Part shown: positions 1 to 64,000 of the stretch, piece by piece
Layout of the letters: each line of letters opens with the position of its first letter
Numbering within the stretch: position 1 is the stretch's first letter
Assembly: GCA_943327315.2 (NCBI GenBank)
Contig: CALPWQ020000001.1
Span: 627-64,626 of the forward strand
Reading direction: 5' to 3'
Source of the DNA: Chitinophaga pinensis
GTDB lineage: Bacteria; Bacteroidota; Bacteroidia; Flavobacteriales_D; Crocinitomicaceae
DNA: 64,000 bases
Notes under the pieces: model-generated
The model's database searches: none
What the model saw: the letters and a program-made list of their open reading frames with translations, nothing else
Told to the model about the DNA's origin: nothing
Translations under genes and position numbers: made by a program

Positions 1-1062
1 GCACGGGATTTCATTCCACAAATTCGTCAACCCTTTGCCCTGGATAAAGACGCCTTCAGTTGGTCTATCATTCAAATTGTCAAGGGAATAATTAAAAAGG
101 TCGTTTTGGCAGACTACATCGCAGTTCACTTTATTGATAAAATTGCGGATGCACCCGAGGCCTATCCGGGTTTTGTGAGTGTTTTGGCGATGTGGGGCTA
201 TTCACTTCAGATTTATGGGGATTTTTCTGGCTACACCGACATTGCGATTGGGCTTTCCCGTTTAATGGGATTCAATCTGCTTGAAAATTTCCGTTCGCCG
301 TACAAGGCCGTAAGCGTGGCAGATTTCTGGAGAAGATGGCACAAATCATTGGGTTCTTGGTTGCGGGACTATTTGTACATTCCTTTGGGGGGAAACAAGA
401 CAGGTGGTTTTGGCACCTATATCGCCACAGCCATCATTTTTGTCTTTTTAATTTTCATCACCCAATGGTACGAATTGATCTATGTCTATCTCGGACTTAC
501 CGTTGTTTACATTTTAGGCGTACTTTTCATTCCCAACTTCAAGCAATATGTCCACCGCGATTTGAACTTGTTGATTACCATGGTCGTGGGAGGTTTGTGG
601 CACGGTGCGAGTGAGAATTTTGTGATTTGGGGAGCGATGAATGGCGCTGCCTTAGTGATTTATAACTACTGGCGTAAAATTTCACCGTATGAAAATTCAA
701 CATGGTTGGTGGTTCATTTCTGGAAAGTGTTTCTCACCTTCAACTTCATCACCTTTACGCGGATTTGGTTTCGCTTCGAAGATGAGGGTGCACCTATGGC
801 GATGATCAACCATGTATGGAATCATTTTGACTTTACTTTGGAAACATTTGGAATGGTGCTTTCGACCTATCAGAGCGTGTTTTGGGTCATCCTTTTTGGA
901 TTCATTGTGCATTGGCTACCGGACAACATCAAGTTGATGTGGGAGAAGCTGTTCAGTCGATCACCGATGCCGGTCCAAGCGATGGCTGTAGCGACTATTG
1001 TGATACTCGTGTACCAGGCCGTTTCAGATACCTTTAAGCCGTTCGTGTACTTCCAGTTTTAG
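1..1062 (+). CDS. MBOAT-family membrane O-acyltransferase (AlgI/DltB-like), 5' end cut by window edge
   Basis: The frame of the 106..1062 ORF stays open back to base 1 (ARDFIPQIRQPF...), and the listed start is an internal TTG. Multi-TM protein with MBOAT hallmarks FWRRWHKSLGSWLRDYLYIPLGGN and the conserved His in GLWHGAS. Confidence 0.85.
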   Translation, partial: ARDFIPQIRQPFALDKDAFSWSIIQIVKGIIKKVVLADYIAVHFIDKIADAPEAYPGFVSVLAMWGYSLQIYGDFSGYTDIAIGLSRLMGFNLLENFRSPYKAVSVADFWRRWHKSLGSWLRDYLYIPLGGNKTGGFGTYIATAIIFVFLIFITQWYELIYVYLGLTVVYILGVLFIPNFKQYVHRDLNLLITMVVGGLWHGASENFVIWGAMNGAALVIYNYWRKISPYENSTWLVVHFWKVFLTFNFITFTRIWFRFEDEGAPMAMINHVWNHFDFTLETFGMVLSTYQSVFWVILFGFIVHWLPDNIKLMWEKLFSRSPMPVQAMAVATIVILVYQAVSDTFKPFVYFQF

Positions 1063-2927
1063 AATGTATCCTCTTCCATTGCGGCGATATTTTCCGAGAA
1101 GAAAATCATCTTGGCACTAAAGCCTTTATTGGTTGCTGATTTGAATTCCAATCTCCCTTTAAAGGAAAAGGTGCGTTCCTCAATGCTGTTCATGCCCACA
1201 CCTTTTCTCAACTGTTTGGGATCGACTCCTTGCCCATTATCGTGATAGAAAGCGTTAAATTTGCCATCCGCCACTGAAATAGTTAAGCGTGCATCAGAGG
1301 CCTTGGCATATTTCAGGGTGTTGTTGGTTAACTCTTGTGCGATGCGGTAAAAGTTAATGCTGAATCCGGCATCAAGGATGAGTTCTTCCGGAGCTTCGAG
1401 CACAAAGCGCACTCCATCCTGTGAATTGTTGAGTTTTTCGAAGTAGGAGCGTAAGCTTGCGCTCAATCCAGAAATTTTCAGTTCCGACGGGTACAAGTCT
1501 CGGCAGATGCGACGAAGGTCGTCGATGGCACTCTTAGTTGTTTCAGAGAGCAGCGCTAAATTCGCATTGGACGGATCTTTATCGGCCTCATGACCGAGCA
1601 GGAGGTTCATGACGGTAAGGGTACCTCCCATGCTATCGTGTAGTTCACGAGACACGCGTAATTTTTCATTTTCAGCCGATTGAAGTGCCGCTCGATTCAA
1701 TGCAGCTTTACGCTCCCGTTTCTCTTTTTTCCTTCTCGCATTGATCAGGAAATACGCACCGATACTGATTGAAATAAAGACCACAAGGATGATGTAAATC
1801 GCGTTTTGCAAACGAAGGTTTCTCACCTCGGCGCGTTTCTTCGCAAGCTTAAGATCATTGATTAACTTCGTTCGCCGGAGATCGTCATAGCGTTCTTGAC
1901 TTTCAATCACAGCCTCACCTTGTTCTGCGTTGAGTCTTTTTAGTTCTTGCTGCGCATAGTTAGCATAATAATCGCGACTCTGCTGATATTTTCCTACGTG
2001 GTAGTAATATTCACTCAGGCTGAGATTCAACTGAGGGAAAAACATAGAACCGAGAAGCTCATCTGAATACAATGCAACTGCTTTATCTAAGTACTCTTTG
2101 GCCTTATTCCATTGATTCTTTTCTTTGAAAATGGCTGCAAGATTGTTGTAAGTTGAAGCCAAATCCTCGAAATCAAGATTTACTGTATACAATTTGGCAC
2201 ATTCCAGAAAGTACTTTTCTGCCTTTTTGAATTCTTTGATGTTGAAATAGGCAGCGGCGATGTTATTCATTGTATTTGATGCTTGTTCACTTTCGGGATT
2301 GTTTAAAAAGCTCAAAGACCTTTGAAACAAATGGATTGCACGCTTCAGGCTACTCCGTTTACCTTGGCCGTAGGCAATGAGGCCTTGGCCATTCAGTGCG
2401 AAGGAAATAGTAGAAGAATCTCTGAGAGATAATGCAGCATAATACGATTTGGAGAAAAAACGATTCGCATAATTGGTGTTTCCTAAATAATTATGAGCGT
2501 TTCCCAACATTAAAAACGCCTTTGCTTCAATTTCCTTTTCAACATGATCACTTGAGATGACTTGATGAAGACATTTTACTGCCTTATCAATATCTTTAAT
2601 GAGGTAATAAACGATCGCAGTTTCTAGATGAATTTGGGCTTTAAATTTTTCATCACCCCCCTTATTTTGTGCTTTTTGCCCATATTCCAAAGCAGATTTA
2701 TAATCTCCGTTTCTTCGAAAACTTTTCATTTTTAGCGCATCAAACTCACAAAGTGACTCACAGTCAGATGTAAAGCATGATTTCTCGTAACGTCGAATCA
2801 AAAGAGTAGCATCCTCATTTTGCTCAAAAGCTGCTTCTATTTCTAGAAGCAGCTTGTCGCAATGTCTCTGACCTATTCCTAGATGAGTGATGCAAAGAAA
2901 TAAAATAATCGTAGTAAACCTTTTCAA
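1059..2927 (-). CDS. TPR-repeat sensor histidine kinase, HisKA_3 class
   Basis: N-terminal hydrophobic signal, long TPR-like helical region, one TM (IYIILVVFISISIGAYFLI). H-box VSRELHDSMGG, N-box ELTNNTLKYA, G1 HDNGQG, G2 GVGMNS. The TTG start directly follows the stop of the upstream small ORF. Confidence 0.85.
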   Translation of the reverse strand: MKRFTTIILFLCITHLGIGQRHCDKLLLEIEAAFEQNEDATLLIRRYEKSCFTSDCESLCEFDALKMKSFRRNGDYKSALEYGQKAQNKGGDEKFKAQIHLETAIVYYLIKDIDKAVKCLHQVISSDHVEKEIEAKAFLMLGNAHNYLGNTNYANRFFSKSYYAALSLRDSSTISFALNGQGLIAYGQGKRSSLKRAIHLFQRSLSFLNNPESEQASNTMNNIAAAYFNIKEFKKAEKYFLECAKLYTVNLDFEDLASTYNNLAAIFKEKNQWNKAKEYLDKAVALYSDELLGSMFFPQLNLSLSEYYYHVGKYQQSRDYYANYAQQELKRLNAEQGEAVIESQERYDDLRRTKLINDLKLAKKRAEVRNLRLQNAIYIILVVFISISIGAYFLINARRKKEKRERKAALNRAALQSAENEKLRVSRELHDSMGGTLTVMNLLLGHEADKDPSNANLALLSETTKSAIDDLRRICRDLYPSELKISGLSASLRSYFEKLNNSQDGVRFVLEAPEELILDAGFSINFYRIAQELTNNTLKYAKASDARLTISVADGKFNAFYHDNGQGVDPKQLRKGVGMNSIEERTFSFKGRLEFKSATNKGFSAKMIFFSENIAAMEEDTF

Positions 2928-3245
2928 TTAAGGGATATTAACTTTAACGACAACAAGTGGACTCGGTCTTCTTGTTGAAATGACCAACTGAACGAAATCG
3001 TAACTTGAGCCTGATGCAAAGATAACTGGCAAATTTACAGATGACGGAAATGTACCCCCCACCGAATCAATTGTTGCCGGCACTGATATACCATTTAATC
3101 CATCCACAGTAACCTTGCTTGGCACGCCTAATTTTAGTTTTTGATCCACTGAATCAAGATTCAAGGTTATTTTTAAGGTTTTATTCCCATCATAATCCAC
3201 TCTAAATGAACTATAATTTGCAGCATTGAGCGCATCTGTTCCCAT
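2928..3245 (-). CDS. hypothetical 105-aa protein, beta-rich, no signal peptide
   Basis: ATG-initiated ORF with no competing frame. A -7 box lies about 55 nt upstream, and its stop abuts the kinase start (operon-like). Confidence 0.5.
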   Translation of the reverse strand: MGTDALNAANYSSFRVDYDGNKTLKITLNLDSVDQKLKLGVPSKVTVDGLNGISVPATIDSVGGTFPSSVNLPVIFASGSSYDFVQLVISTRRPSPLVVVKVNIP

Positions 3246-3299
3246 AGTTTTTAAATTTTAAGTTAGTATTCAAAAATACATAAAAATCATTTCGAAAAA

Positions 3300-3307
3300 C
3301 AAAGGTA
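3300..3307 (-). promoter_or_regulatory. Bacteroidota-type -7 promoter box TACCTTTG
   Basis: Exact fit to TAnnTTTG on the minus strand, upstream of the 2928..3245 ORF. Confidence 0.4.
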
Positions 3308-3338
3308 CACATGATATATTTTCAATTATTTCAATATT

Positions 3339-4382
3339 TTAGCCATACTTAAACCTTATTTTTTCTTCAAAAAATACCACAAAAGCATAAGCATCAATTG
3401 TTTGACTTTTGATTGAAAATTTACCACCAAGTGAATGAACTAGTTCACTGACAATCATAAGTTCGAATTCTCTCTGAGAGACGTTCTGGTCAAACTTCAA
3501 TTCTGTATATACCAATTCAAAACCTTTGGCTTTACCGCCCCATTTCATTTCAACTTCTTGAGCACTTGAATTCTTGAGTGTATTGTTTATCAGCTTCTGA
3601 ACTAATCGGTACCAGATCATTCGCAAATCACTTGAGCAATCCATTTCATCAACATGTACATGAAAGTTGGTCATCGTTTGAAGTGCATTTGTTCTTTTGA
3701 CCAATGATTGAATGCTTACCAATAGCCCAACTGTTTTGATTTCACAAGGATACAACTCTTCGCTTATTTTCCTGACTTCTGTGATTGCTGCATTTGATCT
3801 GTTTTTTAGTTCTCCATAATTTTTATTCTCAGGCGACCTTCTAAATTCATACGCAGCCATGATATGCATGATTGATAGCGTTGCCTGAAAATCGTCATGC
3901 AGTTCTCTAGAGAAACGCAACTTTTCCTCCTCACCTGCGATAAACACCAATCGACTTAATTCTATAGCTAGTATCTTTTGCTCTTTTTTGTAGTAAAGAA
4001 AAACAAACAAAGCAAATGCTATGAAAATGAGTACTATCAAAAAAATTGTTAGAAGCAATTCCTTTCGAAGCTTTAATTGTAAGACGTACTGCCTATTTTT
4101 CGCATAGCGCAATTTCCAAACTTTTCGTTCTTTTTGTTCGACTGCAAACAAGGCATGTATTTTCCTTCGCTTGCGCTGAATCTTCTCGCCTTGCTCCTTA
4201 ATCGTCAACTCTTGTGACTTCCTAAATGCATCTAAATGAAGTTTTTCTAGACCTTTACTTTGCACAAAAAAATCAATTTTTGACTCAGTGAAATTCTTTA
4301 CTTCAATTTCTGGAATGGTGTCATTGGCCCAAACGGTCAAATGGGAAATAATAAGCAGTATGGAACACAAGAGCCGAATCAT
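3339..4382 (-). CDS. HisKA_3-type histidine kinase paralogue with degenerate ATP-binding boxes
   Basis: Signal/TM, coiled-coil region, TM (LLLTIFLIVLIFIAFALFVFLYY), H-box FSRELHDDFQATLS, N-box-like LINNTLKNS. I cannot find DxGxG (G1) or GxGL (G2) motifs. Confidence 0.7.
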   Translation of the reverse strand: MIRLLCSILLIISHLTVWANDTIPEIEVKNFTESKIDFFVQSKGLEKLHLDAFRKSQELTIKEQGEKIQRKRRKIHALFAVEQKERKVWKLRYAKNRQYVLQLKLRKELLLTIFLIVLIFIAFALFVFLYYKKEQKILAIELSRLVFIAGEEEKLRFSRELHDDFQATLSIMHIMAAYEFRRSPENKNYGELKNRSNAAITEVRKISEELYPCEIKTVGLLVSIQSLVKRTNALQTMTNFHVHVDEMDCSSDLRMIWYRLVQKLINNTLKNSSAQEVEMKWGGKAKGFELVYTELKFDQNVSQREFELMIVSELVHSLGGKFSIKSQTIDAYAFVVFFEEKIRFKYG

Positions 4383-4571
4383 TCATTCAAGAAATGTAAA
4401 AATGAAAGCAGAAAGAATGATTGAAAAATTTCGGTCTACCAATCTAGTTGATTTTTAAGAATTGATGAAATAATTTCATAGCAAGACATCAAAAGAACTT
4501 GTCTATACATGCATTGCTTCCAGACTAAATATACAATGAATAAACCAAACTTCCTCCTTCTCAGAACAATT

Positions 4572-6050
4572 TTAGTACTTAATCAAGTCAGTTGTAATCT
4601 TTGCGGAAAGCAAACATAGTGGGATACTCGGGCCAGGGTGAACACTTCCACCACAGAAATAAAGTCCTTTTATTGACTTAGAAAAATTTGGATGACGCAT
4701 GAATGCGGCAAACTTATTGTTTGAGCTATTGCCATAGATTGCCCCAAATGCTGACGAGGTTCTATTTTCAATCACTCTCGGATCGAAGACCATCTCACAC
4801 TCAATCAAAGATCGCAAATCTGTACCAAGCATGCGGTCAGCCTTACGTATGACAGCCTCACGCGCTTGGTCAATGAAGGCATCCCAATCTTGTCCCTGGT
4901 TATTGGGGACATTGATAAATGCAAACCAATTCTCACACCCTTCAGGTGCATGTTCAGGAGAATGTTTTGAGGTGATGTTCACATAAATGGTCGGGTCGTG
5001 GTAGATTTCTTTTTTTTCAAAAATAGTCTCAAATTCAGCTTTGTAGTCTTCTGCAAAAAGGATGTTGTGCAAGGTCAACTGGTTAAATTTCCCTTTGATT
5101 CCCCAGTAAAAAATGATTCCCGAGCTTGATTTTGGTTGATCCAATGTTCGTTTCGGCTTTTTTGCGGATGGAATGAGTTTGTGGTAGGTGTTGTACACAT
5201 CCATATTGGAAATAACAAGATCAAATGCATAACTTTCGTTATCTGTTCTCACTCCTTTTGCGCGTTTGTCTTCCAATAGAATTTCTCTCACAGGCGTAGA
5301 ATAGAGAAACTCAACACCAATGTCTTTGGCTAACTTTTCCAAGGCCTTGGTAATCGAAACCATTCCTCCTTCTGGGTAAAATGCACCTCGTTCAATTTCG
5401 ACGTGTGAAATGACATTCAACGTTGCTGGCGCAAGAAAAGGGCTAGAGCCATTGTAGGTCGAATAGCGATTGAACACTTGCACCAAGCGGGGATCTTTAA
5501 ACGCCTTTTCATTGGCACCATTCATCGTATCAAAAGCACCAATTTTTCCGAAATTCAGGATTCCCTTCGCGACAGCTTTGGTGAAAAAGTTCTTCGGCAC
5601 ATGCAAGGAATTGTGTAAGAACACTTCATCCGTTAAATTGTACATTTCCTCGGTTTTCTCGAGGTAGTTAAAGATGTCTTCTTTTGAATCTATTGAACCA
5701 TCCGCCATGGATTGGGCGTAGGCTTCTTTCCCATTAACACCTTCGAGGGTAGATCCATCTTCAAAAAAATAGCGGTAAACGGGGTCGAGTCGTTCGTAGC
5801 TAAAATAATCTCTTGGGTTCTTCCCCGAAAGCGTGAACAATTCGTCGGCAAATTGAGGCATGGTAAACACGGATGGCCCCATATCGAACCTGTACCCTTG
5901 ATTCCTTTCGCTGGACAATTTTCCACCTGGAAAAGAATTGGCTTCAAAAACGGTTACACGATACCCCTTGTTTCGCATGCGAATCGAAGCGGCCAAGCCC
6001 GATACACCTGAACCAATTACCGCACAACTTTTTTCGTTTTCCTTTCCCAT
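4572..6050 (-). CDS. phytoene desaturase-family FAD oxidoreductase (CrtI/CrtD-like)
   Basis: N-terminal dinucleotide fold AVIGSGVSGLAASIRMRNKGYRVTVFEANSFPGGK, ~490 aa, C-terminal GLYFCGGSVHPGPSIP typical of the CrtI family. Confidence 0.85.
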   Translation of the reverse strand: MGKENEKSCAVIGSGVSGLAASIRMRNKGYRVTVFEANSFPGGKLSSERNQGYRFDMGPSVFTMPQFADELFTLSGKNPRDYFSYERLDPVYRYFFEDGSTLEGVNGKEAYAQSMADGSIDSKEDIFNYLEKTEEMYNLTDEVFLHNSLHVPKNFFTKAVAKGILNFGKIGAFDTMNGANEKAFKDPRLVQVFNRYSTYNGSSPFLAPATLNVISHVEIERGAFYPEGGMVSITKALEKLAKDIGVEFLYSTPVREILLEDKRAKGVRTDNESYAFDLVISNMDVYNTYHKLIPSAKKPKRTLDQPKSSSGIIFYWGIKGKFNQLTLHNILFAEDYKAEFETIFEKKEIYHDPTIYVNITSKHSPEHAPEGCENWFAFINVPNNQGQDWDAFIDQAREAVIRKADRMLGTDLRSLIECEMVFDPRVIENRTSSAFGAIYGNSSNNKFAAFMRHPNFSKSIKGLYFCGGSVHPGPSIPLCLLSAKITTDLIKY

Positions 6051-6119
6051 TTTTTACCCTTTACGCTCGAACTATATAAAACACGAAGCTAAAAAAAAGT
6101 TCCATTTTTGAACAACAAT

Positions 6120-8171
6120 CTATTTTGATTGATCTAATTTTCGCACCATTGTCAAGATAGTTGCTAGGGCAACAGTCTCCCCTGTCTCGTCATAGACATC
6201 GACTAAGAACTTCACAATACCTTTAGCGATATCGTCTTCTGAACGTTTTTCTTGATCGACTTTTTCTTTCACCGTAAAACGCACACCGAGAGTAGCTCCC
6301 GGATAAACGGGCTTGGTAAAACGTGCCTCATCCAGGCCATAATTTAACAAAACGGGACCTTTCTTTGGGTCTACAAACAATCCAGCTGCTTTCGACAACA
6401 CGAAATAACCGTGAGCGACTCTGCGTTCAAAAATGGTTCCTTCCAAAGAGGTGGCGTCCATGTGGGCATAGAAATTATCTCCTGAAACATTCGCAAAATT
6501 GACGATATCCGCATCCGTTACGGTATGTTTGTGTGTAAACACGGTTTCGCCGACAACCAACTCTTCGAAGTGCTTTCTAAACACATGTGGATTCGCCTCA
6601 GGCATTGCTGCACCCACTTGAAATTGTTGGGTAATCTTCGTTATTGTTGTTGGATGACCTTGAATTGCTGTGCGTTGCAAGTAATGAAGTACGCCACGCT
6701 TTCCTCCCATTTCTTCACCTCCGCCTGCACGACCCGGACCACCGTGTGTTAACAGTGGCATTGGCGAACCGTGTCCCGTACTTTCCTTTGCACAGTCTTT
6801 ATTTAAGACCAAAATTCGTCCATGCATACTTGCGGCATTCACCACATATTCCATGGCCTCCTCGTCACTTGGCGTAACGATCGATGACACCAAAGACCCC
6901 TTCCCCATTTTCGCTAACAAGATCGCCTCGTCCAAATTTTTGTAAGGCATTACCGTTGCCACAGGTCCGAATGCTTCTATTTCGTGCACATCCGTTTGAT
7001 TGAACGGATCATTGTTTCGGAATAAAATCGGCGAGAAAAATGCACCTGCATTCGCATCTGCTCCAATGACTTCGCACTGATTGACATCGCCATAAACAAT
7101 GGATTGCGATTTCGCCAAAAGCTCAACATTTGCACGCACACGTTCCACTTGAAGTTTAGATATCAAGGCACCCATTCTCACACCCTCCATCGAAGGGTCG
7201 CCAATTTTCGTGCTTGCCAATCGGGTGGCTATCGCTTTTTCAACTTCATCAATGCGGTCTTCCGGGACTATAATTCTTCGAACAGCGGTACATTTCTGGC
7301 CAGCTTTGATGGTTATTTCTTTAACAGTTTCCTTAATAAATAAATCAAATTCCACTGTTCCAAGAACGGCTTTTTCGCCCAAAATTGTAGCATTCAAGGA
7401 ATCTGCTTCTAAATTAAAGGCAACACTTTCAGCTGCAATTCTTGGATGAGCCTTCAGCATCTTTCCCGTTACCGCACTGCCTGTGAAGGTAACCACATCC
7501 TCCGATGTTACATGATCGATAATTCCACGTCCTAAACCGCAGATCAATTGCAAGGAACCTTCTGGTAAGATTTTAGAGTCAATGATATCGCGCACAACAA
7601 CTTCAGTTAAGAAGCATGTAAATTCAGAAGGCTTAACAATCGCTGGAACCCCTGCCATGAAGTTCACTGCAATTTTCTCCAACATCCCCCAAACAGGAAA
7701 ATTGAAAGCATTGATATGTATGGCGACACCCTCACGAGGCACCATGATGTGGTGACCGATAAATGTTCCGTTTTTTGACAAAGGCGCAGCAACACCATCC
7801 ACATAATAGGGAAGATCTGGAAATTGTCGGCGCAATGAGGCGTTCGAGAACAAGTTCCCGATTCCACCTTCAATATCTATCCATGAATCAACGCGAGTGG
7901 CACCTGTCCAAGCGCTAACCTGGTAGTATTTTTCCTTTTTTTCCATCAGGTACAGAGCAAGTGCTTTCAACATTCTTCCCCTTTCCTGAAATGTCATTTT
8001 ACGCAACGTGAAACCGCCTGTTCGCTTCGCATAGTCCGAAATATCAGAAAAATCAAGCCCTGCACTCGATACTTCACCTATTTTCTGACCATTGATTGCA
8101 TGGAACAATTCAGTTTCTACTCCTGTCCCGTCAGTCCATTGACCTAAGACATAATTTTGATAGCGTTGCAT
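6120..8171 (-). CDS. paaZ: bifunctional aldehyde dehydrogenase / MaoC-type hydratase (PaaZ-like)
   Basis: 683 aa. N-terminal ALDH-like domain (catalytic-Cys context GQKCTAVRR) plus a C-terminal hot-dog/MaoC domain (FANVSGDNFYAHMD...RRVAHGY). Confidence 0.8.
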   Translation of the reverse strand: MQRYQNYVLGQWTDGTGVETELFHAINGQKIGEVSSAGLDFSDISDYAKRTGGFTLRKMTFQERGRMLKALALYLMEKKEKYYQVSAWTGATRVDSWIDIEGGIGNLFSNASLRRQFPDLPYYVDGVAAPLSKNGTFIGHHIMVPREGVAIHINAFNFPVWGMLEKIAVNFMAGVPAIVKPSEFTCFLTEVVVRDIIDSKILPEGSLQLICGLGRGIIDHVTSEDVVTFTGSAVTGKMLKAHPRIAAESVAFNLEADSLNATILGEKAVLGTVEFDLFIKETVKEITIKAGQKCTAVRRIIVPEDRIDEVEKAIATRLASTKIGDPSMEGVRMGALISKLQVERVRANVELLAKSQSIVYGDVNQCEVIGADANAGAFFSPILFRNNDPFNQTDVHEIEAFGPVATVMPYKNLDEAILLAKMGKGSLVSSIVTPSDEEAMEYVVNAASMHGRILVLNKDCAKESTGHGSPMPLLTHGGPGRAGGGEEMGGKRGVLHYLQRTAIQGHPTTITKITQQFQVGAAMPEANPHVFRKHFEELVVGETVFTHKHTVTDADIVNFANVSGDNFYAHMDATSLEGTIFERRVAHGYFVLSKAAGLFVDPKKGPVLLNYGLDEARFTKPVYPGATLGVRFTVKEKVDQEKRSEDDIAKGIVKFLVDVYDETGETVALATILTMVRKLDQSK

Positions 8172-8337
8172 GTTCTAGATTTTAAAAGTTAAAAATAAAG
8201 AATGTAGGGGAATAAGAGCTCATAAAAGATGAGGAATAAACACAGAATTGAACAATTCAACAAATCACCTATTAACTAAAATTAAATCCTTATATCTCAA
8301 GTAAAGTGTCTAAATTACGGCCACTATTTCTTTGAAA

Positions 8338-10149
8338 ATGAATCGGATAATCTTAATACTCCTGTGCTTGATGAGTATGGTGTCACAAGGTCAAAATGAC
8401 CTTGGACAATTGATTGATGATGGATATAATGTTCGCATTTCAACGAAATCAAGGATAAAAGCGTTGCACACAGCGGCAGATTTGATGATGAACACAAATC
8501 CCGACAGCTCTTACATTCTATTAGATTCAGCAATATCATTAATCTCCACGTCCGCTGAATATCGACAATCCAACCATTTGATTCGTGCGAAAATACTTCT
8601 CATACAAGGTGTTTACCCCAAGGCGCTCGATTACGCCCAAAAGTCGTTGAAATTATCTGAAAAACTGAACAAAAACCGACTTGTTTCTGATTGCTACAGT
8701 GTAATTGGTCAAATTTACGAACGTCAAAAGAACAATACAAAAGCCGCCGAATACCAAAAAAAAGGCTTGCGAATTAATCGAGAACTTGGAGATTCAATGC
8801 GCATTTCAAACTCTCTAAGCTTGCTTGGAAATATCTATGGCGCGACAAAACATTTTAAGGTTGCACTTCGATTTTACCGCGAAAGTTTAAGTTACATTGA
8901 CTTCAAGAATAATGCGGTACAAGCGGGTATCGTTTACGGAAACATCGGTTATGTGATTTACAAAGAAGGAATTGAAGCAATGAAGAGAAAAAAGGATGCT
9001 TCGAGCTATTTTGATCAAGCATTAGAAGCATCACAAAAAGCGAAATCGATTTTTCAATCCATTCATAACCGTCGATTTCAGATTATTGCGGAACTAAACA
9101 TTGGACTTATTTACAACGAACTGAAGGATTTCACTACAGCAAAAAAATGGTGCATTAAAGCGTATAATACTGCAGCTGAGTTAAAGATACCACCACTAGA
9201 AAGAGATGCGTGTGACTGCCTCTACAAAAGCAATAAAGCACTTGGCAAGCACAATGAGGCATTAAATTATTTCGAAATTTACAAAACCTTGAGCGACTCC
9301 ATCGAGAATCTTGATAATGAGCGCTCTATGGTAGAAAAAGAGTTGAATTTCAATTATTTAAAGGAACAATTGGCGGATAGTTTACACTATGCTCAAAAGG
9401 AAATCGTCACTGAATCGCGCATTCAAAGACAGCAAGTTGGACTTATTTCATCAGCAGGAATTTTGTTGCTTATCATCGTGCTGATGGTGGTTGTAGTTCG
9501 CGGAAAGAAAAGGTCTGACGAGTTATTGTTGAACATCTTACCCTATGAAACAGCTCAGGAACTCAAGAAAAAAGGCCAGGCAGAGACAAAGAATTTTGAG
9601 AACGTAACGGTTCTTTTCACTGACTTTAAGGGGTTCACTACAATTTCTGAACTACTTACACCAAAGGAATTGATCACTGAAATAGACACCTGTTTCAAAG
9701 GAATAGACCGCATCATGGAAAAATATGGCATTGAAAAAATTAAAACCATTGGAGATGCTTACATGGCTGCTGGTGGACTTCCGAAAGAAAACACGACTCA
9801 CCATATTGATGTCGTTATGGCTGCCGAAGATATACTACTATTAATGGCTGAACTCAAGCGAGAGCGCATTGAGAAAAACTTGCCTTATTTTGACATACGC
9901 ATTGGCATTCATTCAGGTCCTGTAATTGCAGGTATTGTTGGCATCAAAAAATTCTCATACGACATCTGGGGAGATACGGTTAACATTGCTTCACGCATGG
10001 AGAGCAGCGGAGAAGTGAATCGAATCAATCTTTCGGGAGCCACACATGAATTGATTAAGGATCTTTATGAATGTGAATACCGCGGGAAAGTCGAAGCAAA
10101 AAACAAGGGAAAAATTGATATGTACTTTCTCGAAAAGAGAATCAGTTAG
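8338..10149 (+). CDS. TPR-repeat membrane-anchored class III adenylate/guanylate cyclase
   Basis: Signal peptide, TPR region, TM (LISSAGILLLIIVLMVVVV). Cyclase core VTVLFTDFKGFT...IGDAYMAAGGLP...RIGIHSGPVIAGIVG...YDIWGDTVNIASRMESSG. First ATG is at 8338; the track start 8332 is TTG. Confidence 0.88.
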   Translation: MNRIILILLCLMSMVSQGQNDLGQLIDDGYNVRISTKSRIKALHTAADLMMNTNPDSSYILLDSAISLISTSAEYRQSNHLIRAKILLIQGVYPKALDYAQKSLKLSEKLNKNRLVSDCYSVIGQIYERQKNNTKAAEYQKKGLRINRELGDSMRISNSLSLLGNIYGATKHFKVALRFYRESLSYIDFKNNAVQAGIVYGNIGYVIYKEGIEAMKRKKDASSYFDQALEASQKAKSIFQSIHNRRFQIIAELNIGLIYNELKDFTTAKKWCIKAYNTAAELKIPPLERDACDCLYKSNKALGKHNEALNYFEIYKTLSDSIENLDNERSMVEKELNFNYLKEQLADSLHYAQKEIVTESRIQRQQVGLISSAGILLLIIVLMVVVVRGKKRSDELLLNILPYETAQELKKKGQAETKNFENVTVLFTDFKGFTTISELLTPKELITEIDTCFKGIDRIMEKYGIEKIKTIGDAYMAAGGLPKENTTHHIDVVMAAEDILLLMAELKRERIEKNLPYFDIRIGIHSGPVIAGIVGIKKFSYDIWGDTVNIASRMESSGEVNRINLSGATHELIKDLYECEYRGKVEAKNKGKIDMYFLEKRIS

Positions 10150-10153
10150 GTCC

Positions 10154-11149
10154 CTAATCTACAAAAACAAACTCCTCCTCATGACTACTGATGTAGTCGA
10201 GCAGTTCCATGACTTCATTCAAATCTGTTGATGTCACCAATTTCATTCGAAATTCCTTGAAATGTGAAATCCCTTTAAAATAATTGGTGTAATGGCGCTT
10301 CATTTCAGCAATTCCAAGTACTTCACCTTTCCAGTTCACTGACATTTGAAGGTGGTCGCGCGCTGCATCTACACGTTCTTTCAGCCCTGGAGCTGCTAAG
10401 TGTGTGCCTGTGGCCATAAAATGTTTGATTTCGTTGAAGATCCATGGGTAACCAATACTCGCGCGACCGATCATGATGCCATCGACTCCATAACGCTGCT
10501 TGTATTCCAAAGCTTTTTCTGGAGTATCAATATCGCCATTTCCAAATACAGGAATGTGCATGCGCTGGTTGTTTTTTACTTCTCCGATCAAGGTCCAATC
10601 GGCATCACCCTTGTACATTTGTTTACGTGTGCGGCCATGAATTGAAATCGCTTCAATACCCACATCTTGCAATCGCTCTGCGGTTTCTAAAATGTATTTG
10701 GTGTCATCATCCCAACCGAGTCGAGTTTTAACAGTGACGGGCAGATTCGTAGCGTTCACAATTTCTTGTGTCATCCTTACCATCTTTGGAATATCCTGCA
10801 ATATACCCGCTCCAGCACCTTTGCATGCGACCTTTTTCACCGGACAGCCGTAGTTGATGTCTATGATGTCGGGATTGACCTTTTCAATGATCTCTGCGGC
10901 TTGCTTCATGCTTTCGATTTCTGAACCAAAAATTTGAATTCCCACAGGACGTTCATATTCAAAAATATCCAGCTTCTGGACACTCTTTACCGCATCACGA
11001 ATGAGGCCTTCTGAAGAAATAAACTCCGTGTACATCAAATCAGCGCCATTCTTCTTGCACAAGGCACGAAAAGGCGGATCACTCACATCCTCCATCGGTG
11101 CAAGCAACAGAGGAAATTCACCCAATTCTATGTTACGGATTTTTACCAC
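10154..11149 (-). CDS. dusB: tRNA-dihydrouridine synthase
   Basis: LLLAPMEDVSDPPFR...INYGCPVKKV...HGRTR motifs. The track start 11197 is TTG inside a repeat array. GTG at 11149 gives MVKIRNIELGEFP, as I recall for Dus N-termini, and a -7 box sits just upstream. The start remains uncertain. Confidence 0.85.
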   Translation of the reverse strand: MVKIRNIELGEFPLLLAPMEDVSDPPFRALCKKNGADLMYTEFISSEGLIRDAVKSVQKLDIFEYERPVGIQIFGSEIESMKQAAEIIEKVNPDIIDINYGCPVKKVACKGAGAGILQDIPKMVRMTQEIVNATNLPVTVKTRLGWDDDTKYILETAERLQDVGIEAISIHGRTRKQMYKGDADWTLIGEVKNNQRMHIPVFGNGDIDTPEKALEYKQRYGVDGIMIGRASIGYPWIFNEIKHFMATGTHLAAPGLKERVDAARDHLQMSVNWKGEVLGIAEMKRHYTNYFKGISHFKEFRMKLVTSTDLNEVMELLDYISSHEEEFVFVD

Positions 11150-11153
11150 GGTG

Positions 11154-11161
11154 CAAAGATA
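11154..11161 (-). promoter_or_regulatory. -7 promoter box TATCTTTG upstream of dusB
   Basis: Exact TAnnTTTG on the minus strand, immediately 5' of the GTG at 11149. Confidence 0.35.
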
Positions 11162-11162
11162 G

Positions 11163-11248
11163 GGACAAAAGACGTCAAGACAATGGACAAAAGACAATGG
11201 ACAAAAGACGTCAAGACATTAAGATTTTAAGACGTTAAGATGTTAAGA
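11163..11248 (-). repeat. 8-bp periodic TCTTnnnn array merging into GTCTTTTGTCC / TGTCTTGACGTCTTTTGTCC direct repeats
   Basis: The minus strand reads TCTTAAca TCTTAAcg TCTTAAaa TCTTAAtg TCTTGAcg TCTTTTgt ccattg TCTTTTgt ccattg TCTTGAcg TCTTTTgt. GGACAAAAGAC recurs on the plus strand at 11749..11759. Confidence 0.8.
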
Positions 11249-11784
11249 ACCGCTGCGTTGCATGACAAAACACGGATCATAACCAAAAGTTGGGGAGGAA
11301 TAAAAATCGGTTGTTTATCCTAGCCCCGGGTTTCAACCCGGGGTATAATAAGAGCAATTGAAGAAATGAATCAACCATTTTAATGGTTTACCCTTGGGAA
11401 ATTTTGGAATTGACATGATCTATCAAGAAGCTTAATCCATTTTGATAAAGGATTGTTTGACCCCCGATGGGGTCATTAGTTTTCGCGAGAGCTTAAGTTT
11501 ACAGAGATTCGACCCCCGACGCAACGGACAGGCCGATGGGGTCATAAAATAATCAGAATGAATAGAGCGCGAGTCAAATATCATCGTGGATTACTTAGTA
11601 ACTTAAAGATACGGAGAGTAACATTTTTTCTTCTAAGTATCAATCCCTAATTTTTATTGACTTTAATCGGGTACTTCCTTTTTAGAATCGCACAAATTTA
11701 TGCGTAGTCCCCAGGTTTTGGTCTTGATCCCAAAACACAAGAGACAAAGGACAAAAGACTCAATCATGTTTCGGTGACTAAAGC

Positions 11785-11880
11785 AAAAAAGGAGCACTCA
11801 CGCGCTCCTTTTTGTTACCTAACCTAAACCTAACTAAAACTACTGCTGTCTATGAATTCCGGGAACCACCCCGTTGTTTT
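11785..11880 (-). ncRNA. candidate ~95-nt sRNA or leader, copy A (core of the repeat)
   Basis: On the minus strand: conserved -7 box TATCTTTG (plus 11887..11894), then hairpin CGGGGTGGTTCCCG, a C-poor TTAG/TTAGG tract, then terminator GGAGCGCGTGAGTGCTCC plus T6. The terminator stem has a G.U wobble only when read on the minus strand. Confidence 0.35.
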
Positions 11881-11990
11881 ATGAGTCAAAGATAGGGTGA
11901 GGTTCGGATGTAGGAATAGAAATAGCTCCACAGCACAAGCATTTTCAGTAATGCCTTGTATTGGCACTACGTAGTTCTACTTAGTGAAGC
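11785..11990 (-). repeat. ~200-bp duplicated element, copy A (partner at 14782..14990)
   Basis: Long conserved blocks shared with copy B: AAAAAGGAGCACTCACGCGCTCCTTTTT, CTAACTAAAACTACTGCT, GGGAACCACCCCGTTGTTTT, TCAAAGATA, TTCAGTA-TGC, GTAGTTCTAC. Same orientation in both copies. Confidence 0.85.
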
Positions 11991-11997
11991 GCTTATT

Positions 11998-12987
11998 TTA
12001 GCAATTTTGATGGTTTTTTCTGCTTAATGCAACGAGTCTTTTCGACTTTTCATCCCAAAGTTTTAGTGACAAACAGTTTCGTATATCTTGCCAATTGAGC
12101 GATGTGGTTTTTGGTTCTTGCAGCATTGGGATATCACGCATGGCCTCTGGTAAACGATAAAAGGGGATCCGTGCGTTGATGTGATGAATGTGGTGGTAGC
12201 CGATATTTCCTGTAAACCAATGCATCAGGCAATTTGTCTTCATGAAACTGGACGATTCCATTGCTGCATCGAGATAGCTCCATTGCTCATCGGACTTATA
12301 GGTTGCCGTTGGAAAATTGTGTTGTGCATAAAAAAGATAGGCACCCATTCCACCTGAAATAAAATGAGGAATCACTGTAAAAAACAAGGTTGTTAGCCAA
12401 CCAAAATTGATAAAGATCAAAACATGAAGTGTGAAATAAAATACCAAAGCGAGAATTGCCTCCTTATTTTTTGAAAAACTTACCATTAAGGGGTGAATGC
12501 ACATTCCAAGCAGAAATGAAAAAATAAATCCATTGAAAATGACAAAGGGGTGTCGGATGAACAAATACTGTCGCTGCTGCTTTGCATTTAATTCATTAAA
12601 TCGAGTTACCGTAAACATTGGGTATGAACCAATGCCCGATTTAAACAATTTCGAATTGTGATCGTGGTGGTAATTGTGGGACCTGCGCCAAACGACTTTC
12701 GGACACAACACATAGTACCCGAAAATGGTAAAAAGAATGTTTGCGAATGTATTCTCAGTCAAAATGGCATTGTGCAGATAGTCATGGTAAATCACGAACA
12801 TTCGTACGATGAGCAAGCCGCAAAGCACACTCAACGGCAATTTTATCATCCAATTTATATCCAGCGTCAAAAGATAAAGATTCGTGGCAAGTAGAAAAAA
12901 CGTAGACAATGTCACCCACCAACTTTTCAATCGGTTCTCACGCGCATACGCCGCAGTTATTGCCAATATAACATCGTTCATTTTCAT
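11998..12987 (-). CDS. membrane fatty-acid desaturase family protein
   Basis: Three His boxes (HDYLHN, HNYHHDH, HHIHH) and multiple TM helices. ATGA overlap with the upstream gene. Confidence 0.85.
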   Translation of the reverse strand: MKMNDVILAITAAYARENRLKSWWVTLSTFFLLATNLYLLTLDINWMIKLPLSVLCGLLIVRMFVIYHDYLHNAILTENTFANILFTIFGYYVLCPKVVWRRSHNYHHDHNSKLFKSGIGSYPMFTVTRFNELNAKQQRQYLFIRHPFVIFNGFIFSFLLGMCIHPLMVSFSKNKEAILALVFYFTLHVLIFINFGWLTTLFFTVIPHFISGGMGAYLFYAQHNFPTATYKSDEQWSYLDAAMESSSFMKTNCLMHWFTGNIGYHHIHHINARIPFYRLPEAMRDIPMLQEPKTTSLNWQDIRNCLSLKLWDEKSKRLVALSRKNHQNC

Positions 12988-14072
12988 TTTGTTGAGTAAG
13001 CTATTTTTGAATTGTTGCGGAGTAAGCGAAAATGCGAAATAACAGCAGAGATTAAATACTTTTCACTGCGGTATGGATAGTTGTATTTTTGGCAAGTCTC
13101 CACCAAAATCTTGGTGATTTCCGGGTAATGAATATGGCAGATGTGCGGACACAAGTGGTGGATAACGTGAAAATTAAATCCACCGAAAAGTGTCACAATC
13201 AATGGATTGGATTTCCCAAAGTCTGACGCCGTCAATACCTGATGGTATGACCAACTGTGTGGTAAGACTTGTTGATCATTGGGCTTTGGAAACTGGGCAT
13301 CTTCGCCAACATGTGTGCTCAAAAGAACAAACGTGATGACTAAACTTCCAACGACCGTAAGTAGAAAAAATGAGGAGATCGCAAAGAGCCAACTTACCTT
13401 CAAAATCAATACGGGTATGAGAATAAATTGACTCAAATAAAACAATTTGAAGAAGATCATTTTCACCAATTCCTTTTTGGGATAATTGCTATTGTCAAAG
13501 ACTCCAATTCTTTTCGAAAAAGCATCTTTAAAATCGCGGTAAACAACCCAACGAAAGATATAAAGCATATAGACCAAAGGCATATAGATATGTTGAAGCC
13601 GATGATATGCGTGATGCTTGTCATTGGGGAATATCTTCACAACACTGGTTTGCTGAATATCGGAATCATAATCCATGATGTTGGGATAAACATGGTGCGC
13701 GCCGATATGTCGATTCACCCAATTGTAAGAATTCGTTCCTAGTAGGTCAAAAACTAAAAGCAAGGCTTGATTCGCCCCGGGCCGCTTAAAGATCGCGTTA
13801 TGTGCTGCATCATGTCCAATATTCAACCCCATGAAAACCGACCAAGCACCGATAAAGGCATAAAGGCCATACATTAAAACATGGCTTTCTTCAACCAAAA
13901 AAATCGCAACATAGGCTAGAACGTAAATTAGGGACATCACCACCAACTTAATTTTCATGGTCGCATTGGCGAAATGACTTATTTTCTTTGACTTGAAATA
14001 GTAGTCAATCCTTTCTTTTAGCTCATTTAAGAAATTCGAGTTCTCGGGAGAAAATGTAATTTTTTCTATCAT
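12984..14072 (-). CDS. membrane fatty-acid desaturase family protein (acyl-lipid/acyl-CoA front-end-like, no cytochrome b5 domain)
   Basis: His boxes HDAAHN, HHVYPN, HVIHH. TM-rich. ATGA overlaps at both ends. Confidence 0.85.
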   Translation of the reverse strand: MIEKITFSPENSNFLNELKERIDYYFKSKKISHFANATMKIKLVVMSLIYVLAYVAIFLVEESHVLMYGLYAFIGAWSVFMGLNIGHDAAHNAIFKRPGANQALLLVFDLLGTNSYNWVNRHIGAHHVYPNIMDYDSDIQQTSVVKIFPNDKHHAYHRLQHIYMPLVYMLYIFRWVVYRDFKDAFSKRIGVFDNSNYPKKELVKMIFFKLFYLSQFILIPVLILKVSWLFAISSFFLLTVVGSLVITFVLLSTHVGEDAQFPKPNDQQVLPHSWSYHQVLTASDFGKSNPLIVTLFGGFNFHVIHHLCPHICHIHYPEITKILVETCQKYNYPYRSEKYLISAVISHFRLLRNNSKIAYSTK

Positions 14073-14668
14073 AGTATCGTGCTTTTTGATGCCGGTTCTC
14101 GTTTAAAAAACCAAACCGTTAGATCTGTGAATGGATGTTTCATTTCCGCATATTCTACATAGCCACTAGACTGGTACAATTTGCGCACGCGTGGAACCGT
14201 TGTTTCAATAAAAATGCACAAATTCGAGGCGTCACTAGAATCAAACATTTTGTGTTTTATTTCAAAAGCCGTTTTTGACGTTCGACGTTCCTTATCTGTT
14301 GCTACCAAAAGTCCGAGCCAGCCATTTGTTGGACGAAGCGAAGCAATCAACTTTTGATATCGAATAGCATTCAACCCGTTTCGAATCCCAGTAATAAAGA
14401 ACAACACATAGAGTCGGAGGAAAATTAAACGAAGCGAGGTCATTTTTTGATTGACCTGAAAAAATAAGAGAGCACCATTCTGGTCACTGGTTAAGTAGGC
14501 ACCATTTTTTGCTTTAGATTCATAAAACAACAATCGAATGATCCATTTTCGCTGTTTTAAATTCTCTGGATTCTTTACCATCCAATAAACACCAGGCGAA
14601 TCAATAAAGGCATCCTCCAAAATTTGAATTGCCCTTTTATCCTCAAAACGTGTTTTAACTAATTTCAT
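14069..14668 (-). CDS. GNAT-like N-acetyltransferase family protein (weak call)
   Basis: 199 aa. C-terminal IFIETTVPRVRKLYQSSGYVEY resembles the GNAT motif A/B region. First gene of an overlapping three-gene operon. Confidence 0.5.
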   Translation of the reverse strand: MKLVKTRFEDKRAIQILEDAFIDSPGVYWMVKNPENLKQRKWIIRLLFYESKAKNGAYLTSDQNGALLFFQVNQKMTSLRLIFLRLYVLFFITGIRNGLNAIRYQKLIASLRPTNGWLGLLVATDKERRTSKTAFEIKHKMFDSSDASNLCIFIETTVPRVRKLYQSSGYVEYAEMKHPFTDLTVWFFKREPASKSTIL

Positions 14669-14781
14669 TCCACCAATTCATCACATCAAAAATGAGATGA
14701 ATTCCGCAAATCACATTATTGAATTGCACCATTGAAAAAATGTCAGTTGCGATATTCACAAATATTTCAATGGATTAAACT

Positions 14782-14875
14782 AAAAAAGGAGCACTCACGC
14801 GCTCCTTTTTTACTACCTAACTAACTAACTAACTAAAACTACTGCTATGAAAAACGGGAACCACCCCGTTGTTTT
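14782..14875 (-). ncRNA. candidate ~95-nt sRNA or leader, copy B
   Basis: -7 box TATCTTTG (plus 14882..14889), hairpin AACGGGGTGGTTCCCGTT, (TTAG)n tract, terminator GGAGCGCGTGAGTGCTCC plus T6 (plus 14788..14805). It lies between the phnA terminator and the GNAT-desaturase operon. Confidence 0.35.
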
Positions 14876-14990
14876 GTGAATCAAAGATAATTCGAGGACT
14901 TACGATCCGTGTGTGATTCTTCGACTTAGCTGCTCACTTTCAGTAGTGCTGCGTAGAGAAGCTAAGTAGTTCTACGCAGTAGGGGGGCAG
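14782..14990 (-). repeat. ~200-bp duplicated element, copy B (partner at 11785..11990)
   Basis: See copy A. The offset between the terminator hairpins of the two copies is 2,997 bp. Confidence 0.85.
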
Positions 14991-14999
14991 CTTTAGCAT

Positions 15000-15030
15000 A
15001 AAAAAAGCGATAAAATCACTTTTACCGCTT
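15000..15030 (-). terminator. intrinsic terminator downstream of phnA
   Basis: The minus strand reads AAGCGGTAAAAGTGATTTTATCGCTT followed by T7. It contains a G.U wobble only in minus-strand sense. Confidence 0.6.
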
Positions 15031-15090
15031 CGTTATTCTTTTCGAATTCCTAGTGTATCATCTCGTTCAACCGTCTAAGGAATCACTGAA

Positions 15091-15660
15091 TTATTTTTTT
15101 ACATATTGTGTCAAAATGACAATTCCTTGGCCATTGATTTTTCCTTCAATTTGCTCCGTATTGTCTTTCACCAAGCGAATATTGCGCACAGAAGTCCCAC
15201 GTTTTGCGGTAAAGCCAGCACCTTTCACTTCAAGATCTTTGATCAGTACGATGGTATCACCATTCTCCAATACTGTTCCATTGCTATCCATATGTAGAGC
15301 TGCCGCTTCAACTTCGCGATGATCTCCAGATGCCTCTGCCCAAGTCAATGTTTCATCGTTCAAATACATCATGTCAATTAAATCTTGCGGCCAATCTTCA
15401 GCTTTGAGACGGTGTAACATTCGCCATGAAAGCACCTGAACCGCTGGCACTTCGCTCCACATGCAATCTGTTAAACAGCGCCAATGGTTAGATTCCATTG
15501 TATTTTTTGTCATCTGTTCAACACAGATCGAACAGGCGTGAACATGTTGATCTGGGTTTGTACTGTTTCCTGGTTCAACAAGAAATGCGGTCAATCCATC
15601 ATCTCCGCCACACAATTCACAAATCCCCTTGCTGCGCGAACGCAAATCTCCTTCTACCAT
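15091..15660 (-). CDS. phnA: PhnA-family zinc-ribbon protein
   Basis: N-terminal Cys pairs (CELCGG...CSIC) and the characteristic C-terminal domain DSNGTVLENGDTIVLIKDLEVKGAGFTAKRGTSVRNIRLV. Confidence 0.85.
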   Translation of the reverse strand: MVEGDLRSRSKGICELCGGDDGLTAFLVEPGNSTNPDQHVHACSICVEQMTKNTMESNHWRCLTDCMWSEVPAVQVLSWRMLHRLKAEDWPQDLIDMMYLNDETLTWAEASGDHREVEAAALHMDSNGTVLENGDTIVLIKDLEVKGAGFTAKRGTSVRNIRLVKDNTEQIEGKINGQGIVILTQYVKK

Positions 15661-15662
15661 AT

Positions 15663-16181
15663 TTATTTTTTCAATTGATTGTCCAAGGTCATGTGAAGTC
15701 CTAGTCCACGAAGTTCTTGTCCTTGGGCAATAATGTTTCCGTCACCATCGATCAAGAATGCCGAAGGAATGGAATATACCTTGTACAAGGTCGCGACAAC
15801 ATTGTCTTTGTCCCAACCGTGGTATTTCCACGTTAACTTATCCTGAGTAATTGCAGCTTTCCAAGCGTCCTCATTGCGGTCCAAAGAAATGCTGAAGACC
15901 TCAAACCCTTTGGCATTTTTAAACTTTGCCGATTTGTATTTGGCGTATGCTTCTACCACATTGGGATTTTCTTTGCGGCAAGGTCCACACCAAGAAGCCC
16001 AGAAATCGACCAATACCATTTTCCCCTTCAACTTTGACAATTGAACAGTTTTTCCTGCCGGAGTAACTAAGGCAATATCTGGTGCTTTTTCTGCTGGCAA
16101 GGCTAGATTTTCCTCATTTGACGGAGAAAAAAGTGAAAGGGAAAGTGCTCCAATCGCAACAAAGATGACTATATATTTCAT
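15663..16181 (-). CDS. TlpA/ResA-like thiol-disulfide oxidoreductase (thioredoxin fold)
   Basis: Signal peptide and redox motif WASWCGPCR. Confidence 0.85.
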   Translation of the reverse strand: MKYIVIFVAIGALSLSLFSPSNEENLALPAEKAPDIALVTPAGKTVQLSKLKGKMVLVDFWASWCGPCRKENPNVVEAYAKYKSAKFKNAKGFEVFSISLDRNEDAWKAAITQDKLTWKYHGWDKDNVVATLYKVYSIPSAFLIDGDGNIIAQGQELRGLGLHMTLDNQLKK

Positions 16182-17488
16182 TATCCTATTCTTCTAATGT
16201 CAGCACCGATGTTATTCAAACGAAGCTCAATATCCTGGTATCCACGGTCGATTTGTTCAATGTTGTGGATTACACTTTTGCCTTCTGCAGACAATGCAGC
16301 AATAAGCAAAGATACCCCTGCACGAATATCAGGTGAAGTCATTTGAATTCCTCTCAAGGCATATTGACGATCCAAACCGATTACCGTAGCGCGATGCGGG
16401 TCACATAAAATGATTTGCGCACCCATATCAATCAACTTATCCACGAAGAACAAGCGTGATTCAAACATTTTCTGATGAATGAGCACCGAACCTTTGGCTT
16501 GGGTTGCAACCACAAGAATGATGGACAATAAGTCAGGAGTGAATCCCGGCCATGGTGCATCCGCTATGGTTAAGATTGAACCATCGATAAATGTATCAAT
16601 TTCATAATGGTCTTGTGCCGGGATAAAAATATCATCGCCACGGCGCTCTAACTTTATCCCCAAGCGACGAAACACATTCGGAATTACCCCAAGGTTTTCA
16701 TAGCTCACATCTTTGATTGTAATCTCCGATTTTGTCATTGCCGCCAAACCAATAAAGCTCCCGATTTCAATCATGTCTGGGAGTATCCTATGGAAACAAC
16801 CGTTGAGTTCTTTCACTCCTTCAATCGTCAATAAATTTGAACCAATCCCGGAGATTTTCGCACCCATGGCATTTAACATTTTGCACAGCTGCTGCAAATA
16901 CGGTTCGCATGCTGCATTGTAAAATGTTGTTGTTCCCTCCGCCATAACGGAAGCCATCAAAATATTTGCTGTGCCCGTCACGGATGCTTCATCGAGGTGA
17001 ATGTATGCTCCTTTCAGTTTTTTGGCTTCTACCGAATAGAAATGCTCACCCGCATCGTAATTGAATTTTGCACCTAAAACGGCGAAACCTTCAAAATGGG
17101 TATCTAAGCGACGTCGACCAATTTTGTCCCCTCCTGGTTTAGGAATAAATCCTTTGCCAAAGCGAGCGAGAAGTGGCCCTACAATCATGATTGATCCACG
17201 AAGTGATCCTGCACGTTTTTTAAAATCTTCTGACTCTAAGTATTTTAAGTCGATGTCCTTCGCTTGAAAAATAAATGTTCCCTTTTCTACCTTTTCCACG
17301 CGCACGCCCATGGTTTGCAATAGGTTGATGAGTTTGTTGACATCGACAATGTCTGGGACATTTGAAATAGTCACTTTCTCTGCTGTCAAAAGCGGCGCAC
17401 ACAGCACTTGCAGTGCCTCATTTTTTGCGCCTTGAGGAATAATCTCTCCTTTTAAGGGCTTTCCACCGTAGATCTCAAAAGATGCCAT
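16181..17488 (-). CDS. murA: UDP-N-acetylglucosamine 1-carboxyvinyltransferase
   Basis: Full-length MurA-like sequence (GAKNEALQVLCAPLL, KPGGDKIGRRRLDTH). Confidence 0.95.
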   Translation of the reverse strand: MASFEIYGGKPLKGEIIPQGAKNEALQVLCAPLLTAEKVTISNVPDIVDVNKLINLLQTMGVRVEKVEKGTFIFQAKDIDLKYLESEDFKKRAGSLRGSIMIVGPLLARFGKGFIPKPGGDKIGRRRLDTHFEGFAVLGAKFNYDAGEHFYSVEAKKLKGAYIHLDEASVTGTANILMASVMAEGTTTFYNAACEPYLQQLCKMLNAMGAKISGIGSNLLTIEGVKELNGCFHRILPDMIEIGSFIGLAAMTKSEITIKDVSYENLGVIPNVFRRLGIKLERRGDDIFIPAQDHYEIDTFIDGSILTIADAPWPGFTPDLLSIILVVATQAKGSVLIHQKMFESRLFFVDKLIDMGAQIILCDPHRATVIGLDRQYALRGIQMTSPDIRAGVSLLIAALSAEGKSVIHNIEQIDRGYQDIELRLNNIGADIRRIG

Positions 17489-17494
17489 GGATTA

Positions 17495-18190
17495 TTATTT
17501 TTTAATGAATTTCTTCTTGTAGTTGGTATTGCTGTTGGTATTGCTATTGTTATTCTTCTTGAAATTCCCTTTTGGACGTGGCTTTTGATTCAAGCCCATT
17601 GCACGAAGAATTGTATTTGTGTTTGTCAATTCATCCGGATTTTCAAGAATCAATCTCCCTTTTGAAAGTTCTCTCAACTGCTGCGCGATCACATGATTTT
17701 CCACCGCATCGTTGTTGTAGGCAAGAAACTGTTTTTTCATGAAATTCGCCATGGCATTTTTCAAGTACTCTGTTTCCTTTTCATCGGTAATTTCTTCCGA
17801 TTTCTCAAGGATACGTTGCGTGTACTTCCCGTAATGTCCAAATCGAATAGAACCTTTCGGATAATCCATAATCGCTGGCTTTTCATTCAACACCTCTTGT
17901 TTTGGGATCTCATAGGGAGAATCTACATCGAGTGTGAAATCAGACATCACAAAAAGGTGCGTCCATAATTTATGACGGAAATCATCAACATCTCGCAAGT
18001 GCGGATTGAGCTGGCCCATAACTTCAATGATGGCTTGAGCAGCTCTGTTGCGTTCGGTGCGGTCAGCAATTTCCATGGCATGGGCAATCATGTTTTGCAC
18101 ATTGCGTCCGTACTCTGGCAAGATCAACCTTCCACGTGTTGTATTGTATTCCATTGAATTATCTCTTTCTTCAAGCAATTTGTCGCTCAT
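17495..18190 (-). CDS. DUF4290-family protein
   Basis: YNTTRGRLILPEYGRNVQNMI N-terminus as I recall for the Bacteroidota DUF4290 family. Low-complexity basic tail. Confidence 0.6.
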   Translation of the reverse strand: MSDKLLEERDNSMEYNTTRGRLILPEYGRNVQNMIAHAMEIADRTERNRAAQAIIEVMGQLNPHLRDVDDFRHKLWTHLFVMSDFTLDVDSPYEIPKQEVLNEKPAIMDYPKGSIRFGHYGKYTQRILEKSEEITDEKETEYLKNAMANFMKKQFLAYNNDAVENHVIAQQLRELSKGRLILENPDELTNTNTILRAMGLNQKPRPKGNFKKNNNSNTNSNTNYKKKFIKK

Positions 18191-18197
18191 TTTTTTC

Positions 18198-20453
18198 TTA
18201 GTTTTCTAACTGTTTTGCGAGTGCATTGTCATATACCTCTTTGGCTTCGGTGATAAACCCAAAATGTTCATCATCGACCATTAACTTTCCTTTGGTTACA
18301 TGGCCAAGCAAGGTGCAAGTTACGCCAGAATCCATTATAAACTCAATAAATTGCTCTTCTTGTTCTTCTGTCACCGAGACAACAGCTCTGCCTTGGCCTT
18401 CACCAAACAAAAACGCATCTTCACGGGAACCCGAATCGTCGCGCACTTCGGAGTCGGTAACAACATCAAATCCTAGTTCACGAGGCATCGCCATTTCTGT
18501 CAAAGCCACAAATAATCCACCGTCGGAAACATCATGCGCCGCATTGATCAATTCATGCTGAATCAACCCTTTGATGGTTTGGTGCATTTGGTATTCCTTT
18601 TCTAGATCGAAATACGGCGCTGGTGAAGCTTTCACACCAAGATAGGTTGCCAAATACTCGGAAGATGCAATGTCCGCATTGTACTCACCAATCAAGAAAA
18701 TTAAATCTCCTTTTTGTTTAAAATCCAGGGTCATGATGCGGTCCTTGTCTTCCACGATACCAATCATACCGATTGTCGGCGTTGGGAATACGGGCACCTC
18801 TACGCCATTGGATACTGTTTGGTTGTAGAAGGACACATTTCCTCCAGTTACCGGTGTATTGAACTTAAGACATGCCGCAGACATTCCTTTGATTGCACCA
18901 ACAAATTGCCAGTACGATTCAGGATTGTATGGGTTTCCAAAATTCAAACAGTTTGTAATCGCACTTGGCTCGCCACCAGCGCATGTTATGTTTCGCGCCG
19001 CTTCGGCAACCGCAATCATCGTCCCAATTTCAGGATCTGCATTCACATAACGTGAGTTGCAATCTACTGTCATTGCCAAAGCTTTGTTTGTGCCTTTGAT
19101 GTTTACCACACCTGCATCCGATGGGCGATTCGTCGTCATGGTTCGCGTTCCTACCATGGAATCATACTGCTGATAAATCCATCGTTTTGATGCAATGTTC
19201 GGCAGCCCTAAAAGCGCATAAGCCACCGCTTTTAAATCCGACGGCTTCTCCACTTGGTCGATTGAAAATTTCTTATATTCAGCATAATATGCCGGTTCTT
19301 TGTATTCTCTTTTGTATTGAGGAGCTCCGCCCCCAAGAACCAATGATTCAGCAGGCACATCACCTACCAATTCACCATGCATGTAGTAACGAACACGTCC
19401 ACCTTCAGTTACCACACCGATTTCTTCAGCGTGCAAATCCCACTTATCGAAGATTTGTTTTACCAAATGCTCTTGGCCTTTAGCAACCACAACAAGCATG
19501 CGCTCCTGGGATTCAGAAAGAAGTATTTCGTAAGGCAACATATTTTCTTGACGCGTAGGAACGCGATCGAGATGGATGTCCATTCCTACCCCACCGCCTG
19601 CAGACATTTCGCAGGTAGAACAGGTAATTCCTGCAGCACCCATATCTTGCATGCCACGAATCGCATCTGTTTTCGCCAATTCCATCGTCGCTTCAAGGAG
19701 CAGTTTTTCCATAAATGGGTCACCCACTTGAACCGAAGGAAGGTCGTTTGCGGAATCTTCTGTGATGTCTTTCGAGGCAAATGCAGCTCCCGCGATACCA
19801 TCTTTACCTGTAGATGAACCTACAATGAAAACTGGGTTTCCTGGACCAGTCGCCTTCGCTGAAATGATTCGTTTCGTATCTATGATGCCCGCAGAGAATG
19901 CATTTACCAGTGGGTTTGTATTGTAGGAATCATCAAAAAACACCTCACCACCGACGATTGGAATTCCGAAAGCATTTCCATAATCACCAATTCCCTTGGT
20001 CACTCCTTTGACCAACCATTTCGTTCGCGCGTTTTCAATATTTCCAAATCGAAGAGAGTTCAACTGAGCAATTGGCCGAGCACCCATGGTGAAAATATCA
20101 CGGTTAATCCCTCCAACACCTGTTGCTGCACCTTGATAAGGCTCCAATGCGCTGGGGTGGTTGTGTGATTCTATTTTGAAAACGCAGCCCAAACCATCAC
20201 CGATATCAACAAGACCTGCATTTTCTTCACCCGCCTTTACAAGCATGTGAGGACCATCCTTTGGTAATGTTTTTAACCAAAGAATTGAATTCTTGTAAGA
20301 ACAATGCTCAGACCACATCACCGAGTAAACAGCTGTTTCGGTGAAATTTGGTGTACGACCAAGAATCTCACATATCATTTCAAATTCATCCTTGCGTAAA
20401 CCAAGATCTACCGCCTGTTCTATCGTTGCTGCCTGTTGAAGGGTACTTTCCAT
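18198..20453 (-). CDS. purL: phosphoribosylformylglycinamidine synthase subunit PurL
   Basis: [28 protein letters not shown] and PurM-like repeats. The first ATG at 20453 is preceded by the -7 box TATATTTG (plus 20470..20477). The longer track ORF start is unlikely. Confidence 0.93.
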
Positions 20454-20469
20454 AAAATCTTTTGTTGCA

Positions 20470-20477
20470 CAAATATA
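20470..20477 (-). promoter_or_regulatory. -7 promoter box TATATTTG upstream of purL
   Basis: Exact TAnnTTTG, 17 nt upstream of the ATG at 20453. Confidence 0.4.
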
Positions 20478-20616
20478 AATAAAATATCGGGGTGAATCCC
20501 CTAAGCTGCATCGGGTCAAAACTGAAATTCTTTTTTTGATCTTAGCAAAATTTGTTTGTTTTTAAAATTAATTTTTATCTTTCGAGCGCTTAAACTAAAA
20601 TACTCAACTAACTGCC

Positions 20617-21954
20617 ATGCTTAAATTGTTTGATTTAAGGTTTTTATCGTTTCTCACGGTACTTTCGTTCACCTACTCCCGAGCACAAATTATCACTTCG
20701 AATAATGTCTTGATTCACGTAAATACAGGTGGTTTAATCCATTGTAATGGCGGTTTTGAATTAAATGGTGCAGCTCAACTCACCAACCAAGGAACAATTT
20801 ACACCACAAAAAACTCAACCTTTGCGCAGAACGGAAACTTTAGCATCAACGGTTCATCTACAAGCGATGGAAATGGCGAATACTACGTCGAACAAGATTG
20901 GAAAAACAATTCGGTATTTACAGGAGGATCAAGTACAGTTCACCTTTACGGAAATACAGAACAATTCATTACAAGCGACAATTCAACTGAGACTATTTTT
21001 AATCACCTTATTCTAACAGGTTCAGGCAGTGGGACGGATAAACGTAAAACACTTTTAAACACGAATGCTTCCTGCGGAAATCTCGGCAATTTAACGCTGA
21101 ACAACCGTGAATTAGCGACCGAAGGAAACACCTTCAGCGTTTTGAACCCTTCTCTTTCCGCAATTGCCTTCGACAACACCTTTTTGGCTGAAGGTTTTGT
21201 GAGCAGCATTCTTTCCGGTTCGCTCGTGCGGAATACAAATGCGACACAGAACTATATTTTTCCTGTCGGATCGAGCAATGGAACGGAGCGTTTTAGAGCT
21301 GTAACTATTCAGCCAGAAGCGAATTCTAGTCAAGCATACGCTGTGCGTCTCAATAATTACAGTGCGGACCTTGATTCGTATTTTTTGAGTCAGCATGAAA
21401 CCTTAGTCGACAATGGAAATTCACTTTTCTATCATTCCATCGAACGTATTTCAGGAAGTGCCAATGCCAACGTTGGCGTTCAATATCTCCCTTCTTCTGA
21501 TGGTGATTGGAAGGGGCTTGCGCATTGGTTTCTCCCTATACAACAATGGAACTCACTTGGCGACTTGCCGCAATTAACCAACGGGAATTACAGCGAAATT
21601 TTGCGCAGTGGATGGAATTTTCCTGACGCATCAAATGCCTACGTTCTTATGAATCCTGCGGACATCATTATTATTCCAACAGCGTTTACCCCTGATGGAG
21701 ATGGGACAAATGAAGTTTGGCAAATTCCAAACTTGGATAAGCAGTATCCAAAAAATGTCGTGCGCATCTACAACCGTTGGGGCAGTTTATTGTATGAACA
21801 TGATTCCTCTACCGACGGTTCATATTCCACAAAACCTTGGGATGGAACTGTTAAAGGCGATTTAATGCCTGTTGGTTCTTATTACTACATCATCGATTTC
21901 AACAATTTAGACAATAAGTCTGTCAAAGGAATAGTGACCATTGTCAATCAATAA
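20617..21954 (+). CDS. secreted protein with T9SS type B (gliding-motility-associated, CHU_C) C-terminal sorting domain
   Basis: Signal peptide. C-terminus [23 protein letters not shown]...[14 protein letters not shown]...[22 protein letters not shown]. Confidence 0.8.
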
Positions 21955-21973
21955 AAACTACAGCTCAAAAACT

Positions 21974-24682
21974 ATGAAAATGAACTCATTTTACCACATC
22001 GTACTTATTGCAACTTGTATTGCTGTATCGGAATCCACTAGTGCACAAAACAATGTAGGGATAGGTACGAACGCACCAGATCCAAGTGCCATCGTTGACA
22101 TGTCGGCATCTGACAAAGGGATGCTCGTACCTCGAATGACAAGCGTGCAGCGAACAGCGATTGTTAACCCTGCTGAGGCTTTGATGGTGTATGATACAGA
22201 TGTCGAATGCTACTTCTATTTTAAACTTTCCACCGGTTGGTTAAACCTGTGTGGAGCAATGACTGGTGCACAAGGACCTCAAGGAATCCAAGGTCCGATT
22301 GGTTTGACAGGAGCAACCGGCCTTCAAGGTCCGGCCGGCTTAGCTGGACCGCAAGGACCGATAGGTTTGACAGGTGCAACTGGAGCACAAGGTCCGATTG
22401 GTTTGACAGGTGCTATTGGAGCTACAGGTGCTGCAGGGCCACAGGGTCCGATTGGTTTGACAGGTGCTACCGGAGCTACAGGTGCTGCAGGGCCACAAGG
22501 ACCGATTGGTTTGACAGGTGCTATTGGAGCTACAGGTGCTGCAGGGCCACAAGGACCGATTGGTTTGACAGGAGCAACCGGCCTTCAAGGTCCGGCCGGC
22601 GCAACTGGACCGCAAGGGATAGCTGGTGTTGATGGTGCAACTGGGCCTCAAGGTCCGATTGGTTTGACAGGTGCTACTGGCGCTGCAGGACCACAGGGAC
22701 CGATTGGTTTGACAGGTGCTACTGGCGCTGCGGGTGCAACTGGGCCTCAAGGTCCAGCCGGCGTAGCGGGTGCTGCGGGCCCTCAAGGTCCCATTGGTTT
22801 AACAGGAGCAACTGGTCCTCAAGGTCCGGCAGGTGCAAATGGTCAAGGCGGAGTTTCCATTTCAGGAACAGGAGTCACTTTGACGGGAACAGGAACAGTT
22901 GCGGATCCTTATGTCATCAATGAAAATGACGACGATTGGAAAATACTTGGCAATGCAGGCACAATTGCAGGCACAAATTTCATTGGAACGACCGATGCCC
23001 AAGCTTTTATAACAAAAACAGGTGGGAACGCTGCAGCGAATGAGCGCATGCGTATTCTAGCTACAGGACCTGGTATTTACAATGCAACTGCTCCATTTGC
23101 TGGGGATGTGTTCTCCGTGTATGCGACAGGTGCAACAGGTGCAACTAATCCATTGGGAACATATGCAGTGAATGGATATTCAGCCGGCAACGGAACGGGC
23201 GTATATGGCGAAACCAATGGTGGAGCATCGACAACTGGAACAGCTGTTTGGGGAAGTATTTATGGAACAGCAACTACCGCTTCATCAACGAGTGAGGGAA
23301 TCTGGGGATTGAACACTACTGCTCCGGCTGGAACAGGCGCAACGTCTGCAGTAGCAGTTGGAGTGCGCGGAGAAGCTACTGGAGCTGCAGGCACGGCCTT
23401 TACCATGGGAGTCTTAGGGATTTCATCAGCAACTGCAGGTGGAGCATATGGTGTTTACGGCCAAACATCTTCACCCGCTGCAATGGGAGTTTTTGGAGTT
23501 AACCTCGACCTAAGTTTAAGCCCAGCGCACGGTGTGCAAGGACAAACTGGTGCAACTGGAAGTGCCGCTGGAGTTCGCGGATTCAATACTGCTGCAGCGA
23601 TTGGAGCTGGTCAAAGCGGTTTCGGTGTAAGAGGAAGTGCCAATGCCGCTCCAACGGGTACCGGTTACGTCATAGGTGTTCGCGGTGATTGTAGTGGATT
23701 AACTGGATCTACATATGGACTTTATGGCCAAGTTGCTTCTGCAACTGGATTTGGAATAAACGGTGTAAATACGAACGTCTCAGGAACTGGATTGATAGTA
23801 AATGGTAACAATGCTGCTGGATCCTATTTAACGGGGGGCTCAGGTGCAGCAATAAATGGCACAGGTATAGGAACTTTTTCAATTGCAAAAACTGCAGCAA
23901 GTGGAAATGGAGTTGTAGGTATTGGGAACAACCTTATAGGATCCATTTTAACATCAGCTAACGGTAGTGGTGTAACTGGAGTAGGCACACAATATGGAAT
24001 TGTAGGTTATGCAACAACAACAGTAATGACAAACCCTTTAAACAACTTATCGTTAAATGCGGCCACAGCAAGTGCAGGTGGATATTTTGAGGTACAAGCT
24101 CTAGGAACTGCTCAAACTTGGACCTATGTAGGCGTTCGTGACAATACGAATGTTATCCGTAAAATCATCGGTACAGGAACCGTAAATACAATCGTAAAAG
24201 ACCTCGATGAAAAATATGTGGCGCTTTCTTGTCCAGAAGCACCTGAAAACTTGTTCCAAGATTATGGTGTAGGACAGTTGATTAACGGTAAAGTACACAT
24301 CACGATCGATCCAATTTTCGCTAAAAATATTGTGGTAAACGAAAAACATCCTTTGCGCGTATTTGTGCAACTGGAAGGCGATTGCAAGGGAGTTTATGTG
24401 ACAAACAAGACAAAGGATGGATTTGATGTCATCGAGTTGAATGCTGGATCTTCCAATACCTCATTCTCTTGGTCGATTGTTGCCAACCGTGCTGATGAAA
24501 TATTGCCTGATGGAACGATTTCTAAGTACTCTAATGAGCGATTCGCTCCGGCTCCTGGACCACAAGAGAAATTAACACAAGAAACCAGTGAGGAAAATTC
24601 AGCCGTGCGCAACGTTCAGTCGGAGGAACCTGTTTCACCTGCTAGCGTTGGGACGAAGGAAAACCCTCGAAAGAAATTATGA
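21974..24682 (+). CDS. collagen-like triple-helix repeat protein, secreted, with Gly/Ala/Thr-rich fibre-like region
   Basis: ATG at 21974 gives signal peptide [25 protein letters not shown]. About 200 aa of uninterrupted G-X-Y ([14 protein letters not shown]...), followed by repetitive G-rich segments. Confidence 0.85.
22391..22606 (+). repeat. 54-bp in-frame tandem repeat (unit starts at 22391, 22445, 22499, 22553) within the G-X-Y region (~22255..22860)
   Basis: The unit encodes GPIGLTGA(I/T)GATGAAGPQ. Related copies occur at 22296, 22650 and 22694. Confidence 0.9.
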
Positions 24683-24711
24683 TGAGTGATTTTTAATCCC
24701 ATTAAAATCAA

Positions 24712-24741
24712 AGCCTGTATGTCGAATGCAGGCTTTTTTTG
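24712..24741 (+). terminator. intrinsic terminator after the collagen-like gene
   Basis: AGCCTG-11 nt-CAGGCT followed by T7. Confidence 0.7.
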
Positions 24742-24835
24742 TTCGTTTCAAACACTTGTGCGCATGTGTTGTGATTTCAATCGGGGTGAACCATTGAACT
24801 GGTGGATCAATACCGTCATAAATGGAACTTAATAG

Positions 24836-25912
24836 CTACTTCTGTGCGAATCGATACAAGATGTAAGCGATGCCTCCAAACAAGATATTTGGCACCCAAA
24901 CAGCCAATTCCGCGGAGAATCCAAGCTTCATGGCAGCAACCGTAGTCACTTTCATGGCGAAGATATAAATGAAGATAATGCCCAAACCAAGTGCGATACT
25001 GATGCCAATACCTCCTCGTTTTTTTCGGGAGGAAACAGAAACACCAATGATGGTCAACACATAGGAAGCAAATGGGTATGAGGTTCGTTGATTGAGCTCT
25101 ATTTCGTACATCGGCACATTTCCTGAACCCTTCTCCTTTTCCCTTTTGATGAATCCATTCAGCTCTGTATAGGTCATGGCTTCGGCAATGTTATCGCGCT
25201 GTGCCATTTCCTCAATTCTAAACTTAAACACGGTATCTTTTTTCTGCCCTTCGTGGACCACATCATTCGGATAGCCAACTCGTCGTTCAAAATAATCCGT
25301 CAATACCCATGTATCCGTACCTTGCTTATTTTGTGCTGAACGCGCCTTGATAAAATACTTGAGCTTTTTGTCTTCACCCCATTGCTCGAGCACAAAGTCA
25401 TTGACCACATTTTGTTCGGAGGAAAAACTTGAAAAATAGACCACTTGGTTCCCAGGATATTCTGCGTGATAATCTTCCACGTACATGGCATCACGGTAAT
25501 ATTTCTCCTCAAATGCCAAACGTACTTTATTGGCTTTAGGCAAAATGAAATGATTCATAAACAAGGAAATGACCATCAGTATTGTCGCAGAAATCATATA
25601 TGGTCTTAAAAACCGATGAAATGGCCTTCCGCTGTTGAGCATCGGTATAATTTCAGAGTCTTGTGCCATTTTTGCGGTAAACCAGATCACTGAAACAAAA
25701 ATGATCATCGAAGAAAACATGTTCCCATAGAAGAGAATGAAGTTGAGGTAATACTCGAACATGATTCCAGATAGTGGTGCTTGATTGTCGATAAATTCAC
25801 TCAAGCGTTCCGATAAATCAAAGACCATCGCTAGAAGCATGATGATTCCAAGCATGAAGAAGAAGGTCGTTAGGAACTTCCGAATGATATATTTATCGAG
25901 GATAGAGAGCAC
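24836..25912 (-). CDS. LptF/LptG-family (YjgP/YjgQ) permease
   Basis: LDKYIIRKFLTTFFFMLGII N-terminus, 6-TM layout with a large periplasmic loop. GTG start directly after the tgt stop. Confidence 0.8.
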   Translation of the reverse strand: MLSILDKYIIRKFLTTFFFMLGIIMLLAMVFDLSERLSEFIDNQAPLSGIMFEYYLNFILFYGNMFSSMIIFVSVIWFTAKMAQDSEIIPMLNSGRPFHRFLRPYMISATILMVISLFMNHFILPKANKVRLAFEEKYYRDAMYVEDYHAEYPGNQVVYFSSFSSEQNVVNDFVLEQWGEDKKLKYFIKARSAQNKQGTDTWVLTDYFERRVGYPNDVVHEGQKKDTVFKFRIEEMAQRDNIAEAMTYTELNGFIKREKEKGSGNVPMYEIELNQRTSYPFASYVLTIIGVSVSSRKKRGGIGISIALGLGIIFIYIFAMKVTTVAAMKLGFSAELAVWVPNILFGGIAYILYRFAQK

Positions 25913-25913
25913 C

Positions 25914-27044
25914 TTACAATCGTTGTCCTAGTTTTGGCGTAATCGCATTTTTCCACTCCACAAACGATCCATCTAAGATTCTCTTGCGTGCTTCTTTCAT
26001 CAAATCAAGGTAGAATGCCAAGTTATGAATTGTCGCAATTTGAATCCCTAGATTTTCACCTGTTTTTATCAAATGACGCAAATAGGCCTTGGTGTACACT
26101 TGATCCACAAATGCTTTTCCAGAGGTGTCAATTGGAGAAAAATCCATTTCCCATTTCTTGTTTTTAATGTTGATGGTTCCTTCCCATGTAAACAGCATGC
26201 CGTGTCGTGCATTTCGCGAAGGCATCACGCAATCGAACATATCAATTCCCAAGGCGATGCATTCCAATAAATTCACTGGCGTGCCTACTCCCATTAAATA
26301 CCTTGGTTTTTCGGTCGGCAATATTTGGCAGACATGATCTGTCATTTCATACAACTCTTCATCTGGTTCACCAACTGAAAGTCCTCCGATGGCATTTCCT
26401 ACGGCATCAAAGGATGCAATGGTCTCCGCTGATTCGGTCCTTAAATCCTTGTACACACTTCCTTGTATAATTGGAAAAAGTGCTTGATTGTAGCCGTATT
26501 TTGGTTCTGTTTGTTCCATTCGATCCATGCAGCGTTTCAACCAGCGATGTGTCATGTGCATCGAGCGTTTCGCATACTGATAATCGCAAGGATAAGGTGT
26601 GCATTCATCAAAAGCCATGATGATATCGGCACCTATAGAACGTTGAATGTCTATCGCTCGTTCGGGGGTAAAAAAATGATAACTCCCATCGATGTGCGAC
26701 TGGAATTTCACCCCTTCTTCATTGATTTTTCTTGAACCAGACAATGAATACACCTGGTATCCACCACTGTCAGTAAGCATAGGGCGTTCCCAACCTATAA
26801 ATTGATGGAGACCACCAGCCGCTTCGAGTACGTCAATTCCTGGCCGAAGAAACAAATGATAGGTGTTTCCAAGGATAATTTGTGCGTTTATGTCATCGCG
26901 TAATTCTTGTTGATGCACGCCCTTTACCGAACCAACTGTTCCTACAGGCATGAATATCGGCGTTTCAATTGTGCCGTGATCGGTGTGCAACAATCCTACC
27001 CTCGCGCGGGATTTCGTATCGGTATGAAGAAGGTCAAAGTGCAT
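25914..27044 (-). CDS. tgt: tRNA-guanine transglycosylase (queuine tRNA-ribosyltransferase)
   Basis: TPIFMPVGT, LTDSGGYQV, GLSVGE, and the zinc-site region CVMPSRNARHG. Confidence 0.95.
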   Translation of the reverse strand: MHFDLLHTDTKSRARVGLLHTDHGTIETPIFMPVGTVGSVKGVHQQELRDDINAQIILGNTYHLFLRPGIDVLEAAGGLHQFIGWERPMLTDSGGYQVYSLSGSRKINEEGVKFQSHIDGSYHFFTPERAIDIQRSIGADIIMAFDECTPYPCDYQYAKRSMHMTHRWLKRCMDRMEQTEPKYGYNQALFPIIQGSVYKDLRTESAETIASFDAVGNAIGGLSVGEPDEELYEMTDHVCQILPTEKPRYLMGVGTPVNLLECIALGIDMFDCVMPSRNARHGMLFTWEGTINIKNKKWEMDFSPIDTSGKAFVDQVYTKAYLRHLIKTGENLGIQIATIHNLAFYLDLMKEARKRILDGSFVEWKNAITPKLGQRL

Positions 27045-27124
27045 AAAATGTTGAAAACTAAACGACGCAAAGATAAAGCTATTTCATTAGTCCCCCCATC
27101 TTTGCAACGAAGCTTTACGACGAC

Positions 27125-28264
27125 ATGCATTTTATACCATCTTTCGAGCCATCTGCATTTTTTTATGTCTTCCTAACGTTTGGGATCACTGCGCTCGTAC
27201 ACCTTATATATGTGCTTGTTATTCAGAGCAGATTCGCGTTTTACAGGCAAAAAAAATCAGTGAGTCAAGACACAACCCTCCCCCCTATTTCGCTGATCAT
27301 TGCCGCACGAAACGAGTCGGACAATCTGTATGAAAACCTTCCATTTATTCTAGATCAAGACTACCCCTTGTTTGAAGTCATTGTCATTAACAACCAATCT
27401 ATAGATGATTCGAGTCAACTGCTGCGTTCATTTCAGCATGAATATCCAAACCTGCATGTGATCGAAGTTGAGCGCAACCCTCACCTTCGACCGGGAAAGA
27501 AACTCTCCATAACCATAGGTATTAAAGGTGCGCAGTACGACCATTTCATTTTGACGGATGCAGATTGTCGTCCAACTTCGCGCTTGTGGCTTCAGTTGAT
27601 GGCAACATCTTTCACCGCAGAAAAAGAACTGGTTATCGGCTATGGACCCTATACAAAATCAGCAGGATTTTTAAACAGACTTATTCGCTTCGACACCGCA
27701 TCTATTGGCATGAGCTATTTTTCTATGGCACTATCCGGATTAACGTATATGGGGGTTGGCAGAAACATTGGCTATACCAGAAACCTGTTTGAATCGGTTA
27801 AGGGATTTCGATCACACTATGAGCTGGCATCTGGGGACGATGACCTTTTTGTTCAGGAAGCAGCGACAAAGAAGAATGTAACGATCAATATCGATAAAAA
27901 CACCTTCTGTTACTCTGCACCTTGCGCTGACTGGGATTCATGGATTAGACAGAAAACAAGACACTACACGACTACAGATCGCTATGAGGTTATTAAAAAA
28001 TGGATGTTAGGAATATATCCATTGACCATGTTGATCTTGCTTATTTCCTTTGTTATTTTGATGCTGAGTAATGATTTCCGATGGTTAAGTGCCTCGGTAT
28101 TCCTATTCGTAACAGGTGTTAAATGGTGGATACAAGGCCGTTGTTTCAATAAATTGAACGAGGGCAGCTTAGTAAAGTACCTGCCATTATGGGATATCTT
28201 GTATACGATTTTGATGCCGATCATTTATTATTCATCTGAAAAAAAGGCAGCAAACAAATGGTAG
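27125..28264 (+). CDS. family 2 glycosyltransferase, membrane-associated
   Basis: ISLIIAARNE...LTDADC...ASGDDDLF (GT2 DxD and ED motifs), C-terminal TM helices. Confidence 0.8.
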   Translation: MHFIPSFEPSAFFYVFLTFGITALVHLIYVLVIQSRFAFYRQKKSVSQDTTLPPISLIIAARNESDNLYENLPFILDQDYPLFEVIVINNQSIDDSSQLLRSFQHEYPNLHVIEVERNPHLRPGKKLSITIGIKGAQYDHFILTDADCRPTSRLWLQLMATSFTAEKELVIGYGPYTKSAGFLNRLIRFDTASIGMSYFSMALSGLTYMGVGRNIGYTRNLFESVKGFRSHYELASGDDDLFVQEAATKKNVTINIDKNTFCYSAPCADWDSWIRQKTRHYTTTDRYEVIKKWMLGIYPLTMLILLISFVILMLSNDFRWLSASVFLFVTGVKWWIQGRCFNKLNEGSLVKYLPLWDILYTILMPIIYYSSEKKAANKW

Positions 28265-28863
28265 AAGGCGAACACTTATCCGACAAAGCACGATATGATC
28301 TCATTCTTGTAGATGCGGCGAAGGCAGGAAATCAATCGGCATATGCTGAATTGATGGACCGGTACAGAGAATCGATTTATTACATGATGCTGAAAATGGT
28401 GAAAAACCAGGATGATGCGGATGATTTAACGATTGAGGCCTTTGGAAAAGCATTTAACCGTTTGGAGCAATACTCTCCAAGTTATGCCTTCAGCACATGG
28501 CTTTTTAAAATCGCTTCCAACAATTGCATTGACTTTATTCGCAAGAAACGCATCAGATTCACTTCCATGGATACCGGATTCACATCAAGCGACGGTGAAG
28601 TGGTCTATATTGAAGCCAAAGCATCGGTCATGAATCCTGAAGAAACAATCATTCATGGGCAAAAAGTGTCGCACATGCGCGTCCTTGTGAGCAAATTAAA
28701 GCCTCGTTATCGCGAGCTTGTTGAAAAGCGCTACTTCGAGGAATTGAGTTATGAGGAGATCGCGGATGAATTGAATCTTCCTTTAGGCACCGTTAAAGCA
28801 CAGTTGTTCCGTGCTCGGGACTTCTTGGCAGGAATGATGGAAAAAACAAAAGACACGATTTAA
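28258..28863 (+). CDS. RNA polymerase sigma-70 family (ECF-type) sigma factor
   Basis: Region 2 (DADDLTIEAFGKAF...FSTWLFKIASNNCIDFIRKK) and region 4 (LSYEEIADELNLPLGTVKAQLFRAR). Confidence 0.88.
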   Translation: MVEGEHLSDKARYDLILVDAAKAGNQSAYAELMDRYRESIYYMMLKMVKNQDDADDLTIEAFGKAFNRLEQYSPSYAFSTWLFKIASNNCIDFIRKKRIRFTSMDTGFTSSDGEVVYIEAKASVMNPEETIIHGQKVSHMRVLVSKLKPRYRELVEKRYFEELSYEEIADELNLPLGTVKAQLFRARDFLAGMMEKTKDTI

Positions 28864-28914
28864 CCTACTCATTCGACCACCTCAATTTCATCGGCAAAAC
28901 CGTGCCTTTTCATC

Positions 28915-29535
28915 ATGAAGCAAATTGAACATTATTTCCCCAATCTTAGCGAAATTCAAAAGAATCAATTTGACCAATTGGGAAATCTTTACCAGCACTG
29001 GAACGAACAAATCAATGTAATTTCCCGCAAAGACACTGAGAATTTTTATGAGCGGCATGTGCTGCATTCTCTTGGAATTGCCAAGGTGATCGAATTTTCT
29101 GAGGGATCTAAAATTCTTGACATCGGCACTGGTGGTGGGTTTCCTGGCATCCCTCTGGCCATCCTCTTTCCTGATTGCCAGTTCACCTTAGTGGATTCCA
29201 TTGGAAAGAAGATTCGGGTTGTAAACGAAGTGAAAAATGAGTTGGGATTAATGAATGTCGTCGCGATCCATGATCGAGCGGAAAACATTGAAGGCAAATT
29301 TGATTACATTGTTAGCCGAGCAGTAACAGCGATGCCTGATTTCATCCGATGGACGTCGGGGAAAATTTCTAAGACCAACCGAAACACATTGAAAAATGGA
29401 ATTTTGTACCTGAAAGGCGGTGACTTAAGGGAAGAACTTTCATCTGTTAAACAAAAAGTAAAGGTCTTTAACTTGAGTGAAATATTCTCAGAGGAGTTTT
29501 TCGAGACAAAGAAGGTTGTTCACGTCAGTCTTTAA
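28915..29535 (+). CDS. rsmG: 16S rRNA (guanine527-N7)-methyltransferase
   Basis: NLISRK-like INVISRKD...HVLHSL, SAM motif LDIGTGGGFPGIPLAI. Confidence 0.9.
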   Translation: MKQIEHYFPNLSEIQKNQFDQLGNLYQHWNEQINVISRKDTENFYERHVLHSLGIAKVIEFSEGSKILDIGTGGGFPGIPLAILFPDCQFTLVDSIGKKIRVVNEVKNELGLMNVVAIHDRAENIEGKFDYIVSRAVTAMPDFIRWTSGKISKTNRNTLKNGILYLKGGDLREELSSVKQKVKVFNLSEIFSEEFFETKKVVHVSL

Positions 29536-29547
29536 CGGACTAGCGCA

Positions 29548-30087
29548 TTAGGATAGTTTAAACTTTTTAAAGAATACGTCCCAATCCCAGATAAAATTCG
29601 CCATGACCTCATCCAGGCGCTTCAAGAATAATGGATTTGGAGCTTGCATGCGTTTGAAGTAATCATCCTGAAACTCATTCAAGCTATATTTATGAAACAT
29701 CGCTTTAGACATGCCATAAACCATATTTTTTGAAGGGTGATTTACCCGAGTAATAAACGATTGGTAATCGCGAACAAGCTTTTCAAAATCAGCTTCTTTC
29801 ATGTCATAAATACGCGCTAACTTTTCAAAAATCAACTTTTCAACACGACCTGCTTGTTCCGCTTCAAAAGTACTTTCTAAAAAAGATAAATTACCAACGA
29901 TAACAATTAATCCAAACTCGCCGCTCTCAGTATTCGACAATTGAGGGGATTTCATGAAAGCAGCATCTTCATTAATGAGAGACGCTACCTCTTTAAATCC
30001 ATGATCGACAGAATCAAAAATCGCGTTGATGAACACGTTTGCAACTTGGTTGTCCGAAAGTCTGCGCTTAATCAATGTTCCCAGCAT
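29548..30087 (-). CDS. hypothetical protein (179 aa)
   Basis: Clean ATG ORF, helical, no motif I recognise. Confidence 0.55.
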   Translation of the reverse strand: MLGTLIKRRLSDNQVANVFINAIFDSVDHGFKEVASLINEDAAFMKSPQLSNTESGEFGLIVIVGNLSFLESTFEAEQAGRVEKLIFEKLARIYDMKEADFEKLVRDYQSFITRVNHPSKNMVYGMSKAMFHKYSLNEFQDDYFKRMQAPNPLFLKRLDEVMANFIWDWDVFFKKFKLS

Positions 30088-30307
30088 AGTGTCCTGTGTT
30101 GATAATACTTACTACTTACAAATTTAACGATGTAGTGAAGGTCATGACGGCGGAGTACCTTAAGGTTTTCAACCAAGTTTTCAACACTATTCAACAAAAT
30201 TTAGCACTTTTCGGCTAAGAATCAGTCAAAAAGGAAGGGAAAGTCATTCCTTATTCCTCTCAAAAAGCCCTTCTTGTCCATCCATTTTGCACAAAAGACA
30301 GCAACGT

Positions 30308-32752
30308 ATGAAATCAGGATTAAGCGCACAAGAAGCACGGCAACGATTGATGAATAACGGTCCCAACGAAATTCCAGTTCCCAAATCAAGCGGTATGTTT
30401 CGCATCTTAAAAGAGGTGCTTCGCGAACCGATGTTCATTCTCCTATTGTCATCCGCCACCTTGTACATGATTCTTGGAGACTTCAGTGAAGGAGCGATTC
30501 TCCTATCCACGATCAGCATCATCATTGCGATCACTTTTATGCAGCATAGAAAAACTGAGAAAGCACTTGAGGCACTCCGCCATCTGGCCGCACCTCTAGC
30601 ACTTGTGGAGCGAGATGGTATTTTTATCCGTATTCCAAGTCGTGAAATTGTAGTCGGTGACATCGTTTCATTGAACGAAGGAGACCGAATACCTTCGGAT
30701 GGTATATTGATTGACGTCAATTCATTGGAAGTGGATGAATCCGTACTTACCGGTGAGGCGCTTGCCCTTCAAAAAAAATATGGGGATCACATTTATGGAG
30801 GAACTCTTGTTACACGAGGCAGAGCTATATTCGAAATTGAATCAACTGGACTACAAACAGAATTTGGAAAAATCGGCAGTTCATTGAATGCCATTCAATC
30901 TCAACCAACAAAGCTACAAAGTGAATTGGGCCGTTTCATTAAATGGCTAAGTATAATTGGCGCAGGAATATGTGTTGGGGTCGTTCTCCTCTTTTATTTT
31001 ACGCAAGGACATTTTATACAAGCACTTTTAAATGGACTATCAGCGGCTATGGCCATCCTTCCAGAGGAATTTCCAGTAATCATGACTGTATTTTTGGCTT
31101 TGGGCGCTTGGCGTCTGAGTAAAACAAATGTGCTGACTCGAAAATCATCAGCCATTGAAACACTTGGTTCCGCAACCGTGCTCTGCAGCGACAAAACAGG
31201 CACCATTACATGCAATAAGATGGTTGTTGGAGCAGTAGTTCCAAGTGCCATAGAAGGCGAAAACAGACTTATGGTCTTCGCGAAATTGGCTTGCATTGCA
31301 CATGCGCATGACCCCATGGAACGGGCAATACACGAATACGGCACCAAAGACATTCATCTTCGAGCTCTTTCACTTGAAAGGGAATATGCGTTAAGCTCCA
31401 AGCTCACCGCTATGACTTTGGTGTATAAAGAGTCCGCTGGACGCATCATTGCGACAAAAGGAGCGCCAGAAACACTTTTTCACTTGTGTCATCTCAATGA
31501 ACAAGAAATGAAAGTTTGGCAAGAAAAATTAACACTTTTGGCGCGCAAGGGGATGCGGATTTTGGGAGTTGCCGAAGGACGAATTGATTCTGCAACATTG
31601 CCTGAAACTCAAGAAGGCTTTTCATTTTCATTCTTGGGATTGGTGGCATTTTCCGATCCTGTTCGGCAAGAGGTATCCGACACCATCAATGAATGCCGCA
31701 CTGCTGGAATTCGCATCATTATGTTAACCGGTGACCACCCAGAAACTGCCGCAACCATTGGAAGTGAAATTGGTTTGAGCTCCGCAGAATTGCTCATTGG
31801 ATCAGATATACACGCGTTAACGGATGAACAACTTCGCCAACGGCTTGCGCATACTGAAATCATTGCACGACTAAAGCCAGAGCAAAAGTTGCGCATCGTA
31901 CTTGCATTGCAGGCATCTGGGGAAATTGTAGCCATGACAGGAGACGGCGTGAATGATGCTCCCGCATTAAAAGCAGCAAATATCGGTGTAGCTATGGGAT
32001 TGAAAGGAACAGATGTTGCCCGTGAAGCTTCCTCATTGGTTTTACTCGACGACAACTTCAACTCTATTGTTCGCGCCATCCGTTCAGGAAGAAGGATCTA
32101 TGACAATTTACAAAAAGCCATGTCGTATGTCCTTGCCATTCACATCCCCATCATCGGTCTAACTTTATTGCCTGCCTTTGTTCCGAGCCTTGCCCTGATC
32201 CTTTTGCCCTTGCATATTGTTTTTATGGAGCTGATCATCGATCCTGTGAGCTCAATTGCATTTGAATCGGAAGCAGAAGAAAAGGACATCATGAAACATC
32301 CTCCTCGAAAGTCAAATACACGTTTTTTTGGAAAAACAGAAATCACTCAATCGATCGTCGATGGACTGCTATTGTTAGGATGTGTTTTAGTCGTTTATCT
32401 ATTGTCTAGGTATGGAGAGCGCTCTGAACTGCAGTTGAGATCAATCACATTTATCGCCTTGGTCACTGCGAATTTACTCATGGTCTTGTCCAAACTTTCC
32501 ATGACACGCAGCATACTCTACAGTTTTACGAGTAGAAATAAGTCGGCAAAATTCATTTTTCTTGCGGCGATTATTCTGATGATTATCGTTTTCTGCGTAC
32601 CTGAGATCAGCGCTATATTCCACATGACATATCCTGGACATCTGGATACATTTTATGCCATTTGTGCTGCCTTAGTTTTTACGATGTGTTTAGAAATCCT
32701 AAAGGTCATTCGGCGAAAAAAGAAATCATTTGTCACCACTCAAAACCTCTAA
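30308..32752 (+). CDS. P-type cation-transporting ATPase (P2-like, Ca2+/Mg2+ type)
   Basis: CSDKTGTIT phosphorylation site, TGDHPETA, MTGDGVNDAPALK, 8-10 TM helices. First ATG at 30308; the track start 30287 is TTG. Confidence 0.92.
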   Translation: MKSGLSAQEARQRLMNNGPNEIPVPKSSGMFRILKEVLREPMFILLLSSATLYMILGDFSEGAILLSTISIIIAITFMQHRKTEKALEALRHLAAPLALVERDGIFIRIPSREIVVGDIVSLNEGDRIPSDGILIDVNSLEVDESVLTGEALALQKKYGDHIYGGTLVTRGRAIFEIESTGLQTEFGKIGSSLNAIQSQPTKLQSELGRFIKWLSIIGAGICVGVVLLFYFTQGHFIQALLNGLSAAMAILPEEFPVIMTVFLALGAWRLSKTNVLTRKSSAIETLGSATVLCSDKTGTITCNKMVVGAVVPSAIEGENRLMVFAKLACIAHAHDPMERAIHEYGTKDIHLRALSLEREYALSSKLTAMTLVYKESAGRIIATKGAPETLFHLCHLNEQEMKVWQEKLTLLARKGMRILGVAEGRIDSATLPETQEGFSFSFLGLVAFSDPVRQEVSDTINECRTAGIRIIMLTGDHPETAATIGSEIGLSSAELLIGSDIHALTDEQLRQRLAHTEIIARLKPEQKLRIVLALQASGEIVAMTGDGVNDAPALKAANIGVAMGLKGTDVAREASSLVLLDDNFNSIVRAIRSGRRIYDNLQKAMSYVLAIHIPIIGLTLLPAFVPSLALILLPLHIVFMELIIDPVSSIAFESEAEEKDIMKHPPRKSNTRFFGKTEITQSIVDGLLLLGCVLVVYLLSRYGERSELQLRSITFIALVTANLLMVLSKLSMTRSILYSFTSRNKSAKFIFLAAIILMIIVFCVPEISAIFHMTYPGHLDTFYAICAALVFTMCLEILKVIRRKKKSFVTTQNL

Positions 32753-34381
32753 GATGGGTGATCCTGTCATCGCTCCACTGCGCTGAAGTTGAAGGATGTG
32801 AGACAATGTCGCCGCGATATCCGTGATTTCAATGGGGCGAAACACATCCTGAGAGGGAATCGCTGCACCATACCAAAGCAGCGGAACGTGGGTGTCATAG
32901 TTGAAAGCGGAACCATGGCTTGTTCCTTTATGTGCTGCGGGATCATCAATTTCTTTCATTAAATAGCCAGGTTCAAGAATAAACACTACATCACCACTTT
33001 CTTTCGGGTGAACCCCTTTTAATACCATCGCATGCCATTGGTCTCTTGCGGCTGTGCTCAAATCTACTGGTGTGTAAACAGCTTTAACCTCTGACCACAT
33101 GCGAATTTGATCCGCAATGAATTCAGCCACTTGATCAATGGTCAAATGAAGTTCTGCTATTTTTTTATGGTCCAAATAAATGTTTTGATTCTCTTCGCAC
33201 AAGACCAATGAAACACCATATTTGTCCGCACTCGCCTTTTTCAACAATTCAAGCGGCTCTTTGACGAACATGTAACCGCCTGGCAACTTCTTATCGACCA
33301 AATATTGGGGGACAGGAACCACTGCATGGTCAGCCGTTAAAAACAACACAAACCCATCTTTTCCATATTGTTTTTCTAGGGTACAAATCAATCGTGCAAT
33401 TTCATTGTCCAATCGCAAGTACATGTCTTCCAATTCAACTGAACGCATACCAAACGAATGTCCCGCAATGTCTGGTGTAGAATAGGAAATACAAAGCATA
33501 TCGGTTTGCGTATCCATACCTAGATTCTCTGATGTCATGGCCTGAATGGCAAAATTTGTTAGGTATGTATTGGCAAAAGGCGTTACTGTGAAAAGTGAGA
33601 AGTTATTTTTTCCAGCAGCAAGCGAAGTCGCATTCATTTGCCCCAAATCATAGGGAAATGTTGGTGACGTTTTCCCGGAAAGAACTTGTTCGTAGGGCGA
33701 ATCATCGGGCCCTGACGCCGTATAACTTGAGATATCGTATAGTGTGATCCACGACTGTTTCATATACTTTTCCGCATTGTCATTGGCATTAAAGTCTTGT
33801 ACCCATTTGGGTAATTCACTTTTAAAGAACGTACTTGTAATGAATTTTCCTGAAGCATAGTCAAACCAATACGAGCCATCGCTCAAATGTCCACCCGGCA
33901 AAATGGCACTGCGATCCTTGATGGAAACAGAAACCACTTTTGCACTTGGATAAGTCATTTTGAGTTGATCCGTAATGGTATAGGTTTTTAAATTTTTCGG
34001 CGAACACATGCCGCCAGAAGCACTTGTCCCAACAGATTTCTCGGTCGAATCATAGACACAATTCAAGACTTTTCCTGAGTTGCGGTCATACCATTCATTC
34101 CCAACGATTCCATGATTGGCTGGTGTTGTGCCTGTGTAAATGCTGGCATGTCCAGGTCCAGTATATGTTGGAACATAATTGTACAAGGTAGTGCGGCAGT
34201 TGGTGCCATTTTGCATAATTTTCCTGAACCCATTTTCCCCAAAGCGCTCTTGATAGCGGTAGAGGTATTCATAACACATTTGGTCAACAACGATACCTAC
34301 AACAATTTTGGGTGGTGCTGACTTCTGATTGAATGCAAGAAGTGGTATACTTAGTACTAAGGAAACAATTAGATTTTTCAT
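32726..34381 (-). CDS. alkaline phosphatase / nucleotide pyrophosphatase family protein (PafA-like), secreted
   Basis: Signal peptide. VVGIVVDQM, TYTGPGHASIYTG, YSTPDIAGHSFG, LTADHA. The 3' end overlaps the convergent ATPase gene by 27 bp. Confidence 0.8.
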   Translation of the reverse strand: MKNLIVSLVLSIPLLAFNQKSAPPKIVVGIVVDQMCYEYLYRYQERFGENGFRKIMQNGTNCRTTLYNYVPTYTGPGHASIYTGTTPANHGIVGNEWYDRNSGKVLNCVYDSTEKSVGTSASGGMCSPKNLKTYTITDQLKMTYPSAKVVSVSIKDRSAILPGGHLSDGSYWFDYASGKFITSTFFKSELPKWVQDFNANDNAEKYMKQSWITLYDISSYTASGPDDSPYEQVLSGKTSPTFPYDLGQMNATSLAAGKNNFSLFTVTPFANTYLTNFAIQAMTSENLGMDTQTDMLCISYSTPDIAGHSFGMRSVELEDMYLRLDNEIARLICTLEKQYGKDGFVLFLTADHAVVPVPQYLVDKKLPGGYMFVKEPLELLKKASADKYGVSLVLCEENQNIYLDHKKIAELHLTIDQVAEFIADQIRMWSEVKAVYTPVDLSTAARDQWHAMVLKGVHPKESGDVVFILEPGYLMKEIDDPAAHKGTSHGSAFNYDTHVPLLWYGAAIPSQDVFRPIEITDIAATLSHILQLQRSGAMTGSPILEVLSGDK

Positions 34382-34460
34382 GTGGTAAAAATTGATGCTT
34401 AAAATTAGTCAAAGCAATACATTCGCGTTCATTTCACCATTAACTTTGCAATAAAAAAAG

Positions 34461-35051
34461 ATGCTCGGATTGAAAATGGCAACTGACCCTCGATGGGTAA
34501 ACATCGTCGAGAAGAACATTCAAGAAATTCTCATTGACCATGCCTTTTGTGAACAAAAGGCAGCAAGCAATGCCATCTCGATGATTGTGCAATATCCACA
34601 ATACCCAGATTTAGTCGATGCCATGACCGCCATTTGCCAAGAAGAGATGGAACATTTCCATATGGTGCATCAGAAACTTCAAGAGCGAGGACTCACCCTA
34701 GGGTTCGAACGCAAAGATCCCTATGTACATGATTTATCCGATTATTTAAAAAAATCCAAAAATACAGGTTCACGCGCGAGCCATTTTGTCAATCAGATGT
34801 TGTTTGCTGCTATGATTGAGGCGCGCAGCTGTGAGCGGTTTAAAATCCTATCAGAAGAAATAAACGATGAAGATTTGCGTGTATTCTATCGCTCACTGAT
34901 GGAAAGTGAAGCAAGGCATTATACAACCTTCTTGGGTTTTGCGCGGAAATATGGCGAAGAAATTCCTGTGGAAGAGCGTTGGACCGACTTCTTAGAATTT
35001 GAATCTTCCCTCATGGAAAAGTACGGGAAAAACGAAACCATGCATGGATAA
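34461..35051 (+). CDS. miaE: tRNA-(ms2io6A)-hydroxylase (ferritin-like di-iron)
   Basis: HAFCEQKAASNA...EEMEHF...EARSCERF...ESEARHY di-iron carboxylate motifs. Confidence 0.85.
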   Translation: MLGLKMATDPRWVNIVEKNIQEILIDHAFCEQKAASNAISMIVQYPQYPDLVDAMTAICQEEMEHFHMVHQKLQERGLTLGFERKDPYVHDLSDYLKKSKNTGSRASHFVNQMLFAAMIEARSCERFKILSEEINDEDLRVFYRSLMESEARHYTTFLGFARKYGEEIPVEERWTDFLEFESSLMEKYGKNETMHG

Positions 35052-35077
35052 AAAAAGGGCGAATGTAAATCCGCCCT
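35050..35077 (-). terminator. intrinsic terminator after the M14 peptidase gene (hairpin shared with miaE 3' end)
   Basis: AGGGCG-10 nt-CGCCCT followed by T7 in minus sense. Confidence 0.65.
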
Positions 35078-35102
35078 TCCACTTATCTTTTGTTCAACTT
35101 GC

Positions 35103-37940
35103 TTAGAGTACAGCAAATTTAAGTTGGCCGACTTTTCCATTCTTCACCGTTTGAAGATAGAACAATCCGCTACTCACGTCATCTAATTCAATGATTTGTG
35201 TACTGGTCACAATAGTCTGGGTCAAAACAACCTTCCCATTCATATCGTACACGTTCAATTCTTGACCTATTTCTAATCCTGAAACAACAAACTGTCCATT
35301 GTTCGGATTAGGCATCATTTTAACGCCATTGTAAATCAAGTTGTCGATAGACGCACAATCTTGAACGGAAAGCACGAGTGAGGATGTTCCGATACAACCA
35401 TTTGCATCGGTGAACGTGGCCGTTAAGGTTTGTGATCCCAATCCAGCAATTGTTGGGTCGAAGGTCGTGCCTGATACACCAACTCCAGCAACGATCGTGT
35501 TCGCTGGTGTAACCGTCAATTGAATTGTTCCACCTGTGATGCAAACAACATTGTTTGCTGCAGAACTTGCAATTGTCACAACAGGCAATGCATTTACCGT
35601 AATGTAGTTTGTCAGTGTTGACGTGTTTGACCCTGCTCCATTGGTCACGGTCAAGGTCACGGTGTAGGTGCCTGGAGTTGCGTAAACATGCGAAGGTGCT
35701 TGATCGGCAGCAGTAGTCCCGTCACCAAAATTCCAAGCCCATGTTGTAGGTTGATTCGCTGAAAGGTCATTGAATAAGACTGAGTTATTGACACAAACCG
35801 AAGTCGATGACGTATTGAACGATGCCGCAGGCGCCACGACTGGACCTGCATCATTGAACATGATTTTGAAGTCATCAAAATAGAATCCGTCTCCAGTTGT
35901 TCCATTGTCAGATCCCAACTTGAAACGTACTTTGATTACCTGTCCGATATAATCGCTCAAGCTTATTTCCTCGAGAACCCATGAAGATTGAACCCCTTCG
36001 TAGACTGGTTGATTGTTGGGTTGAACACTTCCGTTTGCGTTTGTGCCAGGCACAGTATAATTTCCACATTGACCAATCCATGTTGTTCCACCGTCTGTCG
36101 ATACTTGGAATTGTACATAATCGTAGTCTGCCTCAATGTTCCATTTGGCATAGTATGAAATCCCTGCAGAGGCTGCATTCGTCAAATCGATTGTCGGCAC
36201 ATAGGTATAGGTTTTTGATGCGATGTTATTCGCATAGTTGCCTGTCGGACTGTCCGTGTAAGATGTTGAAGCAGAAACGAATGTGGAAGCCGTTGTTCCC
36301 CATGTTCCCGTCCAGTTGGCATTCGAACCGTCTTCTACTACCTGAACAGTAAGTGCACCATAGGTTTTTACGATGGTATCTTTTTTCACCCACATTCCAT
36401 TATCGGTCTTCAAAATGTACTTGATTTGATCACCAAACTGAATAGCTGGATTCAACACATAAGATATTGCACCTGATGTATTTGTCATTAGCGGAACATT
36501 GTAAACAATCGGAGCACCTACAGACTGGATGTTCAACAAGGGTTGAATGGATACCGTAATGGCACCATTTTCACGCCCCAAGCGTTGAGCAGTGTGAGAA
36601 AAATTACCTGTTAATGTTGCCACCGTTGAAGGATCGGCATCTTTCACAACCAAGTACTTGCGGCTGATGTGTGCAAGCACTAAATTCGGGAACATCATGT
36701 CTTTGCAGGTAGCAACGATTTCAGATGACGGTTGCCAAAATGCAGTCCCTACCTCTGGAGTATGCGCAAACATGGTGTCTTTCACACCAACACCGATGTC
36801 TAATTTGTACATGTAATCGTCTGAATCACCCGAGGCTGGATACAAAGACGAACTTTTAATCGCGCCATAACCATTAAACTGAACCATGTGACTTGCTTCT
36901 TCTAGGAAATAGTTATGGTGTGGTGCAAATTCGGCTGTCGTTGTTCCAATTGGGAATAAAATATCTCCAGCATATGTATGCGCATTGAATGCTGTTATGA
37001 AATTGTTATTTTGCGACAACCAGCGAATGGCTTGTACCTCAGGCTCAGAATAGGCAGCAGTTCCGCAATAGGTATCATTGCTTGTGTTCGTGCTAGTACC
37101 TGTTGTTCCCCACCCGTAGCCATAATTTCGATTTAAGTCCACTCCATAAACACCACCACCATTGTTTCGGCGATTCTTCCGCCACATACCTCCTCCGTTC
37201 GCGTTGGTTGATTCGTTGTAGAGGTATCCATCCACGTTTATGCATGGCACAAAGTACAACTGCATGTTGTCAACAATGTATTTCACCTCATCATTGGTGT
37301 TGTAGTTTTCGAGCATGTACCACATGAAGAAAACCGTTTCCATCAAACTCATTGGTTCACGTGCATGGTGAATCGCAGTATAAAGTACTTTCGTCTCTGT
37401 ACTTTCATCTGTATTTGGGTTGTCGGACATTCGCACAAAATAAATTGGGCGATTTTCACGAGAAAGAAATGTCGAAATAGGCGCTTTTGCGGTAATCAAA
37501 TTCGGATAAAGTGTTGCCATCTGATCCAATTCTGCGAGCATCTCATTGTATTTCAGATATCCACCCATTGTTCCTTGGTTGAAGTTTGTCGGCGTCGCAG
37601 GATTAAATCCTGAGCTTCCACCATTTCCTCCTGCGCAAGTTGCATTTTTGGGTACATACCCACTTGGGTCAGACATGTGTTCAATGTAATAAGCTTGAAC
37701 ATCCTCAATCAACACCTCATAGTCGAAGTTATTTTCATTCATGATCGCTATTTCCAAATTGGAGAAATCGGAAATAAAGAATACACCTTCTTTGTAGGTG
37801 CCGTGGTCCACTGTCACACCAAGATCACCTAAACGCTTCAATTCTAGCGCGTCGGCAAAAACTTTGACGCGTGAATAGGATGTTTGGGCAAAGCTGATGG
37901 TACTTAAAACAGTAAAAAGGAGAGTTATTAGTTTTTTCAT
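35103..37940 (-). CDS. secreted M14-family zinc carboxypeptidase with MAM-like (choice-of-anchor J) domain, PKD domain and T9SS type A C-terminal domain
   Basis: ATG at 37940 gives signal peptide MKKLITLLFTVLSTISFAQ. YTAIHHAREPMS and DLNRNYGYGWG (M14). PKD WNFGDGTTAADQAPSHVYATPGTYTVTLTVTN. C-terminus MMPNPNNGQFVV...NVYDMNGKVV...GLFYLQ. Confidence 0.88.
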   Translation of the reverse strand: MKKLITLLFTVLSTISFAQTSYSRVKVFADALELKRLGDLGVTVDHGTYKEGVFFISDFSNLEIAIMNENNFDYEVLIEDVQAYYIEHMSDPSGYVPKNATCAGGNGGSSGFNPATPTNFNQGTMGGYLKYNEMLAELDQMATLYPNLITAKAPISTFLSRENRPIYFVRMSDNPNTDESTETKVLYTAIHHAREPMSLMETVFFMWYMLENYNTNDEVKYIVDNMQLYFVPCINVDGYLYNESTNANGGGMWRKNRRNNGGGVYGVDLNRNYGYGWGTTGTSTNTSNDTYCGTAAYSEPEVQAIRWLSQNNNFITAFNAHTYAGDILFPIGTTTAEFAPHHNYFLEEASHMVQFNGYGAIKSSSLYPASGDSDDYMYKLDIGVGVKDTMFAHTPEVGTAFWQPSSEIVATCKDMMFPNLVLAHISRKYLVVKDADPSTVATLTGNFSHTAQRLGRENGAITVSIQPLLNIQSVGAPIVYNVPLMTNTSGAISYVLNPAIQFGDQIKYILKTDNGMWVKKDTIVKTYGALTVQVVEDGSNANWTGTWGTTASTFVSASTSYTDSPTGNYANNIASKTYTYVPTIDLTNAASAGISYYAKWNIEADYDYVQFQVSTDGGTTWIGQCGNYTVPGTNANGSVQPNNQPVYEGVQSSWVLEEISLSDYIGQVIKVRFKLGSDNGTTGDGFYFDDFKIMFNDAGPVVAPAASFNTSSTSVCVNNSVLFNDLSANQPTTWAWNFGDGTTAADQAPSHVYATPGTYTVTLTVTNGAGSNTSTLTNYITVNALPVVTIASSAANNVVCITGGTIQLTVTPANTIVAGVGVSGTTFDPTIAGLGSQTLTATFTDANGCIGTSSLVLSVQDCASIDNLIYNGVKMMPNPNNGQFVVSGLEIGQELNVYDMNGKVVLTQTIVTSTQIIELDDVSSGLFYLQTVKNGKVGQLKFAVL

Positions 37941-38178
37941 TTCTGGCAAAGTTTGCAGCCAATTTACTGCTTTTTTTTATCCGTACAGCACTTGTTTTCT
38001 ATTTAGTTAACTAGGCATACAACAGCCTTTGAACTAAACAACTAATAAACAGGAATTAAAACACTTATATTGACACCAACATGATGAATAATTTGCATTT
38101 CAATGATCCATTTCACAATGATTGAGAAGGCAAGATTATGTCAATAGAAAACTCTATTTTTGATAAAAATTCTATGCT

Positions 38179-39975
38179 ATGCCCGAAAACAAAATCACCT
38201 TTGGAAAAATCTTTTGGCCGAGTTTATTGGCCATATTCATCATGTCCATCATTGGGTTGTTCATTTTTGTATTGATCATTGGCGGAATCATTGGGAGTTT
38301 TGGTGAATTCGGTCCAAAACCCTTGTCCATTAAAAACAACACCGTACTGCACATGACCTTAGACGGTGAGATTGCAGAAAAGTCAAGCAGCACGTTTGAT
38401 CCAACTTCATTTAACTTGAACCATACGATTGGCTTGAGCGACCTGCTTTTTGGCATTGAAACAGCAAAAAACGACGATAAGGTAAAGGGGATTTTTCTTG
38501 AAGTAGGTGATTTAAACTGTGGGTATTCCAGTACGCGAGAGATTCGTCAAGCACTCATTGATTTTAAATCATCTGGAAAATTTATTGTTGCCTACAATGC
38601 GGGGGAGGTCATTACGCAAAAAGAGTACTATTTAAGTTCTGTTGCCAACGAAGTGTATGCCTTTCCATCCTCAGCAATGGAGTTTTTCGGACTCGGTGCT
38701 GAACTCATGTATTTCAAAAATACATTGGACAAATTGGATGTTGAAGTGGAAATTATCCGCGGCAGCAATAATGATTTTAAAAGTGCGGTTGAACCGTTTT
38801 TTCGCACAGACATGAGCGATTCCAGTCGTGTTCAAATCGAACGTTATCTCGCTTCCATGTGGGAAGATATTCGACAGGACATTTCAACGGAGCGACAAGT
38901 ATCCATTCTAAAGTTGAACGATATTGCAGAAAAGGCCAGCATTCGAAGAGCCAATGATGCTGTGAAACTCAAGCTTATTGACGGTGTAATGTACAGAGAT
39001 GAGGTCATCGATTTGATATCGAAGAAAATTGGATTAGATGAGGATGAGGATCCTGAATTTCAAGCATTTGAAAAATATGCACGTAAAAAATTCTATTCGG
39101 AACAAACCTTAACCAAAAAAGATGACCCCAACATTGCCGTCATTTTAGCTGAAGGAGAAATCTCTACCGATGGCGATGGCTTAACCTCCAAAGAAATATG
39201 TAAATTATTTCAAGCGGTTCGAAAAAACAGCTCCATTAAAACCGTTGTTTTCCGTGTTAATAGTCCAGGTGGAAGCGCATTGGCAAGTGATGAAATCTGG
39301 CGTGAAGTCGTATTGACAAACAAAACAAAGAAAGTCATCGTGTCCATGGGTGATGTCGCCGCTTCGGGCGGATATTACATCTCAGCTCCGGGAACAACAA
39401 TCTTTGCTGAACCAACAACAATCACGGGATCCATCGGTGTTTTTGGGATGATTCCATATATCGGAAAGATGCTTGAAAACAAATTGGGCATCACCTTCGA
39501 TCGGGCTGGAACAAATGCGCACGCTATTATGTCGCTCATGAAGAAACTGACACCCGAGGAGTTGAAAATGATTCAAGAAGAAGTTGACTACACGTATATG
39601 GAATTCCTAAACCGTGTTGCTGTAGGACGTAACTTATCTGTTGAACAAGTAAACGTGATTGCTCGAGGACGCGTGTGGACAGGTAGAGATGCACTTGAAA
39701 TAGGACTTGTTGATCGCTTAGGCGGTCTGCATGATGCCATTCAATTTGCCTCAAAAAAAGCGGGAATCAAGGACAAAAAAGTATTGTACTATCCATTGAA
39801 AGAAGAGGATATGTGGCAAGAAATACTGGAGGACTTTGAAGAAGAAAATGGAGATATGGTAATGACACGAAGTAAGCTACCGGAGGTTCTTAGCTCTTCA
39901 TACGAATCATTGTTGCGCATGAGTAATCGATTTGGCATTCAAATGCGTTTACCCTATGAGATCACCATTCATTAA
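38179..39975 (+). CDS. sppA: signal peptide peptidase SppA, 67K type
   Basis: N-terminal TM and two S49 domains (VVFRVNSPGGSALASDEIW...MGDVAASGGYYIS). Confidence 0.9.
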   Translation: MPENKITFGKIFWPSLLAIFIMSIIGLFIFVLIIGGIIGSFGEFGPKPLSIKNNTVLHMTLDGEIAEKSSSTFDPTSFNLNHTIGLSDLLFGIETAKNDDKVKGIFLEVGDLNCGYSSTREIRQALIDFKSSGKFIVAYNAGEVITQKEYYLSSVANEVYAFPSSAMEFFGLGAELMYFKNTLDKLDVEVEIIRGSNNDFKSAVEPFFRTDMSDSSRVQIERYLASMWEDIRQDISTERQVSILKLNDIAEKASIRRANDAVKLKLIDGVMYRDEVIDLISKKIGLDEDEDPEFQAFEKYARKKFYSEQTLTKKDDPNIAVILAEGEISTDGDGLTSKEICKLFQAVRKNSSIKTVVFRVNSPGGSALASDEIWREVVLTNKTKKVIVSMGDVAASGGYYISAPGTTIFAEPTTITGSIGVFGMIPYIGKMLENKLGITFDRAGTNAHAIMSLMKKLTPEELKMIQEEVDYTYMEFLNRVAVGRNLSVEQVNVIARGRVWTGRDALEIGLVDRLGGLHDAIQFASKKAGIKDKKVLYYPLKEEDMWQEILEDFEEENGDMVMTRSKLPEVLSSSYESLLRMSNRFGIQMRLPYEITIH

Positions 39976-40682
39976 CCATTGTTTCTGCGGCGGTAATTCC
40001 GTTTTTTACTGGTCCATTTGTACTGACGCTTCGAACTAAAATTACTCTTGTATACCGGCTTTATGCGATAAACCAATCCAATCGTATGTTGCACATAATC
40101 CGTTTTGGATGTCCAAATGTCACTTACCAAGCCAAGTTTCCCGGCTGTTTGCAAGCGCAAACCCCAACTTTTGGAAAACCATAAATTTACACCCAAGCTT
40201 AGACTGACCATTGGTGTCAGTGGTGCTGACATTGTTTGTCGGTAGGTCATTCCAGCACCAAAAGCAAAATAGAGGTCCAGCCATTGGGCATAATACGCCA
40301 TGCGCGGCAAAAAACTGTATTTAAATGACGCATCTGCAGCTGCGAAAACACCCTTTACCCCTGTCGAATCATTGATCAACTTTGATGTCGAGTAGCGGTT
40401 GTACGAAAGAGCGCCATCAAAGCTCCACCCTTTTTTTAAATACTTGTCAATTGACAAGGTCGTTGGATAATAAAGGTAATTCCAAGAGTTTTTGTAATCT
40501 AGCAATTTGGAAAATGCTAGTCCATCATCATCGACCACGTTCCATCCAAGGCCAATCATCCATCGGTATGGATCATTTTTTCGTCGAAGATATTGCGATT
40601 GAGCTTGTACAGGAGTCACCCACACACACAAGGAAAGTATGAAAAGAAGGAAAGCAAATTTTCTCGTGTTCAATCTCGACAT
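39972..40682 (-). CDS. putative outer-membrane beta-barrel protein
   Basis: Signal peptide FAFLLFILSLCVWVTPVQAQ, alternating beta-strand pattern, aromatic-rich. Confidence 0.55.
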   Translation of the reverse strand: MSRLNTRKFAFLLFILSLCVWVTPVQAQSQYLRRKNDPYRWMIGLGWNVVDDDGLAFSKLLDYKNSWNYLYYPTTLSIDKYLKKGWSFDGALSYNRYSTSKLINDSTGVKGVFAAADASFKYSFLPRMAYYAQWLDLYFAFGAGMTYRQTMSAPLTPMVSLSLGVNLWFSKSWGLRLQTAGKLGLVSDIWTSKTDYVQHTIGLVYRIKPVYKSNFSSKRQYKWTSKKRNYRRRNNG

Positions 40683-40732
40683 AAATTCTTGTTCTCAATG
40701 ATTTATTTCATGCAAAGGTAAGGAAGTCCATG

Positions 40733-40765
40733 AAAAAAAAGAAGCCCCCGAAAATTCGAGGGCTT
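40733..40765 (-). terminator. intrinsic terminator after tig
   Basis: The minus strand reads AAGCCCTCGAATTTTCGGGGGCTT followed by a T8 run. Confidence 0.7.
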
Positions 40766-40781
40766 GCACTACATATTTTAA

Positions 40782-42134
40782 TTACTTCGAAGCGAGCTCA
40801 ACGAAGGCATCGTAAGAGATTTCTTTCTCTGACAATTTCACAGTGCTTTTGAAATAATCTGTTAATTTTTGCTCTGCTAGCATGTCGTAAATCCGAGTTG
40901 CTTCCTCTTTGTTTCCAAGAACTTGAAGCGCTGATTGCGTCAATTCGTTATCGTCAGGTGCAGGAATACCGTACTGTGCGTAATTGCTCACCAACAATCC
41001 CTTTGTGAACCCGATTACCTCTTGGTTATCCAACTTGATTTCGTTGTTTTTAAAGATACTCGTTTGAATCAATTGCCATTTTAAACTCTTCGCATAGCCA
41101 TCGTATTCTGCAGTCAATTGTTCGTCAGAAATTGGTTTATCATTGGACAATTTAATCCAGCGCTTCAAGAATGCATCTGGCAATTGAATGGCTGTTTTTT
41201 CCAACAACTCCTCATAAATCGTTCGTGTCAACAAGCGATCTGAATCATTTGCAAACATATTTCGAAGATCTGCAGCAATGCGTTCTTTCAATTCTTTTTC
41301 AGACGAAATAGCTCCCTCACCAAACAAACGGTCAAAAAGTTCTTGATTGAGTTCAGCCGCTTCCATGTGCTTTATCTCATTGATGGTCATTTGGAATTGA
41401 TCAGAAATTGCATCCAATGCAGATTCTTGGATGCCAAGCATTGATGCTGTATCGCTTCCGCCGCGAGAAACATGCGCTGGATTAACGCGAACTTTGTCCC
41501 CGATTGCTTTGCCCTCTAATGCTTTTTTCGTCTCAGCATCCTTCACAAATTCCATAGAGATGGTTGAAGAATGAAGAATTCCTCCTTCTTTAATTTCTCC
41601 TTCTGCATTTAATTCGACGAATTGTGCCAAAATCATATCTTTTTCACCGACAGTATCTGTGGAGATTAACTTTCCATAGCGACGCGATAGGTCTTCAATT
41701 TGTTTCGAAATGAGCGCATCATCAATTTTCACTTTCACATGATCGAATTTGCTTTTCGACGACAAGGGAAGTTCGAATTTAGGACTCAAGCCAATTTCAA
41801 ACTGAAAAGTAAAATTTTCGGGCTTGTCAAAATTGCCATCCACGTCGTTGCCAGCTTTTGGAATAGGATTCCCAAGAATATCGATTTTGTTCTCTGCGAT
41901 AAACGTGTACAGACCATCGTTGACAATTTTATTGAGTTCATCTGCAAGGACGCCCTTACCGTATTGTTTTTGCACGATTCCGAAAGGCACATGACCCGGA
42001 CGGAAACCAGGTATCTTTGCCGTTTTGCGGTGTTTTTCCAATGTTGATTTCACCTTGTCCTGATAATCTCCAGGCACGATTTCAACCTTCAACAATGCAT
42101 TCAATGCATCGACATCTTGACGAGTTACATTCAT
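40782..42134 (-). CDS. tig: trigger factor
   Basis: 450 aa, with N-terminal ribosome-binding motif IPGFRPGHVP. Confidence 0.92.
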   Translation of the reverse strand: MNVTRQDVDALNALLKVEIVPGDYQDKVKSTLEKHRKTAKIPGFRPGHVPFGIVQKQYGKGVLADELNKIVNDGLYTFIAENKIDILGNPIPKAGNDVDGNFDKPENFTFQFEIGLSPKFELPLSSKSKFDHVKVKIDDALISKQIEDLSRRYGKLISTDTVGEKDMILAQFVELNAEGEIKEGGILHSSTISMEFVKDAETKKALEGKAIGDKVRVNPAHVSRGGSDTASMLGIQESALDAISDQFQMTINEIKHMEAAELNQELFDRLFGEGAISSEKELKERIAADLRNMFANDSDRLLTRTIYEELLEKTAIQLPDAFLKRWIKLSNDKPISDEQLTAEYDGYAKSLKWQLIQTSIFKNNEIKLDNQEVIGFTKGLLVSNYAQYGIPAPDDNELTQSALQVLGNKEEATRIYDMLAEQKLTDYFKSTVKLSEKEISYDAFVELASK

Positions 42135-42194
42135 TTTAATTTCAATTATAGCTTAAACAAAAAAGGTCTCGTTTATCAACGAGACCATTTTCAG

Positions 42195-42276
42195 TGCGGA
42201 TGGAGGGACTCGAACCCGCATACCTCTCGGCACCAGATCCTAAGTCTGGCGTGTCTACCAATTTCACCACATCCGC
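42195..42276 (-). tRNA. tRNA-Leu (anticodon TAG)
   Basis: The reverse complement folds as a cloverleaf: acceptor GCGGATG/CATCCGC, anticodon stem CCAGA/TCTGG with loop CTTAGGA, long variable arm, T-arm GGGTTCGAGTCCC. No encoded CCA. Confidence 0.93.
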
Positions 42277-42330
42277 AAATTTATTTCAAATCAGGTGGTC
42301 CGTATGACTCTACCCTCCCTTTCGGGATTG

Positions 42331-42338
42331 CAAAGATA
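42331..42338 (-). promoter_or_regulatory. -7 promoter box TATCTTTG upstream of tRNA-Leu
   Basis: Exact TAnnTTTG about 55 nt upstream of the tRNA 5' end. Confidence 0.4.
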
Positions 42339-42483
42339 ATGGTTTTTATTTAGAGAATGAAAAATGAATACAGGAAAAAATGAATTTTGCATTGAACACC
42401 TCTTCTTTTTGTGGAAAAGTCGTGATAACTGAATTCTGAAAGCATAGGTGTTCGGTGTAAATTTGTGGCATTCAATTTTGGCA

Positions 42484-43380
42484 ATGATTACATTAGACCC
42501 TAAAACGCTTCCTATACCCAAAGTCCACCAGTATCTTTTAGGTGCTATCGGACCACGACCAATCGCGTTTGCATCCACCATCGATGCTGAAGGGAATCAC
42601 AACCTGGCACCGTTCAGTTTTTTCAATGTGTTTAGTGCCAATCCACCGATACTCATTTTCTCTCCGGCGCGCGCTGGAAGAAGCAATACCACTAAAGACA
42701 CCTACAACAACGTGAAAGTTACTCCTGAGGTGGTAATCAATGTGGTCAATTATAATATGGTGCATCAGATGAGTTTGGCCAGTTCACCCTATCCGCCAGG
42801 AACAAGTGAATTTACAAAAGCTGGATTTACCGCTTTAGCATCTGAGACCATTAAACCCATGCGCGTTGCAGAAGCACCTGTTCAGTTTGAATGCAAGGTG
42901 AATCAAGTGATTGAGCTTGGCACTGAGGGGGGCGCTGGAAACTTGGTTATTTGCGAAGTCACGCGCATTCACATCCGTGAAGAAGTATTGGATGCGGCAG
43001 GTATGATTGACCAGAAAAAAATTGATTTGGTCGCTCGCATGGGCGGCAATTGGTATTGTCGTGCGGATGAGCATTCGATGTTCGAAATCACAAAACCAAT
43101 AACAACATGTGGAATTGGGTTCGATCACCTACCTGCAGATATTCTTGCCAGTAGCGTATTATCCCGCAACGACCTAGGTCAGCTTGCTGGGATCGAAGCT
43201 CTTCCAGACGAGACCGATGTAAATGAATACAAATTGTTAGAACTAAGCGAATTGTTCGTATCTTTAGAAGACGACGCAAGTGCCTTGGAAAATGCCCTGC
43301 ATGTGCGTGCCAAAGAATTGCTAAGTGAAAACAAACTGGACGAAGCGTGGATGACACTTTTGGCCTTTAATAATGGATGA
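42484..43380 (+). CDS. flavin reductase-like (FMN-binding split-barrel) domain protein
   Basis: LLGAIGPRPIAFASTIDAEGNHNLAPFSFFN. First ATG at 42484; the track start is GTG. Confidence 0.78.
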   Translation: MITLDPKTLPIPKVHQYLLGAIGPRPIAFASTIDAEGNHNLAPFSFFNVFSANPPILIFSPARAGRSNTTKDTYNNVKVTPEVVINVVNYNMVHQMSLASSPYPPGTSEFTKAGFTALASETIKPMRVAEAPVQFECKVNQVIELGTEGGAGNLVICEVTRIHIREEVLDAAGMIDQKKIDLVARMGGNWYCRADEHSMFEITKPITTCGIGFDHLPADILASSVLSRNDLGQLAGIEALPDETDVNEYKLLELSELFVSLEDDASALENALHVRAKELLSENKLDEAWMTLLAFNNG

Positions 43381-43406
43381 ATCAATAACAATTAAAATAA
43401 ATCAAC

Positions 43407-43823
43407 ATGTTTAAACTCACGGGATCCGTAAAAATGGTGGGCAATACCGTTCAAGTATCGGAAAAATTTTCAAAGCGCGAATTTGTGGTAACAGATGCTT
43501 CTGGCATGTATCCGCAGGACATTATGTTTCAAGCAACACAAGATAAGTGTAACTTACTTGACGGGTATCAAGCGGGTGATCAAGTAGATGTTTCTTTTAA
43601 CCTACGCGGTCGAGAATGGACGAGCCCAACAGGTGAAGTGAAATATTTCAACACACTTGAGGCATGGCGAATTGAACGTTCCAACCAAGGAGCTTCTTCT
43701 GGTCAAAATGCTGGTCAAATGCCAGGAATGGCGCCTGTAAATTTGAATCCTATTGCCGCTCCAGCAGCATCAGCCCCTGCCGCAATTTCTGAAAGCGGCG
43801 CAGATGATGACCTTCCTTTTTAA
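43407..43823 (+). CDS. DUF3127-family protein (OB-fold-like) with low-complexity tail
   Basis: KFSKREFVVTDASGMYPQDIMFQATQDKCNLLD...EWTSPTGEVKYFNTLEAWRIE pattern, as I recall for DUF3127. Confidence 0.6.
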   Translation: MFKLTGSVKMVGNTVQVSEKFSKREFVVTDASGMYPQDIMFQATQDKCNLLDGYQAGDQVDVSFNLRGREWTSPTGEVKYFNTLEAWRIERSNQGASSGQNAGQMPGMAPVNLNPIAAPAASAPAAISESGADDDLPF

Positions 43824-43847
43824 ATTAAAAAGAAAAGAAACTACGAA

Positions 43848-43871
43848 AGCCGGTGCTCCCGGCTTTTTTTT
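43848..43871 (+). terminator. intrinsic terminator
   Basis: AGCCGG-TGCTC-CCGGCT followed by T8. Confidence 0.75.
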
Positions 43872-43900
43872 GTGCTTAAAAATGATGGTTTTGTGCGGGC

Positions 43901-44260
43901 CTAAAGAATAGTGATATACCCCGTTACATCGATGTATTCCTGAGAATTGTATTTGCGGTAGTGAATTTTATAAAAATAAGTGCCTTCACCAAACACCTGA
44001 ACCTCTTGATTTTTCTTTCCCGTTCGGGCATTTACATCCAAATCAAAGGGTGTCATGAATGTTTTTGCTTCGTACACCAACTGTCCCCAACGCGAGTAGA
44101 TTTGAATCGAAAATTCAGCCAAATCACATGAACAAGCAATCACCAATTTATCCGCATTCGCTTTTGAAAGGGAGGATGGCAGTGTCATGCAGGTGTCCTT
44201 TTGCTGCGCAGAAGCAAAGAATACAACAAAGAGAACACACAAGGAAAGAAAAATTCTCAT
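43901..44260 (-). CDS. small secreted protein consisting almost only of a T9SS type B-like sorting domain
   Basis: ATG at 44260 gives signal peptide MRIFLSLCVLFVVFFASAQQ. IQIYSRWGQLVYEA...GEGTYFYKIHY...GYITIL parallels the C-terminus of the 20617..21954 protein. Confidence 0.6.
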   Translation of the reverse strand: MRIFLSLCVLFVVFFASAQQKDTCMTLPSSLSKANADKLVIACSCDLAEFSIQIYSRWGQLVYEAKTFMTPFDLDVNARTGKKNQEVQVFGEGTYFYKIHYRKYNSQEYIDVTGYITIL

Positions 44261-44312
44261 CTTTTTTTTTCTCAAAAATAAGCATAAACCAACTTCACAC
44301 GCATCAAGGGAC

Positions 44313-44320
44313 TATCTTTG
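44313..44320 (+). promoter_or_regulatory. -7 promoter box TATCTTTG upstream of the ABC-F gene
   Basis: Exact TAnnTTTG, 20 nt upstream of the ATG at 44340. Confidence 0.4.
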
Positions 44321-44339
44321 CGCCCTTAAATAACAAGTT

Positions 44340-45971
44340 ATGATTTCAGTTGACGGTCTTTCGGTAGAGTTCAGTGGAAAAATCCTGTTTAGCGATGTTA
44401 GCTTTGTCATCAATGACAACGATAAGATTGCACTAATGGGAAAAAATGGTGCAGGAAAATCTACCCTACTGAAAATACTTGCAGGCCAAAACAAGCCAAC
44501 AAAAGGCAGTGTTTCTTCTCCTAAAGGTACCGTCATCGCTTATTTGCCGCAGCATTTGCTTACAGCAGACGATTGTACCGTATTCGAGGAAACGTCGAAG
44601 GCCTTTCAAGAAATTTTCGCCATGAAGGCTGAAATGGACGAAATCAACCACCAGTTGACTGTGCGCACCGACTACGATTCTGACGATTACATGAAACTGA
44701 TTGAACAAGTTTCAGAACTCAGTGAAAAATACTACTCCATCGAAGAAATCAACTATGATGGTGAAGTCGAAAAAACACTAAAAGGTCTTGGATTTGAACG
44801 TGAGGATTTTGATCGTTCGACCTCCGAATTTAGTGGCGGTTGGAGAATGCGCATCGAATTGGCAAAAATCCTACTGCGCAAACCCGACCTCATCCTGCTC
44901 GATGAGCCAACCAATCACCTCGACATTGAATCCATACAGTGGTTGGAAAACTTCCTTACTGAACAAGCCAAAGCTGTGGTTGTGATTTCCCACGACCGCG
45001 CCTTTGTTGACAACATCACCACCCGCACGATCGAAGTGACAATGGGTAGAATTTACGATTACAAAGCAAAATATTCCCATTACCTTGAATTGCGCAAAGA
45101 ACGACGCGAACAGCAACAAAAACAATACGACGAGCAGCAAAAATTCATCGCTGAGACAAGCGAATTTATTGAACGTTTCAAGGGTACCTATTCAAAAACA
45201 TTGCAAGTGCAATCGCGCGTAAAAATGATTGAGAAACTCGACATCATTGAAGTTGATGAGGTCGATACATCTGCACTGCGCCTTCGATTCCCCCCTGCCC
45301 CTCGTTCGGGGAATTATCCAGTAATCGTTGAAGATTTAGGTAAAAAATACGGCAATCATGTGGTCTTCAACAATGCCTCAATGACCATCGAACGCGGGCA
45401 GAAATTGGCCTTTGTTGGCAAGAACGGTGAGGGAAAATCGACCATGATTAAAGCCATCATGAACGAAATTGACTTCACTGGCACCTTGCAACTCGGTCAT
45501 AACATTAAGATTGGCTATTTCGCTCAAAACCAGGCCGCATTGCTTGATGAGGAACTGTCTATTTTTGAAACCATTGACTATATTGCCGTAGGGGATATTC
45601 GCACCAAAATCAAGGATATCTTGGGTGCATTTATGTTCGGTGGAGAAACAAGTGCAAAGAAAGTAAAGGTTCTTTCTGGAGGAGAGCGCACACGATTGGC
45701 CATGATCAAACTTCTTTTAGAGCCAGTCAATTTGTTGATACTCGATGAGCCAACCAATCACCTCGACATGAAAACCAAAGACATCATCAAAGATGCTTTG
45801 CGCAATTTCGATGGTACACTGATCATCGTTTCTCACGACCGCGATTTCTTGGATGGGCTTGTCACGAAAGTTTTTGAATTTGGCCATAAGCGCGTGAAAG
45901 AGCATTTCGAAGACATCAAAGGATTCTTAGAAAAGAAAAAGATGGAGTCGCTTCGAGAAATTGAAAAGTAA
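44340..45971 (+). CDS. ABC-F family ATPase (tandem ABC cassettes, no TM domain)
   Basis: Walker A GKNGAGKST and GKNGEGKST, signatures FSGGWRMR and LSGGERTR, inter-domain linker. Confidence 0.92.
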   Translation: MISVDGLSVEFSGKILFSDVSFVINDNDKIALMGKNGAGKSTLLKILAGQNKPTKGSVSSPKGTVIAYLPQHLLTADDCTVFEETSKAFQEIFAMKAEMDEINHQLTVRTDYDSDDYMKLIEQVSELSEKYYSIEEINYDGEVEKTLKGLGFEREDFDRSTSEFSGGWRMRIELAKILLRKPDLILLDEPTNHLDIESIQWLENFLTEQAKAVVVISHDRAFVDNITTRTIEVTMGRIYDYKAKYSHYLELRKERREQQQKQYDEQQKFIAETSEFIERFKGTYSKTLQVQSRVKMIEKLDIIEVDEVDTSALRLRFPPAPRSGNYPVIVEDLGKKYGNHVVFNNASMTIERGQKLAFVGKNGEGKSTMIKAIMNEIDFTGTLQLGHNIKIGYFAQNQAALLDEELSIFETIDYIAVGDIRTKIKDILGAFMFGGETSAKKVKVLSGGERTRLAMIKLLLEPVNLLILDEPTNHLDMKTKDIIKDALRNFDGTLIIVSHDRDFLDGLVTKVFEFGHKRVKEHFEDIKGFLEKKKMESLREIEK

Positions 45972-45977
45972 TGTCTT

Positions 45978-47087
45978 CTAGAAATTTCGGTTCAATTTTC
46001 TACCCTTCCATTTCGGTTTAAACCAGTACATCATACTCAATATGAGCACGGTGTATACTGGGAAAAGCAACTCGTAAACAGGAATAAAAAACCAGGAAGA
46101 CAAGCGTTTTATTCGCTGAAAATAGGGATAGAATAGAAGCATATCTATGGCCGTCTTTGCTGCGAAAACTGAACAAAAAGACCCCCATTCTCTTGCCATT
46201 CCTTTTGAAACGAGCAGTGCCACAAATGCGAAAGTCAATAGGGCTTGAACGATGGCCAGGGAAGTGCTCAAATGATCTTTTACATCACCTGTTTTTGCCA
46301 ACCATCTCAAGCGCTGATGGATAAATTCCAAAAATGATTGCGGTGTTTCTGTGCGAACGGCCAATGCTGAATCTGTTATTAAGCGCACATCCGCCTTACC
46401 CTCCCTAAAGTCCCTTAACAGATAAATATCATCACCACTTGGCATATGCTGGTGACGCGCAATGTGATCTAAACGTTCAAAAGCCTTCCTGCTGTACAAG
46501 AGATTCGCACCACTTGCCATGATTGGACGCTTCCACCCTGCCAATCCACAATTTGCTGCGTTGACTAAAATTAAATCCACTTCGTACAGATGCTCATACC
46601 AGCGTTGGGCAACCATCACTGCTGGAAGGATATACATATCTGCGTGTTCCAAAGTCGAAAGCGTCGAGAAATACGCATTCGCAAAAGACACATCGGCATC
46701 CATCGACAAAATCCATTGCCCACTGCTTTCGCTTATTCCACGTCGAATCGCTACTTTTTTTCCTTCCTCATGATCTGTTAAAGCAATCACCGTCGGATGT
46801 TTCCCTTGCCATTTCTTTTCAATTATTTCAGCTGAACCATCATCGGAATGGTCATCCACGAAGACATATTCTGCAGGATTTATCTTTGCTTGCTGAATCG
46901 ACTCAAGTAGTGGTATTAAGCGTGATGCCTCATTTCGAAAAGGGATAATTACAGATACCTGTTCATTCAACACCTTTTGATGACCAGTAACATAGTGCTT
47001 TTCCTTTCGCCGTTGAAGGAAATATCCAAACCCAATAATTCCAGTCATTATCCCTCCATACATCAAAAAAAACAGACATTCCATCAT
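45978..47087 (-). CDS. family 2 glycosyltransferase with C-terminal TM helices
   Basis: VSVIIPFRNE...VDDHSDDGS...MDADV...PSGDDIYL. The ATG at 47087 overlaps the upstream stop (ATGA). Confidence 0.8.
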   Translation of the reverse strand: MMECLFFLMYGGIMTGIIGFGYFLQRRKEKHYVTGHQKVLNEQVSVIIPFRNEASRLIPLLESIQQAKINPAEYVFVDDHSDDGSAEIIEKKWQGKHPTVIALTDHEEGKKVAIRRGISESSGQWILSMDADVSFANAYFSTLSTLEHADMYILPAVMVAQRWYEHLYEVDLILVNAANCGLAGWKRPIMASGANLLYSRKAFERLDHIARHQHMPSGDDIYLLRDFREGKADVRLITDSALAVRTETPQSFLEFIHQRLRWLAKTGDVKDHLSTSLAIVQALLTFAFVALLVSKGMAREWGSFCSVFAAKTAIDMLLFYPYFQRIKRLSSWFFIPVYELLFPVYTVLILSMMYWFKPKWKGRKLNRNF

Positions 47088-48091
47088 GTTTTTGCACGTT
47101 TTAAAATGACCAATGAAATAACTGTTGGGAGAAACAAATTCATGGCCCAAATGGAGAATGTGGCAATTAACACGGTAAAATCGGGCATGCCGGCAGCAGC
47201 AAAAACCCAAACCGCAACAGATTCACGCACACCCAATTTTCCTAGGAATAAAGACGGAGCCAAAGTCACCCAGAAATAGAATTGCCAAATCCATAAAACA
47301 CTTGTTGCATTCAAATCAACGTCAAAGGCATAGAGTACACAAGCAAATTGTACTGTAAAGATGAGATGACGAAAAATTCCGAGTCCGAGCATCCGAATTC
47401 TCAAATCTTTGTTGCGCTCAAGAAGCGCAAGTAAACCACTTACAAATGTTCGCTTGCGTATGAATTTCAGCAGCCATTCCATTCGAAAATACAGCACTAG
47501 AAATACACAAGAAACAAGTGCGATGAGGAAATAAGTGGCCGTTCCAAGAGGTGATTCGAAAGGCAATTTTTGAAGCAGGATTACTCCTAATGCGCCAACA
47601 ACCATGGTCACTACGAACTGTGACATGCTTCCTATCAGCGTAAGTAAGGTAAGTTGAACTCGGTGCTTTCGGTCGAAATAAAGAATTCTTCCGATGAAGT
47701 TACCTAGCATATTGGGCGTGAGCATACCTGTGACCATACCGGCTAAAAAACTATGGAAGACCGTAGATTTTTCGCTTTGCAGCCCTGCACAATCCAGTGT
47801 CAAAGTCCATTTTCGCCATTCCGTCCACCAATTAAGCGGCATCAATAGGATGCCAATGATCAAAAAACCTAGATGTTTTAGATTCATCTCATCCTGATTC
47901 CAATCCTGATTTTTAAAGCGTTGAATCAAGAAAAAAATGAGCGTGACAAGCGCAAGCAATTTGAGGAAATTGAAGATTGTCTGCCTATTTTTTATAGCTT
48001 TAGCCAACGAAGAAAATTTTGAATGGTTGAAGATAAGATTATTCTCGGAATTGACCCCGGAACCACGATTATGGGATATGGACTTATTCAT
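47084..48091 (-). CDS. flippase-like / lysylphosphatidylglycerol-synthase TM-region (UPF0104) family membrane protein
   Basis: About 8 TM helices. Operonic with the GT2 gene. Start uncertain: GTG 48157, ATG 48091 or TTG 48007; the first two overlap ruvC on the opposite strand. Confidence 0.65.
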   Translation of the reverse strand: MNKSISHNRGSGVNSENNLIFNHSKFSSLAKAIKNRQTIFNFLKLLALVTLIFFLIQRFKNQDWNQDEMNLKHLGFLIIGILLMPLNWWTEWRKWTLTLDCAGLQSEKSTVFHSFLAGMVTGMLTPNMLGNFIGRILYFDRKHRVQLTLLTLIGSMSQFVVTMVVGALGVILLQKLPFESPLGTATYFLIALVSCVFLVLYFRMEWLLKFIRKRTFVSGLLALLERNKDLRIRMLGLGIFRHLIFTVQFACVLYAFDVDLNATSVLWIWQFYFWVTLAPSLFLGKLGVRESVAVWVFAAAGMPDFTVLIATFSIWAMNLFLPTVISLVILKRAKT

Positions 48092-48580
48092 GTGCAGAAA
48101 AATCAATTGACCATGCTCAACTTCGGCATTGTGCAACTGAACAAATTGCCAACGCACCCCGACAAGCTCAAGCGGATCTTCGACCGAGTATCAGGAATAA
48201 TTCAAGAGTACCATCCAGATGAATTGGCCATTGAAGCGCCATTTTTTGGGAAAAATGTGCAATCCATGTTAAAACTTGGACGCGCTCAAGGTGTGGCGAT
48301 CGCTGCAGGATTAAGTCACAACATTCCTTTTGAAGAATATTCACCAAAGCGGGTAAAACAAGCCGTTACTGGCAGTGGAAGTGCCTCAAAGGAACAGGTG
48401 GCGGCCATGTTGCAAAAGCTCCTTAAATTCGAAGAGATGCCAAAGTATCTTGATGCAACGGACGGATTGGCCGTTGCTGTTTGTCACCATTTCTCGAAAG
48501 GCATTGGTGAACACAATAAAGCGAAGGGTGGTGGATGGGATTCCTTCATTCGCCAAAATCCAGACCGTAAAAAAGAATAG
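48023..48580 (+). CDS. ruvC: crossover junction endodeoxyribonuclease RuvC
   Basis: IILGIDPGTTIMGYG...ELAIEAPFFGKNVQS...AKEQV...DATDGLAVAVCH. Confidence 0.93.
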   Translation: MVEDKIILGIDPGTTIMGYGLIHVQKNQLTMLNFGIVQLNKLPTHPDKLKRIFDRVSGIIQEYHPDELAIEAPFFGKNVQSMLKLGRAQGVAIAAGLSHNIPFEEYSPKRVKQAVTGSGSASKEQVAAMLQKLLKFEEMPKYLDATDGLAVAVCHHFSKGIGEHNKAKGGGWDSFIRQNPDRKKE

Positions 48581-48581
48581 C

Positions 48582-49226
48582 ATGAGTGGAGAACAGCGCT
48601 CCAAAATTGTGTTTTGGCCCCTTATCTCAATCGGCGGAATCCTCCTTTTTATGGTCTTATATCTGCTCGCTGCCTTCAAGTATCCTGGAGGGTCAGCAGT
48701 GAATGTGCACGAACTTGGCTTCAGCTGGCGCAACAATTATTGGTGTGAGCTGCTCGGGGAAAATGCTAAAAATGGTGACGCAAATACGGGCCGTACGTAT
48801 GGTTTGTTGGGCATGATTGTCCTGTCCATCTCCATTTCCATTTTCTGGTGGAACATTCCAACCATTGTGTACGAAAGGAGCAAATCCATTCGGAGCTTTA
48901 TGCGCTATTGCGGCATATTGTCCATGGTGTTTGCCTCCCTGATTTTCACCAATTGGCACGACGGCATCATCTATGTCGCAGTGATCTCAGGGACCATCGC
49001 TTTTACATTGCTGTTTTATGAGTTGTTTCGGAACAAGCGAGACTTCCTCTCCTACTTTGGTATTGTTTGCTTGGCGTTTATTTTCGCGAATTGCATCATC
49101 TATGTGAGCAATTTCGGCATTGACTTTCTTCCTCTGCTTCAAAAGATCACCTTTGGAATAACCTTACTATGGATCACCCTTGTCATTTTACAGTTGAAAA
49201 AACACCCCTATTCGCATACGTCATGA
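48582..49226 (+). CDS. integral membrane protein (DUF998-like, 6 TM)
   Basis: The ATG at 48582 follows the ruvC stop. The track's 48375 start overlaps ruvC and is rejected. Confidence 0.6.
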   Translation: MSGEQRSKIVFWPLISIGGILLFMVLYLLAAFKYPGGSAVNVHELGFSWRNNYWCELLGENAKNGDANTGRTYGLLGMIVLSISISIFWWNIPTIVYERSKSIRSFMRYCGILSMVFASLIFTNWHDGIIYVAVISGTIAFTLLFYELFRNKRDFLSYFGIVCLAFIFANCIIYVSNFGIDFLPLLQKITFGITLLWITLVILQLKKHPYSHTS

Positions 49227-49588
49227 TGAAAAAACATAAGCCCAACAAGAACATCCTTTCACCCAAAGACTTTGCCCTTCGGATGATCAAATTCTTTTTG
49301 ATTTCCATGAGTTTTATGGCCATTTCTCTGTTCATTGGAGTCATTGGTTACCGCCATTATGCCAACCTTTCTTGGGTTGACAGTTTTTACAATGCCTCAA
49401 TGATTCTCACGGGAATGGGACCTGGAAATGTGCTTACGACTACGGGAGGCAAAGTATTTTCATCCCTATACGCCTTATTTAGTGGAATCGTTTTTCTAAC
49501 CACCGCTGCGATTTTCATTTCACCGATTGCGCATCGACTGCTGCATGTGTTGCACGTAGATGATGAGGAACTACCTGAAGAAAATTAG
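49223..49588 (+). CDS. small 2-TM K+-channel-like pore-domain protein with divergent filter
   Basis: ATGA overlap with the upstream gene. TM1, pore-helix-like WVDSFYNASMILTGMGPGNV, then TM2 (compare canonical TxTTVGYGD). Confidence 0.6.
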   Translation: MMKKHKPNKNILSPKDFALRMIKFFLISMSFMAISLFIGVIGYRHYANLSWVDSFYNASMILTGMGPGNVLTTTGGKVFSSLYALFSGIVFLTTAAIFISPIAHRLLHVLHVDDEELPEEN

Positions 49589-49602
49589 TCTGCCTATTTG
49601 TA

Positions 49603-52600
49603 TTATCTAAATGAAAAGGCAGCGCCAATTTGTCCTTTGACCGCTTGGATTTCTGTTTCAATCCATTTCGGGAAATCAAGAAGAATTTGGTCATTTATTG
49701 TCACCCATTTTGAGGCACTGATGGCATAATCAGGAGCATCACCGAACAACACATCAACACGCATGCTGATCCACTGATGCCAAGCCGTCGGTTGAAAGCG
49801 AATATAACGCGCTAATACAGCGTTTGTGAAATTATTTTCCGAGAGGCTATCACGGTCCGTATTTGCAGGAATATCAACACCAATGGTGTCCCATGATTTT
49901 CCATCACTTGAAACAAAAAGATTGTACGATTTTACCCATTGATCCTGATTAAATCTTCCTTGGGTGCATACTCCCCAAACGGTTTTGACTTCTCCCAAAT
50001 CAATTTGAATCCACTGATTCTCATCTGACTTTTTGCTTGACCAATTGGCAAACTTCGGTTCACTGTTGATCCGCGCTAATTTTGCTGCGTGATTTTTATT
50101 GAAATCCGACGATGCACCAAAGGCCTCATCACTCAATACTTCTCTGCCCCACTGCGCATCAGAAAGCTCCGGTTTGTTCCCATTTTCTCGCAGAATCCAC
50201 CCCTCATTTTCTCGCATGAAGGTGTGAAAATCATTGGCCAATTGAGGTCCCTTTTTCACGCTTTTCAGTGTCATCGTCAGTCCAATCACTAAGTTAGATG
50301 GATCGTTTGCATTCAGCCCCCAACCTATCCAATGGTACCCTTGTTTCTTATTCGACGCAGCCACATAATCTAAATAGTATAGTCCTTTGGCGATATCCCG
50401 TTCCACTTTTATTGAATTCCCAAAACTCTGTTGTAACTCTCCATTCAACAAGGCATCCATGAGATGGTCGACACGCGACTGAAGCTCTGTGAGCGAGTGA
50501 ATTACTGGCGTTAGGCCAAGATAATCCAAGTAGTTCTTGGACGCACACAACGCGAATTCATCCACAAACGAAAGCGCAATTTGAGGCAATTGTTCGTGTA
50601 TTTCTTCTGTACTAACTTTTTTTCGATAGACGATGTGACCTGGTCTGTAATTGCGTTCAAAATCCGCATTCAAAAAATGAAAATCTTGCAGGACATCATC
50701 AATAGAAGTATGGTAGTCATTGATTCGTCCGCCACTACTTAAGGTCATGTGAAAATATACATCATTGGTGATGTAATCCGCAACAAAATCAAAAGAAAGC
50801 CGAACAATGTATCCATCCAAAGTAGAAACAACCCGGTAGCACATTTTACCACCTTGCGGGGTGCCAGCGATATCTTTGGTTACCTTACCTGAAGGTTTAA
50901 AATAGCGTTCTACCCCTGCTTCAATTTGATTAAGACATAAACGAATTTCCTCTTTGTTTTTTGCAAGAGGATCTATGATATCAATTAAGCTATTTTCATA
51001 ATCCTGAATAATTTCAGGAATGAGCACATTGAATAAATTGAACGTAATATCGAACGATTCAACGATTAATTCTGGATTATGAATGGTTTGTTGCGCGTCA
51101 AAAACAAACTGTATTTGCTCAAACCCATAATCGAAGTGAAAGGTCCAAGGGTATTTTTCCATCACCTCACTGATCGTACCGTAACTGTCATTTCCATTGC
51201 TATTCCAAAGCACTAGATTTTTGTACTTTTTGAACTCTTTTTCATATTTCAGCAAGAACTGAAACAGATTTCTTCGTGTGATTGCGAGCAATAAACCGAA
51301 GTGTTCAATCGATTTTTGGTCCTTCCAGTCGGGCAAGAAACCAACAGCCATCGATCCTGAACCGTACGCGGAAAGATGCAATGAAAGCGCTGCTTTAGTA
51401 ACTGCATTTTTCGGAAAAATACTGCACCAGGCATAGCTTGCCATGTTTCCAATTTGCCATTGATTTTGTTTCGTTCCCCATTCTAGACCACCATCTGTTT
51501 GCAGTAGTTTCAAGCGCAACTTTACAAATTGTTCCAAACTGGTGAAGGCGAATTTGTGCCAATATTCTTTCGACATCGCATTCGATGAATCGCCAACAAT
51601 TTTGTAATTGCTTGTTCCTCCTCCACTGTTCAAGCGATCCATGCTCATGATCCACGACCGGGCTATCGTTAGCGAATGAAAAGCAGACAGTTCTTCCTTT
51701 GAAAAAGAGACCGTCTCAGATTTTCTTGCGTCAATTGGATCAACGCCTAAGGCATAGGCCCTTGAATCGAACAGCTTGTCAAATGCATTGGGATGAACCC
51801 CGTATTGTTCGCCCATTAATTTCAAGACCAATTCGTTAAACGTCTTGTTTCGTATGGCTGCATCAATGGCATCCATGAATCGAGCATCAATTTCAGGGAA
51901 GGGGTTATCGATGTCCAATTCGGCTGCAGTTTGTAGAATGATCTCCTTTACTTGCTCTGAATTTAAACCCAGCTTCGTTCTAGATACGGATTCCAAAAAA
52001 CGAAATTCCTCCATGCTGATTTGCTTATCCTCCAAAGCAACGACAATGTGTTCCTTAAACTCAGAAAGCGAGCTCATTTTTCGGAGTTCTTCTTGTTCCT
52101 CTTTGATCCGCTCAACCGCCTTTGGATCGGGTTGAAGTAAGACTTTCCAATCGGCAGGCAATAAATGCTCGTTGGAATTCAATAAAACACGCACACCTTC
52201 GGGCAGTTCGAGATTTACATTGATCCGCTTTGAGTGGTCACCATCTTCAATATTGAGCACAATGACATTCTGATCGTTCTCAGAAACGATGTACTGATCG
52301 TAATCCCAGAGTGGATTTAGTTGATCGAGAACGCCCTGTATAGCCAACTCTAATGGCTCCAAAATGAAACGGTAACAATCGTCAGTGAATGGCCAATTGA
52401 TGGTTTTTCCTTTGACTTCGTAAATGGGATGAGCAATTTTATTTCGAAGTTCCACGAACTTGCTAAAAAACTGATTTAAATTACACTTCTTTAAGCTTGC
52501 TCCCTTCCTTGCCTGAATACATCTGTCATAAAGATTGTCTTTGTCATCAGACTCAACAACCTTCTTCAGGATATCCATGCAGGCGATGAAGTTGGCCAAG

Positions 52601-52914
52601 ACCTCATTTTGTTGCTCTTTGCGAATTAAATCATCCAGCAAAGAAGGCTTTTGACTATCAGCCAAGTGTTGACTTGTGTTTCTCACCCACCCGACATACG
52701 TTCCTACAGACAGTGACTTTTTCGTGTTGATGATCTCTTTTTCAAGCGACATAAGATGCGTACCTGTCTCTTTATATTCCGCCAAGACGAAGGAGCACAC
52801 ATGCATGATTAAACTCTCACCTAAATGCAAAAGGTAACGCTGACGTGCTTCGTAAAACTTTGCTTTGGCAATGTCATCCAAGGATTTAATGAACGATTGA
52901 GGGAGTCTAGACAT
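49603..52914 (-). CDS. orphan 1,103-aa protein: HEPN-like N-terminal domain (RNKIAH), unknown central regions, C-terminal F5/8 type C (discoidin) domain
   Basis: Uninterrupted 3.3-kb ORF. First ATG at 52914 (track start 52962 is GTG), with a TACCTTTC -7-like box ~17 nt upstream. FVELRNKIAHP fits the Rx4-6H HEPN motif. NQWIQIDLGE...ARYIRFQPTAWHQWISMRVDVLFG is a discoidin domain. No signal peptide, TM segment or Walker A seen. Confidence 0.85.
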   Translation of the reverse strand: MSRLPQSFIKSLDDIAKAKFYEARQRYLLHLGESLIMHVCSFVLAEYKETGTHLMSLEKEIINTKKSLSVGTYVGWVRNTSQHLADSQKPSLLDDLIRKEQQNEVLANFIACMDILKKVVESDDKDNLYDRCIQARKGASLKKCNLNQFFSKFVELRNKIAHPIYEVKGKTINWPFTDDCYRFILEPLELAIQGVLDQLNPLWDYDQYIVSENDQNVIVLNIEDGDHSKRINVNLELPEGVRVLLNSNEHLLPADWKVLLQPDPKAVERIKEEQEELRKMSSLSEFKEHIVVALEDKQISMEEFRFLESVSRTKLGLNSEQVKEIILQTAAELDIDNPFPEIDARFMDAIDAAIRNKTFNELVLKLMGEQYGVHPNAFDKLFDSRAYALGVDPIDARKSETVSFSKEELSAFHSLTIARSWIMSMDRLNSGGGTSNYKIVGDSSNAMSKEYWHKFAFTSLEQFVKLRLKLLQTDGGLEWGTKQNQWQIGNMASYAWCSIFPKNAVTKAALSLHLSAYGSGSMAVGFLPDWKDQKSIEHFGLLLAITRRNLFQFLLKYEKEFKKYKNLVLWNSNGNDSYGTISEVMEKYPWTFHFDYGFEQIQFVFDAQQTIHNPELIVESFDITFNLFNVLIPEIIQDYENSLIDIIDPLAKNKEEIRLCLNQIEAGVERYFKPSGKVTKDIAGTPQGGKMCYRVVSTLDGYIVRLSFDFVADYITNDVYFHMTLSSGGRINDYHTSIDDVLQDFHFLNADFERNYRPGHIVYRKKVSTEEIHEQLPQIALSFVDEFALCASKNYLDYLGLTPVIHSLTELQSRVDHLMDALLNGELQQSFGNSIKVERDIAKGLYYLDYVAASNKKQGYHWIGWGLNANDPSNLVIGLTMTLKSVKKGPQLANDFHTFMRENEGWILRENGNKPELSDAQWGREVLSDEAFGASSDFNKNHAAKLARINSEPKFANWSSKKSDENQWIQIDLGEVKTVWGVCTQGRFNQDQWVKSYNLFVSSDGKSWDTIGVDIPANTDRDSLSENNFTNAVLARYIRFQPTAWHQWISMRVDVLFGDAPDYAISASKWVTINDQILLDFPKWIETEIQAVKGQIGAAFSFR

Positions 52915-52992
52915 GTACTGTAAATTGAAAGGTATTTTGAAAATTTCCTTAAAAATAAGCACATTGCATCAATCTATCCAATAAAAAGAAAA

Positions 52993-53311
52993 ATGCAAAT
53001 ACTTGCAATAAGACGCAACAACTATTTGTTGGACAATAGCAGCCTGCTCTCTGCTCATTGGAGTCACTTTTTACCTGAATTACGCCAATTTTTATTGGAT
53101 AGACAGTTGCTACATTGCGTCAATGAATCTAAGCGGAATGGTCCATTGAAGTATCCCAACAACGACTGGAGCCAAAGTTTTTTCGTCGCTATACGCCTTA
53201 TTTAGTGGAATCGTTTTTCTAAGCACCGCTGCGATTTTCATTTCGCCAATTGCCCACAGGCTTTTGCATCTGTTGCATGTGGATGATGAAGAACTTATTG
53301 AAGAAAACTAA
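52993..53311 (+). pseudogene. decayed paralogue of the 49223..49588 channel-like gene
   Basis: Relative to the intact copy it has an 8-nt deficit (frameshift) near 53045..53056 and an in-frame TGA at 53147..53149 (GGA in the intact copy). The C-terminal 47 codons still read GAKVFSSLYALFSGIVFLSTAAIFISPIAHRLLHLLHVDDEELIEEN. Confidence 0.8.
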
Positions 53312-53339
53312 AGACTTAGATAAAAGTAATCCATAATCA

Positions 53340-53347
53340 TACCTTTG
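53340..53347 (+). promoter_or_regulatory. -7 promoter box TACCTTTG
   Basis: Exact TAnnTTTG, 17 nt upstream of the ATG at 53364. Confidence 0.4.
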
Positions 53348-53363
53348 TATAAAATTCTTTATT

Positions 53364-54809
53364 ATGCTGAAGTCATTCACATGCCTAGTCATATTCTATA
53401 TTTCTCTTTCTCAAATTTCTGCAGTTGGACAAAGTTCCAAATGGTCCACTCAAATTGAGAACGCCAATATTTTTTCCTCTCCTAGATTTGCTGATCTCAA
53501 CAAAGATGATGTACTCGATGTGATCATAGGTGCTGGGATGGAAGGATTAGAAAGCACAAATGGAATCGTTGCCTTCAATGGCGCAAACGGTGAAATTCTT
53601 TGGAATGTCAAGACGCACACACAGATTTACACCAGTGCACTATTCCAGGACATCACGAATGATGGTATCCCTGATGTTTTCATTGCAGGGAGAGACGCTG
53701 CCTTCTATGGCATCAATGGGTTAAACGGAGAAATTATTTGGGAGTTTTGGCCCAATAAAACCGAACCCGCTCGAAAGCAAGGGTGGTTAAATTTCTTTAC
53801 AACGCAATTCGTTGATGATCAAAATAATGATGGAATCAAAGACCTTCTAACAACAAATGGTGGTGACTATTTGGCAACTGCAAAAAAAAGAGATCGACCA
53901 ACTGCAAAACTAATGCTCTTGTGTGCTAAGACTGGCAAAATAATATCTTCATGTCAATTTCCTGAGAAAAAAGAATCGTATTATGCTCCGCACACCTATA
54001 CGACGAGTGAAGGTGAAACTATGATTGTATTTGGTACGGGTGGAGAAACCATAGATGGAGCACTTTGGCAGGTGCCTCTTAAAAAATTAGCCCAAGGAAA
54101 TATTTCCAAGTCTGAACTCATCGCACGAGATAAAATGAAAGGCTATATTTTGAATTCATTGCTGGCAGATTTGAATCGGGATGGAACAGCTGATCTGGTT
54201 ACTGTAGGGATGAGCTCAGCCATTGTTGCGCTAGATGGTGCTAATTTTAAGCCAATGTGGGAACATTCATTCGCAGGATACGAATGTTATGTAACCCCAT
54301 CCTTAGGACAAATGACCAGAGATTCAATTCCGGATGTTTTTACGATTCTTGCAAAGGGAACCTTCCCGAGTTATTCCAGTTTCAAATTGATCGTTATTGA
54401 CGGCAAAACTGGGGACATTGTCTGGCAAGAAGATTCTGGTTTCAACCAATTCTCTCCAGCGGTGCTCGCTGATTGGAACGAAGATGGAATTGACGAAATC
54501 ATCTATGTCCAAAATTCATTAGTTGATCCACAAAAGTTTTTCGTAGTCAATCAAGTTCGAGTGGTAGATCTAGAGAATGACCAAAACTGGTTCGTCGGAC
54601 CAATTAGAAATGGTGTCTCTATGGCCGCCTCTCCGGGTTTACTCGATCTAGATGGAGACGGCCAGTTCGAATTGCTTGTAGCCACATCTTCTATTGTTCC
54701 CCAAGGCACAAACCCTTTCAGTATAATTGAACGGATTGATTTACAGAAATCATTCAAATCAGTTCACTGGGATGGATATTTAGGGCCGAAAGGAAACGGA
54801 GAATATTAA
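53364..54809 (+). CDS. secreted FG-GAP / PQQ-like beta-propeller repeat protein
   Basis: Signal peptide. Repeated DLNKDDVLDVIIG, DITNDGIPDVFIAG, DDQNNDGIKDLLT, DLNRDGTADLV, DWNEDGIDEII, DLDGDGQFELLV motifs. Confidence 0.75.
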   Translation: MLKSFTCLVIFYISLSQISAVGQSSKWSTQIENANIFSSPRFADLNKDDVLDVIIGAGMEGLESTNGIVAFNGANGEILWNVKTHTQIYTSALFQDITNDGIPDVFIAGRDAAFYGINGLNGEIIWEFWPNKTEPARKQGWLNFFTTQFVDDQNNDGIKDLLTTNGGDYLATAKKRDRPTAKLMLLCAKTGKIISSCQFPEKKESYYAPHTYTTSEGETMIVFGTGGETIDGALWQVPLKKLAQGNISKSELIARDKMKGYILNSLLADLNRDGTADLVTVGMSSAIVALDGANFKPMWEHSFAGYECYVTPSLGQMTRDSIPDVFTILAKGTFPSYSSFKLIVIDGKTGDIVWQEDSGFNQFSPAVLADWNEDGIDEIIYVQNSLVDPQKFFVVNQVRVVDLENDQNWFVGPIRNGVSMAASPGLLDLDGDGQFELLVATSSIVPQGTNPFSIIERIDLQKSFKSVHWDGYLGPKGNGEY

Positions 54810-54827
54810 ACCCACATTTCGCCGCAA

Positions 54828-56456
54828 CTAATTCATTTTAATCGGGACTGGATTCTTCCCTTTTATCATTCGATATACCTGACCTGATTTCAAGTTGCTA
54901 AACTTAGAACTTGTGCCATCTGTCCAAAAAATCTCAAGCTCTTCGAGGTAATTTTCTTGGTCCAAACCATAATATAAAACAGCTGTCGATTGAGATGCTT
55001 GTCCACTGCCAGCATCCACCTCTTTCATCAAATTCCTGCTATGTTGCTTAAAAACAACTTGGCAACCGAAGCAATCTTGATTGACACCGTCATCTCCTTC
55101 CAGAATAATTCCTATCCAATGTAAAGCCTTCGTATCATTTCGAAACAACTTTATTTTTTGTTCAATTTTAGCGAATGCCGCCCAAGGCAATTTGACAACA
55201 GAAGAGACAATGTCCAAATCGCCATCATGATCAAAATCAAATACCGCTGCCCCTCTGTGGGAAAGGATATCATTCAAGCCGACTTCAGCGGAGATTTCAG
55301 TGAAATGACCCTGATCGTTTAAAAAGAACTTATTGGGATCGCGAATTACCGTTTTAGGAACCAAGGTGGCGACATTCCCCTTTGTTACATATAAATCGAG
55401 ATCTCCATCAAATTCAAGGTCAAAGAAGATTCCACTCCAGCTGGTTCCGCGAATTGAATCTTTCTCATAAGTGAGATCGACTTTTAAAGCTCGGGCCTGA
55501 TCCACCAATTTGCCTTTGTCATTTTGATAAAGATAATTTCGCCCGATGTTTGTCACATAAAAATCTAAATCTGCATCCTCATCGTAGTCACCTTGACCAA
55601 TTCCCATTCCATACATGAAATTTTCAAAACCATTTTCACGTGTTGCATCGCTAAAAATAGGTTCAGGGAATTCATTTCTGAAGTACTTATTTCCCTCACC
55701 AGTCCATTCACCGAAATCATTCAACAGCAATAAATCTTGGTCACCATCGTGATCCACATCAGTAAAACTCGCAGAAAGGCCACATCCACCATCGGAAATT
55801 CCATACTCATTCGCGCATTCAACAAATGATTTCCCGTCCTTATTCAATAACAACTTATTCTCTAAACATTTCGCATCATAGCCAATCACGACTCCATTGG
55901 AATCCGTTATACCTCCCATAGAGGCGACATAATTGGTGATATAGACATCAGAAAATCCATCTTTATTGATATCTCCCCAGCATGCTGATGAAAAATTACC
56001 CGGAGCAATAACCTTCTCTAAGCTGATCAATTCAAACGATTCGCCTTTGATATTTTTCATGATTGCCGGTGCATGCTTATCACCACGCCCCATTCCTACG
56101 CCATAATTCGCGACAATGAAATCTCTATATCCATCGTTATTGTAATCTGCGGCAACGGCACCCTGAATAAAATATCCCGATAGAGCATTCAATCCAAAAT
56201 CAGCCGTGCCATCTATAAAGAATCCACCTTTATTGATCCAAAGTTTGGAATCAAACACACCTCCCGCTTGGAAAAGATCCTCCCAGCCGTCATTGTTGAC
56301 ATCAATGACCATCACACCGCCACCGGCCATCTGAAAATCATTACCGGGATAAAGATAATTCATGCCTTTTTCCGAAGAGACCTCCGTAAAATGGACTTGG
56401 CCATGTGCTTGAAACAGCGCATTGATGCAGAAAAAAACAAGAGAAAATCGAATCAT
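54828..56456 (-). CDS. CRTAC1-family protein (FG-GAP/VCBS repeats plus ASPIC/UnbV C-terminal domain)
   Basis: Repeats VNNDGWEDLF, YNNDGYRDFIV, INKDGFSDVYI, VDHDGDQDLLL, FDHDGDLDIV. C-terminal UnbV-like GSGQASQSTAVLYYGL. ATGA overlap with the upstream gene. Confidence 0.8.
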   Translation of the reverse strand: MIRFSLVFFCINALFQAHGQVHFTEVSSEKGMNYLYPGNDFQMAGGGVMVIDVNNDGWEDLFQAGGVFDSKLWINKGGFFIDGTADFGLNALSGYFIQGAVAADYNNDGYRDFIVANYGVGMGRGDKHAPAIMKNIKGESFELISLEKVIAPGNFSSACWGDINKDGFSDVYITNYVASMGGITDSNGVVIGYDAKCLENKLLLNKDGKSFVECANEYGISDGGCGLSASFTDVDHDGDQDLLLLNDFGEWTGEGNKYFRNEFPEPIFSDATRENGFENFMYGMGIGQGDYDEDADLDFYVTNIGRNYLYQNDKGKLVDQARALKVDLTYEKDSIRGTSWSGIFFDLEFDGDLDLYVTKGNVATLVPKTVIRDPNKFFLNDQGHFTEISAEVGLNDILSHRGAAVFDFDHDGDLDIVSSVVKLPWAAFAKIEQKIKLFRNDTKALHWIGIILEGDDGVNQDCFGCQVVFKQHSRNLMKEVDAGSGQASQSTAVLYYGLDQENYLEELEIFWTDGTSSKFSNLKSGQVYRMIKGKNPVPIKMN

Positions 56457-57787
56457 TGCTTCGTGCAGTTAATTGACTTCAACACATAGGACCCAATGAT
56501 TCGTCCAAAATACAAACTCGTATCTAAGGTTGTTTTAAAATGAATGCCGCCATAAAATCGAGACATTGAAATCTCCTCAGACAATTGAGTAAATGACGCA
56601 TAGGTTCGAGCAGTGCCATCGATGTCAGACCTCCAGATGTTTGTGTTGTCACTAAATTCTAATGTATCTGAAAAATACTCTTTTAAGACCTGAGTTCCTG
56701 CACCAGATTGAAATGAATGTCCCGATGGGAACTCTGGAAATGAAGGCGTAGCAATAAACGTATTAAATTGTGGGTCTATAAATCTCTGAATATAGGAAAT
56801 TGGCCTCAATAAATTAAATGTGTATTTCAACTTCCAACAATGAATAAAGGCCTCATTGATGGCCACCCCCATTTTTACATACAGTTCCATCGCCTTGGCT
56901 GGCGCCAATTTTCTTTGTTCGACCAACTGAAGCGCCAACTGCATTAAATGTCCCGTTGGCGTTCCCGAATAACCTGGCGAATCATCCCAATATTCTGCAA
57001 TCAGCTCATGCGCAGGATTTGGTTCTTTAGCTGTTTTATAGAGTAAAAGTGCATCCTTAAACATTGGAGAATTTTCTTCCTTTGAAAACGGCATAGGTTT
57101 GCAGCCAATGAGCAGACTGTCACCTCCAAAAATCAAGTGTTTATTCAAACCCCAAAATGGCTGAACAGCTGAGAAATATCCAGGAGTTGTTTTTGTCCAG
57201 CAGGAATAACAAACAGGAGGTTTATAGTCTTCCGGATAATTTTTATTGAATCCTTCATCTGACCCATCATTTTTAGACCAATCGATGATCATTTGAGCGA
57301 TATCATTTCCGTACTCCAAGGAAAGTCTGCGCTTTTCACGGGAAATATTGCGCGAATAAGATCGCTCAATAGAATCCGAAAGTGCTGCGACTCTTAAGGC
57401 ATTCGAGGGCGGCATATTTCGGTATAAGTATTCCAAAATTCTCTTGTCTACAGTATTTGCCACCAAACACCAATCAATGAGCGCGGGATCAGAAGACCAC
57501 TTATTCCTTTGATAGCCATCTAATTGACCAGATAGTGATTGCTGCTCTGCATACAATTCAACGGTACTTTCAAAAATACCTATGGTAAAATATGCATAAG
57601 CTCGCGCGCTTACAGGTGCAGAAAATCCCACCGTATTTTTCGTGAGAACAAATGACTCCTTAATCCATCTATTATGAATCATGAGGCACTTATCCTGTTC
57701 CGCGATTTTCAATCCGAATACCTGTGTAAAATTGCTTAGAAACAAAAGGAAACTGAAGGTCCTGAACATGGTAGAAATTGACATCAT
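56453..57787 (-). CDS. vanadium-dependent haloperoxidase-like / PAP2-superfamily protein, secreted
   Basis: PAP2 signature in three parts: KYTFNLLRP, PSGHS, SRFYGGIHF. Signal peptide. Confidence 0.75.
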   Translation of the reverse strand: MMSISTMFRTFSFLLFLSNFTQVFGLKIAEQDKCLMIHNRWIKESFVLTKNTVGFSAPVSARAYAYFTIGIFESTVELYAEQQSLSGQLDGYQRNKWSSDPALIDWCLVANTVDKRILEYLYRNMPPSNALRVAALSDSIERSYSRNISREKRRLSLEYGNDIAQMIIDWSKNDGSDEGFNKNYPEDYKPPVCYSCWTKTTPGYFSAVQPFWGLNKHLIFGGDSLLIGCKPMPFSKEENSPMFKDALLLYKTAKEPNPAHELIAEYWDDSPGYSGTPTGHLMQLALQLVEQRKLAPAKAMELYVKMGVAINEAFIHCWKLKYTFNLLRPISYIQRFIDPQFNTFIATPSFPEFPSGHSFQSGAGTQVLKEYFSDTLEFSDNTNIWRSDIDGTARTYASFTQLSEEISMSRFYGGIHFKTTLDTSLYFGRIIGSYVLKSINCTKQ

Positions 57788-57948
57788 GTAAAAATAATGA
57801 AATTAACCATTCTGTTCAACCATTTTTCCCCACAGCATGCGAGCAATTCCCAATCTTTCGATGTGGATTATTTATTCACTCAAGGCATTCATACGTGTTA
57901 TTTCTATCCTCATCAATCGTTTCTAGGAGCATTCCAAAAGCAATTGTT

Positions 57949-58305
57949 ATGGCACGAAGCAAAAAAGAGATCGCACAAGAGATGCGCGAAAAGAATTGGG
58001 ATTCAATCGGAGAATATGAAAGCTGCCGCAAAAATCTGCGCATTTCCAAGTTCAAGAAATATACGATGGCACCCGCATGGTTGGTTGTACTTGTTTTAGC
58101 CGCCTATTTCAAGTGTCCTGCTTGGGCAATGGTATTGGCAAGTATCCCTGTCTTTCTAAAAATCAGAAAGATCGACAAAGAGTTGGATCATCGCATCCGG
58201 TGTTCGACACTCGCCATGTTCTGCCTTGAAATTGAATTTGGTGCATCAAAAGCGAGCGATGAACCAGAGATGACCGAAGAACTGATTGAATTGTTTCGGG
58301 AATAA
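57949..58305 (+). CDS. hypothetical 118-aa protein with central TM pair
   Basis: First ATG of the frame. The longer track ORF overlaps the divergent gene start. Confidence 0.45.
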   Translation: MARSKKEIAQEMREKNWDSIGEYESCRKNLRISKFKKYTMAPAWLVVLVLAAYFKCPAWAMVLASIPVFLKIRKIDKELDHRIRCSTLAMFCLEIEFGASKASDEPEMTEELIELFRE

Positions 58306-58475
58306 ACGCCCTCGTATTGGCTGAGGCTCTCGTGTTGGCTGAGGCCCTCGAAGCCAACTCGTAAGACAATTACATCAAAGATGCCATATACACTAGATCG
58401 TCTGAAATTTTATGGAGAGGACGCCAATGTTGTTTAAGATCTTTACACAATAACAAACAGCTGGTATCTTTCTAT

Positions 58476-58796
58476 TTATTTAAATACAGGATAACCACAT
58501 ACATAGAGTCCCACAAAAAAGATGAGAATTTGTGGCATTAACACGCGAAACAAAAACTTAGTTGTCATTTTATCAGCCATTTGCATTTGTGCTAAATACA
58601 CCCAACCAAATAAAAAGCACCAAATAAATGCTGCATGATTATTCCCCATTGGATCTGAAATACAGGTTTCTTGATGTGACACTAATGGAGAATAAATTGT
58701 AAACACATAAGCTGCGAAAATTCCACCAGACATATTTCCTGCGATATAATGCACATTGATCATCGCGCGAATGACATTCATGATTTTATCTTTCAT
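58476..58796 (-). CDS. hypothetical small membrane protein (106 aa, ~3 TM)
   Basis: ATG ORF with hydrophobic segments. Confidence 0.5.
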   Translation of the reverse strand: MKDKIMNVIRAMINVHYIAGNMSGGIFAAYVFTIYSPLVSHQETCISDPMGNNHAAFIWCFLFGWVYLAQMQMADKMTTKFLFRVLMPQILIFFVGLYVCGYPVFK

Positions 58797-58861
58797 TTTG
58801 ATAAGAGTTTTACGTTCAAATAGATATAAAAATGTAAGCTTTTACTTCAAAAAAAATCAAC

Positions 58862-59233
58862 TTACTTGAAAAAATAAGTAAGAATCAGCATTTGTTCTGG
58901 GCACTCATTTGTTGACGCTTGAACATATTTTTCGAACTGTTCATCCGTCAAGTTGTAATCCGTAATAATTTGTTCTACTCCTTTCTCCCATTTCGATTTA
59001 AATTGTTCCACAATCGGAACTAAAATACCTGGATTATTATCTGTGAGTTTCAAAATCGTATCATGAAAATCTCCCGTTGTCCTTGCTGTTTCGGTTAACT
59101 TTTCAATGAATTTTGAATCAAATGTCTTCAAGGAGTTGTCGGCACAGTCACATAAAAGAGAACTTGACGGAAGTGCTTGTTCACCACATGAAACAAGAAG
59201 CAATCCGATGCTAAAAACAAATAGATATTTCAT
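58862..59233 (-). CDS. hypothetical lipoprotein (123 aa)
   Basis: Lipobox-like LLLVSCGE after the signal sequence. Confidence 0.55.
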   Translation of the reverse strand: MKYLFVFSIGLLLVSCGEQALPSSSLLCDCADNSLKTFDSKFIEKLTETARTTGDFHDTILKLTDNNPGILVPIVEQFKSKWEKGVEQIITDYNLTDEQFEKYVQASTNECPEQMLILTYFFK

Positions 59234-59534
59234 AATTAATTATTAGTGAGCAACTTTATGATGTCAGGCATCAAATATCAGTATTTTATTTAAGTAATTT
59301 AATTTCCTCAGAAACAACGCAAGCAAAAAAATAAGGTGATTTTATTTACCGGAGCGATTGCCGCATCGTCATCGTTTACAGGTGCATTTAGGGCCGCTAA
59401 ATTTGTCGCAGATGAACAACCATTAGTCGACTATTTTTAACACTAAATTTTCTTATTTTATTTAAGAATCGATGCGACTCATTACCTATTAAAACAATAA
59501 ATCGCTTGGTGCCATTTGAGTCATTCCGTCAACT

Positions 59535-59939
59535 TTATTTATACATTTTCAGCACCACTGGCCTCGTCGTATCTTGCAACACTGACGTTCCATTACCACC
59601 CAATTTCCCTGACTCTTGGTTCAACAATTCAAGCACCTCCGCATAGATTTCTTGCATTTGCGTTTGATGAGAGGCATAGTAATCCATGCTCATTTCAAAT
59701 TGCTTTGGCGTTACCTTGTACTTCTTGAAAATCGCCTTCCCAGACAGGATCATTGTTTCTTGAAAACGTGAAACATGACCATACTTGAGCTGAACATGGG
59801 ACTCCACCAAGCTCAGTTCCTTCATGATCTTTACAAACTTTTCCTTTTCTATGAGGTTATCCGGTGCAGGTTTTGAACCGATTTGATCCGTGCAAGAAAA
59901 TAGCACAACCCACAAAAACATCCCTAGGTACTTTTTCAT
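59535..59939 (-). CDS. DUF4296-like lipoprotein
   Basis: Signal plus lipobox VLFSCTD. Overlaps the pyrC stop (operon). The family call is from memory of the typical pyrC-adjacent gene in Bacteroidota. Confidence 0.55.
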   Translation of the reverse strand: MKKYLGMFLWVVLFSCTDQIGSKPAPDNLIEKEKFVKIMKELSLVESHVQLKYGHVSRFQETMILSGKAIFKKYKVTPKQFEMSMDYYASHQTQMQEIYAEVLELLNQESGKLGGNGTSVLQDTTRPVVLKMYK

Positions 59940-61282
59940 CCTGGATACTCAAACATGAGTCGTTCACCCAATGAGTGTTCAATGAGCTTTCCGTTGTTGT
60001 AAACCAAGTTTCCATTGACAAAGGTTTTACTTATTCGATAAGGAAAAGTATGTCCTTCAAATGGTGACCAGCCACACTGGTATAAAATATTGTCCTTCGT
60101 AACAGTGAAAGCATTGTTTTCGACAACCACTAAATCAGCAAAATATCCTTCGCGAATGTAGCCTCGGTCTTTGATGCGAAACAACTCAGCAGGACTATGG
60201 GCCATCTTTTCGACAATTTTCTGGATCGAAATTTTACCTTGTTCCATTTTCTCGAGCATCGCCATCAGGGCATGTTGCACCAATGGTCCGCCGGATGGAG
60301 CTTCGAGGTATTTTCGCGATTTTTCTTCGAGCGTATGCGGTGCATGATCTGTGGCAATCACGTCAATTCGGTTGTCCAATACCGCTTGAAAAATAGCATC
60401 TCGATCGTGTGCTGTTTTTACCGCAGGATTCCATTTGATGGAGTTTCCTTTTTCGGCATAGTCTGCATCGGAGAACCACAAGTGATGAATGCATGCTTCC
60501 GCCGTGATTTTCTTTTGAGGAAGTGGGATCGTGTTCTCAAAAAGCGACAATTCCTTCGCTGTAGAAATGTGCAAGACATGCAAGCGTGCGCCGTGTTTTT
60601 TCGCCAAGCGCACTGCCAATTCCGACGATCGATAACAAGCCTCTTCGCTTCGAATCAATGGATGCATTTCTACAGGAATATCTTCTCCGTATTTTTCTTT
60701 ATAGGCCGCCAAATTTGCACGAACTGTCGCTTCGTCTTCGCAATGTGTCGCGATCAACATTGGCGGAACACGTTCGAACAAACCGCGCAAGGTGTCTTCA
60801 TTGTCGACGAGCATATTTCCGGTGGAAGACCCCATAAAGACCTTTACCCCACATACTTTTGTTCCATCCGTTTTAAGTACTTCCTCCAAGTTGTCATTGG
60901 ATGCACCCATGAAGAACGAAAAATTCGCAATGGACGATCGCGTTGCGATTTGGTATTTATCTTCAAGCAATTCTTGTGTCAAGGCATTCGGAACAGTATT
61001 CGGCATTTCCATAAAAGAGGTAATCCCACCCGCAACTGCTGCACGTGCTTCTGAAGCAATGGTTGCCTTATGGGTTAACCCAGGCTCGCGAAAATGCACT
61101 TGGTCGTCAATACAGCCTGGCAAGAGGTAGTTTCCATTGATCTCGATATCTATGGCTCTTCCGTCGTATGAAATTTGTGGTGCGATGCGTTCAATGCGAC
61201 CGTTCTTGATCAACACGTCGGCTACCACTTCGTTGCCTTCGTTGATTATGCGGGCGTTTCGTAGAATGGTTGTATTGCTCAT
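59936..61282 (-). CDS. pyrC: dihydroorotase (amidohydrolase superfamily)
   Basis: DDQVHFREPG metal-binding HxH-type motif, VKVFMGSSTG, HISTAKE, ATDHAPH. Confidence 0.9.
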   Translation of the reverse strand: MSNTTILRNARIINEGNEVVADVLIKNGRIERIAPQISYDGRAIDIEINGNYLLPGCIDDQVHFREPGLTHKATIASEARAAVAGGITSFMEMPNTVPNALTQELLEDKYQIATRSSIANFSFFMGASNDNLEEVLKTDGTKVCGVKVFMGSSTGNMLVDNEDTLRGLFERVPPMLIATHCEDEATVRANLAAYKEKYGEDIPVEMHPLIRSEEACYRSSELAVRLAKKHGARLHVLHISTAKELSLFENTIPLPQKKITAEACIHHLWFSDADYAEKGNSIKWNPAVKTAHDRDAIFQAVLDNRIDVIATDHAPHTLEEKSRKYLEAPSGGPLVQHALMAMLEKMEQGKISIQKIVEKMAHSPAELFRIKDRGYIREGYFADLVVVENNAFTVTKDNILYQCGWSPFEGHTFPYRISKTFVNGNLVYNNGKLIEHSLGERLMFEYPG

Positions 61283-61989
61283 ATTTTCATTTTGCGCATT
61301 TTCCAGACACCAAAAAATGCTTCTTTAAAGATTCCTGAACTCATTTTCGATTCACCGTATTGACGGTCAATAAACGTAATCGGTACCTCTGTTACTTTAA
61401 ATCCATGTTTTACCGCGGCATATTTCATGCAAATTTGAAATGCATAGCCTATAAATGGGATGGCGTCAAGGTCAATCGTTTCCAATACTTTTCTTCTGTA
61501 GCATTTAAATCCCGCCGTCGTATCACGAATGCCAATCCATAAGATCAATCGGACGTATACACTGGCGAAGTAAGACATCAGGATCCGCTTTAATGGCCAA
61601 TTCGACACTTTCCCACCCTTGCAGTAACGCGAGCCTATGCTCACATCTGCACCATCGATACATGCCTGATACAAGCGGATCAAATCTTCGGGGTTGTGCG
61701 AAAAATCACAATCCATCTCGAACAAGAAATCGTAACCCTTGGAGATGCCCCATTTGAATCCATGTATATATGCTGTCCCAAGACCTAGCTTCCCTTGACG
61801 TTCCTCAATGAACACGCGACCAGGAAATTCTTGCTGGAGTGCCTTGATTTTTTGAGCCGTTCCGTCTGGTGAATTGTCATCCACGTATAAAATATGGAAG
61901 TCTTTTTCAAACGCCATAACTACACGTGTCATTCGTTCGACATTATCGATTTCGTTGTATGTTGGAATTATAACAAGTGCGTCAGACAT
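61279..61989 (-). CDS. polyprenol-phosphate mannosyltransferase (GT2, Dpm1-like)
   Basis: LVIIPTYNE...VDDNSPDGT...MDCDFSHNP. Confidence 0.88.
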   Translation of the reverse strand: MSDALVIIPTYNEIDNVERMTRVVMAFEKDFHILYVDDNSPDGTAQKIKALQQEFPGRVFIEERQGKLGLGTAYIHGFKWGISKGYDFLFEMDCDFSHNPEDLIRLYQACIDGADVSIGSRYCKGGKVSNWPLKRILMSYFASVYVRLILWIGIRDTTAGFKCYRRKVLETIDLDAIPFIGYAFQICMKYAAVKHGFKVTEVPITFIDRQYGESKMSSGIFKEAFFGVWKMRKMKI

Positions 61990-62091
61990 AGTAAATTAAA
62001 TGCGCAACTAAAATACGGATTATTGACTGAATCAATGTTAATTTATGTCAAATGCCGTGAGATTTGTACTTTTACAAGAACGGTAAACCAC

Positions 62092-63480
62092 ATGAAATCT
62101 ATCCTGACGGTCCTATTTTCTTTTTACACCCTCATTGCCATCACGCAGGAGCAAAAGAACATTGAATTGCTGGATCATTGGTTCACAGATACCCTAATCA
62201 CTTCATCCACGGCCGTTCGGTATAGCGGCTGCTGGGGATTCACACGAAATGGTGAAGAATATGCCATCATTGGTTCTACGGAAGGCTCTCATTTCTTTCG
62301 ATTAAATTCTTCAAACGCCTTGGTTTCCTGCGGTTTTGTTGAAGGAAAATTTTCATCAGCACAAGTGATCCACCGCGAATATAAAACCTTTGGCAACTAC
62401 GCCTATTCCGTTTGTGATGAAGGCAATAGCTCATTGCAAATCATTGATTTGTCCTACTTACCAGATTCAGTGGTCAAAGTGGCAGACTTGCAAGACGAAC
62501 GTTTTGGGAAAATACACAACCTAAGCATCGACACAAGCAATGCGCTACTTTTTGCTTGTCTAGTTACCCCAATCAGTAGTGGAATTCCTTTATCCTTGGT
62601 GCCCTTGCGTGTATTTTCGCTTCAAGACCCTTTGAATCCTGTATTGGTATGGGAAGGCCCTGGAGACATTCCAGAAGTACACGACTGTTATGTTCGGAAC
62701 AACATGGCGATATTGAATTGCGGAATGGACGGACTTCGTGTGTATGATTTCACCAATCCAAGTGCCCCTATTTACAAAAGCAATCTCACGTTCTATCAAG
62801 ACCAAGGATACAATCACCAAGGGTGCTTAAGTCCTGATGGTTTAACTTATGTTTTTGCCGATGAAACCAATGGCAAACGCATAAAGAAATGTAGTGTATC
62901 TGCTAACTTCGACATAGAAGTCAATGGCTATTTCGGAACAAAATGGCAAGAAGGAAGCGTGCCTCACAACTTAATGATTACAAATGAATTTGCCTTTGTT
63001 GCTCACTACAATGAAGGGCTTCGTATTTACGATATTCGTGCTACATTTCCGCGTGAAATAGCCTCTTACGACACCTACACGACAGAGTCAACCTTCAAAA
63101 TGAATGGGGCATGGGGTGTTTATTCGGACTATCCATCTCAGCGTATTGTGGTATCAGACCGTCAAAATGGATTGTTCCTGTTCCAATTCAATCGTACACT
63201 ATTTGAAATACCATCTGACACCTCATTCATCCTCTACCCAAATCCAATTCGAACAGGAGAGATAATTACCTTGCGGACGCCGGGAGACCAACTGTCAGAA
63301 TTTACTGTTCAGGTATATAATCAATTGGGGCAGATTCTTGCAGAACAAGCTGTGAGCAAGGCCAGTTTTTTAACATGTTCAGCTCCAACAACAGCGGGTA
63401 TATATTTCATCAAAATCAACTTCATCAATTACCTAGGCGAAGCTGATTTTAAGGTCCGGCGGCTTACCGTAGCGAATTAA
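62092..63480 (+). CDS. secreted LVIVD-repeat / choice-of-anchor B-like beta-propeller protein with T9SS type A C-terminal domain
   Basis: ATG at 62092 gives signal peptide MKSILTVLFSFYTLIAITQ. LQIIDLS, GLRVYDF, GLRIYDI, GLFLFQF repeat ends. C-terminus LYPNPI...VQVYNQLGQIL...GIYFIKI. Confidence 0.75.
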   Translation: MKSILTVLFSFYTLIAITQEQKNIELLDHWFTDTLITSSTAVRYSGCWGFTRNGEEYAIIGSTEGSHFFRLNSSNALVSCGFVEGKFSSAQVIHREYKTFGNYAYSVCDEGNSSLQIIDLSYLPDSVVKVADLQDERFGKIHNLSIDTSNALLFACLVTPISSGIPLSLVPLRVFSLQDPLNPVLVWEGPGDIPEVHDCYVRNNMAILNCGMDGLRVYDFTNPSAPIYKSNLTFYQDQGYNHQGCLSPDGLTYVFADETNGKRIKKCSVSANFDIEVNGYFGTKWQEGSVPHNLMITNEFAFVAHYNEGLRIYDIRATFPREIASYDTYTTESTFKMNGAWGVYSDYPSQRIVVSDRQNGLFLFQFNRTLFEIPSDTSFILYPNPIRTGEIITLRTPGDQLSEFTVQVYNQLGQILAEQAVSKASFLTCSAPTTAGIYFIKINFINYLGEADFKVRRLTVAN

Positions 63481-63970
63481 ACAAAGCGTTAACGGCATCC
63501 ATGATTAAATCCTGCTCAAATCCACGTGAGCTCAAAAAGCGAATGATCTTTGCTTTACGTTTCCACACATCGATTTCGCGTTCTGTTTCTCGGAATTTTC
63601 TTTCGGCCAAGGCAATGATGGTTTGTCCATAAGCATCCAAATCAATCGATTCAATGGCGTTTTTGATTAACTCATCATTGATTTTTCGCAGACGCAGTTC
63701 CATTCGGATTCGGATTCGTCCCCACTGATTGAATCGAAATTTACCCGAAACAAAGGAATGTGCGAAACGAACGTCATCCAAGAATTGACTGCTGCGCAGG
63801 TACTCAATAATCTCAGCAGACTGAAGATCCGTCACTACATACTCCCGGAGTTTTGCTTCGACCTCGGAGGTACAACGGTCCCTGTAGGCGCAATACGCTT
63901 CTATTCGGACCTTGATTTCCGGGACAGTAAAGGTGGATTTATCCTTCGGTTCAGAGCGAGATTTCCTCAT
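63464..63970 (-). CDS. recX: recombination regulator RecX
   Basis: YCAYRDRCTSEVEAKL...DDVRFAHSFV three-repeat helical pattern. First ATG at 63970; the track start is TTG. Confidence 0.8.
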   Translation of the reverse strand: MRKSRSEPKDKSTFTVPEIKVRIEAYCAYRDRCTSEVEAKLREYVVTDLQSAEIIEYLRSSQFLDDVRFAHSFVSGKFRFNQWGRIRIRMELRLRKINDELIKNAIESIDLDAYGQTIIALAERKFRETEREIDVWKRKAKIIRFLSSRGFEQDLIMDAVNALFNSLR

Positions 63971-64000
63971 TCTGCTTATCCACAAAAGTGTATTGGAGCA

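Follow-up and report, generated by a model that had tools for sequence, protein, structure and literature searches.

The 64-kb stretch of DNA analysed here, called the window, carries the same small channel-like gene twice on one strand, once intact and once as a dead copy, and a single large gene on the other strand occupies the space between them (Table 1). An earlier note, made by eye from the sequence, had proposed that the intact copy is translationally coupled to the membrane-protein gene upstream; this holds, as the two overlap in ATGA at 49223-49226 and the same 4-nt overlap is called in the relatives L008, L013 and L014. Against Ion_trans_2 (PF07885) the channel gene scores 21.9 bits (E=1.6e-4), just below the cut-off of 22.5, and a single channel homologue (P0039) has a precomputed Pfam match to this family. 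The motif S-M-I-L-T-G-M-G-P, which stands at the place of the T-V-G-Y-G selectivity filter, appears to be filter-like and non-canonical, and SMILTGMGP is conserved among 2383 channel homologues. Compared with the channel gene of L008, the intact copy has a dN/dS of 0.05. In at least one lineage, L001-5, the channel gene contains a nonsense codon and is dispensable.

Table 1. Features of the channel locus, in window coordinates.
Feature	Position	Strand	Basis and remarks
214-aa membrane-protein gene	48582..49226	+	Sequence; stop overlaps the channel start (ATGA); no Pfam family
Intact 121-aa small channel-like gene, A allele	49223..49588	+	Ion_trans_2, 21.9 bits
Switch interval of the L008 channel gene, GATGATGA, gene nt 337-344	49559..49566	+	Alignment; left-copy-like to right-copy-like
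1103-aa accessory gene (large gene)	49603..52914	-	Convergent with the channel gene; N-terminal ~925 aa and C-terminal F5/8 type C (discoidin)
Intergenic region upstream of the large gene	52915..53026		Shared with relatives bearing other cargo
Putative STAND (NPHP3_N/AAA_16) NTPase remnant, last ~8 codons	53027..53050	-	~17/25 nt identical to L001
Putative illegitimate junction, TCTCT microhomology	53046..53050		Alignments; identical junction in L030
Dead copy, 5' half, codons 35-~72, old and decayed	53048..53160	+	dN 0.27, dN/dS 0.44
Dead copy, 3' half, codons ~73-121 and stop, 'fresh' B-type allele	53161..53311	+	dN/dS 0.04
52-nt spacer and three-gene module	53312..57948		Follows the channel gene in the window/L008 clade only
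FG-GAP propeller gene	53364-54809	+	Pfam
FG-GAP/ASPIC gene	54828-56456	-	Pfam
PAP2/VCPO gene	56453-57787	-	Pfam
118-aa backbone gene s118	57949..58305	+	Directly after the channel gene (L013) or the dead copy (L030)

Codons 35-121 of the channel gene (49223..49588) match window positions 53048..53310 without a gap over 263 nt at 79.5% identity (blastn, E=3e-63), the runner-up match for the gene in the whole 64-kb window having E=0.07, and the presence of a second same-strand copy is thereby confirmed. Several details that had been aligned by eye also proved right: of the last 144 nt exactly 22 are different, the identical run of 33 nt (CTATACGCCTTATTTAGTGGAATCGTTTTTCTA, at 49466 and 53189, 33/34 nt) is there, GGA has become TGA at 53147..53149, giving an in-frame stop, and in the 3' part it is mainly third positions that differ (3, 2 and 14 by codon position, nt 214-339). 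The 5' end, on the other hand, had been misread. The right copy was thought to start at 52993 and to be full-length with an 8-nt deficit near 53045..53056; channel homology sets in only at ~53041-53048, near codon 33-35, and is gapless from 53048 onwards. Since 52993..53047 is not channel DNA, the supposed deficit is an artefact of aligning non-homologous sequence, and the copy is in fact 5'-truncated. With homology to a channel gene and disabling lesions, namely the loss of the start codon and the first ~34 codons and the TGA at 53147-53149, it is a pseudogene, in which the filter-like motif GMGPG reads GMVH*.

Faulty assembly does not explain the two-copy arrangement, which is real: it recurs at ~100% identity over its full length in two assemblies made independently from two samples, and the product of a 70-aa ORF spanning the junction (P0268) is on record in 10 contigs (NCBI, Logan, ENA). 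A second junction ORF product (P0270) is on record in 3 contigs, of which the longest has 43.8 kb. The 70-aa gene that public annotation places over the relic is probably spurious. Its ORF (52993..53205) is also open in L030, another species-level MAG, where it is conserved over the first ~20 residues only and the frame differs after a 1-nt insertion. The idea that it is a new overprinted gene, which would explain the non-synonymous excess, was rejected as unsupported.

The large gene had been taken for an orphan, but it has at least 27 full-length homologues, with 27 GTDB loci. Domain and fold agree on an F5/8 type C domain at its C-terminus: Pfam F5_F8_type_C (PF00754) matches at E=3.3e-27, PDB profiles match the discoidin domain at 5e-41, and Foldseek gives TM-scores (target-length normalised) of 0.74-0.88 against C2/discoidin domains. 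The AlphaFold2 model has a pLDDT of 84.7, and the PDB matches are confined to the discoidin domain. In the N-terminal part, LRNxxAHP (L156-R-N-x-x-A-H-P163) is invariant in 27 homologues and lies within helix 146-161, in agreement with the HEPN motif (Rx4-6H in a helical domain). The HEPN_RiboL-PSP profile reaches E=0.005 and 17 bits against a cut-off of 28, which is not significant, PADLOC's RTasHEPN reaches E=0.04 only, and a PDB fold search with a 290-aa N-terminal model returned nothing at E<0.04; with no significant structural match, a HEPN fold was rejected. PADLOC found no known defence systems in the large gene or in the cargo genes of L001, L013 and L014, and after these negatives a 'defence island' was rejected as a finding and remains a lead.

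The large gene is a long-standing resident of the locus. It adjoins the channel gene also in related but more distant Crocinitomicaceae-like MAGs, of at least four lineages (L001-5, L006/7, L014/15/L027 and L033), and its pS is 0.46 against L006, 0.52 against L014 and 0.75 against L001, where the flanking core genes give 0.43-0.75, 0.21-0.78 and 0.50-0.78, respectively. Its divergence from these three outgroups is thus on a par with that of the core genes on either side, and the recent insertion of a ~3.7-kb segment between the copies, as suggested earlier, does not agree with this neighbourhood or with this synonymous divergence. Nor is the composition of 49589..53047 distinct: its GC content of 0.411 compares with 0.427 and 0.405 in the flanks and its tetranucleotide usage matches them too, and a foreign composition of the bracketed segment was rejected. 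Integrase, transposase and terminal inverted repeats are indeed absent between the copies, where there is one gene only, without a recombinase domain (Pfam, PADLOC).

On the right-hand side, the cargo between the channel gene and the DUF4296/amidohydrolase/GT2 genes differs in every lineage sampled, being a STAND array, Metallophos+AAA, DUF4407/OmpA/DUF350 or the FG-GAP module, with no mobility genes. The FG-GAP module is absent from this locus in L030, L013, L006, L014 and L001; other Crocinitomicaceae/Fluviicola genomes have it elsewhere, and FG-GAP homologues (58-74% identity) sit next to NUDIX, CysS/PolA or Pro_dh. In L030, whose contig covers the locus to the right of a point inside the large gene, we found the same junction and dead copy as in the window, running on into the native channel-to-s118 spacer. 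The channel/relic-to-s118 spacers of L030 and L013 are homologous, and both loci align to the s118 region (L013 3552-3959, L030 3973-5090). Because the L030 relic is continuous with the native downstream spacer, the dead copy is the resident gene and not cargo, contrary to the earlier suggestion of a xenologous copy that arrived with inserted DNA. We likewise rejected the idea that relic and FG-GAP module came in together from a lineage in which the module is natively channel-adjacent, both on the context in other genomes and because L030 has the relic without the module.

The empty site that had been predicted exists in L008-L011, in the form of a single channel gene, the 52-nt spacer and the gene that begins at 53364 in the window, but it is not pristine. 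The L008 channel gene is a hybrid, which resembles the left copy as far as nt 336 and the right copy from nt 345 on; over nt 340-366 it has 100% identity with the right copy, against 78% with the left, and the tail of the relic (53285-53311) matches L008 at 27/27 nt. The hybrid may go back to a deletion that joined the two copies, or else to an independent allelic replacement ending where channel homology ends.

To the left of the relic, the window is collinear with L001-5 up to 53026 and with L006/L014/L027/L033 up to 52976-52987. A STAND gene precedes the large gene in L001-5, and L006 keeps a 173-aa stump of it (an ORF corresponding to the C-terminus of the 497-aa STAND gene of L001, 78% identity). 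In the window, the minus strand reads R-E-Q-A-A-I-V-Q at this place, comparable to the STAND end I-E-K-A-A-I-V-S* of L001. TTTCTCT is common to the STAND gene end of L001 and to nt ~97-103 of the channel gene, and the TCTCT at the join (TTTCTCT in the parental-type sequences) falls within the 3-12 nt of microhomology that mark the non-homologous junctions of homology-facilitated illegitimate recombination (HFIR). On these sequence comparisons, an HFIR-type microhomology junction between the STAND end and the channel gene seems a reasonable reading, with support that is moderate because the STAND remnant is short; the ~24-nt remnant and the 5-7 nt of microhomology could both be due to chance. 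A scan of metagenomes with a junction 26-mer gave no matches.

The relic has not decayed evenly along its length. Against the left copy, its 3' half (nt 214-339) has a pS of 0.48 and a dN/dS of 0.04, no higher than in intact orthologues from different lineages, which upholds the proposal that both copies were under purifying selection before one died. A dN/dS approaching 1, as expected of relaxed constraint, is not found along the whole relic. The relic is 15-25% from every sampled channel allele, and the 33-nt run identical to the left copy (53189-53221) lies in the 3' half. We scored decay at sites invariant across 7 intact channel genes, 71 in the 5' half and 80 in the 3' half. At the former, the window relic has 16 changes, 8 shared with the L030 relic and 8 found in the window only, and the L030 relic has 7 of its own; at the latter, the window relic has 3 changes, 2 shared with L030 and none found in the window only, against 21 that are seen in L030 only, and nt 313 is changed differently in the two relics. 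Among the relic-specific changes 16/19 are transversions, an excess that simple neutral decay does not predict. The two shared 3'-half changes, G76A and T93S, would fit descent from the same B lineage and also a single unreplaced relic with a protected 3' half. The uneven decay points to a chimeric origin of the relic.

We propose, with a probability of about 0.6, that the right copy goes back to a channel allele, B, that was resident at the locus, and that it became a relic in three steps, an order of events that presupposes a tree in a population that is clearly mosaic. The ancestral backbone would have been ruvC, the 214-aa gene, the channel gene (B) and s118. In the first step, DNA from a related lineage would have come in with a channel allele of its own (A), the 1103-aa gene convergent with it, and the 3' end of a STAND gene. 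Illegitimate recombination at the TCTCT microhomology would have fused this DNA to the resident channel gene at ~codon 33. At the other end there was presumably homologous recombination in the conserved left flank, which is collinear with all the relatives compared. What remained would be a single working channel gene (A) and a relic without promoter or 5' end, and as the incoming DNA had its own working allele, no function would be lost. The structure is seen directly in the window, and the mechanism we infer from it. In the second step, which the sequences show, the relic decayed neutrally: 8 invariant-site substitutions are common to the window and L030, and others, the TGA of the window included, are private to each lineage.

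In the third step, the A copy, the large gene, the junction and the 5' half of the relic would have recombined as one cassette with a relative in which an intact B-type channel gene was followed by the FG-GAP/ASPIC/PAP2 module. On the right, this later exchange probably ended in a homologous crossover within the relic itself, at around nt 213-227 of the gene (~53158-53172 in the window). The relic would thereby have become chimeric, its 5' half old and its 3' half undecayed, and everything to its right would be at a much greater distance from L030 than the large gene. Between the window and L030, pS is 0.18 for the large gene and, to the right, 0.40 for s118, 0.86 for s123, 0.63 for DUF4296, 0.39 for the amidohydrolase and 0.32 for GT2. 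The partner in this step is hypothetical, since an intact B-type channel gene beside the FG-GAP module was not found in any genome searched; FG-GAP protein scans of genome contigs and metagenome contigs also found nothing. The relic has no function of its own and acts only as the right-hand homology arm. The dead copy is an ordinary recombination scar between related bacteria at a variable spot, and not the footprint of a new mobile element. The second option of the earlier note, an allelic replacement anchored on this gene, thus came close to what the data show.

An alternative to the third step is that a single relic was never replaced, and that its 3' half came under selection in the window lineage, for example as promoter or leader DNA of the FG-GAP module or as a translated part. 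Such selection would account for the 0 window-only changes at 80 invariant sites in the 3' half as opposed to 8 at 71 in the 5' half, and for the two 3'-half changes shared with L030; moreover, TAnnTTTG, a Bacteroidetes-type -7 motif, lies just downstream at 53340-53347, and read-through from the ruvC operon is lost to the FG-GAP gene. However, the channel frame has no start codon after the TGA, full constraint over 150 nt far exceeds what a promoter needs, and the 3' half of L030 decays freely. The right flank, from s118 to GT2, is also far more distant from L030 than the large gene, which indicates recombination rather than selection, and we regard this alternative as unlikely. There is also a slim chance that the large gene, the A-type channel gene and the relic behave as a recombinase-free 'homing' cassette with an uncharacterised HEPN-like/discoidin defence protein. 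If that were true, the two channel-derived arms would allow entry into any related channel-bearing genome, whatever lies downstream, the 3' half of the relic would be renewed at each entry, and the relic would be maintained as a landing arm rather than as debris.

It is very unlikely that a ~3.7-kb mobile cassette recently entered an L008-like site, through a circular intermediate and a single crossover (Campbell-type or site-specific) with partial duplication of the target. The clean single-copy site in L008-L011 would suit such an event, as would the facts that the window differs from L008 by one 3.72-kb block and that on both sides the switch falls in the same GATGATGA interval. Yet a single gene fills the block, with neither recombinase nor terminal repeats, the composition is that of the flanks, the only long identical run (33 nt) lies away from the switch point, and in three outgroups the divergence of the large gene keeps pace with that of the core genes around it. 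The L030 relic, contiguous with the native spacer and s118, is resident DNA, and it shares 8 derived substitutions and an identical junction with the window relic; on this ground the insertion was dropped. It is highly improbable that the channel gene was duplicated in tandem in situ and that one copy then decayed, even though two same-strand copies 3.8 kb apart share the 33-nt run: the copies differ by a pS of 0.42-0.48 as against 0.05-0.22 for neighbouring genes between the window and L008, which bears out the earlier argument against a recent duplication; the dN/dS of 0.04 in the 3' half means that the divergence arose while both copies were functional; and the tails (ELPEEN and ELIEEN) each match another lineage. 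An assembly chimera in a metagenome-derived contig, in which repeats can mislead assemblers, is scarcely credible given the agreement of the assemblies and contigs described above, the same junction in L030, and copies that at 79% identity are too diverged to collapse.

De Vries and Wackernagel reportedly described HFIR scars in 2002. HFIR with one homologous and one illegitimate end is documented, and its scars are known from naturally transformable bacteria and from E. coli conjugation (PMC3240628). The window resembles them in that one side of the segment is collinear with the conserved flank, the target gene is truncated, and the other side joins the STAND end to channel codon ~33 at 5-7 nt of microhomology; it differs in that the event is reconstructed from comparative data rather than observed, and in that the incoming DNA carried a working allele of the gene it disrupted. 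Genomic-island hotspots between core genes swap alternative cargo through homologous recombination in the sequences that flank them. The window is similar in its interval of lineage-specific cargo with mobility genes absent, whereas here a pseudogene relic apparently served as the crossover site and became chimeric. Certain integrative elements target the 3' ends of genes, tRNA genes for instance, and bring a substitute 3' end with them (att duplication), and the window recalls these with a partial copy of the target gene at the far boundary and the intact gene at the near one. In contrast to such elements, the segment has no integrase or other recombinase, its repeats are 79% identical instead of sharing an identical junction core, with an 8-nt switch interval (GATGATGA), the 'empty' L008 gene is a hybrid and not a pristine site, the partial copy is resident DNA as judged from L030, and the 'element' has no constant outer boundary.

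The locus is a case of ordinary hotspot mosaicism, and offers a clear, datable example, in uncultured freshwater Flavobacteriales (Crocinitomicaceae-like MAGs), of accessory genes moving at a chromosomal hotspot without a mobility gene. The large gene, as a member of a conserved 1100-aa family, is worth a study of its own. The L030, window and L008 types are three natural states that provide an internal clock for pseudogene decay, and L008 teaches that an apparent 'empty site' can itself be recombinant. The route of movement would be a single illegitimate join, followed by ordinary homologous exchange that is able to cross over inside a pseudogene relic.

The second, same-strand copy of the channel gene described in the earlier note is real, and only its extent has to be revised. 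The right copy aligns without gaps to nt 103-365 of the intact gene (79.5% identity, E=3e-63), and no other sequence in the 64-kb window was comparable as a channel-gene match. The 22 differences in the last 144 nt, the 33-nt identical run (at 49466 and 53189) and the GGA to TGA change at 53147-53149 were all as the note had counted them. The copy had been taken to start at 52993; channel homology begins at ~53041-53048, near codon 33-35, and the supposed 8-nt deficit was not borne out, having arisen because non-homologous sequence was forced into the alignment. The product of the left copy reaches 21.9 bits for Ion_trans_2, narrowly under the Pfam cut-off of 22.5, and is a member of a very large family in Flavobacteriia (2383 matches) that conserves the motif SMILTGMGP. 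Its start codon shares the ATGA at 49223-49226 with the stop of the 214-aa membrane-protein gene upstream, an overlap also seen in relatives, and its tail, ELPEEN*, is that of L006, a relative's contig from a lineage bearing the large gene. In five contigs from different samples (L001-L005; L001 11349-11714, minus strand) the channel gene holds an in-frame TAA (SF*NAS for SFYNAS), so that it appears to be dispensable or pseudogenised in that lineage.

Features of the locus in the window
Feature	Position	Strand	Description
Glycosyltransferase gene	45978-47087	-	
Left channel gene (intact)	49223..49588	+	121-aa, two-TM, pore-loop-like product
Large gene	49603..52914	-	1103-aa protein, C-terminal F5/8 type C (discoidin) domain
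Junction ORF	52993-53205	+	70 aa; L030 5299-5511 (-)
Right channel copy (relic)	53048..53310	+	
FG-GAP module	53364-57787		FG-GAP propeller, FG-GAP/ASPIC and PAP2/VCPO-like genes
Low-GC stretch	58305-59544		GC ~0.34, two small ORFs
Small ORF	58476-58796	-	106 aa, without Pfam family
Small ORF	58862-59233	-	123 aa, without Pfam family

The large gene had been called an orphan within a recent 3.7-kb insertion, and neither description holds. The protein has 27 full-length homologues (33-100% identity), and among GTDB representative genomes the gene was found at 27 loci, each in a MAG of Flavobacteriales, Crocinitomicaceae or Bacteroidota. It lies at the same site and in the same orientation in L001-5, L006/7, L014/15 and L027, converging on the channel gene across a gap of 6-38 nt; in L033 a near-identical gene runs off the contig, leaving the channel side outside, and more distant homologues (34-45% identity) do not adjoin a channel gene. 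In three outgroups that differ in depth, its synonymous divergence from the window (pS 0.46 in L006, 0.52 in L014, 0.75 in L001) keeps pace with that of the core genes on either side (0.43-0.75, 0.21-0.78 and 0.50-0.78, respectively), and the skew in composition suggested as a check is lacking, 49589..53047 being unremarkable in GC content and tetranucleotide usage. The large gene is thus neither an orphan nor a recent arrival. A few of the 27 loci bear evidently wrong taxon labels. Several MAG contigs with close homologues (L028, L030, L034 and L050) go under the names Chryseobacterium gleum, Chitinophaga pinensis or Comamonadaceae, although their sequence is 72-98% identical to the Crocinitomicaceae-like locus; errors of binning or labelling are the probable cause.

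The discoidin domain of the large protein is well supported (Pfam E=3e-27; PDB matches by sequence and fold), and the N-terminal ~925 residues could be assigned to no family. With AlphaFold2, pLDDT was 84.7 over the whole protein and 89.9 over its first 290 residues, and the N-terminus is predicted with confidence to be a bundle of helices with a small beta domain; among PDB structures, only the discoidin domain has any neighbours. The motif LRNxxAHP (aa 156-163), invariant across the family, together with HEPN matches that are all sub-threshold, may point to a HEPN domain, as a lead and not an assignment.

Collinearity with all relatives breaks off at 52976-53026, immediately upstream of the large gene, and returns at ~59540, at the DUF4296, amidohydrolase and GT2 genes. 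The cargo between these break points differs by lineage, and the locus is a variable hotspot. In L001-5 the cargo genes (1208-aa, TPR 1070-aa, 513-aa and STAND (NPHP3_N/AAA_16) 497-aa) form a five-gene co-directional array of which the large gene is the last; L006 holds a 173-aa stump of the L001-type STAND gene, L014/15 Metallophos and AAA genes, L013, which is without the large gene, DUF350/OmpA/DUF4407 genes, and the window and L008 the three-gene FG-GAP module. PADLOC recognised no known defence system in this cargo. The FG-GAP module is conserved across Crocinitomicaceae/Fluviicola (e.g. L016, L018-L021, L026), where it lies elsewhere on the chromosome with varying gene order and location. 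With it travels a 52-nt spacer holding TACCTTTG (53340-53347), 17 nt upstream of the FG-GAP start codon, which fits TAnnTTTG, the Bacteroidetes -7 promoter consensus. The low-GC stretch, missing in the close relative L008 and highly diverged (66-72% nt) in L014/L015/L030, is a second indel inside the same hotspot.

The origin of the relic is clearest from L030, a contig of a GTDB representative MAG with 89-92% identity to the window, which shares with it the large gene's upstream region, the junction and the relic, and is without the FG-GAP module. There the relic runs into a spacer homologous to that between the channel gene and the 118-aa backbone gene (s118) in L013, and then into s118 itself, so the relic is the remnant of a resident channel gene and not cargo. 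A Campbell-type or att-type insertion is ruled out by this resident backbone DNA. Just before the relic, the minus strand of 53027-53050 encodes REQAAIVQ, and the STAND gene of L001 ends in IEKAAIVS*, a likeness implying that the incoming DNA ended within the last codons of a STAND gene. A TCTCT (TTTCTCT) microhomology lies at the point of joining, the signature of an illegitimate join; if the conserved left side was resolved by homologous recombination, the event would be one of homology-facilitated illegitimate recombination (compare PMC3240628). The junction ORF, called as a gene in public annotations, lies in the -1 frame, covers the junction together with the 5' half of the relic, and is open in L030 too, with only ~20 N-terminal residues conserved. 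In the same frame, intact channel genes have a TGA that a channel-synonymous T>A at nt 156 abolishes in both relics, and the ORF is probably spurious.

The two halves of the window relic have decayed to different degrees. Counting changes at sites invariant in seven intact channel genes, the 5' half (nt 103-213, 71 sites) has 8 shared by the window and L030, 8 in the window only and 7 in L030 only, whereas the 3' half (nt 214-339, 80 sites) has 2, 0 and 21, respectively, the two shared changes being conservative (G76A, T93S) and one further site, nt 313, being changed differently in each relic. The private 5'-half changes (15/71) are in line with neutral divergence at the pS of the large gene between window and L030 (0.18), a rate at which ~8 private changes would be expected in the window 3' half; none was observed, bar nt 313, changed in both relics. 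Against the left copy, dN/dS is 0.44 (dN 0.27) in the 5' half and 0.04 in the 3' half, not above intact orthologues. Selection could also have kept the 3' half of the window relic from decaying, an explanation we consider unlikely. The simplest reading is that the relic is a chimera made by later homologous exchange, with its right-hand crossover within the relic near nt 213-227: the old 5' half, travelling with the large gene, would have been joined to 3' sequence from a B-type channel gene, still intact at that time and with the FG-GAP module behind it. No such partner genome was found among those searched. To the right of the relic, pS between window and L030 is 0.25-0.86, against 0.18 for the large gene. 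Of 19 relic changes at invariant sites in 53067-53258, 16 are transversions (9/16 G:C>T:A), unusual for neutral decay, in a small sample.

The single-copy site predicted in relatives exists in L008-L011 (93.7-96.6% identity to the window), ordered ruvC, 214-aa gene, one channel gene, the same 52-nt spacer and FG-GAP; the channel gene there is itself a hybrid. In a three-way alignment that of L008 is left-copy-like through nt 336 (~94% identity) and from nt 345 identical to the right copy (27/27 tail matches plus flank), the switch falling within GATGATGA. This arrangement may have arisen by deletion between two window copies at GATGATGA, or, in a B-type background, by independent replacement of the left flank together with the greater part of the channel gene, where the crossover would lie at the very limit of shared homology; the pS values between window and L008 (left flank ~0.12, right flank 0.095) fit both alike. 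Farther left, window 46000-46500 in the glycosyltransferase gene (pS 0.42, pN 0.075 over the whole gene) is 73% identical to L008 over ~500 nt with flanks at 91-96%, resembling a short tract of recombination or a stretch of the GT2 gene that is hypervariable.

The note's inference of xenologous alleles and of allelic replacement was right. What lies at this accessory-gene hotspot is a familiar type of recombination scar, to which the chimeric relic adds a useful detail and no new mechanism.
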